This document shows positions 1 through 64,000 of a stretch of DNA of 64,000 bases, one piece after another. The stretch covers positions 86,847 to 150,846 of the forward strand of contig JBAJNM010000001.1 of assembly GCA_036881865.1 (NCBI GenBank), read 5' to 3'. How positions within the stretch are numbered: position 1 is the first letter of the stretch; each line of letters opens with the position of its first letter. This DNA is from Parvularculales bacterium. GTDB taxonomy: Bacteria; Pseudomonadota; Alphaproteobacteria; JAPOUT01; JBAJNM01. Both the position numbers and the translations under genes were made by a program. The notes beneath the pieces are model-generated. The model ran no database searches. It was not told where the DNA came from and saw only the letters and a list, made by a program, of their open reading frames with translations.

Positions 1-590
1 CGAGACGGTCTCGCCCGGCGGAGTGTTTGTTTCATCAAGATGAGACAGGAGTATGGACAGATGCTACCCGGGTTAGGGGTGGGGTAGTACATAGGCGAAG
101 ACTCTTTCTAACGTCTGAGGGTGACAGTTTACGGGGGCAGGATATACTAAGCAGTAGTGTTCAGAGAAGCGGGCGTTCGGTTAAGGGAGAGGCGGTGCCT
201 TTTACTATCCGGTTTCATGTGCATCCGTCATGTCGGGCGTCTTTGGCTGCGGGTGGGCAATCGGTATTGATTGCACCGGAGCATGGGATGGGGTGGCGTT
301 TTATTGCGCGGTGTGGGGAGGTTCCTATTGCTATAACTCTGGAAGGTGGTGTTTATGTGGGGGAGGGTGCGGGGGAACACATTCGTCGAACCCACCAGAT
401 TGTCGTCACAAGCAAGACGCTCTCTAACATACAGTCAGACACGCAGATAATTATAAAATGGATGTTTCAGAAGCTGGAGCGAAGACCTTTTGATAAGGTC
501 GTATCAGCCTCTTCTGAACAGGATGGTTGTCAATTTTCACTTGATTTTGGAGAACCCGACCTGAAAAAAAACAAAAACGCTCAATTTTGA
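1..590 (+). other. G-rich region containing an open frame (TTG at 27; frame stays open back to the window edge); hypothetical, possibly a 5'-truncated gene or non-coding
   Basis: The 564-nt ORF has no in-frame stop upstream to position 3. The translation is Gly/Arg-rich and low-complexity, with no recognisable motifs. The minus strand is closed. Confidence 0.2.
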
Positions 591-722
591 CTAAGAATGA
601 TAAAAGTTCCGGCTATTTGTGCTATAAATCAATAGGTTAGTAAATTAGCTCCTGCTCATTCGACCCGCTCCCACTTTACAACGGTTTTTTGGGGGGACTT
701 AAGTATATAATTCCTTAAGATT
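591..722. repeat. ~130-bp repeat element copy A (TTAAGAAT..TTCCGGC..CAACGGYTTTTTGGG..AAGTATATAATT)
   Basis: About 75% identical over ~125 bp to 5380-5510. It contains the 12-mer AAGTATATAATT at 700-711. Confidence 0.6.
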
Positions 723-775
723 TCATCTCAGCGAGGACTGCGGGGCTTGCCAGCTTTAAGTACCGCAGAGATATA

Positions 776-2533
776 ATGGAGGTGCTTGTGAACGAACATC
801 AATGGGATTTGGTTTTGCGTGGCGGCAATATTGTCGATGGCACAGGTGTTCCACCTTATGTTGGTGATGTAGCTATTTGTGATGGCGTAATCGCTCAGGT
901 CGGTGAGGTATATGGTGTTGCAAAACGTGAGCTAGATGTGACAGGCTATCTGGTGACACCGGGCTTTGTTGACATCCATACACATTATGATGGTCAGGTG
1001 TTGTGGGATCAATGTCTTGCACCTTCATCCTGGCATGGTGTAACGACGGCTGTGATGGGAAATTGCGGTGTTGGTTTTGCGCCCTGCAAGCCCGAAGACC
1101 ATAAGCGTCTAATCAAGCTGATGGAAGGTGTGGAAGATATTCCAGGCGTCGTATTGGATGAGGGCTTACCCTGGAACTGGAAATCATTTCCTGAATACCT
1201 AGATGCGGTTGATATGCGCAATTATGACATTGATATAGCCGCACAACTGCCGCATGGGGCATTACGTCTTTATGTGATGGGTGATCGAGCCGAACGTCTG
1301 GAAAAAGCGACGCCAGATGATATCGAGACAATGGCAAAGATCGCAGCTGAAGCCGTTGAAGCCGGAGCGGTCGGGTTTTCAACATCGCGCACCATCAATC
1401 ACCGCACAAGCGATGGCAATCCAACGCCGTCACTGAAAGCGAGTGAGGATGAGCTGTCGGGGATCGCGATGGCGCTCAAGGAGAAGAACAAAGGTGTCCT
1501 GCAATTCGTGTCCGATTTTGACGATCCGAAGCAGGAAATGGCGATGCTACAAAACGTAGCGCGTGAGTCTGGTCGCCCTCTGTCTGTATCTCTGGCACAA
1601 AGTGACATAAACCCTGATGGTTGGCGGAATCTGCTGAGCTGGCTCTCAGTGTCAAATGATGAAGGCCTTGAGGTACGCGGTCAGGTTGCCGGTCGACCTG
1701 TAGGGATCATGCTGGGGTTTGATGTTACCCTGAACCCATTTGTAGGGTGCCCAACCTATCGTTCATTTGCAAACTTGCCACTGGCGGAAAAAGTATCGCG
1801 CCTGCGCCAAGCGGAAACCCGCTCTCAAATTCTGGAAGAATTTGAGGCAGGTGATTTCCCGGAAGGGCTCCGAATATTCATCAATTTCAATCGTATGTTT
1901 ATCCTCGGTGAACAACCCGACTATGAACAGGAAATTGACCAGAGCATCGGTGCCCGGGCCGTACGCCAAGGCCTTCGCGCCTCTGAGCTTGCTTTCTACG
2001 AAATGCTCAAGCATGACGGCCACGCGATGCTATACTTCCCATTTCTAAATTATGCACAAGGCTCTCTGGAGCCGAGTCTTGAAATGATGCAGCACAAGAA
2101 TACTGTTCTTGGTCTCGGGGATGGAGGGGCACATCTTGGATCAATTTGTGACGCGAGCTTCACGACGCATATGCTAACGTTTTGGACACGGGACCGAACG
2201 CGCGGAGCAAAATTGCCCATAGAAAAAGCCGTTAAGTGGCACAGTCACGATACCGCTGCCGCGGTGGGTCTTTTGGATCGCGGCTTACTGCAATCAGGAT
2301 ATAAGGCAGACATCAACGTTATCGATTATCATGGTCTGACGCTGCACGCGCCGCAAATGGTGCGCGACCTGCCTCACAAAAGCGGTCGATTGATGCAACA
2401 GGCCGATGGCTACAAATACGCGATTGTATCAGGGATCGTAACATATGAAGATGGCGAATGGACCGGGGCTACTCCCGGAAAACTTGTTCGCGGTGCACAA
2501 TCAGTAACCAACGAGCATAGGCGTGTCGCGTGA
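776..2533 (+). CDS. N-acyl-D-amino-acid deacylase (D-aminoacylase), amidohydrolase family
   Basis: 585 aa. Carries the metal-binding motif [12 protein letters not shown] and overall D-aminoacylase-like architecture. Confidence 0.75.
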
Positions 2534-2765
2534 CGCGCTACCAGCCTTGAGAGATTCAGAAGACCCCCCACCAACTCCAAGTATCTAATTCGGGCACTTC
2601 TGTATATAAACCCCCTTTTTCATATTCTTTCTCTAGGCTTTCCCCAATTTCCGCCCTCTCCATCACTAGCCTTAAGAGCCGACGCAACATCAAGAGCGTG
2701 AATTGCCCCCTTGTTGTCTGGGCCCCGACTCGCTAACCTATTGAAAGCTATTTAGGAAGGTACCG

Positions 2766-5294
2766 ATGAAACTGGATTTTGCGACAACGTCGATGCTGGC
2801 CAATATGGCGCTCAATGAAGTGCCACCGCTGAATACGCTGAGCGCCGATGAGGCGCGGCTGGTTTTTGCTGAGATTTACCGTTCTATGCCACCAGGGCCT
2901 GAAAGCGTCAGTAGCGAAGACATTTCCATTGTCGTTGAGGGCGGCGAAATTCGCGGCCGTATTTTGCGCCCGGCCGATGAAGCGCAAGCCGTAATGATTT
3001 ACTATCATGGCGGCGGCTGGGTGATCGGTAATATTGACGATTATGATTTGGTCGGTCGTCATCTAGCCGAAAAAAACAACGCCATTGTGGTGATGATCGA
3101 TTACCGAAAAAGCCCGGAGCACAAATATCCGGTGCCGATGCGGGATTGCTATGCGGCCTTGAATTGGGTGGAAGATAACCGCACAAAAATCGGTGCTGAC
3201 AATCTGCCGCTGATTGTGGCCGGCGATAGCGCGGGCGGCAATTTATCGGCCGTCATGGCGCAAAAAACCGCCGCTGAAAATGGCCCGAAAATCGACTTGC
3301 AGCTATTGATTTATCCGGTGACGGATGGGCGGATGCAAACCGACAGCTTTACCCATGAGGATAAACAACTGTTCCTGACGGCTGAGTTGATGAGCCATTT
3401 CTGGGATCAATATGCCGATGAAAAACAACGTCTGGAGCCCGAAGCCTCGCCCCTCTTGGCGGGTAATCTGGCGGATGTCGCACCGGCTATTGTGCTGACG
3501 GCAGAGTTCGACATTCTGGTTGATGAAGGCAAAGCCTATGCCGATAAGCTGGATGAAGCTGGTAGGCTAGTTGCTTACAAATGTTTTGAAAGGCAAATGC
3601 ATGGCTTTTTCGCCATGCCGGATGCGCTACCGGTCGGCTTTGAGGCGATGGATTGGGCAACCCACGAAATCGCACGTCATATGGCACCGGTCGAGATGGT
3701 TGATGCGGTGGTGGTCGGAGCCGGCTTTTCCGGTATGTATCAATTGCACAAACTGCGCGAAATGGGCTTGTCAGTGAAAGTGTTTGAGGCAGGCGAAGAT
3801 GTTGGCGGCACCTGGTACTGGAACTGCTATCCCGGCGCCCGGGTTGATATTGAAAGCATGGCTTACTCTTTTTCTTTTTCGAAAGAGCTGGAACAGGACT
3901 GGGTGTGGTCGGAAAAATATTCGCCGCAACCCGAGTTACTGCGCTATGCACAACATGTCGCCGACCGGTTTGACTTAAAGCGTGATATTTCTTTCAACAT
4001 GCGTGTCACCAGCGCACATTTTGACGATGACAATAATGAATGGCTGGTCACTACTGAGTGCGGCAAGCGGGTGCGGGCACGCTTTTTAGTGATGGCCTCT
4101 GGCGTTTTATCAGCTGCCAAAACGCCCGATATTGCCGGTCGTGACAGATTTAAAGGCGAGACCTATAGAACCGGCCTGTGGCCGAAAGAAGGGGTAGATT
4201 TTACCGGCAAGCGTGTGGCCGTAATCGGCACTGGTTCGTCAGCCGTGCAGTCTATCCCGCTGATTGCCGAAGAAGCGGAAGAACTGGTGGTTTATCAGCG
4301 CACCGCTGCCTATTCGACACCGGCGCATAACCGACCTTTGATCAATTCCGAGATTGATACGATGAAGACTAATTATGATGCTTACCGGCAAGAGCAGCGC
4401 CGGACCCCGGCCGGTATTGTCAATCCGGAGCGCATGCCGGAGCGTACCATGGACGTGCCGGAAGAAGAACGTCGGCGGCGCTTTGAGCAAGCCTGGGATG
4501 GCGGGCTGCTAACCGGTCTATCGTCCACCTTCTCCGATATACTGGTTAATGAAGAGGCCAATAATGAAGTGTCGGAGTTTATCGGCGACCGCATTCGCGC
4601 GACCGTGAAAGACAAACAAACGGCGGAGGATTTGACGCCGAAAGCCTATCCTTACGGCACCAAGCGACCCTGTATCGATACGAATTATTACGAGACCTAT
4701 AATCGCGACAATGTCTCTCTGGTTAATTTGCAGCGCACGCCGATTGAGATGTTTACCGAAACGGGCATCAAAACCAGCGATGGATTGCGCGAATTTGATG
4801 CAATTGTTTATGCCACCGGTTTTGACGCCATGACCGGTGCGCTGCTACAGGTCGATATTCGTGGTCGCGGTGGGAGGCGTCTGGTTGATGCGTGGATTAA
4901 CGGGCCACGCTCTTACCTAGGTATTGCCATTCACGGCTTCCCCAATCTGTTCACCATTACCGGCCCATCAAGCCCGTCTGTGCTGTCTAATATGCTGGTA
5001 TCGATTGAGCAGCATGTCAATTGGGTGACCGATTGCATTGGCTGGATGCGCGAAAACGGCAAGACGGCGATTGAGCCGAGCGATGCGGCCGAGTGCGAAT
5101 GGGCAGAACACACTGCGCACCTCGCCAGTATGACCTTATTCCCGAAAGCCGATAGCTGGTATATGGGGGCCAATATGCCGGGCAAACCGCGTATGTTCCT
5201 TGCCTATGTCGGTGGTGTCGGCGCCTATCGGATGATATGCGATCAGGTTGCCGCCAATAATTATTACGGCTGTGAGTTTACACCTAAGGATTAG
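2766..5294 (+). CDS. Fusion protein: N-terminal alpha/beta-hydrolase (HSL-type esterase/lipase) + C-terminal Baeyer-Villiger (flavin-containing) monooxygenase
   Basis: The N-terminal half has YYHGGGWVIGN (HGGG oxyanion motif) and GDSAGGN (GxSxG). The C-terminal half has FAD GxGxxG (VVVGAGFSG), a BVMO fingerprint-like FKGETYRTGLWP, and NADP GxGxxA/G (VIGTGSSA). It is a single uninterrupted 842-aa ORF. Confidence 0.8.
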   Translation: MKLDFATTSMLANMALNEVPPLNTLSADEARLVFAEIYRSMPPGPESVSSEDISIVVEGGEIRGRILRPADEAQAVMIYYHGGGWVIGNIDDYDLVGRHLAEKNNAIVVMIDYRKSPEHKYPVPMRDCYAALNWVEDNRTKIGADNLPLIVAGDSAGGNLSAVMAQKTAAENGPKIDLQLLIYPVTDGRMQTDSFTHEDKQLFLTAELMSHFWDQYADEKQRLEPEASPLLAGNLADVAPAIVLTAEFDILVDEGKAYADKLDEAGRLVAYKCFERQMHGFFAMPDALPVGFEAMDWATHEIARHMAPVEMVDAVVVGAGFSGMYQLHKLREMGLSVKVFEAGEDVGGTWYWNCYPGARVDIESMAYSFSFSKELEQDWVWSEKYSPQPELLRYAQHVADRFDLKRDISFNMRVTSAHFDDDNNEWLVTTECGKRVRARFLVMASGVLSAAKTPDIAGRDRFKGETYRTGLWPKEGVDFTGKRVAVIGTGSSAVQSIPLIAEEAEELVVYQRTAAYSTPAHNRPLINSEIDTMKTNYDAYRQEQRRTPAGIVNPERMPERTMDVPEEERRRRFEQAWDGGLLTGLSSTFSDILVNEEANNEVSEFIGDRIRATVKDKQTAEDLTPKAYPYGTKRPCIDTNYYETYNRDNVSLVNLQRTPIEMFTETGIKTSDGLREFDAIVYATGFDAMTGALLQVDIRGRGGRRLVDAWINGPRSYLGIAIHGFPNLFTITGPSSPSVLSNMLVSIEQHVNWVTDCIGWMRENGKTAIEPSDAAECEWAEHTAHLASMTLFPKADSWYMGANMPGKPRMFLAYVGGVGAYRMICDQVAANNYYGCEFTPKD

Positions 5295-5404
5295 AATCTG
5301 GCACACCATATTCACGAAACGTTACTATTAAGAATTAGAATTTGGCACAGCATCCGGTTTTATCTGGGTCTTTTTGCGCATTAAGAATTAGAAAATTTCC
5401 GGCC
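5289..5404. repeat. Three TTAGAAT-type repeat units (5289-5307, 5327-5351, 5380-5404) forming the left end of the mini-island
   Basis: Units are GGATTAGAATCTGGCACACC / ATTAAGAATTAGAATTTGGCACAGC / ATTAAGAATTAGAAAATTTCCGGCC. Their reverse complements recur at 7850-7907. Confidence 0.6.
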
Positions 5405-5510
5405 ATTTGTTATATAAACCAATAAGTTAGCTAATTAGCCCTTGGTTGTTTGGCACGTTTCCGTTTTGCAACGGCTTTTTGGGAAATTATATACTTGAGG
5501 CCTAATTTTC
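5380..5510. repeat. ~130-bp repeat element copy B
   Basis: Aligns with 591-722. It contains the reverse complement of AAGTATATAATT at 5486-5497. Confidence 0.6.
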
Positions 5511-5988
5511 TTGGAGAACATTATATACACTACTAGGTGCTCATTTTGACGGCTATACCAGCGAGGGGCTGTTGAAAGCAAGCCCTACTTCATGAAGCCA
5601 CTACGATTTCTTCTTCAAGATCTATAGTCGACCTTTGCCGAGAACGGCTATAACCTCAACATTCTGTGCGCCGTCGATACCTTTGATGAAGAGGAAGAAA
5701 TAGATCTCGCCGAGGTACGGGCCGAAATCTGCGCCTGCCTGCGCGACCATCGGAAAAGGTCTATGGGTGTGATGAATCCACGCATCTTCAGCGATAGGAG
5801 GCAGAACGCCCAAAATTTGTGTCAACCATGAGAATCATCACAAGTTTCGCCGTTTTTTTATGCCAATACCATCAACACATACAAAAATTGTGCCAATCAA
5901 AATAATTGTCACAAATTTTGCCATTTTTTGTTACAATGATCGTCAATAGACACAAGTTTGACTCAATTTTGTTACAGAGAGAAAAGCA

Positions 5989-7098
5989 ATGAACACGTCG
6001 TACGCACAACAGTTAAAAGCTCTGCCACCGCAGGTTAACCTTGAAACGGTGGAGGTTTACAAGGCGCTGGCGGCGGCAAATCGAGCTTTGGGGGAGTTGA
6101 AAGGCAAGGCTTTGACCCTCCCCAATCAGAACATTCTAATTGATACGCTGTTCTTGCAGGAAGCGCTGGCCAGCTCCGAGATTGAAAATATAGTAACTAC
6201 CCAAGACGAAGTATTTCGGGCGGACCTATTCGCTGATACAGGCCCCGTGGAAGCCAAAGAGGTCACCCGCTACCGTGATGCCATGAAACTAGGTTATAAC
6301 TCATGGTGCGAAAACGGTTTTATCAGCGAGAACATGTTGATTGAGATGTTTCGCATCCTCAAACAGCGCAATGACGGATATCGCACAACGCCCGGCACGG
6401 TGCTACGCAATGCGCGGGGGGAAACGGTCTATACGCCGCCGCAAGATGCACAAGATATTGTGCGGCTGATGCGCGATTTGGAAGCCTTCATTAACGCAGA
6501 ACCGGACGATCTGGACCCGCTCATCCGCATGGCGCTCATCCATCATCAATTTGAAAGTATACACCCCTTCCCAGACGGTAACGGACGGGTAGGGCGGATG
6601 CTGAATGTGTTGTATCTGACCCACGCAGGTTTGCTGGATGCGCCCATTTTATATTTAAGCCGCGCCATTAACCACACCAAACCCGATTACTACCTTCTAT
6701 TGCGGGCAGTGCGCAACGAAGGCGTATGGCAAGAATGGGTTATCTATATGCTTGATGCAGTGACGGAAACGGCATTCTCCACCCTGCGTTTGGTGGAAGG
6801 CATACGTGATTTGATGCGCCAGACTAAGATTCGCTTGCGTGAAGAAGGACTCTACACGCAGGAATTGTTAAACAATCTGTTTCGCCATCCCTATACGCGC
6901 ATAGCTCCTGTCGCGCGAGATTTGAGGGTCCACTACAACACTGCCGCCAGCCGTCTGAAACAATTAGCCACCAAGGGCTTTGTTCAAGAGGTGAGAGAGG
7001 GGCGGAATAATTATTACATCAACGAACCTTTGGTAGCCTTGTTCGTAAGCGTATCAGGAGACGATAATCTGCAGGAGCATGATAAAAAAAGGTCCTGA
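5989..7098 (+). CDS. fic: Fic family protein (Fic/DOC; AMPylase-type), class II with intramolecular inhibitory motif
   Basis: Fic motif HPFPDGNGRVGR is present. The inhibitory [S/T]xxxE[G/N] motif (SSEIEN) lies N-terminal of the core. The C-terminus has a wHTH-like tail. Confidence 0.85.
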   Translation: MNTSYAQQLKALPPQVNLETVEVYKALAAANRALGELKGKALTLPNQNILIDTLFLQEALASSEIENIVTTQDEVFRADLFADTGPVEAKEVTRYRDAMKLGYNSWCENGFISENMLIEMFRILKQRNDGYRTTPGTVLRNARGETVYTPPQDAQDIVRLMRDLEAFINAEPDDLDPLIRMALIHHQFESIHPFPDGNGRVGRMLNVLYLTHAGLLDAPILYLSRAINHTKPDYYLLLRAVRNEGVWQEWVIYMLDAVTETAFSTLRLVEGIRDLMRQTKIRLREEGLYTQELLNNLFRHPYTRIAPVARDLRVHYNTAASRLKQLATKGFVQEVREGRNNYYINEPLVALFVSVSGDDNLQEHDKKRS

Positions 7099-7133
7099 AG
7101 ATACAAAAATATTATCTAAAAGAGGGCGACTCG

Positions 7134-7385
7134 ATGAGAAAAAACTATGCACAGGAGTATATTAATAACCTCGTATCTGAAGGCCGATATTGTGTATCAA
7201 CCGAGGGAGCGCGGGAAACTCTGGGCGTCACCACAGATACCATCAGGAATGCGCTTTTTTGGTGGTGTGTCGCTATAGCAGTATTTGAACTGGTCCTCTA
7301 TACGGGAGTTTTGGGCGGTCTGGCTTTCATTGTTGCCCCGCATATTGTCTCCTCTTTCATCCTCACTCTGCCTCAGGTATCTTGA
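7134..7385 (+). CDS. small hypothetical protein: N-terminal wHTH-like segment + C-terminal transmembrane helix
   Basis: A good RBS (AGAGGG) sits 8 nt upstream of the ATG. The C-terminal hydrophobic stretch is WWCVAIAVFELVLYTGVLGGLAFIV. The ORF is 83 aa. Confidence 0.4.
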   Translation: MRKNYAQEYINNLVSEGRYCVSTEGARETLGVTTDTIRNALFWWCVAIAVFELVLYTGVLGGLAFIVAPHIVSSFILTLPQVS

Positions 7386-7843
7386 AGCAAACGATGGCTA
7401 ACGTAGATACTTCGCACGGATATTTTGGTATTCGAATACCGAAGATTGAATTTTCTGAATGGTACGCACGGGATGATGTAAAAAACAATCCTCATAGAAA
7501 CCAACCAGGGGTTTATATTATTGCGCGATTTGTTCATAAACCAGAAGGAACGGCAGATTATAATGCGAAAGAAATACTGTGCGTTGGTGAAACGACGAGG
7601 GATATTCACACACGGTTGAAGCAGTTTTTCAGAGCAGCTAAAAACGGAAAAACAAATCACAATCCGGGTAAAAAATTTTTTCGAAAATTCTCTGGTAATC
7701 TTGACAATATTTACGTTGCTAGTTTTTCACCTGAGCTTGAGGAAGAACATTGTCTGGACCCCTTTATTCGTTACCTAGAGCGTAAGTTAATCTTGGAATA
7801 TGCCATTAAGCACGGCTCGATTCCATTTTGTAACAGTGAGTGA
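7382..7843 (+). CDS. GIY-YIG nuclease domain-like protein (start TTG 7382 or ATG 7394)
   Basis: GVYII ... ILCVGETTRDIHTRLKQFF resembles the UvrC-type GIY..YVGKAxDLRKRLxxYF block with an insertion. The downstream E..LILEY...N block is also present. Confidence 0.45.
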   Translation: MKQTMANVDTSHGYFGIRIPKIEFSEWYARDDVKNNPHRNQPGVYIIARFVHKPEGTADYNAKEILCVGETTRDIHTRLKQFFRAAKNGKTNHNPGKKFFRKFSGNLDNIYVASFSPELEEEHCLDPFIRYLERKLILEYAIKHGSIPFCNSE

Positions 7844-7849
7844 ATATGG

Positions 7850-7907
7850 ATTCTAATCCTTAATGGTAAAATTCTAGTTCTTAATAGTAAATTCTAATTC
7901 TTAGCTA
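7850..7907. repeat. Three tandem ~21-bp repeats (ATTCTAATCCTTAATGG / ATTCTAGTTCTTAATAG / ATTCTAATTCTTAGCTA) forming the right end of the island
   Basis: They are the reverse complement of the left-end units. Exact 13-mers TAAGAATTAGAAT and TAAGGATTAGAAT are shared. Confidence 0.6.
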
Positions 7908-7934
7908 TAAACGACAACGGCTTTGTTTCTTAGG

Positions 7935-8010
7935 TGGTGGAGCCGAGGGGAATCGAACCCCTGACCTCAGCATTGCGAACGCTGCGCTCTCCCAACTGAG
8001 CTACGGCCCC
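7935..8010 (-). tRNA. tRNA-Ala (anticodon CGC)
   Basis: Reverse complement is GGGGCCGTAGCTCAGTTGGGAGAGCGCAGCGTTCGCAATGCTGAGGTCAGGGGTTCGATTCCCCTCGGCTCCACCA. It folds as a cloverleaf with a G3:U70 Ala identity pair, anticodon loop TTCGCAA, and an encoded CCA. Confidence 0.9.
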
Positions 8011-8221
8011 CTACGTCTTCCCCTGCTATTACACCAATCAAACAGAAAGTAGACCATTGTGGAAAATACACCAATTTCTGTCAATCTATATACTGGGCGA
8101 CATACTCGCCTTTTCTATGTCAGACTTGCGCTCCAACCGACATAGGGATACACATAAGGTGCACCAGAAAACAACGTGAGAGGGCTTATCCCTCCTGCTG
8201 TATGCCATACAGGTTTTTAAC

Positions 8222-8509
8222 ATGCAGTCTCTTCTTATCCTTATCAGCCAAATTATCCAACTTTATATATGGGTGGTTATTATCAGTGCCGTTATGAGTT
8301 GGCTGGTAGCGTTTAATGTTATTAATACCAGCAATCGATTTGTTTACACGGTGATTTATACTCTGAACCGGCTAACAGAGCCTGCATTGCGCCCTATCCG
8401 TAACCTGTTGCCTGATATGGGGGGAATTGACCTATCGCCTGTTGTTTTGATTTTAGGTTTATTCTTTGTGCAAAATCTCCTGTGGGAGTTCTTTGGCTCT
8501 CTGTATTGA
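8222..8509 (+). CDS. yggT: YggT family membrane protein
   Basis: 95 aa with the conserved TEPALRPIRNLLPDMGGIDLSPVVLIL segment typical of YggT/Ycf19. Confidence 0.65.
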   Translation: MQSLLILISQIIQLYIWVVIISAVMSWLVAFNVINTSNRFVYTVIYTLNRLTEPALRPIRNLLPDMGGIDLSPVVLILGLFFVQNLLWEFFGSLY

Positions 8510-8512
8510 ATA

Positions 8513-9421
8513 ATGTCGGCGTGTATTATTGACGGCAAGAGCCGCGCTGAAACGTTGCAGAATGCTGTAACGCGTGCGGTGTCAATCATGCGCGAGGCGC
8601 ATAATGTTATTCCGGGTCTTGCGGCGGTATTGGTGGGGGATGATCCGGCTAGTCAGGTTTATGTGCGCAACAAAATACGACGTACGCAGCAAGCCGGCAT
8701 GATGTCCTTTGAAAAGCGGTTCCCTGCTAATACATCGGAGGCCATCATTATCCAAACCGTGCGTGAACTCAACAATGATTCTGCGGTTCACGGCATTTTA
8801 ACTCAGCTCCCTTTACCTGCGTCTATATCTTGGCGGCGGGTGATAGAAACCATAGCACCTGAAAAAGACGTGGATGGTCTTCATCCTTTTAATGCCGGAT
8901 TTTTAGCGGGCGGACAGGCAGCCATGATACCGTGTACCCCTTTGGGGTGTCGTATTCTTCTGCGGGATTATCTGGGAGATATGAGCGGTGCTCATGCCCT
9001 TATTATAGGCCGCTCTGTTCTTGTAGGGCGACCTTTGGCGACGTTGCTTGTGGAGGATAATTGCACCGTTACGCTCTCTCACTCCCGCACCCGTAACTTA
9101 TCGGCGTTAGCGCAGACGGCGGATATTCTTATAGCTGCTACCGGACAAGCAGAGATGGTACGTGGTGATTGGATTAAACCCGGCTCAACAATCATTGATG
9201 TAGGCATCAATAGGGTACCTGTGCCTGATGGTGAGAAGGGACGTCTTGTGGGAGACGTTGCCTTTGATGAAGCCGTCCATATCGCCGGTGCTATAACGCC
9301 GGTGCCGGGAGGCGTCGGTCCCATGACGATTGCATGTTTGTTGCGTAATACCCTTGCCGCAACTTGTAAGCAACATGATATTACTTTACCTGACACAATA
9401 GCCTCGGAGGTTTTTTTATAA
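8513..9421 (+). CDS. folD: Bifunctional methylenetetrahydrofolate dehydrogenase/cyclohydrolase
   Basis: 302 aa with FolD-like sequence (YVRNK, GRS..VG.P, PVPGGVGPMT). Confidence 0.9.
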   Translation: MSACIIDGKSRAETLQNAVTRAVSIMREAHNVIPGLAAVLVGDDPASQVYVRNKIRRTQQAGMMSFEKRFPANTSEAIIIQTVRELNNDSAVHGILTQLPLPASISWRRVIETIAPEKDVDGLHPFNAGFLAGGQAAMIPCTPLGCRILLRDYLGDMSGAHALIIGRSVLVGRPLATLLVEDNCTVTLSHSRTRNLSALAQTADILIAATGQAEMVRGDWIKPGSTIIDVGINRVPVPDGEKGRLVGDVAFDEAVHIAGAITPVPGGVGPMTIACLLRNTLAATCKQHDITLPDTIASEVFL

Positions 9422-10410
9422 TGCAGCAGCGTCAGTTTGGAAATCTTTGGCCTGTCAGTGCTCTGACATTGGGCGGTGGCGGTATTGCACAAGCATGGGG
9501 TGAGACTACCCGCGAAGAAGCTATTGCCACAACACGCCTTGCAGTGGAGCGCGGCATTACTCTGCTTGATGTAGCCCCTATGTACGGACGAGGGGAAGCG
9601 GAACGGATTGTTGGAGAGACGTTTGGGGGGCATTTGCCGAAAGGGGTGCGGATTTCCACAAAATGTTTTGTAGGTATGATAGAGCCGGACGAAGCGCGGA
9701 CACGTCTGGAGACCTCTTTGGCGCGATCTATAAAAACTATGGGTGTGGAGCAGGTAGATTTATTTTTTCTTCATTCCAACATTTGTCCTGATGGATATGT
9801 TTATGCCCGCTCTCCTGAACTTAAGCATCGTATGGCGGTTGACTGGAGTCTTTATACGGACACTATTGTGCCCACAATGGAACGTTTGGTCGAGAAGGGC
9901 ATGGCAGGAGCATGGGGCATTACGGGTGTGGGGCAGCCTGACTCTATTCAACAGGCCCTAACCTATGAGCGTGCGCCAAGTGCTGTTCAGGCCATTGCTA
10001 ATTTGATGGATAGCCCAGGGGATATGCGGCGCTACGCAGAGCCACCTGTTCCCCGCGACATTATAGCGCTGGCCGGTAAGCGAGATATCGGAGTCATGGG
10101 CATACGTATTGTGCAGGCAGGTGCGCTGACGGCTTCCTTTGACCGCGACATTCCGTCTGAATCTCTGGATTGGGCGGATTATGAGCGGGCGGCTTCTTTT
10201 AGAGCCTTATCGGAGGAGGTTGGTGAAGATCCGGCGCGTCTGGCTACCCGGTATGCTCTTTCCATGGATGGCGTAGATACGGTGGTTTTAGGTGTTAAAA
10301 ACCGGCAAGAGTTGGAAGATGCCCTCGCTGTTGAGGCTCAAGGGCCGCTGGATGCGTCTCTTATAGCACGGATAGATGCGCTGGGCCTGAACACTCCTGT
10401 GGCGGTTTAA
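9421..10410 (+). CDS. Aldo/keto reductase family oxidoreductase
   Basis: 329 aa. The N-terminus has GxxxxxLxLGxxxxG, and D..MYG..E is present. Its start overlaps the folD stop. Confidence 0.75.
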   Translation: MQQRQFGNLWPVSALTLGGGGIAQAWGETTREEAIATTRLAVERGITLLDVAPMYGRGEAERIVGETFGGHLPKGVRISTKCFVGMIEPDEARTRLETSLARSIKTMGVEQVDLFFLHSNICPDGYVYARSPELKHRMAVDWSLYTDTIVPTMERLVEKGMAGAWGITGVGQPDSIQQALTYERAPSAVQAIANLMDSPGDMRRYAEPPVPRDIIALAGKRDIGVMGIRIVQAGALTASFDRDIPSESLDWADYERAASFRALSEEVGEDPARLATRYALSMDGVDTVVLGVKNRQELEDALAVEAQGPLDASLIARIDALGLNTPVAV

Positions 10411-10571
10411 GGCAGATTGCTGACCGCCTGATCCGAACCCTGTAACGGCTCATAATCTATCCAATGCGCTCCTGCAACCAAGTGGGTGCGGAGATGCTGT
10501 TTCTCTAAACTCCCAAAGATCTGGATAACCCATTACCATTCCCCAACGTCAAAGCCTTGCAGAAACAATAC

Positions 10572-11795
10572 TTAAGGTGTCTTTCTCCGGCGAGCGGCAA
10601 GCAAGCGTAGCCGAAGAGCATTGAGTTTGATAAACCCTTCTGCATCTTTCTGGTCATAAACACTATCTTCCTCAAAGGTGGCATAATCTTCAGCATAAAG
10701 CGAGTTTGGCGATGTCCGCCCAACAACAGAAACTGACCCTTTGTAGAGTTTAACCCGAACACGTCCCGTTACCATTTCAGAGGCATAATCTATGGCTGCT
10801 TGCAACATCTCACGCTCCGGTGCAAACCAGAGACCATTATAAATCAGCTCCGCATAGCGCGGCATGAGTTCGTCTTTCAAATGCATAGCACCACCGTCTA
10901 ACGTGAGGGATTCCACCCCACGATGAGCCGCCAGCAGCACCGTTCCCCCCGGCGTTTCATAAATACCCCGCGATTTCATGCCTACAAAACGGTTCTCTAC
11001 AATATCCAACCGTCCAATACCATGCCTCCCCCCCAACTCGTTAAGGCACGTCAATAGAGCTGCCGGTCCAAGGGTGACACCATCTACCGCCACCGGGTCT
11101 CCTCTCTCAAAGTCAATTTCAATTATTGCGGGCTTATCGGGGGCGTCTTCCGGTGATACCGTGCGCTGATAAACATACGCCGGACATTCCTCTGCCGGAT
11201 TTTCCAATGCCTTACCTTCACTTGACGTATGCAGTATATTGGCATCTGTGGAAAACGGCGCTTCGCCACGTTTATCTTTTGCAATAGGAATCTGATGCTG
11301 CTCGGCAAAGGCAATAAGCCGCGCACGGGAGGTCAAAGACCACTCCCGCCATGGCGAAATAATGCGAATATCCGGATTGCAAGCATAATAGCCCAACTCA
11401 AACCGCACTTGGTCGTTCCCCTTGCCGGTAGCGCCATGGCATACGGCATCTGCGCCGGTTTCAACTGCAATCTCTATCTGACGCTGCGCAATAAGAGGCC
11501 TGGCAATAGCTGTTCCCAACAAATACGACCCCTCATAAAGAGCATTGGCCCGAAACATGGGAAACACATAATCGCGCACAAAGATATCTTGTAAATCCTC
11601 CACAAAAATATCTTTGGCCCCTAAGGCTTTGGCTTTCTCGCGGGCAGGCCTGAGCTCTTCTCCTTGCCCCAAATCAGCCGTGAATGCTACTACCTCGCAC
11701 CTATACGTCTCATGGAGCCACTTCAAAATGACCGACGTATCTAACCCTCCGGAATAGGCCAGAACGACTTTTTTTATCGGCTCGTTTTTACTCAT
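10572..11795 (-). CDS. argG: Argininosuccinate synthase
   Basis: 407 aa. The N-terminal PP-loop is AYSGGLDTS, and the rest reads as canonical ArgG. Confidence 0.95.
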
Positions 11796-11811
11796 CGCTT
11801 ATACTCTTTTA

Positions 11812-11831
11812 TTGGTAATTATATACTTTAG
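11812..11831 (-). repeat. 20-bp repeat CACTAAAGTATATAATTACC (minus orientation), 17 bp upstream of argG; contains a TATAAT-like -10
   Basis: A perfect inverted copy lies at 13546-13565. Confidence 0.7.
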
Positions 11832-11845
11832 TGAATCCATTCTGT

Positions 11846-12199
11846 TCACTTCTTACCCGCCATCGTCCGTATAACCCCCGCCACATGTTTTAAGGCCGTC
11901 GGAGTTAGTTTCGGAAGCAACAGGGCGACCCGCCACTGTTGGGGCGTCAGAGGGTTCTTCACCGTTCCGATGGCAGGCTCTAGAATGTCTCCGACCGGTA
12001 CGCCGTAAATTCCGGCAATCTTTATAAGCCGGTCCAGAGGGATGGTTCCCTTGCCATGCTCGTAATTATGGAGTTGCGAGGTTCCTATACCCAGTTTTCC
12101 CACCACCTGACTCAATGTCAGGTCAAGAGCCTCCCGGTGCTCCTGGAGCAGGTGGCCGATCTCCTTGTCAATGGCTTTTTGGTTTTTCGTCTTTTTCAT
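11846..12199 (-). CDS. XRE-family helix-turn-helix transcriptional regulator
   Basis: 117 aa. The HTH segment is LSQVVGKLGIGTSQLHNYEHGKGTIPLDRLIKIAGIYGVPVGDIL. Confidence 0.7.
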   Translation of the reverse strand: MKKTKNQKAIDKEIGHLLQEHREALDLTLSQVVGKLGIGTSQLHNYEHGKGTIPLDRLIKIAGIYGVPVGDILEPAIGTVKNPLTPQQWRVALLLPKLTPTALKHVAGVIRTMAGKK

Positions 12200-12299
12200 C
12201 GTCGTCCAGTTTCTCCACGGGGGGAACCAGTATCACCTCGCGGGCGAATTTCGCCATGTCGTCCAGCGTCGGCAGATCGTCTTTGTCATCGTCTCTCAT
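12168..12299 (-). CDS. Possible 43-aa highly acidic small ORF overlapping the start of the XRE gene
   Basis: Minus-strand ATG at 12299 gives MRDDDKDDLPTLDDMAKFAREVILVPPVEKLDDDEKDEKPKSH. This is not in the ORF track because it is under 60 aa. Confidence 0.2.
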   Translation of the reverse strand: MRDDDKDDLPTLDDMAKFAREVILVPPVEKLDDDEKDEKPKSH

Positions 12300-12368
12300 C
12301 TGATGTTCCCTTCTTGCTCTGTTACTTTTGAGCAAACTATTACATTATTAGAAACCTCAATCTATGTC

Positions 12369-12809
12369 TCAATGATACTGGGATTCTTGAAGCAACCAGT
12401 AGACTTCGGTGTCTTTAAGATCTTCATTGTCCTGTGCCCGCTCAAAAGGTGTTTTTCCTTTTTTGTCCTTCGCTTGCGGATCGGCACCATTTTTCAGCAA
12501 AGATTCCAATACCTCTGGGTGTTTGCTCCCTGTTTCCGCTACATGAAGAGGCGTTAAACCACCCTCAGAACGGGCCTCTATATCTGCACCATGTTCCAGT
12601 AGCAGTTTTACCACCGCTGGTGTTTCGCTGTAGCCTGTCGCAAAATGCAAAGGCGTAGCACCACCCTCAAGAGCAGCCTCTACATCGACCACGGTGGCTG
12701 TCTTCCAAAATGTGTCACTTAGTAACACATTATCCTCTTGTGCATGAAGTGTAACTGGTGCGTAGACCAGTAAAAACTGTACGCAAAGGAAAGCGGTTAT
12801 TGGTTTCAT
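12369..12809 (-). CDS. Secreted ankyrin-repeat protein (paralog A)
   Basis: Signal peptide, the family N-motif NVLLSDTFWKTATVVDVEAAL, TPLH ankyrin repeats, and a C-terminal ..LLQESQYH. Confidence 0.8.
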   Translation of the reverse strand: MKPITAFLCVQFLLVYAPVTLHAQEDNVLLSDTFWKTATVVDVEAALEGGATPLHFATGYSETPAVVKLLLEHGADIEARSEGGLTPLHVAETGSKHPEVLESLLKNGADPQAKDKKGKTPFERAQDNEDLKDTEVYWLLQESQYH

Positions 12810-12860
12810 GTTATTCCCGAACGCCAGTTATTTTATCATTTTCACAATAGCTCAAAAATA

Positions 12861-13358
12861 CTAATATCCTACAACTCCAAGAATTACATCAAAGTCCAAC
12901 AACTGTTTATAACGTTGCAATTCCTTGACTACATCTTTCTGAGTTACAAGGCTAAATCCAGCAACTTTGCCTAATGTTTCATTTGAAATTGCAAAAGCCG
13001 CCGGTATACCAACAGATTTCGCTAATTCTCTGAATTCCTTTTTACATCTTTTAGTTAGAGTGCTTGTCTGCAAATCCGAAACATCTTTACCTAGGGCCCC
13101 CATGAGGGTTTTATCAACAGGGGTTATCACCCCTTTAATTTCTGGGTGTTGTGCAAAAGCCAGAACAAACCATTTCATCAACGAGTTTTTTTCTTGCTCG
13201 TTAATAGAATGAAATATGCAGGAAGATAGCTTTTCGGTAGGTGTTTGTGAATATGCAGGAGAGTTTGATAGCAACAACGTGCTTAATAGAAATAATGAGA
13301 TAAAAACGGCTTCTATCGTTGTTTTGTTTTTAATCATGAATATTTTTCCTCTTCTCAT
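12861..13358 (-). CDS. Hypothetical secreted protein (signal peptide), AT-rich gene
   Basis: 165 aa with an N-terminal hydrophobic leader (AVFISLFLLSTLLLS) and no recognisable domain. Its composition is foreign-looking. Confidence 0.45.
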   Translation of the reverse strand: MRRGKIFMIKNKTTIEAVFISLFLLSTLLLSNSPAYSQTPTEKLSSCIFHSINEQEKNSLMKWFVLAFAQHPEIKGVITPVDKTLMGALGKDVSDLQTSTLTKRCKKEFRELAKSVGIPAAFAISNETLGKVAGFSLVTQKDVVKELQRYKQLLDFDVILGVVGY

Positions 13359-13545
13359 TGTGGGACGTTTATGCTGATTGTTCGCCAGAGGCGATTAAAT
13401 TTCCTTCAAAGTAGCAACTCTCCCACGGAAGTTTACTCATGTAAGATGCTCCTTAGAGAAATAACATGATTGAAGCATACTGCGATTACCAATACTCAAA
13501 ACCGGTAAAAACGGGGTGAAGCAAGGTTTATTACGGTTTGGTCAC

Positions 13546-13565
13546 TAAAGTATATAATTACCCTT
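13546..13565 (+). repeat. 20-bp repeat CACTAAAGTATATAATTACC (plus orientation), ~130 bp upstream of the CitE-like gene
   Basis: A perfect inverted copy of 11812-11831. Confidence 0.7.
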
Positions 13566-13697
13566 TTATTACTCTGTGTACTTTTGCCACTATAGGTAAA
13601 AGCCCACTTAGCGCAAGGTGGGGAACAACCCCGCTCTTGCGGCTTGCCTACGGACTTTATAAGGTGCAAGGAAACGGCATATTAGCAAGGAGATTTT

Positions 13698-14588
13698 ATG
13701 TCAGATCACCGTCCACGCCGGAGTGTGCTTTATATGCCAGGGGCCAACGAAAGAGCGCTAGACAAGGCAAGAAGCTTGCCGGCGGATGCGCTCATTCTTG
13801 ATTTAGAGGATGCCGTAGCCCCTGATGCTAAGGAAGCTGCCAGAAATCAGGTAGCCGCAACTGTCCGTCAGGGGGGCTATGGAGCACGGGAGGTGGTCAT
13901 TCGCATTAACGGATCTGATACTCCGTGGGGAGCGGCGGATATGGAGATGGCTGTCTCTGTAAGGCCCGATGCTATTTTAGTGCCAAAAATTAACACCCCC
14001 GAAAATATCAGACGTACAAGCGATGCCATGACGCAAGTCGGTGCAGAGACCGACTTGCCACTTTGGGTTATGATGGAAACCCCCCGCGCCATGCTAAACG
14101 CCGCGGCCATTGCCCATGAAGCCGAAAGCAAAAATGCGCGACTTTCCGTGTTCGTTATGGGAACCAATGATTTGGTAAAAGAAATAGGGGCCACCCATAC
14201 GCCGGAGCGCACATCGGTTTTAGGGGCTTTGTCTCATTGCCTGCTGGCAGCACGAACTTCTGGTCTTTGCATTTTGGATGGTGTCTACAATGATATTAAG
14301 GATGAAGCAGGATTTGAGGCAGTTTGTCAGCAAGGAGCTGATATGGGGTTTGATGGCAAGACATTAATTCACCCAAGCCAGATCGTCACATGCAACCGCA
14401 TTTTTTCACCCGATGAACAAGAAGTTTCCGAAGCGCGCGCTATACTGGCAGCTTTTGATAAACCGGAAAACGCAGGCAAGGGTGTGCTGAGTGTTGACGG
14501 ACGTATGGTAGAATTGCTCCACGCTGACATGGCACGACGCATTGTTGCTATTGCCGATACCATCGCTGCTCTTGAAGGAGAGAGCTAA
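13698..14588 (+). CDS. HpcH/HpaI-CitE family protein (malyl-CoA lyase / malyl-CoA thioesterase-like)
   Basis: 296 aa citrate-lyase beta-like protein (LEDAV, MMETP, GTNDL motifs). It is adjacent to a mesaconyl-CoA hydratase-like gene, as in mcl2-mch arrangements. Confidence 0.7.
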   Translation: MSDHRPRRSVLYMPGANERALDKARSLPADALILDLEDAVAPDAKEAARNQVAATVRQGGYGAREVVIRINGSDTPWGAADMEMAVSVRPDAILVPKINTPENIRRTSDAMTQVGAETDLPLWVMMETPRAMLNAAAIAHEAESKNARLSVFVMGTNDLVKEIGATHTPERTSVLGALSHCLLAARTSGLCILDGVYNDIKDEAGFEAVCQQGADMGFDGKTLIHPSQIVTCNRIFSPDEQEVSEARAILAAFDKPENAGKGVLSVDGRMVELLHADMARRIVAIADTIAALEGES

Positions 14589-14591
14589 CTC

Positions 14592-15650
14592 ATGACTGTA
14601 GAAAGCACTGTAGAGAACAAGGGCAATTTTTTTGAAGATTTTTCTGTGGGTCAGGAAATTATTCATGCCACGCCGCGCACCCTAACCACGGGAGATGCTG
14701 CTCTTTATATGGCGCTTTTTGGATCACGTTTTGCGCTACAGTCATCAGATTTTTTTGCACAATCCCTTGGCTTTTCCGTCTCCCCTTTAGATGATTTGTT
14801 AATCTTTCATGTGGTGTTTGGCAAAAGCGTGCCGGATGTTTCTCTTAATGCTGTAGCCAATCTGGGTTATGCGGGGGGGCGTTTTTTAACGCCTGTTTTT
14901 CCCGGTAATACGCTTACCGCCCGTTCTACGGTTATTGGCTTGAGGGAAAACACAAATGGCAAGACGGGCATCGTTTATGTGAATACCACAGGAACAAATC
15001 AGCACGGCGAAGTTGTGTTGGATTATGCACGCTGGGTGATGGTAGCCAAGCGCAATCCTGACACCCCTGCTCCTGAGCCGGTCATCCCCACCCTGCCGGC
15101 TGCGGTGGCGGCCTCAGACTTACGTGCGCCGGAAGGCATTGATTACAAGCGCCTTGACGCCAGCGCCTCCGGGAGCACACAATTGTGGGATGACTTTGAG
15201 GCAGGCATGAAGTTTGACCATCGGGATGGCGTTACGGTGGAAGAGGCAGAGCATATGTTGGCGACCCGGCTTTATCAAAATACGGCCCGGGTTCATTTTG
15301 ATGGGTTTACTCAGAAGGATAGCCGGTTTGGTCGCCGTTTGATTTATGGTGGCCATGTGATTTCTTTGGCACGGGCTTTGAGTTTTAATGGTCTATCTAA
15401 CGGGTTTCACATCGCTGCTATTAACGCAGGGCGTCATGTAGCACCCTTGTTTGCAGGCGATACGGTATTTGCCTGGAGCGAAATAGTTGATAAGGCGCCT
15501 CTTGAATGCCGCGCTGATATTGGGGCTTTGCGAGTGTGCACCAGAGCTACAAAAAACCGGCTTTGTGCTAACTATCCGGGTGCACGGGACGACGACACGG
15601 ATGGTCTCATTCTGGATTTTGACTATTGGCTCCTGATGCCGCGGCGCTGA
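14592..15650 (+). CDS. MaoC-like double hot-dog dehydratase (mesaconyl-CoA hydratase-like)
   Basis: 352 aa. Its size and N-terminus (FEDFSVGQ..H.TPRT.T.GDAALY) fit the Mch family. Confidence 0.65.
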   Translation: MTVESTVENKGNFFEDFSVGQEIIHATPRTLTTGDAALYMALFGSRFALQSSDFFAQSLGFSVSPLDDLLIFHVVFGKSVPDVSLNAVANLGYAGGRFLTPVFPGNTLTARSTVIGLRENTNGKTGIVYVNTTGTNQHGEVVLDYARWVMVAKRNPDTPAPEPVIPTLPAAVAASDLRAPEGIDYKRLDASASGSTQLWDDFEAGMKFDHRDGVTVEEAEHMLATRLYQNTARVHFDGFTQKDSRFGRRLIYGGHVISLARALSFNGLSNGFHIAAINAGRHVAPLFAGDTVFAWSEIVDKAPLECRADIGALRVCTRATKNRLCANYPGARDDDTDGLILDFDYWLLMPRR

Positions 15651-15720
15651 CGGCTGTCTTGCACGCCACATAGGGCTGGCGTGGGCTGGGCATTCTGCCT
15701 ATTATGCGGAGAGGTTTTTC

Positions 15721-16035
15721 ATGTATATCATCAGACGCATAATCTTTACTATATTATGGTTTATGGCGGCGGCGTCTGCCTCCTACGACATTATTCTCAG
15801 TTTGCGGGAACAAGCCCCCGTAACAACCCCTCTGGGTAGAGTGTGGTATTCACTTCATCCCGACAGCCTCAATCTGATGCAAGCCGTCGTACAACGTTAC
15901 ATCTGGCCGGATCTCTGGGACAATGGTGCCGTGTGGCTTCTGCAATGGCCCTTGTGGGGGGTGGTACTTGGCATCGTTTTTGTTTCGTGGATTGTACGTC
16001 TTGCCTTCTCTGCAACTACTCGTCGTCCATCCTGA
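15721..16035 (+). CDS. Hypothetical small membrane protein
   Basis: 104 aa with two hydrophobic segments. It overlaps the lepA 3' end by 20 bp, so weak. Confidence 0.25.
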
Positions 16036-17818
16036 GGGCGGCAATAAAGGCCTCTTGGGGAATATCCACGCTTCCAAAACGGCGCATTTTCTTCTTGCCC
16101 GCTTTTTGCTTGTCCAAAAGTTTGCGCTTGCGGGTAGCGTCGCCACCATAACATTTGGCGGTTACATTCTTACGTAGCGCCGGCAGAGTCTCTCTGGCAA
16201 TAATACGCCCCCCAATCGCTGCCTGTATCGGCACCTTAAACATGTGACGTGGAATAAGCGTTTTTAGTTTTTCGCACATGGCCCGTCCCCTAACCTCTGC
16301 CTGACCGCGATGTACAATGAGGCTTAAAGCATCTATAGGGTCTTCGTTCACCAAAATGCCCATCCGCACTAAATCTCCCGTCTCATAACCCTCTATCTGA
16401 TAGTCAAAACTGGCATAACCCCGAGTGACAGATTTAAGCCTGTCATAAAAATCAAACACCACCTCATTGAGTGGTAAATCATAAACAACCATGGCGCGGG
16501 TTCCGGCCCATGTGAGATTAACCTGTCGTCCGCGGCGCTCCTCACACAATTTAAGAACTGAGCCCAGCGTATCCTCCGGCGATAATACTGTTGCCCGTAT
16601 CCATGGCTCTTCAATATGGTCAATGCGCGTTACATCGGGCATATCGGCAGGGCTGTGGAGTTCCATTTCTGTGCCATTGGTAAGAAATACCCGATAGACA
16701 ACACTGGGCGCTGTGGTGACAAGGTCAATGTTGAACTCCCGTTCAATGCGCTCTTGAATAATTTCCATATGCAACAACCCTAAAAAACCACATCGAAACC
16801 CAAACCCCAGCGCCGCACTGCTTTCCATTTCAAAGGAAAAACTTGCATCATTCAAACGCAAGCGGGCAATGGCCTCGCGCAGATTTTCAAACTCTGCCGA
16901 GTCGACAGGAAACATGCCACAAAACACAACAGGCTGTGCCGGTTTGAACCCTGCTAACGATTGCGCTGCCGGTCTGACATCATCGGTCAGCGTATCCCCC
17001 ACCCGTGCGGCGGCTACCTCCTTTATACCTGCCGTGAAAAAACCAATCTCTCCCGGCTCCAGCTGGTCTACATAGTCTTTTCCCGGTCTAAACACACCAA
17101 CTTTATCTATACTATAAGTATGGCCCGTAGACATCATGCGCACCCGTTGTCCGGGCCGCAAAATACCGTTCATCAGCCGCACTAACACCACGACTCCTAG
17201 AAAAGAATCATACCAACTATCTACCAACAAAGCCGCCAGAGGTTCATCGGTTAAACCCACCGGCGGGGGCAATCGCGTGGCAATCGCTGACAACACGTCT
17301 GTAATGCCTGTACCGGTCTTGGCGGAAACTTCAATGGCTTCTGAGGCATCCAGTCCTATGACGTCTTCAATTTGGGTGCGAACACGAGGAGCGTCGGCGG
17401 CAGGCAAATCGATTTTGTTCAACACCGGAATAATTTCATGGTCTGCATCAAGAGCCTGCCAAACATTGGCTAATGTCTGAGCCTCTACACCCTGACTGGC
17501 ATCAACTACCAACAGCGACCCCTCACAGGCGGCAAGAGAACGGTTGACTTCATAAGCAAAATCAACATGGCCCGGTGTATCAATGAGATTAAACTGAAAC
17601 ATTTCACCATCAGGTTCGCGCCAATCAAGACGCACCGTTTGAGCCTTGATGGTGATACCCCGTTCACGCTCCAGAACCATGCTGTCCAGAACCTGATCTG
17701 TCATTTCCCGGTCACTCAAGCCGCCGCATAATTGTATCAGCCTGTCTGCCAGCGTTGATTTGCCGTGGTCAATGTGGGCAATGATAGAAAAATTGCGGAT
17801 ACGGTTAATATCGGTCAT
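16016..17818 (-). CDS. lepA: Elongation factor 4
   Basis: 600 aa. GTP-binding AHIDHGKST, and a LepA-specific C-terminus. Confidence 0.95.
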
Positions 17819-17841
17819 AAAGCCACCGCATTGTCATGACC

Positions 17842-28121: not shown

Positions 28122-29000
28122 TCCAACGCCGGCACGCGCCAAACACCGGACACTCTCAGGTGTCTCACCCCGCTCCCGCAACATGCGAATACCCACATCC
28201 CCCGCCTTCTTAGATAGCCGCCGCCCCCGATCATCACGCACCAGCTCGTGATGATAATAATCCGGTTGAGGCAATCCCAACAACTCCTGCAAAATCCGGT
28301 GAACACCTGTAGCGGGTAGCAAATCATGACCCCTCGTTATCAGGCTTACCCCTTGCACCGCATCGTCCAGCGTGACACTTAAATGATAACTCGTTGGGAA
28401 ATCTTTGCGGGCAATGACAACATCACCAATAGTCTCAGCCTGCACCGATATACAACGGCGCCGCTCCCGTCCCTCCACAAACATTAAAGACTCGGCCTTC
28501 TCCTCCAACCGCGCCAATGCTTTTTGCATATTGAGACGCCACGCAAATTGACCACCCTCCCACATTAATCCATTACGTTGAGCTGGACTTATATCCCGAT
28601 ATAATCCCGGATAAAACGGTTGGCCATCCGCATCCTTCGGCCACCGCCGCAACCCTCCCGCCGTACTTTCAATGGCAGATCTAATCTCTCCCCGTGTTGC
28701 CCAACACGGATAAACAACGTCCATATCCCGTAATTGACGCAAGGCACGCTCATAGTCATCAAAATGCTCCGATTGTCGCCACACCGGCTCCTCCCACCTA
28801 AGCCCTAACCAGCGCAAATCTTCGTAAATAGCCTCCTCAAAAACAGTTTTACTCCGGCCCTGATCAATATCCTCGATGCGCAACAAGAAACGGCCCCCAA
28901 GACGCTTTGCCTCATCAAACGCTAAACACGCCGACCAGACATGACCTAAATGTAAATATCCATTAGGACTCGGTGCAAAACGAAGGACAGCGGATGACAT
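28065..29000 (-). CDS. gluQ: Glutamyl-Q tRNA(Asp) synthetase
   Basis: FAPSPNGYLHLGH (HIGH) class I motif; ~310 aa truncated GluRS paralog. The start is probably the internal Met (MSSAVLRF). Confidence 0.8.
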   Translation of the reverse strand: MSSAVLRFAPSPNGYLHLGHVWSACLAFDEAKRLGGRFLLRIEDIDQGRSKTVFEEAIYEDLRWLGLRWEEPVWRQSEHFDDYERALRQLRDMDVVYPCWATRGEIRSAIESTAGGLRRWPKDADGQPFYPGLYRDISPAQRNGLMWEGGQFAWRLNMQKALARLEEKAESLMFVEGRERRRCISVQAETIGDVVIARKDFPTSYHLSVTLDDAVQGVSLITRGHDLLPATGVHRILQELLGLPQPDYYHHELVRDDRGRRLSKKAGDVGIRMLRERGETPESVRCLARAGVGLRGKQPQHDDNGDHAKQG

Positions 29001-29128
29001 GAATAAACCCGTTAACTGAAGACATAACCCGCCATCATACACACAAAATACAAAGCAAAGACAAATCCTCCCCCTTTACCTATACTGGTACCGCACCCTT
29101 CGTTACGTCATGATACGGACAATACTTA

Positions 29129-29827
29129 ATGAGCACACCTCTTTCAGGCCCTCGCCTCCCGCCCACCGCCTCTGGCCCTCCGGGCCGGTTGGTTATCTTG
29201 TGTCATGGTTATGGCGCGGACGGTAATGATTTAATCAGTCTTGGCCCCCACTGGCAAAAACTCATGCCCGACGCCGCTTTTGTAGCCCCCAATGCCCCCC
29301 AACCGTGCGCCATGGGAGGCACAGGCTATCAATGGTTTCCCATTACCCGCACCGACCCCACGGAAACGGAGAGAGGTGTTACTGTCGCCACACCCGTTCT
29401 GGAGGAATTCATCAAGGCTGAACTCTCTCACTATCAACTCACCCAAGACCGCCTTGCCCTTGTGGGATTTAGTCAGGGAACCATGATGGCTCTCCATATA
29501 GGTTTGCGGGGTGATATTAATCCGGCAGCGATTGTTGGTTTTTCCGGTACTCTAACCGGCGGTGAGACGTTGGGTGATACTATCAAATCCCGTCCGCCGG
29601 TGTTGCTCGTTCATGGGGATGCGGACAACATGATCCCCCCCACCGCCATGTATAGTGCCGCTCAAACTATGGGGCGGGTTGGTCTCGGGGTTCAATGGCA
29701 CATTAGTCAAGGCGTAGGACATGGCATTGGCCCTGATGGGCTCTCATTAGCAGGTCATTTTTTGTCAGATGCTTTTGCCGGACGCTTTAAAGGCATGCAA
29801 TCTGGCGAAGCGGTGCCAGACGCTTAA
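29129..29827 (+). CDS. Phospholipase/carboxylesterase family alpha/beta hydrolase
   Basis: 232 aa with GFSQG (GxSxG) and the C-terminal H of a catalytic triad. Confidence 0.7.
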   Translation: MSTPLSGPRLPPTASGPPGRLVILCHGYGADGNDLISLGPHWQKLMPDAAFVAPNAPQPCAMGGTGYQWFPITRTDPTETERGVTVATPVLEEFIKAELSHYQLTQDRLALVGFSQGTMMALHIGLRGDINPAAIVGFSGTLTGGETLGDTIKSRPPVLLVHGDADNMIPPTAMYSAAQTMGRVGLGVQWHISQGVGHGIGPDGLSLAGHFLSDAFAGRFKGMQSGEAVPDA

Positions 29828-30255
29828 GAATCATCGGTAGAAAAGCGCTTACGCAACCGTTCATTAAGCGCATCCCGCACCTGCCTATAAGACATGAGAA
29901 CTTGCTCACGACTTCCGGTAGCAATAGTGGGGTCCATGGTTGGCCAATACTCCACATTCACGGCCATGGTGCGGGTCAACTCAAGAGCCTGATGGTGAGC
30001 TTCCGGCGTCAGAGTGAAAATCAAATCAAAAGACGTATCTTGCAAATCGGAAAAACTCTTAGGCCGATGCTTATCCATCTCGATACCAACCTCCCACAAA
30101 ACTTCTACACAAAAAGAATCCAATTCGCCGGAACGTACACCACAAGAATCAACATAAATTGTCTGACCACACAAATGTTTCATCAACGCTTCAGCCATAG
30201 GTGAGCGCACCGCATTATAATTGCAGGCAAATAAAACCGCGCCGGGATTTTCCAC
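29824..30255 (-). CDS. Low-molecular-weight protein-tyrosine phosphatase (likely GTG start 4 nt after the UPF0262 stop)
   Basis: CX5R(S) P-loop VLFACNYNAVRSPMAEA. The listed 242-aa ORF overlaps the upstream gene, so a shorter ~144-aa product is more plausible. Confidence 0.6.
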   Translation of the reverse strand: MENPGAVLFACNYNAVRSPMAEALMKHLCGQTIYVDSCGVRSGELDSFCVEVLWEVGIEMDKHRPKSFSDLQDTSFDLIFTLTPEAHHQALELTRTMAVNVEYWPTMDPTIATGSREQVLMSYRQVRDALNERLRKRFSTDDS

Positions 30256-30259
30256 CCCT

Positions 30260-30751
30260 CTATCCCCGAATATGCAAAACGCAAATGAGAGTGAACAAGC
30301 GTCGAGAGGTATCAAAATCAACCTCAACCTTGCCGAACAACCGGTCAATGAGCAAGCGGGAGCCTTCATCGTGCAAAGCTCTGCGGCCAACATCAATGGC
30401 TTCAATACGCCCGGGTGCTGCTGTGCGAATAGCATCGTAATAGTTTTCGCACACCATAAAGTAATCTTTAATAAGTCTGCGAAATGGTGTAAGAGACAAC
30501 AAAATGCGCCGAAGAGTATCTCCTTCTTCATGATGACGCACGTCAAAAACAAGACGGTTTTCTTCTATAGAAAGATGTAAACTATAAGGCCCTTCGCCTC
30601 CCTCCATTAGGGAAAAATTATTTTCCTCCAACAAATCATAAACAGCGACACGGCGCTCGTGTTCAACCTCCGGCCCACGGCGCACGACCGTTTTTTCGTC
30701 CAGCACAATATCAACAATGCAGGACGTGGTGTTCTCATCATTGCCGGACAT
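30260..30751 (-). CDS. UPF0262-family conserved hypothetical protein
   Basis: 163 aa. This is the small conserved alphaproteobacterial protein usually found downstream of hisD. Confidence 0.55.
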   Translation of the reverse strand: MSGNDENTTSCIVDIVLDEKTVVRRGPEVEHERRVAVYDLLEENNFSLMEGGEGPYSLHLSIEENRLVFDVRHHEEGDTLRRILLSLTPFRRLIKDYFMVCENYYDAIRTAAPGRIEAIDVGRRALHDEGSRLLIDRLFGKVEVDFDTSRRLFTLICVLHIRG

Positions 30752-32058
30752 TACGATGTCCCGTCTTTATTGTTAAGGCGAACGGAAATCGAACGGGCAT
30801 GAGCCTCCAACCCCTCTGCCTGCGCAAGGCTTATCACCGCCGGTGCAAGAGATGATAAATTCTCTGCCGAACAATGAATGACACTACTACGCTTCATAAA
30901 GTCTGTTACGGCTAGCGCCGATGAAAACCGCGCTGCACGCGCCGTAGGCAAAACATGATTGGGACCTGCAATATAATCTCCTACTGCCTCCGGCGTATAG
31001 CGGCCTACAAAAATAGCTCCCGCATGGTGAATGTGCTCCAGATAACCTTCCGGCTCTTCAATTGCTAACGATAAATGCTCCGGTGCTAACCGGTTTACCA
31101 GTGCGGTACTTTCTGCAAGAGAGCGCACTTGGATAATTGCACCAAAATCACTCCAGCTGGCCTGTGCAATCATGCGGCGTGGCAAAGTTTCTAATTGCGC
31201 TGCAACAGCTGCCTCCACAAGGTGTGTAAACGTCTCATCGTCCGTAATGAGAATACTCTGAGCGGTTACATCATGCTCCGCTTGCGCTACCAGGTCAGCG
31301 GCAATCCACGCCGGATCATTATGACCATCGGCCACAACCAAGATTTCCGAAGGCCCTGCAATGGAATCAATCCCTACTGCCCCAAACACCTGCCGCTTGG
31401 CCTCTGCCACATAGGCATTACCCGGACCGGTAATGACATCAACGGGCGTGATAGTTTCCGTGCCAAATGCTAATGCTGCTATAGCGTGTGCGCCACCAAC
31501 ACGGTATAGTTCATCTATACTGGAAAGGTGCGCGGCTGCCAGCACCAAAGGATTAAGCGTGCCTTGTGGGGCCGGTGTTACCATAATCCGACGATTTACT
31601 CCTGCGACCTGTGCCGGGATAGCATTCATGAGCACCGAACTTGGGTAGCTGGCCGTGCCTCCCGGAGCATAAAGACCGGCAGCATCAACCGCTGTCCAGC
31701 GTTGCCCTAACTTAACGCCTAACTCATCTACGTGATAATCATCCACCGGACATTGCCTCTCATGGAACGTCCGAATGCGGGTTGCTGCCAAATTCAATGC
31801 TTCAAGAGTTGCTGCCTCACATGCTCCGGAGGCCGCTTCTATTTCACGGGAACCTATAACAAGGCCTGAATCCGCTGCCGCTTGTCCATCAAATCGTGCC
31901 GTATACTCCAACAACGCCGTATCGCCGCGCTGCCGCACATCGGCAATAATAGCGGCTACCTGTTCTTCAACACGAACTGTTTGTGTTTCCCGCTTGCCCA
32001 TAAGAGTTGTAAAAGAATCTTCAAAACCCGTGTCTGCAGTGGAAAGACGCTGTACCAT
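30751..32058 (-). CDS. hisD: Histidinol dehydrogenase
   Basis: 435 aa, canonical HisD. Confidence 0.95.
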   Translation of the reverse strand: MVQRLSTADTGFEDSFTTLMGKRETQTVRVEEQVAAIIADVRQRGDTALLEYTARFDGQAAADSGLVIGSREIEAASGACEAATLEALNLAATRIRTFHERQCPVDDYHVDELGVKLGQRWTAVDAAGLYAPGGTASYPSSVLMNAIPAQVAGVNRRIMVTPAPQGTLNPLVLAAAHLSSIDELYRVGGAHAIAALAFGTETITPVDVITGPGNAYVAEAKRQVFGAVGIDSIAGPSEILVVADGHNDPAWIAADLVAQAEHDVTAQSILITDDETFTHLVEAAVAAQLETLPRRMIAQASWSDFGAIIQVRSLAESTALVNRLAPEHLSLAIEEPEGYLEHIHHAGAIFVGRYTPEAVGDYIAGPNHVLPTARAARFSSALAVTDFMKRSSVIHCSAENLSSLAPAVISLAQAEGLEAHARSISVRLNNKDGTS

Positions 32059-32069
32059 GATCTCGTATC

Positions 32070-32564
32070 CTATTCCTGATGACCGGACGTTTCAGGTGCA
32101 TCATGGCCGGGAAGCCCCCGGGCGGGCCACGGGCCGCTTAAATCAGCACACGCTGCACTTAACGCATCAACCTTGAGACGCACCTCACCCCCACCGGCAA
32201 AAACCAACGTCACAAAACCACCGGGGGCGTTGGTCGTATCAGGCTCAAACCTTATGGTCATCAGTGATAGCACTTCGTCAGGACGATCACGTCGAATACG
32301 ACGGGCATGCACTTGATTCACATCATCAAAATGAAGGCCGCATCGAACACGCTCGGCACTTGTCTGTGTCTCGCTCCCTGTATGCACTCTCTCCCAGCGC
32401 AACCTATTGGCCACCAAAGCAAACCTTCTCATAGTTGCCATATGCCCCATATCGCCCACCTGCAATACGGCATCTTGAAAACAAGCCGCCATTACTTCCA
32501 AATCAGCCTGATCATGAGCTATCAACCGTAAGGGGGCATCGCTGTTGTTTTGCGCCGACATCAA
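32070..32564 (-). CDS. Conserved hypothetical protein (DUF2948-like), typically downstream of murA
   Basis: 164 aa. The call rests on the synteny murA - small conserved ORF - hisD. Confidence 0.45.
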
Positions 32565-33853
32565 TTTTGTTTCCTTTCAATAGACGCTCCACAGCGTCCC
32601 AGTTTTTCTTCCAGACGTTCAAAGCCACGGTCCAGATGATAAACCTCATTGATAATCGTTTCACCCTTTGCTGCCAATCCTGCAATTACAAGACACACGG
32701 AGGCCCGCAAATCTGTTGCAACAACCGGTGCACCAGTTAGGTATTCTACCCCCCGAACGCGGGCCGTCTCTCCCTGTAGAGAAATATCCGCACCTAACCG
32801 GATGAGTTCTTGAACATGCATAAAGCGATTTTCAAAAATGGTCTCCGTAATCTCAGAGATCCCGGAAGCACATGTCATCAACGCCATAAATTGTGCCTGA
32901 AGATCTGTTGGAAAGCCGGGCCATGGTGCGGTTTGCACATTGACCCCCTGCAAGGACGTATCAGGAGACCTGACGTTAAGCCCATTGGTGGTTTCTTCTA
33001 TAACCCCACCCGCAGATCTCAACAAAGCAATAGGAGCCTCTAAGGCTCCCGTTTCAACGCCTTGCAGTTCAACCTCACCCCCCGTTACAAGGGCTGCCAT
33101 GGCGTACGTACCTGCCTCAATGCGGTCCGGCGGGACTTGATGGTGTACGCCCGTAAGCGTTCTGCCTCCGCGAATAACAAGCCGGTCTTCACCGACACCC
33201 TCAATCTGTGCACCCATAGCAATAAGACAGTGGGCAAGGTCGACAACTTCAGGTTCACGTGCAGCGTTCTCTAATACTGTCTCGCCTTCCGCCAGAGTAG
33301 CGGCCATCATCAACGTATGCGTTACCCCTACCGATACCAACGGCGAGCGAAAAACCGCTCCCTTCAGACCATGAGGTGCTACCGCCTCAACATAACCACC
33401 GCTGGTGGTAATCTTCGCACCCATAGTCTCCAGTCCTTTGATGTATAAATCCACGGGCCGGTTGCCAATAGCATCTCCTCCCGGCAACGAAATTCGCGCC
33501 TTCCCACATCGGGCGAGCAAAGGCCCCAAAACCCAAAAACTTGCGCGCATTTGTGAAACAAGATCATACGGTGCCTTCAAAGACGTAATACTGTCTGCCT
33601 TCAAGCGTACCCTGCGACCCGACTGGCTGGCTACGCTGCTTTCTATCTTCACGCCGTGGTTTTCAAGTAAGCGGGTGAGTGTGGTTGTATCGGTCAGGTC
33701 CGGTACATTGTCTAACTCAACTGTACCTTCCGTTAAAAGAGAGGCAATCATCAATGGTAGCGCCGCATTTTTGGCGCCACTTATGGGAATAATTCCATGC
33801 AAGGGACTGCCGCCGGTAATCCGGATACAATCTGAAAGTGCCCCCGTCATCAA
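32561..33853 (-). CDS. murA: UDP-N-acetylglucosamine 1-carboxyvinyltransferase
   Basis: 430 aa, canonical MurA. Confidence 0.95.
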
Positions 33854-34008
33854 ATCACAGACGAGCCGGAATCCGTTCCGGCATCGCCACTCTTCTTACG
33901 GCGGGCTTGCTCCTTACGGCGACGAAGGTTTGCTCTCAACGCTTCTTCAAGCCGCTTCTTACGGGCGTCCTCCTCCGCTTTTTTACTGTTTATGTCGTTA
34001 TCGCTCAT
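33850..34008 (-). CDS. Small basic protein (DUF4169-like)
   Basis: [39 protein letters not shown]..; Lys/Arg-rich and 53 aa from the internal Met. Confidence 0.4.
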
Positions 34009-34084
34009 AGATTCAGTATATACCCCCATACTTGCCCGAACATGGTTTTTTCTCGTATGGTCACATTTCAGCGTCACTAATAAG

Positions 34085-34159
<75 letters not shown>

Positions 34160-34198
34160 AGTACGCACCCATATTCTTGTCACCTGGCCTTTTGATAT

Positions 34199-35032
34199 AT
34201 GACCTCAACCATTCCCCTTAAAACATACCATCATCAGGGGGCTAAAATTATCGTCGGTCTTGATCCTTCTGAGAAGATTCTGACCAGCTGGGGGTTGCCT
34301 GTTTCGGCAAATGGCCTTGAGATTTTTTGCGCCCAGTGCGTGGAGGCTCTTACTCTGGTCCCCGCGATTGTAAAATTCCAGGCCGCTTTTTTTGAGCGTT
34401 TTGGCAGTCAGGGCGTACACCATCTTGAGACAGCGACCCGCCAGTTTAGAGATAGCGGTATTCCTGTCATTCTAGATGCCAAACGGGGTGATATAGGCTC
34501 AACCGTAGAGGCTTACGCCAACGCTTATATCGGTAATGCCGACTTTCCTTTATCAGGGTTAACAGTCAACCCCTATCTTGGTTTTGATGCCCTTAAGCCT
34601 TTTTTTGAACGGGCACTGGCACATGAGTTTACTCTTTTTGTTGTAGCACGCTCCTCCAACCCTGAAGGGGATCTCCTGCAAACGGCGGTGACAAATAACG
34701 GCGAGAGTGTGGCTGCTCATATCTGCGATAGTATCGCAGCCCTCAATGAGGCCTACGGAGCCCCTATTGCCGGAGCCGTTTTGGGAGCCACCCAACCACA
34801 AACCTTTGCGGATTTGGCACGGCGCTTGGATGGTGCACCTATTCTGGCACCGGGCATTGGTGCACAAGGGGCCACTCTTAAAGAATTGCAGGAGATGGCA
34901 GGCTCTTATTACCGGCAGACAATTCCGGCGGCTTCCCGCGCTATTCTGAAACATGGTGATACAGCCCAAAACATGGCCCGCGCTATTGACGCTATGAGTG
35001 CGGAAGACAGAAATTTGCGCACTTCCTCATGA
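34199..35032 (+). CDS. pyrF: Orotidine 5'-phosphate decarboxylase (type 2)
   Basis: 277 aa; DAKRGDIGST. Confidence 0.85.
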   Translation: MTSTIPLKTYHHQGAKIIVGLDPSEKILTSWGLPVSANGLEIFCAQCVEALTLVPAIVKFQAAFFERFGSQGVHHLETATRQFRDSGIPVILDAKRGDIGSTVEAYANAYIGNADFPLSGLTVNPYLGFDALKPFFERALAHEFTLFVVARSSNPEGDLLQTAVTNNGESVAAHICDSIAALNEAYGAPIAGAVLGATQPQTFADLARRLDGAPILAPGIGAQGATLKELQEMAGSYYRQTIPAASRAILKHGDTAQNMARAIDAMSAEDRNLRTSS

Positions 35033-35452
35033 AGGGTCTTTTTCAAATCGAGGAATATCTTCGTGTATCAAAGCCCAGGAATAGGCTGTTGATGTCCACA
35101 GCGTAGCGCTCGGAGTAAGACGTGAGGCATCATCCAGACTGCCTGCTTTAATACCCCAAACATCCGGCATGGCGTGGAGTTTACTAAACAGAGGAGTTCC
35201 ACATTGGACACAGAACTGTCGGGTTACCTGATTGCCTTTGTCAGAATCAGATGTGTGCCCCCGTACATTATCTTCGCCTGAAGTAATACAAAAAGCCGGT
35301 TTGGGCGCAATCACCACTGCCGCCGCATTACCACCGGAGACATATCGGCAATCCCGACAGTGGCATATAAGAAACGCTACCGGTTCTGCATCGCATTCAT
35401 ACCGAACAGCACCGCATAGGCATCCTCCGGAAATAGAATTAGACATTCGCAA
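35027..35452 (-). CDS. GFA-family (glutathione-dependent formaldehyde-activating / CENP-V-like) zinc protein
   Basis: GGCLCGAVRYE ... CHCRDCR ... CVQCGTPLF cysteine pattern. Confidence 0.7.
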   Translation of the reverse strand: MRMSNSISGGCLCGAVRYECDAEPVAFLICHCRDCRYVSGGNAAAVVIAPKPAFCITSGEDNVRGHTSDSDKGNQVTRQFCVQCGTPLFSKLHAMPDVWGIKAGSLDDASRLTPSATLWTSTAYSWALIHEDIPRFEKDPS

Positions 35453-35503
35453 GACCTCCTCGACAAAAATTCATAAGAGTTCAAATCATCCTGCCCGTAA
35501 CAG

Positions 35504-36817
35504 TCAGGCCCTGTCAATCAGATGAAGAAATGAGCCGGCCACCCTCTCCCTCTTACAACCGGTTGCCTGAGGAGGGCTACTTTCTCCGCAGGGTTTGGTG
35601 TAAAAAAGAGAGGAGGCGCCTCGTTCTCCTTCTGCAATGGCATAATGAAACTCATGGGCACGAAAGAGAGTCTCGTAAGCGCCTAACGGACAAGGCTCTG
35701 CCAGAGAGACATGACGATACCCCAGCACCTGGCGGTCCGTTTGAAACTTAAACGACACAGGCAACAACCCCGCCATGGCATGACGCTGTCCGTTAGGTTC
35801 TTCCAGTCCTTCTCCCAATGCCATATAGCCGCCACACTCACCATAAATAAAGGCACCCCGTCGTGCCGCCTGACACAATCCCTTAAGAAACTGCGCTGCC
35901 CCTGCAAGTCTGCCCCCATAAAGTTCCGGATAACCGCCGGGCAAAAATATGGCATCTGCCTGCTCTGAGGGCGCTTCATCTCCAAGGGGTGAAAAAAACG
36001 ATAATATTGCTCCCTCCGCACTCCAAGCCGAAAACCATGCCGGATACGCAAAAGAAAATGCTTCATCTTGCGCAATGGCAATATGTTGTCCTAAAGGAGG
36101 AACAGGCGGTGGTATTTCCTCTGATGAATCAAAACGATCCGGCCTTGCCAATGCTATTACTTCATCAATAGCGCTATGGCGTGCAACATAGTGTGCCGCT
36201 CTATCCAGAAATTCATCAAGAGCGTTATGTTCACCCGCCTGTATAAGACCCAGGTGACGATGAGGCAGATGCAACCGGTTATTAACCGGCACCATGCCCA
36301 GTACTTTTACTCCCGCTTTATCGGCTCCGGCTTGTAGAAGCTGCCGGTGGATATCGCTTCCAACACGATTAAAAATAACCCCCGCCACGTCAACATCGGA
36401 ACGAAAACCCAAAAACCCGCTGAGTAGCGCACCGGCGGAAGCCCCCATGCCGCTACCATCTACCACCAACACGACAGGCCAACCGGAAAGAGCTGCCAGG
36501 TCCGCTGTAGACCCTGTGCCATCCCGTGCGCCATCAAACAACCCCATTACCCCTTCAACAATAACCAAATCGCTATCCTCATGGAGGGTAGCGGTAACTC
36601 CGGCCAGTGTTTCCGGACGCATGGCCCAAGGGTCAAGGCTCAGGCACGGTCTGCCGGCTGCCGCCCCATGAAAAGCGGCGTCAATATAATCCGGCCCTAC
36701 CTTGGCAGCGACAACAGACGTGCCGAGACGATGCAGATGGCGCAATAAGGCCATCGTCACAACCGTCTTGCCCCCCCCTGAACGAGGAGCCGCTATAATA
36801 AGGCCCGGTGGTATCAT
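35504..36817 (-). CDS. cobB: Cobyrinic acid a,c-diamide synthase (hydrogenobyrinate a,c-diamide synthase)
   Basis: 437 aa with an N-terminal ATPase P-loop (APRSGGGKT) and a C-terminal glutamine amidotransferase domain. Confidence 0.9.
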   Translation of the reverse strand: MIPPGLIIAAPRSGGGKTVVTMALLRHLHRLGTSVVAAKVGPDYIDAAFHGAAAGRPCLSLDPWAMRPETLAGVTATLHEDSDLVIVEGVMGLFDGARDGTGSTADLAALSGWPVVLVVDGSGMGASAGALLSGFLGFRSDVDVAGVIFNRVGSDIHRQLLQAGADKAGVKVLGMVPVNNRLHLPHRHLGLIQAGEHNALDEFLDRAAHYVARHSAIDEVIALARPDRFDSSEEIPPPVPPLGQHIAIAQDEAFSFAYPAWFSAWSAEGAILSFFSPLGDEAPSEQADAIFLPGGYPELYGGRLAGAAQFLKGLCQAARRGAFIYGECGGYMALGEGLEEPNGQRHAMAGLLPVSFKFQTDRQVLGYRHVSLAEPCPLGAYETLFRAHEFHYAIAEGERGASSLFYTKPCGESSPPQATGCKRERVAGSFLHLIDRA

Positions 36818-36876
36818 GCAATCGTCTCTTGCGACTTTCTCCGCACATTCTTGTCTATGGGACTATACTATCATTC

Positions 36877-38001
36877 ATGATGGCGCGACACGCAGACAAA
36901 CAGACAACATCTCTGCGATATGGATGGACAACCGGAGCATGTGCTACCGCTGCTGCCCGGGCCGCCGTTACCGCCTTGATGACGGGTGAGTTTCCCGACC
37001 CTGTCACCATACGCTTGCCCCGTGGTAAAACACCTGCCTTTGCTTTAGCTCATGAGAAACAAGGTGCTGGATTTGCCGAAGCGGGGATTGTGAAAGACGC
37101 CGGTGATGATCCGGATGTCACCCATCAGGCTCTTGTGATAGCACGGGTGAGGCGAGGGGTGGCAGGGAGCGGTGTTACCTTTCGTGCGGGCAAGGGTGTG
37201 GGGGTTGTAACCCGCCCGGGTTTACCTCTTGAGGTAGGGGAGGCGGCCATCAATCCGGCCCCCCGTGCCATGATACGCGAGGCCGTCATAGAAACTGCTA
37301 CTGCTCATGGAGAGGCGGGTGATGTCATTGTGGAAATTGCCATTCCCGACGGTGAAAAGTTAGCGCGGCATACGTGGAATCCGCGTCTTGGCATAATCGG
37401 CGGGTTATCCGTGTTGGGGGTAACGGGAATTGTGGTGCCTTATTCGTGTGCGGCATGGATTGATGCCATTCACCGGGGCATTGATGTAGCGCGGGCAGCA
37501 GATATTCACCATGTGGCCGGATGCGCCGGTGATATATCGGAGCAAGCGGTACGGGAGTTTTATGATTTACCCGAGGTGGCTTTGTTGGATATGGGCGATT
37601 TCGCTGGTGGGCTGTTGAAATATCTGCGTCGCAACCCTTTGCCGTGGCTGACTATAGGTGGTGGGTTTGCGAAAATATCCAAACTGGCAGCTGGTCGCCT
37701 TGATTTGCATTCGGGTCGTAGCACGGTAGATTTTGATTTTCTGGCGGGCATAGCGCATGACCTGAATATGCCGGACGAACAGCGTACCCGCATCCAAAAC
37801 GGCACCAGTGCCGGTGAGGTGTTATTAGCGGCCGGAGACCATAGCGCCGCCCTTGCTCACGAGGTAGCCGTTCAGGCTCAGACAAAGGCGATGCACGTGT
37901 TAGACAAAACCAATGCACCCATTCGGTTAGACGTTATGATTGTCAACAGGCAGGGCGATATTATAGCTCATGCCCTGCCGCATCCAACATCTGTGCAATG
38001 A
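36877..38001 (+). CDS. cbiD: Cobalt-precorrin-5B (C1)-methyltransferase CbiD (start likely the internal Met; the ORF track starts at 36808)
   Basis: LRYGWTTGACATAAA is the N-terminal CbiD signature. 397-aa ORF. Confidence 0.85.
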   Translation: MMARHADKQTTSLRYGWTTGACATAAARAAVTALMTGEFPDPVTIRLPRGKTPAFALAHEKQGAGFAEAGIVKDAGDDPDVTHQALVIARVRRGVAGSGVTFRAGKGVGVVTRPGLPLEVGEAAINPAPRAMIREAVIETATAHGEAGDVIVEIAIPDGEKLARHTWNPRLGIIGGLSVLGVTGIVVPYSCAAWIDAIHRGIDVARAADIHHVAGCAGDISEQAVREFYDLPEVALLDMGDFAGGLLKYLRRNPLPWLTIGGGFAKISKLAAGRLDLHSGRSTVDFDFLAGIAHDLNMPDEQRTRIQNGTSAGEVLLAAGDHSAALAHEVAVQAQTKAMHVLDKTNAPIRLDVMIVNRQGDIIAHALPHPTSVQ

Positions 38002-38783
38002 AAATGAATAAGGTTGGGAGTAAAGGTGGAGATATTCCCCTGCTCATTTTGGGGGGGTCGTCAGAAGCCATCACTTTGGCCCGTACCCTGAACAGTCATT
38101 GTGACTTTAGAAATAAATTTCATATTATCACGTCTCTTGCCGGACGCACCGGCGCCCCTCGTCATCCTCCCGGTATGGTGCGCATCGGTGGTTTTGGAGG
38201 TGTTCACGGGCTGGCGCGTTTTTTGCGTGAAGAAAATATCACTCTGATGGTAGATGCCACTCATCCTTACGCCTGCCGGATTTCACGCAACGGAGCTGTG
38301 GCGTGTCGCTTGTGCCATATTTCCCGTCTTCATTTACAGCGGCCTCCCTGGCAACAGGTAACAGGTGATGCATGGCAACGTGTTCCCACCATGGTTGCCG
38401 CTGCCGATACGTTACCCTCCGGAGCGCGGGCCTTTCTTGCTATTGGCCGGCAAGAGATAAAAGCCTTTGCCGGACGAGATGATATTGACCTCATGGTGCG
38501 CACGGTCGATCCTCTTGGTGTTTCACACCTTACCCCCCGGTGTACCTTTATTACCGGGCGCGGTCCTTTTTGTGTGGCAGACGAACAGGCTCTTCTGGAG
38601 GCCCACAACATTACGCACCTTGTGTGCCGCAATAGTGGCGGGGCCGGCTCTTATGCCAAACTGGAAGCCGCCCGTACTCTGGGCATTCCGGTCATTATGG
38701 TTGATCGCCCGCCGCCGCCGCCCAGCCCACGTATAGCTTCCGTGGAAGATGCTCTGAGGTGCATTCGCCGGTTGGTAGCCTGA
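37998..38783 (+). CDS. cobK: Precorrin-6A reductase
   Basis: 261 aa; CobK/CbiJ family. Confidence 0.8.
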   Translation: MKMNKVGSKGGDIPLLILGGSSEAITLARTLNSHCDFRNKFHIITSLAGRTGAPRHPPGMVRIGGFGGVHGLARFLREENITLMVDATHPYACRISRNGAVACRLCHISRLHLQRPPWQQVTGDAWQRVPTMVAAADTLPSGARAFLAIGRQEIKAFAGRDDIDLMVRTVDPLGVSHLTPRCTFITGRGPFCVADEQALLEAHNITHLVCRNSGGAGSYAKLEAARTLGIPVIMVDRPPPPPSPRIASVEDALRCIRRLVA

Positions 38784-38958
38784 GCGTATAAATTGGGGAG
38801 CAATTCAAATTAAGGGGTGTTTTTGATACCATTATACGATAGTGCCCAAAACTCATAATTTTCCTTAGCTCTTTCTTTCTCTGTATTCGTTTGGATGCTA
38901 TCGTGACAGATATGGCAGTTATCATTAGGAAGCGGAACATAAGGAAAGGGAATACGGC

Positions 38959-39537
38959 ATGGGAACAAAAGCGAGTGTTTTTCTGGGGTGTCTGTTTTTA
39001 TTGTTTGTTCTTATATACTTCTTTCAAGTGCAAGATGATCGAGATGATAATGTGTTGCTGGATGCAATGTTTTGGCATACGGCTACGGTGGTGGATGTAG
39101 AGGCCTTTCTCAAAGGGGGAATGAATGTCAACGCTCGTGATGAGGATGGAGAAAGGTCTCTGCACGGAGCGGCAGCGTTTAACTAAATACCGGCGGTGGT
39201 GAAATTGCTACTGGACGATGGAGCAGTAGGGGCCCGTGATAAGAATGGATTTACGCCCCTGCATCATGCGGCGGCCAAAAGCGAAACACCGGCGGTGGTG
39301 GAATTACTACTGGACCATGGGGCCAATATAGAGGCCCGCAGTAAGGATGGCTTTACATCCCTGCACGGGGCTGCAACGATTAGCAAAACACCGACGGTGG
39401 CGGAAGTGTTACTGAACCGTGGTGCCGATGGAGCGGTTCAGGATAAACATGGAAAAACACCTTTTTTCTACGCCCAAGTTAATGAGGCTCTCAAAAACAC
39501 TAAAACGTATCAGTGCTTGGAAGAGGCTCAATATTGA
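38959..39537 (+). pseudogene. Secreted ankyrin-repeat protein (paralog C) interrupted by an in-frame TAA at 39184-39186
   Basis: Both ORFs (38959-39186 and 39196-39537) are in the same frame. The sequence reads ..GAAAFN*IPAVVKLLLDDGA.. The stop occupies the K/E position of the paralogs' S(K/E)TPAVVKLLL motif. Confidence 0.7.
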
Positions 39538-39629
39538 TAAGATGCACCGTAAGGATGGGGCATGAGTAAAGAAGGCCAGTGTGGGATTTTATACTATCTT
39601 GATCTCTTGTCTTAATAGTGGCCTCTATT

Positions 39630-40400
39630 TTATCCCTTCACGAAGCGGTGCGGGCGCAACAGATGGACATGATCCGACGCATAAAGACGACTATCGTCAA
39701 ACTCATCCGGTGATAGAACCCGCCCTACCAAAATAAGCGCCGTACGCGTTATCTTCGCCGCCCGCACCTGGGAGCGTATCGTATCTAACTGCCCCCACAA
39801 AATTTGTTGATCCGGCCATCCTACCCGATAGACAACCGCTACCGGACAATCCGCCCCATAATAAGGTGTTAACTCCCGCACAACTTTTTCAAGGGTGCGC
39901 ACTGACAAATGAAGCGCCAGCGTCGCCCCGCTTTGCCCAAACACGGATAACGTCTCTCCGTTCGGCATAGGAGAAGCCTTCCCTTCAACCCTCGTTAAAA
40001 TAACGCTCTGGCTGATACCGGGCAGTGTCAACTCCCGCCCCAACTCCGCCGCCGCCGCCGTGTACGCCGGAACCCCGGGCGTTACATCATAAGGAATATC
40101 CAACACTCTCAACCGGCGCATCTGCTCGCCAATTGCTCCATAAAGGGACGGATCTCCAGAATGAAGCCGCACAACATCATGACCGGCCTCGTGGGCCGTG
40201 ACCATCTCTGCAATAATCTCATCCAACGTCAGGGAAGCCGTATCCACTACCCGCGCACCCTTAGGTGCCAGAGCCACAATGGCAGGCGGTACGAGAGAAC
40301 CTGCATATAACAAAACCGATGCACCGGTTACCATATTCTGTCCCCGCACAGTTATAAGATCTACCGCTCCCGGTCCGGCTCCGATAAAATGCACCGTCAT
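39630..40400 (-). CDS. cobM: Precorrin-4 C11-methyltransferase
   Basis: 256 aa; a tetrapyrrole methylase with a VHFIGAGPG N-terminus. Confidence 0.9.
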   Translation of the reverse strand: MTVHFIGAGPGAVDLITVRGQNMVTGASVLLYAGSLVPPAIVALAPKGARVVDTASLTLDEIIAEMVTAHEAGHDVVRLHSGDPSLYGAIGEQMRRLRVLDIPYDVTPGVPAYTAAAAELGRELTLPGISQSVILTRVEGKASPMPNGETLSVFGQSGATLALHLSVRTLEKVVRELTPYYGADCPVAVVYRVGWPDQQILWGQLDTIRSQVRAAKITRTALILVGRVLSPDEFDDSRLYASDHVHLLRPHRFVKG

Positions 40401-40419
40401 CCAAATCTACCCTGCCTTA

Positions 40420-42270
40420 TCATGATGCCCCATGATACCCTCGTGGTGTGTAAACCCAGGGTTTATCGGAATCACGCCGTTCTACAAGACGGGTTTGGGA
40501 GGCTCCCACCAGTGCGACACTCACCATATTCAACATAGAAGCCTCGAGCATATCCAATCTCACAACATTATATTTTTCTCCTGTGCGGCCCAAATTATTT
40601 CCGATGACAACCGGTGTTTCAGGCGTGCGGTATTTTCTGAAAATATCCAGCGCATTTTCAAGAGGAGACAGCCGGGTTTTTGAAACCGGATTGTAAAGAG
40701 CCACGGCGAAGTCTGCCGAAGCTGCCGCTTCAAGACGGCGTTCAATAACCGGCCACGGTGTCAGCAGGTCAGACAGAGATATGACAACAAAATCATGGCC
40801 CAGTGGCGCTCCTGCCCGGGCCGCCGCCGCCTGAAACGCTGATATCCCAGGCATAATGTGCACGGCGCATTGCCTCCAGATAGACGAGGTGCCTGTTTGT
40901 TCCGCTCTGTCCAACTCTTCAAACACCAACGCCGCCATAGCATAAATGCCCGGGTCACCGGAGCACACAAGAGCGACCTGCCGCCCCGAAGCTGCCAAAT
41001 CAAGGGCATGACGCACTCGTGCGACCTCTTCACCCAGTTCGTAGTGATGAAGGTTCTGGCTCTCTGAAAAAGACCCTGCCATATCAATGTATTTTCTGTA
41101 TCCTACAATATCTTGCGCTTGCTGGAGAACCTCCTGTGCCTCCGGTGTGCGCCACGAAAGTGCTCCCGGCCCCAGACCAACAACAGACAAGACTCCGCGC
41201 TTGCGTCCTGCCAAGGGGGCAGCAGCATAATCTCCGACAAGAGGGTAAAGCCCACTGGCTACTGCACACGTTATTTGGCCCTTAACATTTTTCGGAGCCA
41301 CTAAAACGGCTCCCTCTCCTACGGCGGCAAGAGCTGCGGCCTCTGAGACTCCATGACACCCCACCACGTCATATACGCTCTGCGAAGGGTTCAGCAATTG
41401 GGGTGTCAAGGCTTCGAGAGTTGGTGAATCAAAAAATCTCGTCTCTACATTAAACGCAGCAGCGGTTTCATGGACAGCCGCCTCATCAATCTTAACTTCA
41501 AGAGAGGCTATCACCGCCACAGACTCAGGCGCCAAATTATGCTCCGCTAATGTCTCGTGAGCTAATGCAATCATATCGGCCCCTGTAACTCCCCTCTCAC
41601 ATCCAACGCCTAAGGCTAAACATTGCTCATAATAAACAAGTTTATTCGGTGTACTGATTTCAACCTCATGAGTTACCCGTACCACATGACGGGCGGTTTC
41701 ATGACGTGGCAAGGACGCGCCATCAAGCCATGGTGCCTTACCTTCTACGCGAATCGACTCTCCATTCAGCACATCGGCCATAAAGCAGGTAACCTTATCC
41801 GGTTGGGCCAGCACAAACCCCTTTGGGGGTGCATCAAAAGTAATCCCAAAACGAACATCACCGGCTGTGGTTAGAGTTGGTGCCACACCAAGACAATCAC
41901 TGGCGGTCACCGCTAAGCGATTGCCTCCCCGATGCCCCCCCAATAGAGGAACCACCGCACTGCCATCTTCTGCAATTGCTAAAACCGGGGGCTCTTTATG
42001 CTTATTCTTCAGCACACCCGCTAAGCTGCGAATAAGAATACCCGTTGCACACAAACCAATAATCGGCCGCCCTCCTATAAAAAGTTTACGTATGTGAGAA
42101 GCAACATCGTCAAACAGATAATCTGCCTCGTGAACCCGGCTTCTCAATCCATGAACTTCTACACTGGTCCATGCCGTGCGCAACTTGCTGGCGCATTGCG
42201 CTCCGACGCCATTCAAAACCACAATAACCGGTGGTTTATCGCTCATGGTCACCTCTTCTCCCTGTGCCAT
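40420..42270 (-). CDS. cobJ: Fused CbiG-like / precorrin-3B C17-methyltransferase (CobJ)
   Basis: 616 aa. The N-terminal ~350 aa are CbiG-like and the C-terminal ~250 aa are a tetrapyrrole methylase (LSVVGLGPG). Confidence 0.85.
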   Translation of the reverse strand: MAQGEEVTMSDKPPVIVVLNGVGAQCASKLRTAWTSVEVHGLRSRVHEADYLFDDVASHIRKLFIGGRPIIGLCATGILIRSLAGVLKNKHKEPPVLAIAEDGSAVVPLLGGHRGGNRLAVTASDCLGVAPTLTTAGDVRFGITFDAPPKGFVLAQPDKVTCFMADVLNGESIRVEGKAPWLDGASLPRHETARHVVRVTHEVEISTPNKLVYYEQCLALGVGCERGVTGADMIALAHETLAEHNLAPESVAVIASLEVKIDEAAVHETAAAFNVETRFFDSPTLEALTPQLLNPSQSVYDVVGCHGVSEAAALAAVGEGAVLVAPKNVKGQITCAVASGLYPLVGDYAAAPLAGRKRGVLSVVGLGPGALSWRTPEAQEVLQQAQDIVGYRKYIDMAGSFSESQNLHHYELGEEVARVRHALDLAASGRQVALVCSGDPGIYAMAALVFEELDRAEQTGTSSIWRQCAVHIMPGISAFQAAAARAGAPLGHDFVVISLSDLLTPWPVIERRLEAAASADFAVALYNPVSKTRLSPLENALDIFRKYRTPETPVVIGNNLGRTGEKYNVVRLDMLEASMLNMVSVALVGASQTRLVERRDSDKPWVYTPRGYHGAS

Positions 42271-42983
42271 ACGCCGTGATGGTGGCGCACCAGCGCCATA
42301 GAGAAATATGGCGCTTCTTTTTCCGTAACCTCGGCCAAGGGGGCCAATCGCTCGTCAGCCATACCTACCCGTTCTGCATAAAAAGCGTTGTCCATAAGGC
42401 TCATCCGAGCCAAAAGAGTGCGCACTCTATCCAAATGACGACCCAGTTTGACAATGGCACAGGCCTCAACGCTCTCAATGCGGATGCGCAATGTTTCATC
42501 CTCCAGAGGAGCAGGGATAACGCTCAACACATCATTGCGTGAAACAAGAGCCATACCCAACGCTGCCGTACACGCCTGCACCGATGAAACCCCCGGCACA
42601 ACTGTTACAGGATAGCGCTCTGCCATACGTTCGAACAAATACATAAATGAACCATAAAAAAACGGATCACCCTGACACAAAAATGCCACGTCCCGGCCAT
42701 CATCAAGATGTGTACTGATGCGACGTTGAGCTTCATCATAAATATCTTGCACCGGAAATCTATCTGCAGAAATAGGCATGATCACGCTGATTTCTTCAAG
42801 CAGGTCAATGCCCTCCAGATGAGGACCGGCCAAACGTCGTACGAGGCTCTCGCCACCCTTCGGCGCAGGCCACGCCAAAACGGAAACCGAGCGCAACAAA
42901 TGATACGCCTTCAACGTAATCAACTCCGGATCGCCTGGACCTATGCCCAACCCATAAAGTGTGCCTTTTAAGTTTCGACTCAT
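42249..42983 (-). CDS. cobI: Precorrin-2 C20-methyltransferase
   Basis: 244 aa; GTLYGLGIGPGDPELIT. Confidence 0.9.
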   Translation of the reverse strand: MSRNLKGTLYGLGIGPGDPELITLKAYHLLRSVSVLAWPAPKGGESLVRRLAGPHLEGIDLLEEISVIMPISADRFPVQDIYDEAQRRISTHLDDGRDVAFLCQGDPFFYGSFMYLFERMAERYPVTVVPGVSSVQACTAALGMALVSRNDVLSVIPAPLEDETLRIRIESVEACAIVKLGRHLDRVRTLLARMSLMDNAFYAERVGMADERLAPLAEVTEKEAPYFSMALVRHHHGVWHREKR

Positions 42984-42987
42984 GGGG

Positions 42988-44223
42988 TTAACATTTCACA
43001 TATATTAGCTGGGTCACAGGCATCAAAGACCGCCAACCTTTAAGACTGCCAACAGGAACCATGCGTGCGACACTCAAACGAACGAGTTCTCCACCAAAAG
43101 ATTTATGAAAATCCAAAAGCGATCTTTCTCCTTCCAACGTCACTACATTGGCTACCAACCGTCCGCCATAGGGCAAAAACTCCTGACATTGCTCCAGAAC
43201 ACCGGCCTCCTTGGCTCCGCCTCCAACAAAAATGGCGTCCGGTAAAAAATGGCGGCGTGCCTTAGTCAATGCCTCCGGTGCACGACCTTCCACAATGTTA
43301 AGTTCTGGCGTACCAAGGGCTTGTGCATTGCGCTCTATCAGTTCTCGACGTGCGTCCTGCGGCTCAAGAGCTACTGCATGATTGTGTGGAGAGCACCTCA
43401 TCCATTCAATGGCTATCGACCCACAACCGGCACCAATATCCCATAACCGTGCTCCGGGAAAAGGCGCCAACGCTGCCAGCGTTGCCGCTCGCGTCTCGCG
43501 CTTAGTTAGCTGCCCGTCATGTACAAAGACGTCATCCGGCAACCCGGTAGTCATCGGCAACACCACCGCATCAGGACTACCCCGACACTCAATGGCTAAA
43601 AGGTTAAGGTCTGCACACTCGTTCAAATTAAACTCATTGACCTGAACACAACGAATACGTTCTTGAGCACCACCTAGATGTTCCAACACAGTCATCATGC
43701 TCTTCCCAAACCCTCGTGCACATAAAAGAGCCGCTACGTTGGCGGGAGTTGTCCCATTGGTACTCAGGATCAACAACCGCGCACGGGGATGAATATGAGT
43801 CTGTAACAAAGCCAAAGGCCGCCCATGAACACTAACAGCATTCACTTCTTGTAAGGGCCAGCCTAACCGAGCGGCGGCCAGCGAAAAAGACGACGGAGCC
43901 GGATAAATCCGTAAAGATTCAATACCAAACCGCCTAACAAGCACTACTCCAATTCCAAACAACATAGGATCACCACTTGCCAGCACACAGACCTGTTGTC
44001 CTTCAACATCAACAAGCGCTTCTATAAAAGCGTCTGACCCCCCGGCAGGCCAGACAAGGCGCTTGTGCGCACTCTCTCCGATCAGCGCTAAATGTCGCCG
44101 ACCGCCTGCAATAATATCAGCACTATCCAGTGCACGATGGGCATCTTCTCCCAGACCCCTTATGCCATCATCGCCGATACCAACAAGACGAAGCCATGGC
44201 TCTTCTTTTTTATTTTCTGTCAT
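42988..44223 (-). CDS. cobL: Precorrin-6Y C5,15-methyltransferase (decarboxylating)
   Basis: 411 aa; fused CbiE/CbiT-like domains. Confidence 0.9.
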   Translation of the reverse strand: MTENKKEEPWLRLVGIGDDGIRGLGEDAHRALDSADIIAGGRRHLALIGESAHKRLVWPAGGSDAFIEALVDVEGQQVCVLASGDPMLFGIGVVLVRRFGIESLRIYPAPSSFSLAAARLGWPLQEVNAVSVHGRPLALLQTHIHPRARLLILSTNGTTPANVAALLCARGFGKSMMTVLEHLGGAQERIRCVQVNEFNLNECADLNLLAIECRGSPDAVVLPMTTGLPDDVFVHDGQLTKRETRAATLAALAPFPGARLWDIGAGCGSIAIEWMRCSPHNHAVALEPQDARRELIERNAQALGTPELNIVEGRAPEALTKARRHFLPDAIFVGGGAKEAGVLEQCQEFLPYGGRLVANVVTLEGERSLLDFHKSFGGELVRLSVARMVPVGSLKGWRSLMPVTQLIYVKC

Positions 44224-44876
44224 GGCGCGGCGCGTTCTTCGTGAGTTACCCCAAGAGAAAGCGCAAGTCCATTGACCGCAGCAACCGCTAAACTACTTCC
44301 CCCACGCCGTCCTAAAAGCGTCAACCATGGAGTCTCCAGTGTCCCCTCCTGCGCCAACGCCTGTTTGGATTCCGCCGCTCCTACAAACCCCACAGGAAAT
44401 GCGAGAATAACCGCTGGAGATGGTGCACCCTCACGCAACAGTTCTAATAGCCTAAAAAGAGCCGTTGGTGCATTACCGATAGCCACAATCGCACCTTCTA
44501 GATGGGGCTGCCACAAATCCACCGCCGCTGCCGAACGTGTTGTTCCGTTCTTTTTTGCTAAATCCGGCACGGTGGGGTCATCCAAAAAACAGAGTACATC
44601 TGTATGAGTAGGCAACATGCGCTTGGTGATCCCCGCCTCTACCATGGCGCAATCTGCTAAAATAGGGCGCCCGGCTCGTAAGGCGTCATGTCCCGCCTCT
44701 ACAACCGCACCCTGCCATGCTAGGTCCGGCACAATGTCGGGCATGGCACAAGCATGAACTAATCGCTGTGCAATACTCCTCAAGGAAGGTGTCACGCTGG
44801 ACCATTCGTAAGTCTTTTGAAGCCGCTCAAAAGAAAGCCGCATGATCGCCTCTGGGTCACGCAAATAAGACTCCAT
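44220..44876 (-). CDS. cobH: Precorrin-8X methylmutase
   Basis: 218 aa; CobH/CbiC family. Confidence 0.9.
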   Translation of the reverse strand: MESYLRDPEAIMRLSFERLQKTYEWSSVTPSLRSIAQRLVHACAMPDIVPDLAWQGAVVEAGHDALRAGRPILADCAMVEAGITKRMLPTHTDVLCFLDDPTVPDLAKKNGTTRSAAAVDLWQPHLEGAIVAIGNAPTALFRLLELLREGAPSPAVILAFPVGFVGAAESKQALAQEGTLETPWLTLLGRRGGSSLAVAAVNGLALSLGVTHEERAAP

Positions 44877-44891
44877 AAATGCCGACTCCGC

Positions 44892-45893
44892 TCAATCGTG
44901 CACAGGCTTAAGGCTCACTGGCCCTAAAGGATGGTCTTCATGAGGATAGGGATGGTGATGACCGCCCCCCTCTCCGTGATGGGTATGGGTGTGCCCATCC
45001 CCTACGCCAATACCTTCTACATGATGATGGTGGCTCATTTGCGCTAACCCCACTTGGTCTTCAAACCCAGGTATTTGTTCGCGATATTTACATAATTTGC
45101 AGTTCATCAGATTATCACCCGTCCGGATTTCCTCAATCCGGCGCACAAACGTATCAACCACCAAAGGATGGTCATTAAAATAACCCGCTCGCACGAACTC
45201 AATATCTTGATGAGAGGCGGCAACTTTATCTGTTAGGCCATAGACCCGTTTGACAAGAACACCCGTAAACAAAAACCACGGGAACACGACAATCCTTTTA
45301 AAACCAAGACGCACAGCCCGCAGCAATGCAGGCTCTACAAGGGGAAACGTTACACCGGAATAGGCAACCTCTCCCCAGCCAAACCCCATGCCTTCCCACA
45401 ACATACGCATGACTTTGGCCATGTTAGCGTTAGCATCCGGGTCAGAGGCTCCACGCCCTACCACCACTAATAACGTATCATGACGAGAGATGTGAGCGCC
45501 GGCTCTCTCAATAGCATCAGTAATACGCCTCTCGGCAGCTTTCAGTAATGCCGGTTCAATACCCAACGCTCTCCCATAATGAATGGGCACGGTTTCATGT
45601 TGTGCCTGATAAGTATTGAGCACAGAGGGAATATCGTTTTTGGCATGACCGGCAGCAAACAACATGGCAGGTACTGCCAAAATCTCTCGTACATGCTGCG
45701 CCCGAAGAGCGTCTAATCCCTCGCTAATGATAGGGCGTGCAAACTCTAAGAATCCCCCTTCTATTTTGTGGCCCTCCAGACGCGCCTGCACGGAAGCTAC
45801 CAACCCGTCAAACTCGCGGCACGCTTCAGGGTCACGGCTACCATGGCCGCATATCATAACGCCAATCTTATTCACTGTTGTTATCTGGCTCAT
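44892..45893 (-). CDS. cbiX: CbiX-family sirohydrochlorin chelatase (long form with Cys motif and His-rich C-terminal tail)
   Basis: VMICGHGSRD and a second half-domain are present. The C-terminus has NCKLCKY and HHHHVEGIGVGDGHTHTHHGEGGGHHHPYPHEDH. Confidence 0.75.
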   Translation of the reverse strand: MSQITTVNKIGVMICGHGSRDPEACREFDGLVASVQARLEGHKIEGGFLEFARPIISEGLDALRAQHVREILAVPAMLFAAGHAKNDIPSVLNTYQAQHETVPIHYGRALGIEPALLKAAERRITDAIERAGAHISRHDTLLVVVGRGASDPDANANMAKVMRMLWEGMGFGWGEVAYSGVTFPLVEPALLRAVRLGFKRIVVFPWFLFTGVLVKRVYGLTDKVAASHQDIEFVRAGYFNDHPLVVDTFVRRIEEIRTGDNLMNCKLCKYREQIPGFEDQVGLAQMSHHHHVEGIGVGDGHTHTHHGEGGGHHHPYPHEDHPLGPVSLKPVHD

Positions 45894-45965
45894 TGTTCAA
45901 TTTGGCTTTTCCTGTTGCACCCGCGCTTGACCCATCTGCAAGTCCCCCCCATTGTGTGTCCGATT

Positions 45966-46982
45966 ATGTTTATGCAGGGTTTCATCACCGGTCAATCATA
46001 CAGTCTATGGACGGTTTTGGCATTGGCCTTTATTTTGGATGCCGCCATAGGAGATCCCTCTTGGCTGTGGCAACGGGTGGCTCATCCGGTAGCGTTGGCC
46101 GGACGCCTGATAGAATGGCTGGAGCAGCGTTTAAACCGCTCACAACTACAGGTCTTACCCCATAGACTTCGCCTTTATGGGCTTATCACAACCCTTGTCG
46201 TTGTGGGGTTGGCGGCGAGTGGAGGCTTGCTGGTGGTGGCTGTGGCTTCTGCCTTGCCGCTCTTTACCGGACTGGTCCTTGAAGTGCTTGTTGCCAGCAC
46301 CCTCATTGCCTTTCGGGGATTATTGAGCCATGTCGCGGCTGTTGCCCGTGGTCTTGATGAAGGGCTTGAGGCTGGCCGCATCACCATTGCTCATATTGCC
46401 GGACGTAACCCTGATACGCTAGATGCTCCGGGAGTGGCCAGAACAGCCGTTGAGTCTCTTGCGGAAAATCTTTCTGATAGTGTGATAGCCCCTTTGTTTT
46501 GGGCCGCCCTGTTTGGCTTGCCCGGGCTTGCCGCCTATAAAGCCCTCAACACATTGGACAGTATGATAGGTTACCCTACCTCACGTTATCAGGCGTTTGG
46601 TTTTGTTGCTGCCCGCCTTGATGATGGTGCTAATTGGATACCCGCCCGCTTGACGGCTCTTTGTTTGTGTCTTACAGCCTTCGTGACGCCCAAAGCTCGC
46701 GGAGGGGCGGCCTTCATGATGATGATGCGTGACGCACCTTATCATACATCTCCCAACGCCGGATGGCCGGAAGCCGCCCTTGCCGGAGCCCTAGGCTTTC
46801 GCCTTGCAGGTCCACGTCATTATTTTGATCACACAACAAATTCTCCATGGCTGGGCGATGGGCGCTCTACCATAGGGACGCAAGACATTCGTACCGCTCT
46901 TAGTTTATGCAGAACAGCTGGTTTTATCGCTGTCGGGTTTATTATTCTGGCTTTAGTGCTTGTCAGCAAAGTTTCTGTATAA
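45966..46982 (+). CDS. cobD: Adenosylcobinamide-phosphate synthase CobD/CbiB (start likely the internal Met; the ORF track begins at 45768)
   Basis: Membrane protein with the CobD signature (GYPTSRY, DDGANWIPARL). The upstream 66 aa of the listed ORF overlap the divergent cbiX leader and look non-coding. Confidence 0.85.
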   Translation: MFMQGFITGQSYSLWTVLALAFILDAAIGDPSWLWQRVAHPVALAGRLIEWLEQRLNRSQLQVLPHRLRLYGLITTLVVVGLAASGGLLVVAVASALPLFTGLVLEVLVASTLIAFRGLLSHVAAVARGLDEGLEAGRITIAHIAGRNPDTLDAPGVARTAVESLAENLSDSVIAPLFWAALFGLPGLAAYKALNTLDSMIGYPTSRYQAFGFVAARLDDGANWIPARLTALCLCLTAFVTPKARGGAAFMMMMRDAPYHTSPNAGWPEAALAGALGFRLAGPRHYFDHTTNSPWLGDGRSTIGTQDIRTALSLCRTAGFIAVGFIILALVLVSKVSV

Positions 46983-48452
46983 CCCTGCAATCTCCAAAAT
47001 CCTATCTAGCGCCATGGTGTTTTCCAGATGGTCTGCCAAACTCTCAAGAGTATCTTCAATTTGTGTTTCATATCCCAGTTCTGATGAGGCTCCTGCGTTA
47101 AGCTTCTGGAGAAAATCCTGTCGAAAGCCATCCGCCCCAAATAGCCCGTGAAGATAACTACCCATAATACGACCGTCTTTCGACACGGCTCCATTCGCCG
47201 TAGCTCCCAGACGCAACAACGGATATTCAAGACCTGATCCTGTGGTGCGTCCGGCATGAATCTCATATCCTTCAACCTCCGCACCACCTGCAACCGCAAC
47301 ACCCTTCACTACACCTAAGACTTTATTACCCTCAAGAACTGTCTCAATGTCCAACAGCCCCAAACCGCTCATTTCGCCCGCCAACCCCTCAATACCATCA
47401 GGGTCACGAATGATACGGCCCAACATCTGATATCCCCCACACAACCCCAACACAAAACCACCCCGACGTATATGGGCGTGGAGATCAATATCCCACCCCT
47501 CGTTGCGCAAAAACGCCAAATCAGACATCACCGCCTTGCTTCCCGGTAAGACGATCAAGTCTGCATCTCCAGGCAGGGGCGTTCCCGAATGTACAAACCG
47601 CAACGTAATTTGTGGTTCCGCTTTGAGGGGGTCAAGGTCGTCAAAATTAGCAATATGAGGCAAGACCGGAACTGCAATCACACAACTACCCTGACCAACG
47701 GGATCTTCCCTATGGGTGGTAAGAGCCAGACTGTCTTCCGCCGGAAGGTGCACCGCCGCAGGAAAATGCGGCACTACCCCAAGACTCTCCAGTCCTGTGT
47801 TCTCCCGAATAAAATCCAACCCCTCATCAAATAAAGATACATCACCCCTAAAGCGGTTAATAACAAAACCCTTAATGGCCGTCCTATCTGACTCTGGCAA
47901 CACGGACATAACACCAACTATGGCGGCAATCACGCCGCCTCTATCAATATCACCCACCAAAAGAGCCGGTGCGTTTACAGCAGAGGCAAACCCCATATTT
48001 GCAATATCATGATGGCGCAGATTAATCTCCGCCGCACTGCCGGCTCCCTCTATCAACACTAAATCTACGTGCGAACGAAGTTCTTCAAAACTCTCCAGCA
48101 CTGTGTTCATCAACTGTGGTTTAAGGATTTGATATTCCTGCGCATCAGTTGTTGTGGTTACTGTTCCCCGTACTACCACTTGTGCGCCGTGGTTGTGTTG
48201 GGGCTTCAGTAATACCGGATTCATGTGAACGCTAGGGGGGATCTTACATGCTCGCGCTTGTAATGCTTGAGCGCGGCCAATTTCGCCGCCATCACGTGCT
48301 ACTGCTGCGTTGTTGGACATATTCTGTGGCTTAAACGGGCTCACCCGCAACCCCTGACGGGTATACACCCGACACAAGCCTGCCATCAGTAGAGATTTGC
48401 CCACGTCAGAACCCGTCCCCACTAACATCATAGTAGCAGGCGGTTTTATCAA
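46953..48452 (-). CDS. cobQ: Cobyric acid synthase
   Basis: 499 aa with an N-terminal P-loop (GTGSDVGKS) and a C-terminal GATase domain. Confidence 0.9.
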   Translation of the reverse strand: MIKPPATMMLVGTGSDVGKSLLMAGLCRVYTRQGLRVSPFKPQNMSNNAAVARDGGEIGRAQALQARACKIPPSVHMNPVLLKPQHNHGAQVVVRGTVTTTTDAQEYQILKPQLMNTVLESFEELRSHVDLVLIEGAGSAAEINLRHHDIANMGFASAVNAPALLVGDIDRGGVIAAIVGVMSVLPESDRTAIKGFVINRFRGDVSLFDEGLDFIRENTGLESLGVVPHFPAAVHLPAEDSLALTTHREDPVGQGSCVIAVPVLPHIANFDDLDPLKAEPQITLRFVHSGTPLPGDADLIVLPGSKAVMSDLAFLRNEGWDIDLHAHIRRGGFVLGLCGGYQMLGRIIRDPDGIEGLAGEMSGLGLLDIETVLEGNKVLGVVKGVAVAGGAEVEGYEIHAGRTTGSGLEYPLLRLGATANGAVSKDGRIMGSYLHGLFGADGFRQDFLQKLNAGASSELGYETQIEDTLESLADHLENTMALDRILEIAGLYRNFADKH

Positions 48453-49090
48453 AACTCTATGCCTTTTTGGGCGCGGACGTTCTGTTCTCGAAACGGATGC
48501 TTAACAAGTGTCATCTCGGTTACTAAGTCCGCTGCCTCAATCAAAGTCGTTTTTGCGTTCCGGCCAGTCACCACTATATGTAAATCAGGGTGGCGGTTTT
48601 TTAATGTTTCCACCACGTCATCCAAAGGTAGCGTACCATAACGTAACACAATGTTAAGTTCATCTAGCACCAACATGTCATAACGCGGAGGCGAATGCCG
48701 GGCAGCGTCTATCATCTCGCATACAGTTGCCCATGCTGTTTGTGCTGCTTTAATATCCCGCGCTCTGTCTTGAGTGTCCCACGTAAATCCCTCCCCCATA
48801 GCGTAAATATCAACTTGGTCAGGAAAGCCCTCCAGCACCCTACGCTCGCCGGTTTGCCATTTGCCCTTGACGAATTGCACAACCCCAACCCTCATGCCAT
48901 TCCCTATAGCCCGCAACACAAGACCAAAGGCGGCAGTAGATTTACCTTTTCCCTTGCCGGTATGAACAATCAGCAATCCTTTTTCGTTGGTTTTATAGGC
49001 CAGCATTTTTTCGCGGGCAGTTTTTCGTTTTCGGGATTTTTCATTGGCGCGTGCATAGTCCTGCACATCACTTTTATCTGAGGATGTCAT
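48449..49090 (-). CDS. cobO: Cob(I)yrinic acid a,c-diamide adenosyltransferase
   Basis: 213 aa; HTGKGKGKSTAAFG P-loop. Confidence 0.9.
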   Translation of the reverse strand: MTSSDKSDVQDYARANEKSRKRKTAREKMLAYKTNEKGLLIVHTGKGKGKSTAAFGLVLRAIGNGMRVGVVQFVKGKWQTGERRVLEGFPDQVDIYAMGEGFTWDTQDRARDIKAAQTAWATVCEMIDAARHSPPRYDMLVLDELNIVLRYGTLPLDDVVETLKNRHPDLHIVVTGRNAKTTLIEAADLVTEMTLVKHPFREQNVRAQKGIEF

Positions 49091-52000
49091 TTAGTTTTAT
49101 CTCTTCTGGAGTCACCGGACGCCAACACTTTAAGACGCTCATGGGCTGAATTAGACGCCGGACGCCACAATTCTCTCTCCAGAGCTTCACAAAAACGAGT
49201 TGCCATTTCCTGCAACGCCGCTGGATTGTTCGTACGTAAAAACTCTAGCACGTCATCGCTCTCTAAATAAGCCTCATAAACTAGATCGAAATGATAATCT
49301 GCCACCACCTGTGCAGTTGCTGCAAAAGCGAACAGGTAATCCACTGTCGCCGCCATTTCAAACGCACCCTTGTAGCCATGCTCCATAATACCGGTTATCC
49401 ATTTGGAGTTGGTAGCGCGTGCCCGTACAACGCGTGCGATCTCATCATTCAGCGTACGGATAACCGGACGCTCCGGCCGGGAGTGGTCATTATGATAGAG
49501 CGTCGGTTGTGCGCCGGAAAAATGCCGAACAGATGCCGCTAGCCCTCCCTCAAACTGATAATAATCATCAGAGTCCAAAAGATCATGTTCACGATTATCT
49601 TGATTTTGAATAACGGCTTGGATCTTTGCAAGACGCTGTTCAAATAATCCATGCATCGCAATTCCTTCGGCACCAACTCCATAGGCATAACCGCCCCACG
49701 CAACATAAGCGCGGGCTAAATCTTTGTCATCCTGCCAACCTTTTTCATCAATCAGCGCTTGTAGCCCAGCCCCATAAGCACCTGGATGTGAGCCAAACAC
49801 CCGGAAGCCTGCCCTATGGTGAGATTCAGTCTCTGACATCCCTTGAGCTATAAGACACACGCTTTCATCATGTACTTGTGATGCGAGGGAATTATCCTCC
49901 GGTGGTTCATCAAGAGCGGCTACGGCTCGTGCGGCTGAATCAAACAAATCTATCTGTGTTGGAAACGCATCCCGAAAAAACCCAGACACCCGCAACGTCA
50001 CATCTACCCGTGGACGGGCTAGCAAAGACAGCGGCAATATCTCAAAACCAGCTACCCGTCCTGATACATCATCCCATCGGGGGCGCACGCCCATAAGTGC
50101 TAAGGCTTGCGCGATATCATCACCACCGGTGCGCATGTTAGCTGTCCCCCATGCTGAGATCGCCATAGCGCGAGGCCACTCTCCATGGCTTTGACGATAA
50201 TGCTCCATCAACAATTCAGCTGACTCCCAACCTAGACGCCAAGCGGCTGCCGTTGGCAGAGAGCGGCTGTCTACAGAATAAAAATTACGTCCCGTAGGCA
50301 ACACATCAAATCGTCCTCTGGTGGGTGCCCCGGACGGACCAGGCATCACAAACCGTCCCTCCAACGCTGCAAGCAACCCCTCTACCTCACACTCACCACA
50401 TGTTTCAATGGCTGGAGCTACTACCTCTTCCATATGAGCCAAGACCTCTGTTGTTTTGCGCCACTCAAGAGGAACTGCCCTCTCACCCGAAACAAGCGCT
50501 AAGGCCAAAGCCTCTATACGCTCAACACTATCACCCTTATGCCGCCATGGCCCTTCTGCTATGGTTGCCAACACATCAGGGCGCGGTCCCTGCCACGGCT
50601 CACCTAGAACACAATCCAACGGATCAAACTTCTCAAGACCTAAATCATCCGCCAGTGCTCGATGAAGAGATGCATCTCCTCCGTGACCTTCCCCACGCGG
50701 AGTACGCAACAACGCCGTAATTAAATCATGCTTTCTCTCCCCTTTAGGGGCTACGCCAAATACATGGAGGCCACCACGTATCTGCATTTCTTTTAATTCA
50801 CAGAGATAATTATCCAGACAAGCCAACGCATCAGAGCGACTCTCGGAAGTTTCCATGCCACAATCCCTATCCAACCCGATGCGTTGGCTTAGCCCTATAA
50901 TTTCATTTTCCAAGAAGTCCAGACGGCGTGGATCAGCGCTGGCTGCGCCATAATATTCATCCACCAGCCGTTCCAGCTCAGCATAGGGCCCATACGACTC
51001 CGCTCGTGTCAAAGGTGGTGTTAAATGGTCAATAATCACCGCCTGAGCTCGACGCTTAGCCTGCGTACCTTCACCCGGATCATTCACAATAAACGGATAA
51101 ATATGTGGCAAAGGGCCAAAGACAGCTTCCGGAAAGCATGCCTCCGACAAAGCTACCGCCTTACCAGGTAACCACTCCAGATTGCCATGCTTACCCATCT
51201 GAACCACTGCATCGCTCTTTTCTTTCTCACGCAACCATCCATAAAGTGCTACATACCCATGGGGTGGTGGTAGAGCCGGATCATGATAGCTGCTGACGGG
51301 ATCAATGTTATACCCCCGAGCTGGTTGCACCGCGAGGGTTATAGCACCACAGCGCATCACTGCCAGAGCAAAAGCCTGTTGATCTTTAAGAAAGAAGGGA
51401 TCCTTTTCTGGTGTGCCCCAGCGCGCAGTTAAAGATTCTTGTATAGCCTCCGGTAGACGTTTGAAAAACTTCTGATAGTCATCAAGAGAATACGTCTCAC
51501 GAACAATACGCCCCTCAACTCCTGCATTGGTTGGCCCCTCAGCAAGAGCTGCCATAAGAGCTTCTCCGTCGGGGGGTATATCGGCTACGTCATACCCCAC
51601 CTGCTTTAAGGCGTGGAGCACTTTTATGAGGGCGGCAGGGGTATCCAACCCCACTCCGTTGCCAAGCCGTCCATCACGGTTGGGATAGTTAGCCAGCATC
51701 AAAACAAGACGTCGTTTGTCAGCAGGCGTTTTGCGCAAGCGTACCCAACGGGCAGCAAGGGTAGCAATAAAACAGGCTCGCTCTTTATCGGTCTCATAAT
51801 GAGAAAGAGTACATTGTGTCTTTTCATCATAATGAGACGGAGCCTTAAACGAAACAGCCCGTGTAATAAGCCGCCCGTCAACCTCCGGCAGGGCTACCGC
51901 CATGGCAATATCTCGGGGGGCTAGGCCTCGCACACCGTCTCTCCATGCCTGCTGCGTCTCTCCGGAAAACATTACCTGCAGCACAGGCACATCCAGCCCG

Positions 52001-52848
52001 TCAAAAGGTCCCAACTGTCGTTCTCCCTCTGGTAAAGAAACGGCAAAACCTGTTGTGTTCAAAATGATATCTGGATTATTTTTCTCCAATATGTGATGCA
52101 CTATCTCTCCTGCCATTGGCTCTTTAAGGCTAACCGTAAAAACAGGTAAAGGATTCATACCACAAGATGTTAGAGACGTAACCAATGCTTCAATAGGTGC
52201 TAGTGTTTCGGCCTGAAGTAAGGCTCGGTAAAACACAATAGCAGCCACCGGTGCTCCCTCACGCCAGTGTTTTCTCACAGCATCCATATCAGGATGGCTT
52301 AGATCAAACCACCACAATCCGGCACGCAACAAAGGCAAGGGCTCCAGCCATGCATCGGAGCGCCCCAACAAGCTCGCGCAAAACCCAAGAAAAGATCGGG
52401 CGTTTTTCTCCCCCCCCTGAATGCAATACTGCCACAAACGATGCATCTCCTGTGGCGCAAGAGTAGAAAGCCTGCCAAGTTCGGGGTCGGGCTGTTCATC
52501 TCCCGGTAACAACGCAAGAGGAATCCCTCGTGCCCGACAGGTTTCTACCACCCGTTCTACACCATAAGGCCAATAGCGCACCCCTCCTAATAAACGCACC
52601 ACCACAATCCGTGCTCGTGCTATAATGTTCTCTACATAAAGGTCGACGGAAAGATTGTGACTCAGCTGCATAATATTGGCCAAACGCAAGGTAAGACAAT
52701 CCTCAGGCTGTCCCCTATGAGCGGCAGCTATACATGCCAGTTCTGTATCTGCTGATGAGAGAAAAATAATGTCAGCAGGTGTTTGCCCTAAATCCACCGC
52801 GCTTGCGCCATCATCAATAACGCCGTGTTGCGCCTGAAGCAAATGCAT
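49087..52848 (-). CDS. cobN: Aerobic cobaltochelatase large subunit
   Basis: 1253 aa; CobN/Mg-chelatase H family. Confidence 0.95.
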   Translation of the reverse strand: MHLLQAQHGVIDDGASAVDLGQTPADIIFLSSADTELACIAAAHRGQPEDCLTLRLANIMQLSHNLSVDLYVENIIARARIVVVRLLGGVRYWPYGVERVVETCRARGIPLALLPGDEQPDPELGRLSTLAPQEMHRLWQYCIQGGEKNARSFLGFCASLLGRSDAWLEPLPLLRAGLWWFDLSHPDMDAVRKHWREGAPVAAIVFYRALLQAETLAPIEALVTSLTSCGMNPLPVFTVSLKEPMAGEIVHHILEKNNPDIILNTTGFAVSLPEGERQLGPFDGLDVPVLQVMFSGETQQAWRDGVRGLAPRDIAMAVALPEVDGRLITRAVSFKAPSHYDEKTQCTLSHYETDKERACFIATLAARWVRLRKTPADKRRLVLMLANYPNRDGRLGNGVGLDTPAALIKVLHALKQVGYDVADIPPDGEALMAALAEGPTNAGVEGRIVRETYSLDDYQKFFKRLPEAIQESLTARWGTPEKDPFFLKDQQAFALAVMRCGAITLAVQPARGYNIDPVSSYHDPALPPPHGYVALYGWLREKEKSDAVVQMGKHGNLEWLPGKAVALSEACFPEAVFGPLPHIYPFIVNDPGEGTQAKRRAQAVIIDHLTPPLTRAESYGPYAELERLVDEYYGAASADPRRLDFLENEIIGLSQRIGLDRDCGMETSESRSDALACLDNYLCELKEMQIRGGLHVFGVAPKGERKHDLITALLRTPRGEGHGGDASLHRALADDLGLEKFDPLDCVLGEPWQGPRPDVLATIAEGPWRHKGDSVERIEALALALVSGERAVPLEWRKTTEVLAHMEEVVAPAIETCGECEVEGLLAALEGRFVMPGPSGAPTRGRFDVLPTGRNFYSVDSRSLPTAAAWRLGWESAELLMEHYRQSHGEWPRAMAISAWGTANMRTGGDDIAQALALMGVRPRWDDVSGRVAGFEILPLSLLARPRVDVTLRVSGFFRDAFPTQIDLFDSAARAVAALDEPPEDNSLASQVHDESVCLIAQGMSETESHHRAGFRVFGSHPGAYGAGLQALIDEKGWQDDKDLARAYVAWGGYAYGVGAEGIAMHGLFEQRLAKIQAVIQNQDNREHDLLDSDDYYQFEGGLAASVRHFSGAQPTLYHNDHSRPERPVIRTLNDEIARVVRARATNSKWITGIMEHGYKGAFEMAATVDYLFAFAATAQVVADYHFDLVYEAYLESDDVLEFLRTNNPAALQEMATRFCEALERELWRPASNSAHERLKVLASGDSRRDKTK

Positions 52849-52866
52849 AAGGTTAAAACCGCTCTT

Positions 52867-53904
52867 TTAGCCTGCAAGGGCTACTGTGATGGCTTGCCGG
52901 TCAAGACCCGCCCTGCCGATAATTACAAGCTTAGAACATGGTGCATCATCCGGCCCCCAGGGTCGGCTATAATAATGATCCACCCGCTGCCCCACAGCCT
53001 GTATCATCAATCGCATCGGCTTGCCTGATACCGCCACAGCACCCTTAACCCGAAAAACATCATGATCTGCCAACACTCCCCTTAACCGCTTAACAATATC
53101 TTCCGGCGTAAGGCTCTCTTCATATATAACGGTAAAACTCTCAAAGTCATCATGTTCGTGCTCCTCCTCCCCATCATGGTGAGACGGACGAACTGATAAA
53201 TCATCCTCCGCTCTCGCCTCAAGGCCCAAGATTATGTCTGCCGCTATCTGGCCATGGGCCGAGCACACCATCCTCACCCCCGAACGCATACCTGCTTGTG
53301 TGCGCATTATAACACTCTCTAACTGATCTTCATCTAGAAGATCTGTCTTGTTAAACACAACCATGTCAGCACAAGCCAGCTGATCATCAAATAACTCCTT
53401 CAGAGGTGTTTCATGATTAAGCATGGGGTCGGCACGTCGTTGAACTTCAACCGCCTTGTCATCGCAAGTAAAACGTCCCTCCTGAACGGCGGCAGCATCA
53501 ACCAACGCAATGACACCATCTACCGTAGCCCGCGTGCGAACCTCTGGCCATGAAAACGCCTGCACTAAAGGTTTAGGTAACGCCAAACCTGACGTTTCAA
53601 TAATAATATGAGCCGGAGCAGGTGAGCGCCCCAGAAGGTTCGTCATCGCCGGCATAAAATCATCCGCTACCGTACAACACAGACAGCCGTTAGCCAGTTC
53701 CAGAATATCCTCTTCACTGCAGGCTTCATCGGCGCACTCCCGAATAATCTCTCCATCAACCCCTAAATCACCAAACTCATTAATAATAAGGGCCAATCGT
53801 CTTCCTCCCGCCGTCTTGAGAAGGTGACGTATCAAACTTGTCTTTCCGGTCCCTAAAAATCCCGTTATAATCGTAACAGGGACCTTGCCCCTATACTCTG
53901 TCAT
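52867..53904 (-). CDS. cobW: Cobalamin biosynthesis GTPase CobW (COG0523)
   Basis: GFLGTGKTS P-loop, a CxCC motif (GCLCCTV), and a His/acidic stretch. Confidence 0.9.
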   Translation of the reverse strand: MTEYRGKVPVTIITGFLGTGKTSLIRHLLKTAGGRRLALIINEFGDLGVDGEIIRECADEACSEEDILELANGCLCCTVADDFMPAMTNLLGRSPAPAHIIIETSGLALPKPLVQAFSWPEVRTRATVDGVIALVDAAAVQEGRFTCDDKAVEVQRRADPMLNHETPLKELFDDQLACADMVVFNKTDLLDEDQLESVIMRTQAGMRSGVRMVCSAHGQIAADIILGLEARAEDDLSVRPSHHDGEEEHEHDDFESFTVIYEESLTPEDIVKRLRGVLADHDVFRVKGAVAVSGKPMRLMIQAVGQRVDHYYSRPWGPDDAPCSKLVIIGRAGLDRQAITVALAG

Positions 53905-53918
53905 AGGAATAATTCCTT

Positions 53919-54461
53919 CTATAGCATTTCATGAGATGTTGTTTTCAGATGAAGTGGTAATCCCGCTATCATCAAAACCACAGATTGAGCAATAGCAGCT
54001 ATCTTTTGGGCCAAAACCCCTCCATGGTCACGAAAGGCCCGAGCCATAGCATTATCCGGCACAATGCCTAATCCCGTTTCATTAGAGACCAACACAACCG
54101 GAACATTAAGCCTTTGCACCTGTGCCACTAAAGCCGCACTCTCCTGAACTACATCTCGTTCAGCACCCATGATATTTGCCAACCACACTGTAAGGCAATC
54201 TACCAGAACCACTTCGCTTTCCGGGGTTAGACGGCCCAATGCTTGCGTTATCTCTAGAGGCTCTTCTATCATTTGCCATCCCTCACCCCGCCGTATTTTA
54301 TGTTTCGTAATTCTCTCTGCCATCTCCTCATCCAGTGCCTCAGCCGTTGCAATATATGTTGGTCGGCCTGAGGCGCTCCGTACAAGATCCTCTGCATAGC
54401 GGCTTTTGCCCGAACGGGTACCACCAAGAACAAGAGTAACAGGAGGGAGCATAATACCCAC
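53919..54461 (-). CDS. cobU: Adenosylcobinamide kinase / adenosylcobinamide-phosphate guanylyltransferase
   Basis: 180 aa; GGTRSGKS P-loop. Confidence 0.9.
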   Translation of the reverse strand: MGIMLPPVTLVLGGTRSGKSRYAEDLVRSASGRPTYIATAEALDEEMAERITKHKIRRGEGWQMIEEPLEITQALGRLTPESEVVLVDCLTVWLANIMGAERDVVQESAALVAQVQRLNVPVVLVSNETGLGIVPDNAMARAFRDHGGVLAQKIAAIAQSVVLMIAGLPLHLKTTSHEML

Positions 54462-54628
54462 TATAATCCTCCATCTGCGGTCTGCATAGCGCCATAGTCA
54501 TAAGACCAACATTCATGAGACTCAACACTTACTGATAGTGTGATTTTCCTTGCCTCATACTCCAGACCGCATCATTATCGGCATGTTGATTTATCCCATA
54601 CCCCTCTTCTCATGATACTTTTGCTCGT

Positions 54629-55525
54629 ATGACAACTAATCCCGCACCCCAGATTAACAATCTCCTTAACGAGGAACAAAAGACGCGGGCGGCTCATTGG
54701 TTTCGCCAGTTACAAAAGCAATTATGTAAATGTCTGGAGGAGTTGGAGGATGAATGCCCCATCGGGAATGAACCGCCAGGGCGCTTTCACTACACTCCAT
54801 GGCAGCGTGGCACAGATGATGAAGATGCGGGCGGTGGTCTTATGGGAGTCATGTCCGGCCGTCTTGTTGAGAAAGCCGGTATCCACAGCTCTACGGTTTA
54901 TGGTACCCTCTCAGAAGAGTTCCGGGAGCGTATTCTTGGCACAGAGGCTAGTCCTGAGTTTTGGGCTAGCGGGGTTTCTGTCATTATTCATCCCCGCAAC
55001 CCCCATGTGCCTGCCGTGCATCTGAACACTCGTCTAGTGGTGACGAACCGTACGTGGTTTGGAGGCGGTATGGATTTAACGCCCTTGCTTGATGATTACC
55101 GTCATGATGCACATCCTGACACCTGCGCCTTTCATAACACCCTCAAAAAAATATGTGATCGTCATGACACGTCTTATCCAAAGCTCAAACAAGCCTGTGA
55201 TGATTATTTTTATCTACCCCATAGAGGAGAAGCCCGTGGCATGGGTGGCATTTTTTATGATTACATCAACAGTGGTGACTGGGAAGAAGATTTCGCCTTT
55301 AGCCGTGATATTGGGCTTGGCTTTTTGGAGGCATGGCCACCCATTGCCAGACAGCGTATGACACAGCCGTGGACAGAGGATGAGCGGGAGCAACAATTGA
55401 TACGCCGAGGTCGCTATGTGGAATTCAATCTCCTTTATGATCGCGGCACGACTTTTGGCCTTAAAACAGGCGGAAATGTTTCCGCTATTCTTTCTTCCTT
55501 GCCGCCAGTCGTAAAATGGCCCTAA
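54629..55525 (+). CDS. hemF: Oxygen-dependent coproporphyrinogen-III oxidase
   Basis: 298 aa; HemF family. Confidence 0.9.
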   Translation: MTTNPAPQINNLLNEEQKTRAAHWFRQLQKQLCKCLEELEDECPIGNEPPGRFHYTPWQRGTDDEDAGGGLMGVMSGRLVEKAGIHSSTVYGTLSEEFRERILGTEASPEFWASGVSVIIHPRNPHVPAVHLNTRLVVTNRTWFGGGMDLTPLLDDYRHDAHPDTCAFHNTLKKICDRHDTSYPKLKQACDDYFYLPHRGEARGMGGIFYDYINSGDWEEDFAFSRDIGLGFLEAWPPIARQRMTQPWTEDEREQQLIRRGRYVEFNLLYDRGTTFGLKTGGNVSAILSSLPPVVKWP

Positions 55526-55968
55526 AAACGAATCTGCCAAACTCCTTCCACGGCACTCTGCAAAACACCCTGCATGCTATACGTGCCCGCCTCCATAGCG
55601 TCATGTTGGTGGTAGGCTTAGCTATGGCGGGTGGTATTACGTGGGCTGCTTCGTCAGCTTCGCAGCCTATGTGGGAGACTGAGCGCCGTGCGCGCTTTGT
55701 GGAGTTGGGAGCACTTCTAAATCCCACAGCAACAGAAGCCACTCGTCATGTCATGAATTGCATCTATAAGACGGCGCTTGATAATTTCGGGCCATTGGCC
55801 ATAGAAGATTACATTCGCGTTGTTAACAAACATTACGACAATAAAAATATTTCAGAATATGAGCACCACTCAATTCAAATGTTTCGACCTCTTTTTATAG
55901 ATTGCTCCAAAGAAGTAGCTCTCAACATAACAACGCCTAATAAACCGTCGCCTGCACAACGGCCTTAA
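55516..55968 (+). CDS. Hypothetical protein with an N-terminal membrane anchor
   Basis: 150 aa with no recognisable domain. The start is probably an internal Met before the LVVGLAMAGG hydrophobic segment. Confidence 0.3.
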   Translation: MALKTNLPNSFHGTLQNTLHAIRARLHSVMLVVGLAMAGGITWAASSASQPMWETERRARFVELGALLNPTATEATRHVMNCIYKTALDNFGPLAIEDYIRVVNKHYDNKNISEYEHHSIQMFRPLFIDCSKEVALNITTPNKPSPAQRP

Positions 55969-57229
55969 GACGCTCAATGATAGAAAACATATCATCTGTA
56001 AAGTCGGCCTCAATCCACCACTCCTCTACTTCATCCATAACGCGACCCATCTCCGACCCCTCTGGCACACCTGCCTTGCGAACCATATCACCGGTCAGAG
56101 GAAATCGAGGCCGCTTCCAACTATCCGCCATGGCCAATAACGCTCGCCACTGAACAGAATTGGATGATTTTTCGTCAGAAGCCCAACCCAGCATCACCCG
56201 ATCCTGAAAGCACCGCTCACCCATAACATAAAGACGACGACGCACCTCGCGCATAGATAAATAACAAACAAAATTTGCATCTTGCCCACGAATTCCTTCA
56301 AGAAGACAACTCTTCAGCCTGTCACGGTCGGCACGGGATAATTTCAATCGTCCGGCGACGGCCTCCACATTTTCTACGTCAGGGTCTAAAAGAGCAGCTA
56401 GCCGCAAGACAGCATCGCTCTTGAAGAGTTGGTGTTCTTCAATATCAACCAGTCGCTCATAGCGACCTAGATAAGTCGCCTCCGGTAATACAATACTCAG
56501 AATACCCGTCGCCGCCATAGTCCGCAACACCATAGGTCCACCAGAAGCCCCTAAAATCTTCAACAACTCCTCTCTAACCCGCCCAGCAGAGAGTTTCTCC
56601 AAACCTTGCTTCAGCGCCTGACAAGCCTCGAACCCCGCCCCATTGAGTTCACCTGCACCATAACGGGCATGAAAGCGGAAAAACCGCAAAATGCGCAAAT
56701 AATCCTCCCTAATACGAGTTTCAGCCTCACCAATAAAACGCACGACCCCCGCTTTTAAATCAGAGCGACCCCCCAGAGGATCATAAACTACGCCATATCT
56801 ATCTGCATAAAGTGCATTGAGAGTAAAATCACGACGGGACGCATCAACAACCCAATCATCGGTATAAGCCACTTCCGCATGACGACCGTCGGTCTTCACA
56901 TCAACCCGTAACGTGGTAATTTCAAAACTAATTCCACTTACCGTAACGCCCGCTGTGCCATGACCTATGCCTTGAGTGCGCGGCGACAAGCCCGCCTTTC
57001 TCAATCGCTCAACAACAAGTTCCGGCTTTAAGCGTGTGGCAATATCCACATCCTTCACTGGAAGACCTAATAATGAATCCCGCACACACCCGCCCACAAA
57101 ACGGGTATCATATTCCTCCTTTGATCCTCCCCCTGGCATGAGTGCAGTCATTACCTTTTGTGTTTCCGGTGATGTTATCCACGGGGACTTAGCTAATTCT
57201 CCTTGTTTTTTATTATTCACTATTATCAC
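55937..57229 (-). CDS. CCA tRNA nucleotidyltransferase / poly(A) polymerase head-domain family
   Basis: GGCVRDSLLG..DVDIAT nucleotidyltransferase motif; 430 aa. Confidence 0.8.
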   Translation of the reverse strand: MIIVNNKKQGELAKSPWITSPETQKVMTALMPGGGSKEEYDTRFVGGCVRDSLLGLPVKDVDIATRLKPELVVERLRKAGLSPRTQGIGHGTAGVTVSGISFEITTLRVDVKTDGRHAEVAYTDDWVVDASRRDFTLNALYADRYGVVYDPLGGRSDLKAGVVRFIGEAETRIREDYLRILRFFRFHARYGAGELNGAGFEACQALKQGLEKLSAGRVREELLKILGASGGPMVLRTMAATGILSIVLPEATYLGRYERLVDIEEHQLFKSDAVLRLAALLDPDVENVEAVAGRLKLSRADRDRLKSCLLEGIRGQDANFVCYLSMREVRRRLYVMGERCFQDRVMLGWASDEKSSNSVQWRALLAMADSWKRPRFPLTGDMVRKAGVPEGSEMGRVMDEVEEWWIEADFTDDMFSIIERLKAVVQATVY

Positions 57230-57252
57230 ACCATTCTACTCAACCAAATACT

Positions 57253-57522
57253 CTACTCAATGCGACCTGGAATAATGAGACCATCTTCATAACGCGGTGG
57301 TACATAAACGCCGTCAGGAGAACCACCCTCAAAACTAGCAAGAGACAAAAAGCCTGCAATCACTAAAACCAACCCTATCGCTACAAGCAAGAAAACCACC
57401 CGCCCGCCAAATACATCCTTGCCCTGCTGACGCCCCCTCATACGTTGCAACCAAATATAACTCCCATAAAGAATAAACGGCAGGGAAAAAGCAATCACGT
57501 TCACCAAAATGATACGTATCAT
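57253..57522 (-). CDS. Small membrane protein, hypothetical
   Basis: 89 aa with two TM helices. It lies between the CCA enzyme and NUDIX genes and overlaps the NUDIX stop. Confidence 0.4.
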   Translation of the reverse strand: MIRIILVNVIAFSLPFILYGSYIWLQRMRGRQQGKDVFGGRVVFLLVAIGLVLVIAGFLSLASFEGGSPDGVYVPPRYEDGLIIPGRIE

Positions 57523-58097
57523 AGCGCAAAAACCCTCTCATAAAGATTGCGCAAGATACCGGCCGTAGCCCCCCATATATTATAATCTTCATAAGGGATA
57601 GCGTAAAAACAACGCCGCACTCCATTGCGCTCTACTTTATGATGTTGATGGTTTGATGGGTTCATCAAAAAAGACAACGGAACCTCGAAAACTTCATCCA
57701 CTTCACCCGCATCAAGGCACAATGTAAACCCCGAGCGTACAAACCCTACAACCGGCGTAATAGAAAAACCACTGCCCACAGTATGCATATCCAGAAACCC
57801 AGCAACCTCAATGAAAGAGCGGTCAAGACCTATCTCCTCTTTTGTCTCTCTTAAGGCGGCATTGGTGGGAGTTTCTTCTATTCCATTTATTTTACCCCCG
57901 GGAAAAGCGATCTGACCAGAATGTTGGGGTAATGTTTCCGCCCGTCGAGTAAGAAGCACCACAGGGCCAGCAGGCCGCTCCACCACCGGAACTAAAACCG
58001 CCGCCGGTATTAGACCATCGTGGTCGGCTAGTGTCTCAGCGCCATAGCTAAGGCGGTTATCAATGTTATTTATAATTTTACTCTGGTAATTGCGCAT
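57519..58097 (-). CDS. NUDIX hydrolase, CoA pyrophosphatase-like (start at the internal Met; longer ORF to 58214 overlaps the upstream gene)
   Basis: Nudix box GGKINGIEETPTNAALRETKEEIGL. Confidence 0.75.
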   Translation of the reverse strand: MRNYQSKIINNIDNRLSYGAETLADHDGLIPAAVLVPVVERPAGPVVLLTRRAETLPQHSGQIAFPGGKINGIEETPTNAALRETKEEIGLDRSFIEVAGFLDMHTVGSGFSITPVVGFVRSGFTLCLDAGEVDEVFEVPLSFLMNPSNHQHHKVERNGVRRCFYAIPYEDYNIWGATAGILRNLYERVFAL

Positions 58098-58101
58098 AAC
58101 A

Positions 58102-58716
58102 CTATGAACACTCGGTATCGGATAACGTGTGCAATTCATCGGTCCCCATAAAAGGAAAAAACATACCCCCGCTCCATACGCCAAAATATGACTGCCCTTC
58201 AACCACCGCCCCACATCCCAGAGCTACTAAATCATAAAAAACAGAACGCCCGATAAGTGCCTCCAAACGCGCCCGCACCAGAACATAAGGAGATGGCTCT
58301 CCGGATTCACCATTTATGGTAACCCTTATGGGGTTGTCCAGTCCGGCCTCAACGGCATCACCCATGTTGGTTGTAAACCGCAGAGTTTGTGTTTCTCCTT
58401 CACCCTCCACAGAAAGTCCCACAGCTACAAAGGGGGCATCATCAACGGTGATACCAATTTTTTCTGCTGGTGTTACTAGATAATATCGGCCATCATCATC
58501 GTGCCGTAACACCGTAGAAAAGAGTCGCGCCAAGCGTTTGCGACCAATAGGTGTGCCCAGATAATACCATGTTCCATCACGGGCGATGCGCATATCAATA
58601 TCACCACAAAAGTCAGGATTCCAAAGATGAACAGGTGGCAATGCGGATTTAGCCGCGCTTTTCGTTGAATCAAACCCTTTTAAAATATCATCTACCAAAG
58701 AATGCTCCATAATCAA
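58102..58716 (-). CDS. DUF1285-family conserved protein
   Basis: 204 aa; W.YLGTPI.R..L..LF..VL..D..G.YYLVTPAEK..I.VDDAPF pattern. Confidence 0.65.
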   Translation of the reverse strand: MIMEHSLVDDILKGFDSTKSAAKSALPPVHLWNPDFCGDIDMRIARDGTWYYLGTPIGRKRLARLFSTVLRHDDDGRYYLVTPAEKIGITVDDAPFVAVGLSVEGEGETQTLRFTTNMGDAVEAGLDNPIRVTINGESGEPSPYVLVRARLEALIGRSVFYDLVALGCGAVVEGQSYFGVWSGGMFFPFMGTDELHTLSDTECS

Positions 58717-59264
58717 CGATCTCTTTCGGGAACCAGAACTCGTCCCCGCACTCCGTCAAATGCACCGGCCACAAGAGAGCATAACAATACCCGCGCTGGA
58801 TCAACCGGTCCTGGAAACTCTATCTGCTTTGCCTCTTGAGGAACAAAGTCCACGCGAGCATAATAAGACGGATCCCCCACTAACAAGACTCTTTCATGTC
58901 CCAACGCTTTTGCTTGTCCTAATCCATGCCGCATCAGAAAAAGCCCCGCATTCCGCCCTCGATAGTCGGGTAAAACCACCAACGGTCCTAACAACAACGC
59001 TGGTGTATCTTCAATCCTCACTGGCCAAAACTGAATAGCTCCTATCGGTACGTCGCCATCCTTACAGGCAAGCAAACAAAGTTCCGCTACGGGCTGATTG
59101 TTTTCCCTTAGCCTATAAGCCGTTTGAGCAAAACGTCCGGGGCCAAACGTATGGTCTAGCAATCTATCAACCACGCCATCGTGGGTGGTGGTTTCTTGTG
59201 TGATGGTAATTTCGAGCATTCTTACGACCTTCTTACAACTTATAACCCACCTATGGCCTAGCAC
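58713..59264 (-). CDS. GNAT family N-acetyltransferase
   Basis: Motif A LVVLPDYRGRNAGLFLM. Confidence 0.7.
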   Translation of the reverse strand: MLGHRWVISCKKVVRMLEITITQETTTHDGVVDRLLDHTFGPGRFAQTAYRLRENNQPVAELCLLACKDGDVPIGAIQFWPVRIEDTPALLLGPLVVLPDYRGRNAGLFLMRHGLGQAKALGHERVLLVGDPSYYARVDFVPQEAKQIEFPGPVDPARVLLCSLVAGAFDGVRGRVLVPERDR

Positions 59265-59416
59265 TTTTTTACTTCCAGCTTGCTCCTATAAAACCCTAAA
59301 TTTATAGTACTTAGATTTATTATTAGAATTTTAAAAGAAAAATTCTCCCCCTACCATAAGCATTATTTTATACTATACTGTCTTAGTTGTATTGAAGTCT
59401 GAAGAAGGGCACTACA

Positions 59417-60304
59417 ATGACTACAGAAAATATGCCTGTTCTCACGCCAGAAGGAGGATTATCTCGCTATCTTCAAGAGATACGCAAATTTCCCATGTTA
59501 GAGGCGCAAGAGGAATATATGCTAGGCAAGCGCTTTCGTGAGCACGATGATTTGAAGGCTGCACACAAGCTTGTAACGAGCCATTTGCGCTTGGTTGCGA
59601 AAATCGCTATGGGATACAGAGGTTACGGTTTGCCCATTGGTGAGGTTATTTCAGAGGGTAATGTTGGATTAATGAAGGCGGTTAAGCGGTTTGATCCGGA
59701 TAAAGGATTTCGTCTGGCAACATACGCTATGTGGTGGATTAAAGCGTCTATTCAGGAATATGTGTTGCGGTCTTGGAGTCTTGTAAAACTAGGTACGACG
59801 GCAGCTCAGAAGAAATTATTTTTTAATCTGCGTCGCACTAAAGGACAAATAGAAGCTATGGAAGAGGGAGATTTGTTGCCGGAGCATGTAACAGAGATTG
59901 CTGATCGGCTGGGTGTTGGTGAGGAGGATGTTATCTCCATGAACCGTCGCTTGGGCGGTTCGGATAATTCTCTAAACGCGCGGATGAAAAATGAAATGGA
60001 TGGTGAATGGCAGGATTGGCTTACCGACGATACGCCAGATCAGGAAGTTATGCTGTCTGACAGGGAAGAGTTTGCCCACCGTCAGGAAATGTTGACATCA
60101 GCCATGAAAAAGCTCAATGAGCGCGAAATGCGAATTCTAACCGAGAGGCGGTTGAAGGACCCTCCCGCTACGTTAGAAGAATTAGGCCAATATTATAATA
60201 TCAGTCGGGAGCGTATCCGGCAGATAGAATTACGTGCCTTTGAGAAAGTGCGTCATGCCGTCCAAGAGGAGGCCATGCAAGAGGAGGTGCATATTTCTTC
60301 TTGA
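59417..60304 (+). CDS. rpoH: RNA polymerase sigma-32 factor
   Basis: 295 aa; region 2 (GNVGLMKAVKRFDP), the RpoH box, and region 4 HTH. Confidence 0.9.
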   Translation: MTTENMPVLTPEGGLSRYLQEIRKFPMLEAQEEYMLGKRFREHDDLKAAHKLVTSHLRLVAKIAMGYRGYGLPIGEVISEGNVGLMKAVKRFDPDKGFRLATYAMWWIKASIQEYVLRSWSLVKLGTTAAQKKLFFNLRRTKGQIEAMEEGDLLPEHVTEIADRLGVGEEDVISMNRRLGGSDNSLNARMKNEMDGEWQDWLTDDTPDQEVMLSDREEFAHRQEMLTSAMKKLNEREMRILTERRLKDPPATLEELGQYYNISRERIRQIELRAFEKVRHAVQEEAMQEEVHISS

Positions 60305-60314
60305 TCATACCTTC

Positions 60315-61607
60315 TCATCCAACAAAAGGATCACGCACTAGAATTGTATCATCTCTATCTGGCCCCGTGGAAAGCATTGTCACCGGTGTTTTAATAAGCT
60401 CTTCTATGCACCGAACATATTTTATGGCATTAGCGGGTAGGTCGTTCCACGATTGCGCCCTGTTTGTGCTTTCCTCCCACCCATGCATGGTGCGATAAAC
60501 TGGCTTAACCCGCGCTTGTTGCGCAGTTGCCGCAGGTAAATGGTCTATAGGTGTGCCGTCCAACATATAGCCCACGCATATTTTCAACTCTGGCAAACCA
60601 TCCAGCACATCTAGTTTCGTCAACGCAATACCATCAATACCAGAAACTAAAACCGCCTGACGTACTAAAACTGCATCAAACCACCCACACCGTCGCTCCC
60701 GCCCTGTAACCGTACCAAATTCGTGACCTCGCTCTCCCAACGAGCGGCCCGTTTCATTATCTTGCTCGCTGGGAAATGGTCCCTCTCCAACGCGGGTAGT
60801 GTAAGCCTTGGTGATGCCCAAAACATGATCCAACGCACCCGGCGCAACTCCCGCCCCCAGTGCTGCTTGACCGGCTACCGTGTTAGAAGATGTCACATAC
60901 GGATATGTGCCATGGTCAATATCTAGCATCGCCCCCTGTGCGCCTTCAAAAAGCAAACGCTTTCCAGCACGGCGCATATTGTCCAGTAACCGCCAAACCG
61001 GTGCAACAAACGGTAAAAGCCGTAAAGCCATATCCTCTAACTCGGCTTTAAGAGGCGCCATTTTAATCTCTGGCTCTCCTAAACCACAGCGCAGAGCGTT
61101 ATGATGATGAAGCAAACGTGTAAGACGTTCATCCAACACCGCAGAATCGCTTAAATCCATAACCCGCAGAGCACGTCTGCCTACTTTATCCTCATATGCG
61201 GGGCCAATACCCCGACCCGTCGTACCAAGACGCAACCCCTTAAGACCACTTTCCCGCAGATGATCAAGGGTTTTATGAAATGGCAAAATCAACGTAGCGT
61301 TTTCAGCGATGCGCAAATTATCTGGAGAAATCTCTATGCCTTGGGCTCTCACCCGCTCTATTTCTTCCATCAACGCCCATGGATCAATAACAACCCCATT
61401 GCCTATAATGGATAATTTACCAGTTCGCACCACACCGGACGGCAACAAGGAGAGTTTATACGTAACCCCGTCAACTACCAACGTATGACCTGCATTGTGT
61501 CCCCCCTGAAACCGCACAACTCCATCAGCGCGAGAGCTGAGCCAGTCAACTACTTTACCCTTTCCTTCGTCACCCCATTGGGAGCCTACAACGACAACAT
61601 TAACCAT
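60315..61607 (-). CDS. purA: Adenylosuccinate synthetase
   Basis: 430 aa; [12 protein letters not shown]-loop. Confidence 0.95.
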
Positions 61608-61610
61608 GAC

Positions 61611-63188
61611 TCAAAATACAAGACGCTGTGCTTGAACCACGTGATCTAAGGCGCGTATTTTGTTTATGACATCGTCAGAGACCTCCCCATCTACCCCCAC
61701 AAGGGTTGTAGCGTCCGCACCGACTGTCTCCCTCCCCAAAGCAAAAGTTGCAATATTAACTTCTGCCCCACCTAGTAATGCACCTAGAGCACCTATAAAA
61801 CCCGGCCTATCACGATTGACGATATAGAGCATGTGAGAGATGAGTTCAGCTTCAAGATTTACCTCACCGATTTTAATAATGCGCGGCTTTCCATCAGAAA
61901 AAACTGTTCCTGCAACAGAGCGCGTCTGTCGTTCGGTACGCAAGCTCAACCGAATATAAGATTCGTAAACCCCGCGCTGTTCGCGGGTTACTTCTGTAAT
62001 TTGTACCCCCCGTTCCTTAGCCACAGACGGTGCATTAATCATGTTAATATCTGCCAATAAGGGTCTCATTACACCAGCAATAGTAGCTGCTGTTAGCGCT
62101 TTAAGATTGAGTTCGGCGATTTGCCCTTCATACTCAATTGTGATTTCCTCAATACCGGATTCCGTTATTTGGCCAGCAAACGAGCCCAGCAGTTCCGCTA
62201 CATTAATAAAAGGCTTCAGAAGCGGGGCCTCCTCTGCTGTAACAGATGGCGTGTTTAAGGCATTGGTCACAGCACCAGTGGTTAGATAATCCGCCATTTG
62301 AGCGGCAACTTGAAGGGCTACTTTCTCTTGTGCTTCTGTGGTAGATGCTCCCAGATGAGGCGTGCAGATAACCTGCTCCATACCAAACAAAGGATTGTTC
62401 GTCGCCGGTTCAGTGCTAAACACATCAAGAGCTGCGCCTGCTACATGACCAGATTCAATCGCAGCCTTAAGGTCTTCTTCAACAATCAGCCCTCCCCGTG
62501 CGCAATTTACAATGTAAATGCCCACTTTCATTTTTTCAACAGCAGCCGCATCAATAATATTGCGAGTGCGTTCAGTCAAAGGCGTGTGAAGTGTTACAAT
62601 ATCAACACTTGACAAGAGAGTATCTAGGTCAACCTTTTCTATGCCTAAATCACGGGCACGCTCCAGAGATAAAAAAGGATCATATGCCAACACTCTCATT
62701 TTCAAACCCAAAGCCCGTTCAGCAACAATCGCTCCAATGTTGCCGCATCCGACAATCCCTAATGTCTTGCCCGTCAGTTCCATACCCACAAAGCGGTTTT
62801 TTTCCCACTTTCCTGCATGGGTAGAACTATTCGCTTCAGGTATCTGACGTGCCAAAGAAAACATCATCGCAATAGCATGTTCTGCTGTTGTGATAGAATT
62901 ACCAAACGGTGTGTTCATCACAATGATGCCCCGTCGGGTGGCTTCCGCTACATCTATATTATCAACACCTATACCCGCGCGCCCTATAACACGCAAACGC
63001 TTGGCGCACTCTAAAACTTTGGGAGTTACTCTGGTAGCAGAGCGCACCGCAAGACCATCATATTCGCCTATAATATCTACCATTTCTTCTTTTGACAGAT
63101 TCGTTTTGATGTCAACCTCAACCCCGTGAGACACAAAAACACTACGTGCAGCATTACTTAAATTATCAGAAATTAAAACCTTCAACAT
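61611..63188 (-). CDS. serA: D-3-phosphoglycerate dehydrogenase
   Basis: 525 aa; NAD-binding GxGxxG (GIVGCGNIG) and a C-terminal ACT domain. Confidence 0.95.
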   Translation of the reverse strand: MLKVLISDNLSNAARSVFVSHGVEVDIKTNLSKEEMVDIIGEYDGLAVRSATRVTPKVLECAKRLRVIGRAGIGVDNIDVAEATRRGIIVMNTPFGNSITTAEHAIAMMFSLARQIPEANSSTHAGKWEKNRFVGMELTGKTLGIVGCGNIGAIVAERALGLKMRVLAYDPFLSLERARDLGIEKVDLDTLLSSVDIVTLHTPLTERTRNIIDAAAVEKMKVGIYIVNCARGGLIVEEDLKAAIESGHVAGAALDVFSTEPATNNPLFGMEQVICTPHLGASTTEAQEKVALQVAAQMADYLTTGAVTNALNTPSVTAEEAPLLKPFINVAELLGSFAGQITESGIEEITIEYEGQIAELNLKALTAATIAGVMRPLLADINMINAPSVAKERGVQITEVTREQRGVYESYIRLSLRTERQTRSVAGTVFSDGKPRIIKIGEVNLEAELISHMLYIVNRDRPGFIGALGALLGGAEVNIATFALGRETVGADATTLVGVDGEVSDDVINKIRALDHVVQAQRLVF

Positions 63189-63229
63189 AATACGCCTTAC
63201 TATTTATACTTGTTTTATTTATTGTCGTA

Positions 63230-64000
63230 TTACAAACGGGCTACTAAAACTTTTTTATAGGCCCAACTTATCCAAAGCAACACAGCCCTTACATCATCTG
63301 CTTGCACTGTGGCTCCTATCCAAAGGCGCAACCCTGGTGGGGCTTCCCGATAGCCGTCAATATCATAGGCTACATCCTCCCCTTCTAGAATCTCTGCCAT
63401 TTCTTTGAGCAAAGCCCGTTGCTTTGTTTCTTCTAGCGCTGTAAAATTGATATCAACGATTTTTAAACACACAGACGTATTAGAGCCAATCGACAGATCA
63501 TCATTTGAGAACGCAATCCATGGTGTCTCTGCAACCCATTCAGCAATAAGGGCGTAATTGGCATCAGCTCGCGCACATGTTGCCGCCACCCCGCCGATAG
63601 CCTCAACCCAGTGCAGTGCATCAAGATAATCCTCCACGCATAACATGGAGGGTGTATTTATAGTTTCACCACGAAACAAACCTTCAATGAGTTTGCCGTA
63701 TTTTGCCATACGGAAAATCTTAGGCATAGGCCATGGCGGTGTGTAGGTCTCAAGGCGGGCTACCGCCTGTGGAGATAGAATCACCATACCGTGGGCGGCC
63801 TCTCCTCCTAAAACTTTCTGCCACGAAAAAGTAACGACATCCAGTTTGCGCCACGGAAGGTTTTGTGCAAAAACAGCTGATGTTGCATCGCAAATCACCA
63901 AACCTTCTCGGGTATCAGAAATCCAATCGCCATTTGGTACACGCACCCCTGAGGTGGTGCCATTCCATGTAAACACCACATCACGATTAAAATCTACCGC
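63230..64000 (-). CDS. serC: Phosphoserine aminotransferase (3' portion; the gene continues beyond the window end)
   Basis: Class V aminotransferase-like C-terminal region with the PLP lysine context FSWQKVLGGE. The frame is open to the window edge. Confidence 0.85.
   Translation of the reverse strand, partial: AVDFNRDVVFTWNGTTSGVRVPNGDWISDTREGLVICDATSAVFAQNLPWRKLDVVTFSWQKVLGGEAAHGMVILSPQAVARLETYTPPWPMPKIFRMAKYGKLIEGLFRGETINTPSMLCVEDYLDALHWVEAIGGVAATCARADANYALIAEWVAETPWIAFSNDDLSIGSNTSVCLKIVDINFTALEETKQRALLKEMAEILEGEDVAYDIDGYREAPPGLRLWIGATVQADDVRAVLLWISWAYKKVLVARL

Follow-up and report, generated by a model that had tools for sequence, protein, structure and literature searches.

A probable non-autonomous or defective Tn7-like transposon next to a tRNA-Ala gene in a Parvularculales MAG

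The 2,646-bp segment at positions 5271-7916 of the DNA stretch analysed here (64,000 nucleotides, referred to as the window) is probably a non-autonomous or defective Tn7-like transposon of the TnsB/TniA DDE family that arrived by transposition, and would add to the known class of Tn7-like transposons. It is bounded by two arrays of inverted 22-bp repeat units, has TGT/ACA tips directly flanked by a 5-bp duplication, and interrupts the end of a monooxygenase gene whose conserved C-terminus is restored when it is removed.

Ends and boundaries

Six copies of a 22-bp unit with the core TAAGRAYTAGAAW are found in the window, three in forward orientation at 5277-5395 and three in reverse orientation at 7849-7911; all six point inward, three per end.

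5271-7916, the element, 2,646 bp: TGT/ACA tips and flanking 5-bp duplication
5266-5270, no strand: left copy of the target-site duplication, ACGGC (from the sequence)
5271-5395, forward strand: spaced "left"-type end, terminal TGT plus three separated 22-bp sites
5277-5298, forward strand: site L1, TTTACACCTAAGGATTAGAATC, weight matrix 30.4 bits; includes the monooxygenase stop codon
5321-5342, forward strand: site L2, GTTACTATTAAGAATTAGAATT, 32.8 bits
5374-5395, forward strand: site L3, TTGCGCATTAAGAATTAGAAAA, 25.4 bits
7849-7916, reverse strand: overlapping "right"-type end, facing the tRNA gene, three 22-bp sites plus terminal ACA
7849-7870, reverse strand: site R3, TTTACCATTAAGGATTAGAATC, 33.2 bits
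7870-7891, reverse strand: site R2, TTTACTATTAAGAACTAGAATT, 32.6 bits
7890-7911, reverse strand: site R1, TTTATAGCTAAGAATTAGAATT, 30.5 bits
7917-7921, no strand: right copy of the target-site duplication, ACGGC (from the sequence)

The two ends differ in layout: sites are spaced by 44 and 53 bp on the left, and by 20 and 21 bp on the right, with overlaps of 1-2 bp. All six units had been placed by the first-pass annotation, with only the outer limits of two of them needing adjustment (unit 1 starts at 5288 rather than 5289, and unit 3 ends at 5398 rather than 5404). Its observation that the right-end units are reverse complements of the left ones, with 13-mers in common, also holds: TAAGGATTAGAAT occurs at 5285-5297 (forward) and 7850-7862 (reverse), and TAAGAATTAGAAT at 5329-5341 (forward) and 7891-7903 (reverse). 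The remaining two cores are TAAGAATTAGAAA at 5382-5394 (forward) and TAAGAACTAGAAT at 7871-7883 (reverse). Core matches with up to two mismatches number 7 in the window where 1.47 would be expected, and 100 shuffles never gave as many as 7. By a weight matrix derived from the 22-bp units themselves, the six sites score 25-33 bits, and no other position in the 64 kb exceeds 11.5 bits. The units are putative transposase-binding sites.

Extension outward from the repeat units leads to a 5'-TGT at 5271-5273 and an ACA-3' at 7914-7916. Directly outside both tips is a perfect direct repeat of ACGGC, the target-site duplication that the first-pass annotation had suggested looking for. It is the sole 5-mer direct repeat at a symmetric offset beside TG..CA (chance occurrence P = 4e-4, by comparison with shuffled flanks). 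The boundaries originally drawn, 5289-7934, are accordingly moved to 5271-7916, with the start 17-18 bp earlier and within the monooxygenase ORF. The segment is compositionally foreign, with a GC content of 0.448 vs. 0.50-0.52 in the flanks. Both junctions are present in raw-read Logan contigs from run SRR27962760, at 99.98% and 100% identity. They are in separate read-level contigs, one (L083) corresponding to window positions 1-5777 and the other (L089) to 6411-7963, so MAG assembly did not create this arrangement.

The repeats could conceivably have nothing to do with mobility, and be operator or other regulatory sites for a local DNA-binding protein, or a low-complexity, heptamer-like by-product. 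The 13-bp core does resemble a doubled heptamer (TAAGAAT-TAGAAT), and most database matches to two-unit patterns are heptamer tandem arrays in unrelated phyla. The units here, however, are 22 bp long rather than tandem heptamers, occur nowhere but at the two edges of a segment of distinct composition, in opposite orientation, and are accompanied by TGT/ACA tips and a 5-bp duplication with which the neighbouring gene can be restored, all of which make this explanation very improbable.

The interrupted monooxygenase gene and the tRNA-Ala flank

On the left, the element begins within the coding sequence of a large fusion protein; on the right, it is followed by the displaced end of the same gene, and then by a tRNA gene on the opposite strand.

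2766-5294, forward strand: host esterase-Baeyer-Villiger monooxygenase fusion, 842 aa (Pfam Abhydrolase_3 and FMO-like/Pyr_redox_3)
7922-7933, forward strand: orphaned original monooxygenase 3' end, TTT GTT TCT TAG (F-V-S-stop), from in-silico excision
7935-8010, reverse strand: intact tRNA-Ala(CGC) with encoded CCA, the presumed attachment gene (ARAGORN and Rfam)

The last seven monooxygenase codons (CEFTPKD) and the stop, 5271-5294, are supplied by the element; as previously reported, the stop codon (TAG, 5292-5294) is inside the first repeat, site L1. The orphaned 3' end comes back into frame on removal of the element and one copy of the duplication: deletion of 5271-7921 in silico yields an 838-aa monooxygenase ending NNYYGFVS*. 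Homologues are 839 aa long and end in ...GFDV[NHQ], with F following the junction G in all 119 examined and V second-to-last in 117 of the 119; the present C-terminus, GCEFTPKD, is matched by none of them. Removing the element thus restores the conserved C-terminus of the monooxygenase.

The right tip is 18 bp from the 3' end of the tRNA gene, rather than 1 bp from its CCA as first described, putting the point of insertion 14-18 bp downstream of tRNA-Ala(CGC). No 3' segment of the tRNA is duplicated, which argues for insertion of a transposon beyond the 3' end of the tRNA gene rather than for a tRNA-integrated island. Such an island, in decayed form, would have the repeats as arm-type sites of a lost tyrosine integrase and its ends as attL and attR. 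The 3' ends of tRNA genes are classic integrase targets, and in lambda-type att sites the arm sites come in several copies, whose orientation can be opposite in attL and attR. Here, though, 18 bp separate the element from the tRNA, with no overlap; the sole candidate for a tRNA 3' duplicate, a weak 15-nt, 80% match, is inside the monooxygenase ORF rather than at the far boundary; the boundaries are marked by TGT/ACA tips and a 5-bp duplication; and no integrase gene or fragment is present in the element. It would be surprising if this origin proved correct.

For a Tn7-like transposon, the end with overlapping sites is in the expected orientation, facing the tRNA gene, although this is one insertion, and in a single insertion tRNA specificity and chance landing look alike. 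Exact-match pattern scans of the collections found no further copy or related element to show insertion specificity.

Cargo

The interior of the element contains two predicted genes, two gene fragments, and a repeat-rich region.

5628-5828, forward strand: ORF fragment, 67 codons, no start codon, no significant family match
5811-5976, no strand: repeat-rich region upstream of the predicted SoFic gene
5989-7098, forward strand: predicted SoFic, a Fic-family AMP-transferase, 369 aa (PADLOC SoFic E = 3.8e-113)
7134-7385, forward strand: putative truncated AbiEi remnant, 83-codon ORF (PADLOC AbiEi E = 1.3e-4)
7394-7843, forward strand: predicted stand-alone GIY-YIG-type nuclease, 149 aa, of a small uncharacterised family (family alignment and fold)

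The first of these is probably a gene remnant. The repeat-rich region consists of three direct repeats of ~32 nt and a 37-nt imperfect inverted repeat, the latter surrounding a promoter-like site at 5908-5937. The gene that follows it is a predicted single-gene anti-phage defence system, SoFic. Such proteins are recognised by a Fic_N inhibitory helix, an HxFx(D/E)GNGRxxR motif, and a SoFic-like C-terminal domain, and all three are found: Pfam Fic_N, Fic, and SoFic-like_C each match, and the catalytic motif HPFPDGNGRVGR and inhibitory motif SSEIEN can be read in the translation. The NCBIfam model ProtAdlyltaseSoFic gives E = 1.4e-101 at 340 bits, under the model's cut-off of 550 bits. Resemblance of the next ORF to AbiEi is confined to residues 5-42, corresponding to the antitoxin N-terminus (profile positions 2-39 of 258).

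The residue pattern of the protein encoded at 7394-7843 fits the GIY-YIG superfamily, whose hallmarks are the GIY...YIG motif pair, conserved R, H/K, E, and N residues, and an alpha/beta core. Across its family (300 representatives at E <= 1e-3), G39, Y41, G65, R74, H89, E129, and N147 are invariant and Y63 nearly so. Pfam GIY-YIG gives weak, below-threshold matches for 9 of 40 family members. An AlphaFold2 model has a pLDDT of 93.8, and its best Foldseek matches in the PDB are the GIY-YIG enzymes Hpy188I, I-TevI, and R.Eco29kI, none at E <= 0.001. By these predictions the cargo is of defence type (SoFic, a GIY-YIG nuclease, and an AbiEi fragment), and defence-type genes are typical of Tn7-like cargo (PMC8649781).

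Transposition functions and related elements

The first-pass annotation found no recombinase within the segment, and the same is true of the corrected interval: there is no transposase or recombinase gene between the repeats, and searches of 5271-7916 with Pfam, NCBIfam, PADLOC, PHROGs, and six-frame ORFs yielded no gene or fragment for a transposase, AAA+ ATPase, TniQ/TnsD, or integrase. Nor were tnsA, tnsB, tnsC, tniQ, or tnsD found among the ten window ORFs scanned with Pfam (nine of 430-1,253 aa and one of 165 aa). Further copies of the units, a cognate transposase, and an empty site had also been proposed as checks. There is no other comparable unit in the 64 kb, and no second copy of the ends or element with related ends in 185,579 species genomes, JGI metagenomes, IMG/VR, PLSDB, or phage records, by scans that required an exact match to a degenerate pattern and that diverged relatives would escape. 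Neither a cognate transposase nor an empty-site allele turned up in the collections searched. These contain no near relative of the source genome, a Parvularculales MAG that stands alone: the most similar monooxygenase shares 85% identity but lacks synteny, and the closest FolD proteins with measured identity are at 63% or less.

Tn7-like transposons have arrays of ~20-22-bp inverted sites at both ends (PMC8649781). The sites are spaced at one end; at the other, which lies closest to the attachment gene, they are 22 bp long and partially overlap, the gene being recognised by a TniQ/TnsD protein (PMC11406308). Their tips are TGT/ACA (PMC11406308; PMC11014353), and they generate a 5-bp duplication (PMC11014353; PMC9881144). 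The earlier comparison of these multi-site ends to those of Tn7 or Mu is strengthened by the TGT...ACA tips, the 5-bp duplication, the restored C-terminus, and the overlapping end facing the tRNA. The arrays, the asymmetry of the ends, the tips, and the duplication are thus all found in the element; a TnsB-type transposase, TnsC-type ATPase, and TniQ/TnsD selector of its own are not. Without genes for TnsB, TnsC, and TniQ/TnsD, it could belong to the group only as a non-autonomous or defective derivative.

If so, a TnsB-type transposase would have bound the three 22-bp sites at each end and paired the ends, cut beside the terminal TGT and ACA, and joined them to the target with a 5-bp stagger, giving the ACGGC duplication. 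A TniQ/TnsD-type selector on the tRNA gene may have recruited a TnsC-type ATPase, the geometry of the insertion being as expected for such recruitment. Insertion would have cut three codons from the end of the convergent monooxygenase gene, leaving it to close with seven element-encoded codons and a stop in site L1, and left the tRNA untouched. The element may be a hitch-hiker that depends on an autonomous relative elsewhere, which would have to supply all proteins for further movement in trans, or a stripped-down fossil, an internally deleted and immobile derivative with intact ends.

Tn7-like transposons that target tRNA genes by means of a TnsD/TniQ selector (such as PmcCAST/Tn7744, McCAST/Tn7575, and their non-CRISPR relatives) share with the element arrays of ~22-bp sites at both ends, spaced at one and overlapping at the other, with the latter toward the attachment gene. 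They also have in common TGT/ACA tips, a 5-bp duplication, defence cargo, and a position a short way past a tRNA gene that is left intact. The element differs in having no tnsA/B/C, tniQ/tnsD, or CRISPR parts within its 2.6 kb; in its end sequence, for which no matching element was found in the collections searched; and in its host, an alphaproteobacterial (Parvularculales) MAG. It is also closer to the tRNA gene, at 14-18 bp against ~29-33 bp in characterised TnsD systems (29±1 bp in one, PMC9881144; 30-33 nt in another).

The insertion could instead be the work of another lineage with a DDE transposase and AAA+ ATPase (IS21 with IstA/IstB, a Mu-like phage remnant, or a Tn552-type element), its proximity to the tRNA being coincidental. 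IS21-family ends also have repeated transposase sites (L1/L2 and R1/R2), and IS5376 generates 5-bp direct repeats with no target specificity (PMC10122671); TGT/ACA tips are known outside Tn7-like elements (PMC11406308); and no tns gene ties the ends described here to TnsB. The IS21 family further resembles the element in its TG/CA-type tips, and has a DDE transposase with an AAA+ partner. But IS21 has two repeats per end, 23 bp apart (PMC10122671), in a symmetric arrangement, where the element has three in an asymmetric one with its overlapping end toward the tRNA; and IS21 inserts without preference for a target site and has istA/istB in place of passengers, with no ist genes in the element. 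A Mu-like origin is at odds with the lack of phage genes. Overall, an origin in one of these lineages seems rather unlikely.

Mobile insertion cassettes (MICs) and MITE-flanked cassettes are like the putative Tn7-like transposon in carrying passengers between transposon-type inverted ends but no transposase, and mobilisation in trans is presumed for them; the MICs on record, however, derive from simple IS families, in which the terminal inverted repeat is single rather than a multi-site Tn7-type end. Laboratory mini-Tn7 has the same design, with two ends bearing TnsB sites around a cargo, proteins supplied by a helper, and insertion beside a conserved gene in one orientation, but it was engineered from E. 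coli Tn7 and targets glmS, whereas the element is natural and its end sequences are unrelated.

As best we can read it, the element may be analogous to class 1 integrons that have lost tni genes. In0, In2, and In5 are tni-deleted derivatives of Tn402, in the Tn5053/Tn402 branch of the Tn7-like group; In0 and In2 lack a transposase but keep both ends, and are moved in trans by the tni genes of Tn502, with a 5-bp duplication (PMC3575428). Like them, the element would be a defective or non-autonomous member of the same superfamily, with both inverted ends, a 5-bp duplication, and cargo only. The integrons differ in retaining tni remnants and an integrase/attI platform and in having 25-bp ends; they target res sites of plasmids and transposons and carry antibiotic resistance, whereas the element lies at a tRNA flank and carries predicted phage defence.

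Repeat units, tips and target duplication

The forward strand has the 13-bp core TAAGRAYTAGAAW at 5285, 5329, and 5382, and the reverse strand has it at 7850, 7871, and 7891. With up to two mismatches allowed, the core has seven matches in the window against 1.47 expected, a number reached in none of 100 shuffles; the seventh match, at 6133 with two mismatches, lies within the Fic gene and is noise. The full repeat is longer than this core, a 22-bp unit with the consensus TTTACNATTAAGRATTAGAAT(Y). All six units point inward. Those at the left end (L1–L3, forward strand) do not touch, their start-to-start distances being 44 and 53 bp; those at the right end (R1–R3, reverse strand) overlap by 1–2 bp, at start-to-start distances of 20 and 21 bp. 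In a weight matrix built from them the units themselves score 25–33 bits, and the next best site in 64 kb scores 11.5 bits: within the window, this is not the generic dispersed repeat that the first-pass annotation had allowed for as a counter-explanation. The six units that it listed, three on each strand, are all present, at coordinates that were right in general; units 1 and 3 were off by one or a few bases, which is immaterial. The stop codon of the upstream gene does lie inside the first repeat, within L1, and no recombinase is encoded between the repeats, both as originally read.

An extra motif, TGGCACA(C/G)CAT, follows both L1 and L2 (noted at 5300–5351) and is not found at the right-end sites; it extends the similarity to 32-nt direct repeats (5278–5309 and 5322–5353, 81% identical). 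The 16–20 nt after L1 (5306–5325) also match a stretch just inside R3 (7830–7849) at 80%. These likenesses may reflect a site for an accessory protein or the way in which the ends evolved. Two terminator-like hairpins on the forward strand, at 5352–5369 and 5461–5474, lie just inside the left end, and could block read-through from the upstream monooxygenase gene into the element.

Aligned against the reverse-complemented right end (TGTCGTTTATAGCTAAGA...), the left end (TGTGAGTTTACACCTAAGG...) remains similar outward as far as a common tip, TGT at 5271 and ACA at 7916, for an element of 2,646 bp. This alignment corrects the span of 5289–7934 initially proposed to 5271–7916. Directly outside both tips is the pentamer ACGGC (5266–5270 and 7917–7921), a target-site duplication of the sort that the first-pass annotation had suggested looking for. 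When the flanks were shuffled, 12% of trials had a 5-mer direct repeat placed near-symmetrically relative to the outermost sites, and 0.04% had such a repeat together with TG...CA tips.

The left junction falls within an esterase–Baeyer-Villiger monooxygenase fusion gene (2766–5294, forward strand), which converges on a tRNA-Ala(CGC) gene (7935–8010, reverse strand). In silico deletion of 5271–7921 puts the monooxygenase ORF in frame with TTT GTT TCT TAG, yielding a protein of 838 aa ending ...NNYYGFVS; the predicted pre-insertion sequence is ...AATAATTATTACGGCTTTGTTTCTTAGGTGGTGGAGCC.... The 119 nearest homologues are 839 aa long and end ...G-F-[DE]-V-[NHQ], with F after the junction glycine in every one and V second to last in 117. 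The element encodes the present C-terminus, ...G-CEFTPKD, which is unlike that of any of the 119. Insertion of the element thus explains the aberrant C-terminus, and for annotation purposes it also accounts for a 2.6-kb low-GC patch (0.448 vs. 0.50–0.52 on either side). Both junctions are found in separate read-level contigs of SRR27962760, at 99.98 and 100% identity, and were therefore not created by MAG assembly.

Given the site array, the tips, the ACGGC duplication, and the restored ORF, transposition is the only economical reading, and a transposon insertion that left a 5-bp duplication is very probable. If the repeats were purely regulatory or had arisen by chance, the tips, duplication, and restored ORF would be unexplained. 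The insertion point is 14–18 bp downstream of the tRNA 3′ end, with the overlapping-site end facing the tRNA. A tyrosine-integrase island with arm-type sites was considered and rejected: tRNA and element do not overlap, the far border shows no duplicated stretch of the tRNA, there is no integrase gene, and the borders are transposon tips plus a duplication.

Cargo genes

Coding features within the element:
5628–5828: ORF fragment without a start codon, by ORF reading
5989–7098: SoFic-type Fic protein (PADLOC SoFic, E = 3.8e-113; Pfam Fic_N, Fic, SoFic-like_C)
7134–7385: AbiEi-like remnant, only ~40 residues of which resemble the AbiEi N-terminus
7394–7843: candidate GIY-YIG nuclease, 149 aa, of a small uncharacterized family with about 300 representatives

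The SoFic translation shows the catalytic motif HPFPDGNGRVGR and the inhibitory motif SSEIEN, and PADLOC lists SoFic among single-gene anti-phage systems. Its closest homologues, ~70% identical, are in two other genomes (L084, 10001–11101, and L085, 10001–11104), in each case as a single gene between unrelated housekeeping genes, with no mobile-element or Tn7 genes within 10 kb. This suggests that SoFic moves as a very small unit. Upstream of its start (5811–5976) are three direct repeats of ~32 nt, at 5833, 5904, and 5945, and a 37-nt imperfect inverted repeat (5811–5847/5884–5920); the repeats surround a promoter-like site with a TG-extended -10 (5908–5937), and may be operator sites governing SoFic expression.

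In the 149-aa protein, residues G39, Y41, G65, R74, H89, E129, and N147 are invariant across the family and Y63 is nearly so, a pattern that would fit a GIY-YIG nuclease. The best matches to its confident AlphaFold2 model (pLDDT 93.8) are Hpy188I, the I-TevI catalytic domain, and R.Eco29kI, with weak match statistics. The two gene remnants, at 5628–5828 and 7134–7385, indicate that deletions have hit the element interior.

Missing transposition genes and class assignment

Within the element, nothing recognizable as tnsA/B/C, tniQ/tnsD, istA/B, a gene of Mu type, or an integrase was found. Among the ten other ORFs examined in the window (nine of 430–1,253 aa, one of 165 aa), Pfam likewise identified no transposition genes, with nine housekeeping proteins and one without a family match; Rfam reported only the tRNA.

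Arrays of ~20–22-bp TnsB sites inside both ends unite Tn7, Tn5053, Tn5090/Tn402, Tn552, and the CRISPR-associated transposons (PMC8649781). In prototypic Tn7, one end has four partially overlapping 22-bp sites and the other has spaced ones (PMC11406308). Tn7-like tips are typically TGT/ACA (PMC11014353, PMC11406308), the target duplication is 5 bp (PMC9881144, PMC11014353), and the cargo is rich in defense systems (PMC8649781). The element has all of these cis-acting features, with putative binding sites known from sequence, and none of the trans-acting genes, which makes it a non-autonomous or defective derivative rather than an autonomous Tn7-like transposon. The proposal of Tn7- or Mu-like multi-site ends without a recombinase, made at the first pass, is supported by the inward arrays, TGT/ACA tips, 5-bp duplication, and restored ORF.

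The ends probably belong to the TnsB/TniA lineage. Derivation from the IS21 family or another Mu-type lineage is distinctly improbable: IS21-family elements do have repeated sites in their ends and make 5-bp duplications, but they are described as having two repeats per end, ~23 bp apart, and no target preference, and carry istA/istB rather than passengers (PMC10122671). As to targeting, Tn7-like elements often use sequence immediately downstream of tRNA genes for safe attachment (PMC8649781, PMC11406308), with TnsD-directed insertion at 29 ± 1 bp (PMC9881144) or 30–33 nt past the tRNA; that the tRNA directed insertion here is an evenly balanced proposition.

In the inferred mechanism, a TnsB-family transposase made elsewhere would bind the six putative sites, pair the ends, and cut at the TGT/ACA tips, while a TniQ/TnsD-type protein on the tRNA-Ala gene would recruit a TnsC-type ATPase, setting strand transfer a fixed distance downstream of the tRNA with a 5-bp stagger. 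The tRNA is left whole, and the convergent monooxygenase gene has lost three codons and gained seven. Two histories would be consistent with the perfect duplication and the well-kept sites: delivery as a small cassette, or arrival of a full element with later internal gene loss.

The closest documented precedents, in the same superfamily, are the class 1 integrons In0 and In2, derivatives of Tn402 that have lost tni genes but retain both ends, and that move with a 5-bp duplication given tni in trans (PMC3575428). The design is also that of engineered mini-Tn7 elements. The element fits best in the Tn7-like group, as a new member without a transposase and with defense cargo; it is not a new kind of system. 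One tentative reading, given a modest chance of being right, is that it is a natural “mini-Tn7”: a defense cassette with only two TnsB-site arrays, living as a parasite on an autonomous Tn7-like element (possibly CRISPR-associated) in the same marine alphaproteobacterium and using that element's machinery for transposition and tRNA homing. Were this true, hitch-hiking cassettes would be a hidden layer of Tn7-type defense-gene traffic. Large Tn7-like surveys are anchored on tnsB, and ends-only elements are invisible to them; this example indicates that ends-only cassettes exist in nature, are detectable by end architecture alone, and can bring putative phage-defense genes to a safe location next to a tRNA. 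The accessible part of the Benler et al. survey supplement has no entry for this lineage, tRNA-Ala, or SoFic, and a literature search for the repeat sequence found nothing relevant. The case is tidy and moderately interesting, and its value would rise with discovery of an autonomous partner: one with the same 22-bp sites would make this a compact natural trans-mobilization and tRNA-homing system in a poorly sampled marine lineage.

Relatives, copies and a possible second cassette

No cognate transposase, second copy, or empty site was found in the collections searched. The end family is absent from 185,579 species genomes as scanned by exact match to a degenerate pattern, a method by which diverged family members would be missed. 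A two-unit pattern gave 43 loci in the genome collection, rejected as heptamer tandem arrays, mostly from Bacteroidales (23 were inspected; the rest have 7-bp-multiple spacing), and none resembles the window by blastn. An alphaproteobacterial locus (L008), which has just two units and neither a second end nor mobile genes, was set aside as a chance match. A more specific pattern, likewise limited to exact matches, gave 37 loci in JGI metagenomes, all of them AT-rich tandem or low-complexity repeats. The IMG/VR scan had no hits. Against plasmids, blastn of the whole element found the Fic gene only, among the matches listed, and the right end gave nothing meaningful against plasmids and phages. 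The tandem arrays recovered by the database searches (L001–L043, L045–L081), built on 7-bp units such as ACTAAGG/ACTAGAA and TTAGAAT, are frequent just upstream of start codons, both in MAGs of rumen Bacteroidales/Prevotellaceae and in other phyla, and are the main source of false core matches.

The source is a single MAG labeled Parvularculales (proteins MEG9860964, MEG9860966, MEG9860968; locus tags V6Z81_*; contig of 151 kb), for whose housekeeping proteins the collections contain no close relatives (FolD at most 63% identical where identity was measured). The nearest homologues of the monooxygenase, 85% identical and from PS1/Parvibaculales (L044), are not syntenic, being followed by a rhodanese gene and not by a tRNA. 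Judging from this difference in identity from core genes such as folD and from the unconserved neighborhood, horizontal acquisition of the monooxygenase gene itself is possible. Its predicted pre-insertion product is absent from a 15-billion-protein collection. Two distant relatives (L082 and L087) keep the order tRNA-Ala(CGC)–YggT–FolD, and 3′ of the tRNA have short spacers (170 and 310 bp), then unrelated genes, with no island. These flanks are compatible with insertion in the window; neither is a true empty site, and they are uninformative on the junction.

A second element without a transposase lies at 11806–13570, just upstream of argG. Perfect 21-bp inverted repeats (GGTAATTATATACTTTAGTGA, 11814–11834 and 13542–13562), unique in the window, are flanked by an 8-bp direct repeat (CTTTTATT, 11806–11813 and 13563–13570). 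The segment bounded by the inverted repeats is 1,749 bp long, with a GC content of 0.36–0.41 and three small reverse-strand ORFs (an HTH-like one, an ankyrin-like one with a signal peptide, and one for a secreted 165-aa protein without a Pfam match). The element looks like a mobile insertion cassette of a different transposon family.

Follow-up and report, generated by a model that had tools for sequence, protein, structure and literature searches.

Probable mosaic cargo, including a SoFic-type gene, on a transposase-less element with Tn7-like ends beside tRNA-Ala

RESULTS

A small element with three co-directional genes

We analyzed a 64-kb window (the whole stretch of DNA under study) from a Parvularculales bacterium, in which three genes lie close to a tRNA gene. 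These are fic (5989 to 7098, plus strand, 369 aa), an orphan ORF for a small protein of 83 aa (7134 to 7385, plus strand, with a good Shine-Dalgarno sequence upstream), and a gene for a protein with a GIY-YIG fold (7382 or 7394 to 7843, plus strand; 153 aa from TTG at 7382, 149 aa from ATG at 7394). All three ORFs of the original prediction are real. The trio probably represents mosaic cargo on a transposase-less transposon of 2,646 bp, which has ends of the Tn7-like or Mu/Tn7 type and is located beside tRNA-Ala. The contents of the element are an already known SoFic-type toxin, an orphan ORF and a member of an uncharacterized GIY-YIG family, and not a new multi-gene defence system.

Boundaries of the insertion

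A tRNA-adjacent island lacking a recombinase had been predicted and was found; its nature had gone unrecognized. The island is a discrete insertion of 2,646 bp (5271 to 7916), bounded like a transposon. Its termini, TGT (5271 to 5273) and ACA (7914 to 7916), are flanked by a target-site duplication with two identical ACGGC copies (left copy, 5266 to 5270; right copy, 7917 to 7921, abutting the ACA terminus), which is a 5-bp duplication as in Tn7-like elements. On the left, the insertion replaced the last codons of a host gene, an esterase/Baeyer-Villiger monooxygenase fusion (2766 to 5294, plus strand), and changed the native C-terminus ...YYGFVS* to ...YYGCEFTPKD*. When the element and one ACGGC copy were excised in silico, the in-frame end ...AANNYYGFVS* was obtained. 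This restored C-terminus aligns with the ...AAKGYEGFV end of phenylacetone monooxygenase (PAMO), up to residue 540 of 542. Excision leaving both ACGGC copies would break the monooxygenase reading frame.

On the right, 13 nt separate the duplicated target from the 3' end of an intact tRNA-Ala(CGC) gene (7935 to 8010, minus strand), and this tRNA is therefore a probable attachment-site landmark. It was the sole match in an Rfam scan of the island, where it also marginally matched the tmRNA model. Approximately 400 bp of the element interior (5401 to 5812) contain no recognizable gene. A family search with two small minus-strand ORFs (5435 to 5581 and 5622 to 5825) gave no matches.

Architecture of the ends and origin of the element

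Both borders carry copies of a 25-nt site with the consensus GTTTACTATTAAGAATTAGAATTTG. The left end (5271 to 5400, plus strand) opens with the terminal 5'-TGTGAG; next come three dispersed sites (L1, 5276 to 5300; L2, 5320 to 5344; L3, 5373 to 5397) with start-to-start distances of 44 and 53 nt. The right end (7847 to 7916, minus strand) consists of three contiguous sites (R3, 7847 to 7871; R2, 7868 to 7892; R1, 7888 to 7912) with start-to-start distances of 21 and 20 nt, and terminates with ...ACA-3' at 7914 to 7916. The six sites are confined to the two borders, where they are in inverted orientation, and no further site above 14 bits was detected elsewhere in the 64-kb window. Measured from the terminal TGT to the site nearest to it, the spacing is 1 nt longer at one end than at the other. 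As in Tn7-like elements, there are multiple repeats (putative transposase binding sites), with a dispersed array at one end and a contiguous one at the other. Likewise, the insertion lies shortly behind a conserved gene and has its packed end towards that gene, as judged from this single occurrence. This is the end architecture of Tn7-like elements and, in a wider sense, of the Mu/Tn7 superfamily.

Tn7-like elements generate 5-bp duplications, and TnsD-type proteins direct them to tRNA genes, where they insert downstream at a short, fixed distance (PMC9881144). With such tRNA-site transposons, the element shares the TGT...ACA ends, the 5-bp duplication, asymmetric arrays of sites of approximately 20 to 25 nt, and the position shortly downstream of a tRNA gene, to which the tightly packed end is the nearer one. 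Tn7-like transposons are also known carriers of defence cargo, and the cargo here is likewise of defence type. The element differs from them in its size of only 2.6 kb, in the absence of tnsA, tnsB, tnsC and tniQ/tnsD, and in the distance between target and tRNA, which is 13 nt compared with 29 ± 1 bp in cyanobacterial Tn7-like examples (PMC9881144).

No transposase was found among the 10 large ORFs of the window that lie outside the element, all of which are housekeeping genes. A metagenome scan for paired end-sites yielded three matches (one TAAGAAT microsatellite and two low-GC contigs, 36 to 39%) whose only resemblance to the island is the short repeat, and the right end had no match in PLSDB. 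Since the element has no transposition genes, it would have been mobilized in trans by foreign machinery or derived by stripping. For the same reason we describe it as a non-autonomous element with Tn7-like ends, and not as a Tn7-like transposon proper. The search for a transposase that has the same ends was negative, so the choice between a Tn7-like and a Mu/IS21/Tn5053 assignment is made on architecture and position only.

It is possible, but somewhat doubtful, that the ends come from another multi-site DDE family and are not Tn7-like. The Mu-like, IS21-like and Tn5053/Tn402-like families all have TG...CA ends, duplications of 5 bp and several subterminal sites, and Mu likewise has one dispersed and one contiguous end. 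This comparability argues for such an origin, as does the failure to find tnsB, tnsC and tniQ. However, insertion is near-random for Mu and IS21 and directed to res sites for Tn5053, which does not match the position at a tRNA gene. A short fixed distance to the tRNA and a proximal contiguous end are instead the hallmark of Tn7-like elements directed by TnsD/TniQ (PMC9881144). The proximity to the tRNA could also suggest a decayed integrative element of a tyrosine recombinase that targeted the tRNA and lost its integrase. The adjacent tRNA 3' end, the arm-like repeated sites flanking both sides, and the nearest relative of the GIY-YIG protein, which resides in an integrase/AlpA/Prim-Pol island, would all fit this explanation, which we nevertheless find scarcely credible. 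A tRNA-derived direct repeat that could serve as an integrase att site was searched for and not found: the 3' segment of the tRNA is not repeated at the far border, the best match being 10 nt at an unrelated position. Moreover, the tRNA is intact and the junction falls 13 nt away from it. Inverted repeats with TGT/ACA termini form the borders, a 5-bp duplication flanks them, and the host gene is regained when one copy of the duplication is excised together with the element. A transposon with Tn7-like ends thus is the preferred reading of the island.

The Fic protein belongs to the SoFic family

The first cargo gene encodes a full-length class II Fic protein of the SoFic family, a predicted AMP-transferase. 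The catalytic motif HPFPDGNGRVGR (residues 192 to 203) fits HxFx(D/E)GNGRxxR. The inhibitory motif SSEIEN (residues 62 to 67, inside the Fic_N match at 25 to 103) fits (S/T)xxxE(G/N) and is identical to the motif at aa 69 to 74 of SoFic. In Pfam, the protein matched Fic_N (7.8e-27), Fic (2.8e-17) and SoFic-like_C, the C-terminal wHTH (8.9e-17). The SoFic model of PADLOC matched residues 8 to 352 (3.8e-113), and the SoFic chains in the PDB matched residues 18 to 354 (1e-70). The protein aligns end to end with the crystal structures of SoFic and E. coli Sofic (1e-70 to 1e-75), is approximately 43% identical to the E. coli protein, and has the same domain order as SoFic (PDB 3EQX/3ZCN) and E. coli Sofic (9VJC), namely Fic_N, Fic and SoFic-like wHTH. 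Its score of 340 bits is below the NCBIfam SoFic equivalog cut-off of 550 bits, indicating a member of the SoFic family and not an ortholog. With both motifs present and Pfam, PADLOC and PDB in agreement, the predicted class II Fic with an N-terminal inhibitory helix is well founded. Unlike SoFic, this Fic is encoded on a mini-transposon and is followed by two unrelated small genes.

[quoted passage not shown] The defence or toxin flavour that the original prediction ascribed to these genes was borne out for the SoFic family. By analogy, Fic would be a dimeric AMP-transferase restrained by its own inhibitory glutamate, E66 in SSEIEN. Phage infection would unleash the enzyme, which would then AMPylate a host target and stop growth (abortive infection). 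We infer this defence role and the AMPylation target by homology to SoFic, whose target in S. oneidensis is switch I of EF-Tu.

Upstream of fic, a region with a repeat cluster and promoter-like features (5813 to 5976, plus strand) contains three 32-nt direct repeats (at 5833, 5904 and 5945) and, in both orientations, five of the seven copies of CACAANTTT that the whole window has. A promoter-like site is located at 5908 to 5937, and no internal terminator-like site was detected in the gene run. A single promoter upstream of fic probably reads all three cargo genes. SoFic occupies its own promoter, no farther than 100 bp from the start codon (bioRxiv 10.64898/2026.07.09.737422), and the AT-rich, repeat-bearing region upstream of fic is consistent with autoregulation as in SoFic. 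The segment 5813 to 5976 is a candidate operator for the C-terminal wHTH of Fic, which probably autoregulates via the CACAANTTT repeat cluster.

The 83-aa ORF has no detectable relatives

The 83-aa protein had been described as wHTH-like with a TM helix. A hydrophobic helix is indeed present in its hydrophobic C-terminal half (residues ~40 to 80), and the N-terminus (residues ~3 to 42) is HTH-like only to a weak degree (E values of 0.045 and 1.3e-4). Residues 5 to 42, only 38 residues, matched the N-terminal wHTH of AbiEi in PADLOC (1.3e-4 and 7.2e-4), and the N-terminus also aligned weakly with the C-terminal wHTH of Fic. In a word-index search of 5.8 billion protein clusters, only the protein itself was returned, and Foldseek with the model of the protein gave no matches.

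Two known arrangements were rejected. In comparison to AbiE (AbiEi/AbiEii), only the first ~40 residues are alike, the AbiEi C-terminal domain is absent, and the downstream gene encodes the GIY-YIG protein and not the AbiEii nucleotidyltransferase, which is absent from the element. A class I Fic antitoxin, as in FicT/FicA and VbhT/VbhA, is not encoded either, since the 83-aa sequence does not contain (S/T)xxxE(G/N) and Fic has its own inhibitory helix. The protein could be a local modulator or antitoxin of Fic, positionally like the antitoxin AS1 (see below), or the ORF could be decaying or fortuitous.

In line with decay, the ORF could be what is left of a wHTH gene of AbiEi-like or Fic-CTD-like type, no longer functional and running into non-native hydrophobic sequence, which we consider possible but less than probable. 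The similarity to AbiEi and the Fic CTD ends exactly after the recognition helix, without the wing, and the end of the similarity region coincides with a T7 homopolymer run (7254 to 7260). The lack of relatives in the word-index search and of structural matches also points in this direction. However, the other two frames past the T-run carry no AbiEi- or Fic-like continuation. The good ribosome-binding site and the precise abutment of the ORF on the next gene also argue against a remnant, as do the lack of an AbiEi match of the 149-aa ORF in PADLOC and of an AbiEii nucleotidyltransferase gene in the element. An active role could resemble that in E. coli H397, where a 47-aa ORF (AS1) directly downstream of Sofic neutralizes its toxicity and no soluble protein was obtained (PMC12249575). 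In both cases a small ORF lies right after a SoFic-type gene and encodes a protein that is hydrophobic or resists solubilization; the 83-aa ORF has the same position, a good Shine-Dalgarno sequence and a half hydrophobic product. In the AS1 report, the contact of the SoFic wHTH with the catalytic domain is described as necessary for toxicity (PMC12249575), and the 83-aa protein has a head that weakly matches this domain of Fic. Still, a toxin/antitoxin pair of this kind, with the GIY-YIG gene as an unrelated passenger, seems unlikely. AS1 and the 83-aa protein differ in length and in the HTH-like head of the latter, and are likened by position, not by sequence. Neither of the two E. coli Fic loci that we retrieved (Flag-2 region, convergent gene) shows an AS1-like 47-aa ORF or another equivalent small ORF, and no conserved small ORF follows the gene in the five nearest Fic relatives. 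The weak HTH similarities and the missing (S/T)xxxE(G/N) motif also speak against it.

The GIY-YIG protein represents a family of stand-alone proteins

A GIY-YIG fold with an insertion had been predicted, and this assignment held: the 149-aa protein has a confident GIY-YIG alpha/beta core fold with an enlarged GIY-to-YIG spacing of 22 residues. The word-index search returned only the protein itself, and a full HMMER scan recovered its family, which is rare and comprises approximately 300 sequence clusters of stand-alone proteins of ~140 aa, scattered across distant phyla and not covered by a curated model. Pfam PF01541 scored 14.6 bits with the 149-aa protein, below the gathering threshold of 22.6, and matched 12 of 50 family relatives, all weakly. 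No match of the 149-aa protein was found in plasmid and phage collections. In a profile scan of genomes with a narrower alignment (A2), 12 family loci were obtained. The nearest relative adjoins a Lamassu defence system, within the integrase/AlpA/Prim-Pol island mentioned above.

The catalytic residues of GIY-YIG nucleases are the GIY Tyr, the YIG Tyr, Arg, Glu and Asn. In the family alignment, Y41, R74 and N147 do not vary, whereas 49 of 50 sequences have E129 and 45 of 50 have the YIG tyrosine. In the window copy, this near-invariant tyrosine is replaced by Cys63, and the protein may therefore be attenuated. The family differs from the closest known GIY-YIG nucleases, T4 endonuclease II (DenA, 2WSH), R.Eco29kI (3MX4), the catalytic domain of I-TevI (1LN0) and the N-terminal domain of UvrC (1YCZ) in that no curated model reaches threshold, in the 22-residue spacing, in an invariant N-terminal F..W motif and a GHSGG loop of its own, and in the lack of an attached DNA-binding domain, in addition to the cysteine of the window copy. 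These proteins are most likely metal-dependent DNA nickases or endonucleases.

The three genes are not found together elsewhere

Conservation of the three-gene order had been proposed as a check of the original prediction, and the trio was absent from all 16 GIY-YIG-family loci and 7 Fic loci compared. The 7 related Fic loci (five at 66 to 71% identity and two from E. coli) had no 83-aa-like or GIY-YIG-like neighbour. The 16 GIY-YIG-family loci had no Fic, no 83-aa homologue and no common neighbour; what surrounds them is heterogeneous (RtcB, RF-1, NYN, HNH, flavodoxin and unknowns). The three-gene arrangement was seen in one genome only. Furthermore, GC3 is 0.578 in fic, 0.464 in the 83-aa ORF and 0.327 in the GIY-YIG gene. 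The lack of co-occurrence and the sharply differing GC3 indicate mosaic cargo, the three genes of which would have been acquired independently.

DISCUSSION

The original prediction regarded Fic, the 83-aa membrane/HTH protein and the GIY-YIG protein as one uncharacterized system, which would be a three-component toxin-antitoxin or abortive-infection system. This is very improbable, although the arrangement of the genes is suggestive. They are co-directional. A gap of 35 nt separates fic from the 83-aa ORF, which in turn overlaps the GIY-YIG gene by 4 nt (TTG start) or ends 8 nt before it (ATG start). They share a single upstream promoter-like region without an internal terminator-like site, all reside on one mobile cassette, and the nearest GIY-YIG relative is also beside a defence system, Lamassu. 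However, the absence of co-occurrence at the 16 and 7 related loci, the heterogeneous neighbours of the GIY-YIG family and the strongly different GC3 argue against one system, and the 83-aa protein is an orphan in the word-index search. In addition, SoFic works as a single gene (PMC12249575), and the YIG tyrosine is replaced in this GIY-YIG copy. The tight packing, the one plausible promoter and the uninterrupted gene run are still compatible with functional coupling in this organism, and a young, lineage-specific partnership would be compatible with the absent co-conservation. In its most elaborate form, to which we give very little credence, such a partnership would be a trans-mobilizable "defence cassette" on tRNA-homing Tn7-like machinery, in which Fic is tuned by a membrane-tethered wHTH mimic (the AS1-like 83-aa protein), the GIY-YIG protein, from a new family of miniature nucleases, serves as a second effector, and the trio cooperates in this lineage.

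In the preferred reading, mosaic cargo on a mobile element, the island is a clear case from nature of a tiny element that has Tn7-type ends but no transposase and carries only defence-type cargo at a tRNA site. It bears on the spread of defence genes and on what such elements minimally need at their ends. The 83-aa ORF downstream of a SoFic-type toxin bears on the recent report of the AS1 antitoxin (PMC12249575). Finally, the two nearest members of the GIY-YIG family adjoin SoFic and Lamassu, respectively, which makes this family one of biochemical interest.

The trio lies on a 2,646-bp insertion beside tRNA-Ala

The original prediction described three ORFs, and all three are present on the plus strand: the fic ORF (5989-7098; 369 aa), a small ORF (7134-7385; 83 aa), and a third ORF, which ends at 7843 and starts either at TTG 7382 (153 aa, with a 4-nt overlap with the 83-aa ORF) or at ATG 7394 (149 aa). 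The ATG 7394 start is used in the GenBank annotation of a Parvularculales MAG. The 35-nt gap between fic and the 83-aa ORF contains AGAGGG eight nt before the ATG.

A ~25-nt site with the consensus GTTTACTATTAAGAATTAGAATTTG was detected six times in the 64-kb window: three plus-strand copies are at 5276, 5320, and 5373, and three minus-strand copies at 7847, 7868, and 7888. The sites are 44 and 53 nt apart on the side away from the tRNA and 21 and 20 nt apart on the side facing it. Outside the outermost sites, the borders read ACGGC/TGTGAG... (left) and ...CGACA/ACGGC (right). The element (5271-7916) has TGT/ACA termini flanked by the 5-bp direct repeat ACGGC and is located 13 nt from the 3' end of tRNA-Ala(CGC) (7935-8010, minus strand). 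A tmRNA hit at 7935-8010 (Rfam, 48 bits; threshold 47) was dismissed as a tRNA-like-domain cross-hit of this tRNA; there is no tmRNA gene.

The upstream gene (2766-5294) encodes an 842-aa fusion of an N-terminal alpha/beta-hydrolase (esterase/lipase-like) and a type I Baeyer-Villiger monooxygenase similar to phenylacetone monooxygenase (PAMO; 1e-182). Its present C-terminus, ...GCEFTPKD, is coded by the left end of the element. When 5271-7916 and one ACGGC copy were removed in silico, ...AAT AAT TAT TAC GGC was fused to TTT GTT TCT TAG, and the C-terminus became ...AANNYYGFVS, which aligns with ...AAKGYEGFV of PAMO to residue 540 of 542; the last codons, FVS-stop, are changed to CEFTPKD-stop by the element. 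Removal restores a PAMO-like C-terminus and therefore independently confirms that 2,646 bp were inserted and 5 bp duplicated.

The Fic protein belongs to the SoFic family

The class II Fic assignment held, with the inhibitory motif SSEIEN (residues 62-67) N-terminal of the catalytic motif HPFPDGNGRVGR (residues 192-203). The protein has the Fic_N, Fic, and SoFic-like_C domains (Pfam), the same makeup as SoFic; it matches the PADLOC model SoFic over residues 8-352 (3.8e-113) and aligns end to end with the crystal structures of SoFic and E. coli Sofic (1e-70 to 1e-75). More than 7,999 relatives were found below 1e-30 (top identity 71%). Since the score with the NCBIfam SoFic equivalog was 340 bits (cut-off 550), the window Fic is a SoFic family member, not an ortholog. 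[quoted passage not shown] Judged by its sequence, the window Fic is a predicted SoFic-family defense toxin, of an already known kind.

SoFic reportedly binds its own promoter (bioRxiv 10.64898/2026.07.09.737422). Upstream of the window fic, three direct repeats of 32 nt were found, and five of the seven CACAANTTT copies of the 64-kb window lie at 5813-5959, in both orientations and within 176 bp of the gene. This cluster (5813-5976) is a candidate operator for the C-terminal wHTH of Fic and would fit SoFic-like autoregulation.

The 83-aa protein is an orphan

No relatives of the 83-aa protein were found among 5.8 billion clusters. In PADLOC, the N-terminal wHTH of AbiEi matches residues 5-42 (1.3e-4); hhalign aligned residues 3-42 with the initial helices of the wHTH at the Fic C-terminus (residues 287-324; E 0.045), and residues 40-80 are hydrophobic. 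AF2 modeling from the single sequence gave helices 4-15, 23-30, and 34-78 without a wing (pLDDT 77), and no structural neighbors of this model were found. The protein lacks the (S/T)xxxE(G/N) inhibitory motif, and the HTH protein does not continue in other reading frames. The status of this small orphan is uncertain: it may act as a genuine local regulator or antitoxin, or else be a remnant.

The 149-aa protein represents a rare GIY-YIG family

A word-index search with the 149-aa protein returned only the self-match. When 1.84 billion representatives were scanned in full with HMMER, 300 relatives passed E<=1e-3 and 121 passed E<=1e-10, nearly all stand-alone proteins of 135-160 aa; none was found in PLSDB plasmids or GenBank phages. 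In an alignment of 50 sequences, W23, G39, Y41, G65, R74, F78, H89, and N147 are invariant, and E129 is present in 49. Pfam PF01541 scored 14.6 bits with the window protein (threshold 22.6) and matched 12 of the 50 members, all weakly; NCBIfam gave no match. The AF2 model (pLDDT 94, pTM 0.87) recovered the same GIY-YIG families in Foldseek, with weak E-values, and hhalign on I-TevI placed YIG on Y17, R74 on R27, and H89 on H40. The predicted GIY-YIG fold is thus clear although the curated models stay under threshold, in agreement with the initial proposal for this ORF. The YIG tyrosine is present in 45 of 50 relatives and is replaced by Cys63 in the window copy, which makes its catalytic competence uncertain. 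The protein is a member of a rare, uncharacterized stand-alone GIY-YIG family.

Variant architectures were also seen. In P0217, regions 2 and 4 of an ECF sigma-70 factor are fused to a following GIY-YIG-like domain, P0131 has two tandem copies of the domain, and several further members (P0124 among the proteins listed) carry 60-120-aa N-terminal extensions without a Pfam match.

The trio is a mosaic

The three genes had been proposed to form a novel toxin or defense system, a view that the gene order in other genomes does not bear out. Seven Fic loci were inspected, five from the closest relatives (66-71% identity) and two from E. coli. The gene stands alone amid housekeeping genes at two loci (L001, L023), lies between hsdM and hsdS of type I restriction-modification operons at two others (L002, L024), adjoins an AAA_14 ATPase gene at L025, and is in the Flag-2 region in both E. 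coli loci; L024 also has Bro-N and RhuM/Fic genes alongside. Genes resembling the 83-aa ORF or the GIY-YIG gene are missing from all seven. Likewise, no Fic or 83-aa homolog was found at 16 GIY-YIG-family loci, which have no common neighbor; among the genes beside them are many unknowns as well as RtcB, an RF-1-domain protein, NYN, HNH, Exo_endo_phos, flavodoxin, and metallophosphoesterase. The closest GIY-YIG relative (50% identity, locus L003) lies 17 nt from a convergent Lamassu LmuB/LmuC pair (5.3e-77 and 5.6e-18; region 5001-8850) within an integrase/AlpA/Prim-Pol island. GC is 0.507 in fic, 0.472 in the 83-aa ORF, and 0.389 in the GIY-YIG gene; the corresponding GC3 values are 0.578, 0.464, and 0.327. 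The lack of shared partners and the divergent composition therefore indicate a mosaic, not a conserved system.

The element resembles Tn7-like transposons

Some Tn7-like elements are directed to tRNA genes by TnsD/TniQ and generate 5-bp duplications (PMC9881144); the asymmetric site spacing and the position next to the tRNA, 13 nt off its 3' end, match such elements. The end architecture alone is also compatible with Mu-, IS21-, or Tn5053-type machinery, a less likely origin. An integrase-type island is disfavored because no tRNA-derived direct repeat was found at the borders. No transposition genes were found within the element, ten large ORFs from other parts of the window proved to be housekeeping genes, with no transposase among them, and scanning metagenomes and plasmids for the paired end-sites revealed nothing related. 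The interior (5401-5830) comprises ~400 bp without a recognizable gene; its minus-strand ORFs at 5435-5581 (48 aa) and 5622-5825 (67 aa) have no Pfam match and may be debris of lost genes, e.g., of a transposition module.

Low GC (38-43%) recurs in a second patch at 11846-13400. Two of its ORFs lie on the minus strand: one is of the XRE HTH type (11846-12199), and the other is secreted and ankyrin-repeat-like (12369-12809). A further ORF in the patch, 165 aa long, begins with a signal-peptide-like segment. An ankyrin-repeat protein of 309 aa is encoded at 26181-27110. These repeats hint at a host-associated lifestyle, e.g., as a sponge symbiont.

In sum, the trio is the cargo of a mini-transposon that is non-autonomous and has Tn7-like ends: a SoFic-family gene, the 83-aa ORF, and a GIY-YIG gene. 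Follow-up is best directed at the mini-transposon itself and at the GIY-YIG family.

Follow-up and report, generated by a model that had tools for sequence, protein, structure and literature searches.

Between argG and a gene for a CitE-like lyase, the window (the whole 64,000-nucleotide stretch of Parvularculales DNA analysed here) carries an insert of 1,749 bp, at 11814-13562, bounded by two perfect 21-bp terminal inverted repeats (TIRs), between which lie four passenger ORFs but no transposase gene. The features of the locus are as follows.

10572-11795, minus strand: argG, argininosuccinate synthase, host flank (Pfam Arginosuc_synth plus C-terminal domain)
11806-11813, no strand: left 8-bp target-site duplication CTTTTATT, 10 nt upstream of the argG ATG
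11814-11834, plus strand: left TIR GGTAATTATATACTTTAGTGA, 21 bp, perfect; fits the consensus GGnnATTATATACTT of ISNwi1-like IS1595 ends
11846-12199, minus strand: passenger gene 1, 117-aa XRE/Cro-type HTH regulator (Pfam HTH_31/HTH_3/HTH_19, E about 5e-9)
12168-12335, minus strand: passenger ORF 2, putative, 55 aa, very acidic (from the ORF list)
12369-12809, minus strand: passenger gene 3, 146-aa ankyrin protein with two repeats (Pfam Ank, E = 5e-16)
12861-13358, minus strand: passenger gene 4, 165 aa (158 aa if the start is at 13337), secreted-looking, from an uncharacterised family
13359-13541, no strand: 183-nt stretch of non-coding subterminal DNA next to the right TIR (from reading the sequence)
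13542-13562, minus strand: right TIR, the reverse complement of the left arm, a perfect inverted repeat
13563-13570, no strand: right 8-bp target-site duplication CTTTTATT, identical to 11806-11813
13698-14588, plus strand: HpcH/HpaI / CitE-like lyase gene, host flank (Pfam)
14592-15650: mesaconyl-CoA-hydratase-like gene, next after the CitE-like gene (Pfam)

An earlier, sequence-only reading of this DNA called the insert AT-rich. That holds for the element as a whole (43.9% GC, against 50.4% for the 64-kb window) and for the 165-aa gene (36.5%), but not for the XRE gene (53.7%); with the ankyrin gene at 46.9%, the composition is a mosaic, foreign in part. The same reading counted four minus-strand ORFs in its title, which is correct, and three in its text, which is not.

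The perfect 20-bp inverted repeat described earlier is real and extends to a perfect 21 bp, although its arms had been placed 2-3 nt away from their actual positions. Allowing up to 3 mismatches, the window contains exactly two sites for the 20-mer CACTAAAGTATATAATTACC, 13543-13562 (plus) and 11814-11833 (minus), and none was expected by chance (0 in 100 shuffles). Perfect 14-mer inverted pairs within 3 kb occur at only four loci in the 64 kb, the TIR pair among them. The arms begin GGTAATTATATACTT. A feature that the earlier reading had missed is the direct repeat CTTTTATT, which adjoins the outer edge of both arms; the chance of such a repeat at exactly that placement is about 4^-8, or 1.5e-5. 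DDE transposases make staggered cuts, here 8 bp apart, and gap repair then leaves an 8-bp direct duplication of the target. With one copy of the duplication and the insert removed, the reconstructed empty site reads GCGCTAAGTGGGCTTTTACCTATAGTGGCAAAAGTACACAGAGTAATAAAAGAGTATAAGCGATGAGT on the minus strand. Perfect termini and an intact duplication together indicate that the insertion is recent.

Two readings that dispense with transposition bear on these boundaries. The first, raised by the earlier reading, is that the arms are halves of an ancestral palindrome of the argG/CitE-like intergenic region, split by foreign DNA that came in by another route. The arms do face outward, and the core 12-mer AAGTATATAATT is close to a palindrome, sharing 10 of its 12 positions with its reverse complement. 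However, joining the arms yields no target DNA, the duplicated target CTTTTATT sits outside them, and the arm sequence occurs elsewhere as a mobile-element terminus. The split palindrome is thus contradicted, and we give it almost no credence: the repeat belongs to the insert, because the same terminus is found on transposase-bearing elements and on MITEs of other organisms, while the target's contribution is the duplicated 8 bp. The second is that the insert is a chimera produced in assembling the metagenome-assembled genome (MAG). The source is indeed a MAG, and the contigs of the independent Logan assembly of run SRR27962760 break in the left arm, L001 (window 8912-11828) ending at 11828 and L002 (window 11800-15214) starting at 11800. 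Yet L002 alone runs from the left duplication and left arm through the whole insert and the right junction across the CitE-like gene, and L001 includes argG, the duplication and 15 nt of the arm, so that both junctions and the entire insert are recovered at 100% identity to the window. Nor would a chimera yield a perfect inverted repeat plus a perfect 8-bp duplication, and we regard this explanation as extremely improbable.

The family to which the termini belong was sought among plasmids, which we searched by tblastn with the DDE domain of ISNwi1 (query sequence from PMC8101967, supplement S2). The elements found encode products with the Pfam domain DDE_Tnp_IS1595, with a Zn ribbon, usually N-terminal in this family, in 4 of the 5 tested, and their left ends precede the transposase start by 48-69 nt. 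Those closest to ISNwi1 in transposase (42-54% identity over the DDE domain) carry the terminus motif GGnnATTATATACTT. The Bradyrhizobium element has the termini GGGGATTATATACTTGAC at both ends, that of Pseudosulfitobacter (1.87 kb) has GGCGATTGTATACTTGAC and GGCGATTGTATATTTGAC with the flanks cAAAAAAA / AAAAAAAA, and that of Sulfitobacter guttiformis has GGCGATTATATATTTGAC and GGCGATTGTATATTTGAC. The Methylobacterium element has the left terminus GGCGATTATATCCTTTAC; right ends were not found for the Methylobacterium and Phocaeicola elements, of which the left ends alone were compared. Compared with these plasmid-element termini, the window arm GGTAATTATATACTTTAG is the same at 12-15 of its first 18 nucleotides.

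Duplications of 8 bp usually flank IS1595-family elements, and the terminal GG is conserved in Merlin elements, their eukaryotic relatives (PMC8101967). Perfect 8-bp duplications flank ISPepr2 (AAAATAAT) and the Sulfitobacter W027 element (ACTCGAAT), and no target duplication was seen at the flanks of the S. guttiformis element. The end consensus of the ISNwi1 group we take to be ggnnatTAT, with an 8-bp direct repeat. ISPepr2, a curated member of that group with a transposase more distant from that of ISNwi1, has a differing terminus, cGGAACTATCACC; therefore the terminus type marks a subgroup and not the entire group. Passenger regions are common in the relatives, the S. guttiformis element (2.9 kb) carrying four extra ORFs and the Sulfitobacter W027 element (1.67 kb) one, in keeping with the transporter concept described for the IS1595 family. 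The window element shares with the ISNwi1-like elements of IS1595 the GG start, the motif GGnnATTATATACTT, an AT-rich 8-bp duplication and internal passenger genes. Furthermore, the minus strand beside the right TIR reads GACCAAACCGTAAT, which resembles the subterminal GACAAACCC / AACCAACCCGTCAT of related elements.

The closest match to the terminus is with two MITEs of Parapedobacter sp. SGR-10, of 161 and 189 bp (2074-2234 of L005 and 2212-2400 of L009), whose ends are identical to the window arm at 18 of 18 positions. They have a similar subterminal sequence (ACCAAxCCGTxAT) and, likewise, AT-rich 8-bp duplications, TTGTTTTT/TTGTTTTT and AAAAATAT/AAAAAGAT. These MITEs of the Bacteroidota are non-coding with internal hairpins, however, whereas the window element is 1.75 kb long with four ORFs. 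The terminus also agrees at 13 of 13 positions with the candidate left end that precedes an IS1595 transposase gene of Phocaeicola, and it is nearer to Bacteroidota elements than to the alphaproteobacterial IS1595 elements examined. Scanning GTDB representative genomes for the 18-mer gave 11 hits, namely the two Parapedobacter MITEs and nine single hits lacking a partner end, about as many as chance would give. The same MITE loci and chance hits were returned from JGI metagenomes, and IMG/VR gave 0 hits; none of the three scans found a second copy of the cassette or an empty site. The right end had no blastn match among plasmids, Rfam had no match inside the element or adjoining it, and string searches of the literature for the terminus sequence returned nothing relevant.

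The earlier reading had offered, as one of its options, that the repeats are the TIRs of a small mobile unit, and the 8-bp target-site duplication and the homology of the ends to IS1595-family termini bear this out. It had also proposed that they are outward promoters or operators. On that view they would be host regulatory DNA, either sigma-70 promoters or binding sites of a regulator such as the enclosed XRE protein, in front of argG, the CitE-like gene and an amidohydrolase gene. Each arm does contain an outward TATAAT, 18 nt separate the left arm from the argG ATG, one of the chance metagenome hits of the 18-mer (L023) has an ATG 23 nt downstream, as a -10 box might, and the core is also found upstream of the amidohydrolase gene at 776. 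But 16-18 nt upstream there is no -35 hexamer that agrees at 4 or more of its 6 positions (the best candidates, by hand inspection, match at 1-3), a promoter scan calls neither arm, and the copy of the core at 5485 does not read towards any gene. A regulatory motif accounts neither for the abutting 8-bp repeat nor for the identity with IS1595 and MITE termini in unrelated phyla. We therefore consider a regulatory origin very unlikely; the outward TATAAT would be a by-product of the terminus sequence, and any promoter role a side effect.

What sets the window element apart from the ISNwi1-like elements is that it has no gene for a DDE_Tnp_IS1595 / Zn-ribbon transposase. Nine transposases of the family, used as tblastn queries over the 64 kb, gave only noise (best E = 0.025), and Pfam finds no DDE_Tnp_IS1595 domain in any of the four passenger ORFs. 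Because there is no transposase in the element or in the 64 kb, the insert is neither an IS nor a 'transporter IS', the IS1595-family concept of an IS that carries passengers (Siguier, Gagnevin & Chandler 2009, as cited in PMC3129680 and PMC8101967), but a derivative depending on a transposase in trans. It is too long for a MITE (under about 600 bp and non-coding) and has four ORFs; nor is it a composite transposon, which has two complete flanking IS copies, as its ends are 21-bp arms with no IS body or transposase. It does have coding sequences between IS-type inverted repeats, no transposase, and the target duplication of the parent family, as do mobile insertion cassettes (MICs; defined in PMC3129680).

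Our conclusion from this set of results, held at a probability of roughly 85%, is that 11814-13562 is a non-autonomous derivative of the IS1595 family, of ISNwi1-like type, or in ISfinder terms a mobile insertion cassette. The GGnnATTATATACTT termini would have been bound by a DDE transposase of IS1595 type, made either from a gene at another genomic locus or from one that the element itself once carried, and this enzyme would have inserted the unit 18 nt ahead of the argG ATG, duplicating the AT-rich target CTTTTATT. We infer the mobility of the insert from its insertion footprint only. The nearest parallel is MIC231 of Bacillus cereus (IS231, IS4 family; De Palmenaer et al. 2004, as cited in PMC3129680), likewise a case of IS-type repeats around non-transposition coding sequences, with a target duplication and no transposase. 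The two differ in parent family, IS1595 here and IS4 there, and mobilisation in trans, putative for the window element, has reportedly been demonstrated for MIC231. The insert thus adds one more example to a known kind of mobile element, and it involves no new mechanism; our knowledge of how transposons work is unchanged by it.

A variant of this conclusion is that a complete transporter IS arrived and lost its transposase by deletion in place, leaving an immobile relic that was never mobilised as a cassette. Related elements have the transposase 48-69 nt inside one terminus, followed by the passengers, and at the matching spot inside the right end of the window element lie the 183 nt of non-coding DNA, a possible deletion scar. 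Against this, tblastn detects no transposase remnant, and a recent insertion leaves little time for the clean loss of 1 kb. We treat deletion in place as a real possibility, though a doubtful one.

Turning to the passengers of the cassette, the XRE gene runs in the same direction as argG, with its stop codon 12 nt from the left TIR. Its product matches transcriptional regulators in PHROGs, and a word-based search found no homologue besides itself. The putative acidic ORF overlaps the start of the XRE gene by 32 nt, is called by Logan as 43 aa (12168-12299), and has no family match in Pfam, NCBIfam or PHROGs. The 146-aa ankyrin protein has a hydrophobic, signal-peptide-like N-terminus and is predicted to be secreted. 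Its gene is paralogous to the ankyrin genes at 26181-27110 and 38959-39537 in the window, with DNA similarity of 70-79%; the protein is 53-54% identical to a 309-aa ankyrin protein, the non-repeat N- and C-terminal modules included. The 165-aa protein has no Pfam family. It belongs to a family of ~150-aa proteins (311 representatives at E <= 1e-3) whose alignment shows two invariant Cys as well as a Trp and an H-P motif, and its AlphaFold model is all-helical (pLDDT 91), with no fold match in the PDB.

Host-associated bacteria typically have secreted proteins, ankyrin-repeat ones among them, and cassettes of this kind would, should they prove mobile in this lineage, offer a simple route for shuffling the genes of such proteins. 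A bolder proposal is that the cassette is an active vehicle, mobilised in trans, that spreads host-interaction genes (those for the secreted, eukaryote-like ankyrin protein and for the secreted protein of unknown function) together with their own regulator within or between host-associated bacteria, the parent IS moving across phyla. If true, the Bacteroidota-like terminus would point to that cross-phylum traffic, and there would be a mechanism for the expansion of ankyrin families in symbionts; we think this unlikely. What the main conclusion does provide is an explanation, by one transposition event, of a four-gene insert of odd composition beside a core biosynthetic gene. The IS family could be assigned from the end sequences alone, and automatic annotation would miss the insert because it has no transposase.

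The insertion, 18 nt upstream of the start codon, has cut argG (ATG at 11795, minus strand) off from its original intergenic region and rewired it, placing it behind 1.75 kb of foreign, co-oriented genes. Since the passenger ORFs all point toward argG and no terminator-like site was found between them and it, transcription of argG is now probably read-through from the cassette, which may begin at the displaced argG promoter region, about 13590-13625.

We found no close relatives of the Parvularculales MAG in the databases. Identical ArgG, CitE-like and XRE proteins were found only in the same sample (Logan SRR27962760; Parvularculales bacterium MAG). The nearest ArgG relatives are 79-82% identical and lie in a locus RlmN-argG-FolD, with no CitE-like neighbour and non-syntenic DNA upstream of argG. 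One candidate variant locus (P0001/L015) was rejected as belonging to an unrelated organism, at 72% DNA identity.

Finally, the core 12-mer AAGTATATAATT recurs four times in the window, as the sequence-only reading had noted, with exact sites at 701-712 (plus), 5485-5496 (minus), 11817-11828 (minus) and 13548-13559 (plus). With a further site at 2579 that has 1 mismatch, there are 5 sites against 0.24 expected. Two of the exact copies lie in solitary motifs outside the insert:

701-715, minus strand: solitary terminus-like motif AGGAATTATATACTT, 1 mismatch
5482-5499, plus strand: solitary terminus-like motif GGAAATTATATACTTGAG, 0 mismatches to GGNNATTATATACTT

No partner end was found for either motif at up to 3 mismatches. 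Both solitary copies of the 12-mer fit the terminus consensus.

Allowing up to three mismatches, the 20-mer that a sequence-only reading had reported as an inverted pair between argG and the CitE-like gene occurs at only two sites in the window, 13543-13562 (plus) and 11814-11833 (minus), where none would be expected in shuffled sequence. The repeat is real and perfect, although it had been placed 2-3 nt off, and it measures 21 bp (11814-11834 / 13542-13562). The 12-mer core has five sites in the window against 0.24 expected: 701-712, 5485-5496, 11817-11828, 13548-13559 and one further site with a single mismatch. That reading did not include the direct repeat that we find here, in which the 8-mer CTTTTATT abuts the outer edge of both arms in direct orientation (11806-11813 and 13563-13570), the chance of an 8/8 match at exactly that placement being ~1.5e-5. 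A DDE transposase classically leaves just such a footprint on insertion, a perfect inverted repeat with a perfect short direct repeat around it. An earlier proposal that the arms are the halves of a split ancestral palindrome fails because the duplicated target lies outside them. Our interpretation, to which we give a probability of roughly 0.85, is that 11814-13562 is a mobile insertion cassette, an element of the IS1595 / ISNwi1 type that lacks a transposase and carries four passenger ORFs.

The ORFs of the insert are as follows:
11846-12199, minus strand: XRE-type HTH protein, 117 aa
12168-12335, minus strand: putative, very acidic ORF of 55 aa, overlapping the XRE start
12369-12809, minus strand: ankyrin protein, 146 aa, with two repeats and a signal-peptide-like N-terminus
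12861-13358, minus strand: 165-aa protein with a signal-peptide-like N-terminus

None of them is a transposase, integrase or recombinase, and the 55-aa acidic ORF has no family match. The insert had been described as AT-rich, which holds for its right half only, since GC content is mosaic (XRE gene 53.7%, ankyrin gene 46.9%, 165-aa gene 36.5%, window 50.4%).

The combination of a terminal GG with 8-bp duplications led us to suspect the IS1595 family: its members usually have an 8-bp duplication on either side, and in the related Merlin elements a terminal GG is conserved (PMC8101967). Using the ISNwi1 DDE-domain sequence from the supplementary alignment of that paper as a tblastn query against plasmids, we obtained matches at 42-54% identity that carry Pfam DDE_Tnp_IS1595, with the IS1595 Zn ribbon in four of the five tested. 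In these elements one end precedes the transposase start by 48-69 nt and recurs, inverted, downstream:
Bradyrhizobium: GGGGATTATATACTTGACACC at both ends
Pseudosulfitobacter: GGCGATTGTATACTTGACAAACCC and GGCGATTGTATATTTGACAAACCC, flanks cAAAAAAA / AAAAAAAA
S. guttiformis: GGCGATTATATATTTGACAAACCC and GGCGATTGTATATTTGACAAACCC
Methylobacterium: GGCGATTATATCCTTTACGC, left end only

In alignment, the window arm GGTAATTATATACTTTAGTGACC fits their consensus GGnnATTATATACTT. The termini differ in more distant family members, yet these too have perfect 8-bp duplications (ISPepr2, AAAATAAT; the Sulfitobacter W027 element, ACTCGAAT). In several family elements, additional ORFs separate the transposase gene from the far end. 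This agrees with the 'transporter IS' concept put forward for the family, and with mobile insertion cassettes being defined as relatives of an IS that lack its transposase (PMC3129680).

The outer 18 nt of the arm matched 11 sites in a scan of 185,579 representative genomes, nine of them single, without a partner end and at about chance expectation. The other two, in Parapedobacter sp. SGR-10, form the terminus of MITE-like elements of 161 and 189 bp, which have the inverted partner end, a subterminal ACCAAxCCGTxAT similar to the window's right end, and AT-rich 8-bp flanking duplications (TTGTTTTT/TTGTTTTT and AAAAATAT/AAAAAGAT). The abutting duplication and the same ends on mobile elements of other phyla bear out the suggestion that the arms are the termini of a small mobile unit. 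That they are instead promoter or operator sites, as had also been suggested, is very improbable: each arm does contain an outward TATAAT, but a usable -35 is absent, the arm was not called in a promoter scan, no gene follows the 5485 copy in the direction it reads, and such a role explains neither the duplication nor the identity with mobile-element ends of other phyla.

These Parapedobacter elements (contigs L005, 2074-2234, and L009, 2212-2400) also occur in JGI metagenome contigs L018, L022, L029 and L031, and have IS1595-type termini GGTAATTATATACTTTAGCAACCA... and internal hairpins CGTCATTTCGACGAAGA / TCCTCATCGAAATGACG; we know of no earlier description of this family.

With nine family transposases as tblastn queries, no IS1595-family transposase was found anywhere in the 64-kb window. 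There are two possible routes to this state. The first, towards which we lean slightly, is that the unit moved as a cassette with transposase supplied in trans; the absence of any transposase remnant and the filling of the element by passengers favour it, while 183 nt of non-coding DNA where relatives have the transposase start speak against it. The second, that the transposase was lost after the element's arrival, we consider possible but the less probable.

The insertion would have taken place in CTTTTATT, with the argG start codon 18 nt downstream, and was probably recent, given the perfect arms and the intact duplication. Before insertion the argG / CitE-like intergenic region would have been ~145 nt, from which argG would now be separated by 1.76 kb. 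Every passenger ORF is directed towards argG and no terminator-like site was found on that strand between them and argG, so read-through would most simply keep argG expressed. A weak candidate promoter identified by eye (TTGCGC-N16-TATAGT, ~13594-13621, minus strand) would now drive cassette and argG together.

The ArgG, CitE-like and XRE proteins were matched only in the NCBI 'MAG: Parvularculales bacterium' and in Logan contigs of run SRR27962760. Two Logan contigs, 100% identical to the window, jointly span argG, both junctions and the whole insert, and the structure is therefore not an artefact of a single assembly. Beyond these, the closest ArgG proteins share 79-82% identity, and their loci read RlmN-argG-FolD; FolD lies near argG in the window too (8513-9421), while the side upstream of argG is not syntenic with those relatives. 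A further contig, L015 (GCA_044232445.1, JAZHCB012629712.1), was rejected as a related locus, being from an unrelated organism with 72% DNA identity to the window; its 563-aa ArgG-like product scored above the exact ArgG match because its ORF contains argG-like sequence twice.

The cassette ankyrin protein is 53-54% identical to a 309-aa ankyrin protein (26181-27110), non-repeat N- and C-terminal modules included, and its gene is also similar to a stop-interrupted ankyrin gene at 38959-39537; the passenger is therefore a member of a resident paralogue family. These secreted-looking proteins have in common an N-terminal module …LLxxxFWxTxTVxDVEAxL and a C-terminal module …Y…L…xQY and vary in repeat number, the cassette copy being the shortest; the 38959-39537 copy, its reading frame interrupted by a stop codon after residue 75, is probably a pseudogene. 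The element itself is a new member, derived from the IS1595 family, of an already known class, the mobile insertion cassettes. We see its main value in the lesson it holds for annotation and in its possible role as a carrier of secreted ankyrin-type genes, here in a host-associated alphaproteobacterium.

The 165-aa protein falls in an uncharacterised, secreted-looking family of ~150 aa, widespread in Proteobacteria (311 cluster representatives at E <= 1e-3) and without a Pfam match. Alignment reveals two invariant Cys, a Trp and an H-P motif; across 12861-13358 and homologues P0123-P0387, C47, W63, P72 and C105 are invariant and H71 nearly so. The structure model is confident (pLDDT 91) and all-helical, with no fold match found in the PDB, and gene neighbourhood was not conserved between the two homologue loci compared.

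Two solitary motifs also fit the terminus consensus, 5482-5496 with no mismatch and 701-715 with one, and neither has a partner end within three mismatches. Each abuts the T-rich 3' end of a ~115-nt repeat (~585-700 and ~5375-5481; copies 75% identical), in opposite orientations relative to it. Possibly they are remnants, truncated termini left by other ISNwi1-type insertions in AT-rich tails. The repeat copies (585-715 and 5375-5499 with the motif) end in a hairpin and T-run, copy B being CCGTTttgcAACGGCTTTTT.

Region 5277-7890 holds a Fic/DOC-family gene (5989-7098) and a 153-aa ORF without a family, with a 22-nt motif (TTAAGAATTAGAA-like) on either side: three copies in 5283-5397 and two, inverted, in 7849-7890. 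It is one of only four window loci where a perfect 14-mer recurs inverted within 3 kb, and could be a further small islet or an array of operators. It adjoins a tRNA-Ala(CGC) called by ARAGORN at 7935-8010; an Rfam tmRNA match to the same 76 nt, scoring 48 bits where the gathering threshold is 47, most likely reflects a tRNA-like sequence wrongly assigned. The tRNA-Thr(GGT) at 34086-34160 lies within a perfect 14-mer inverted pair at 33139-34411.
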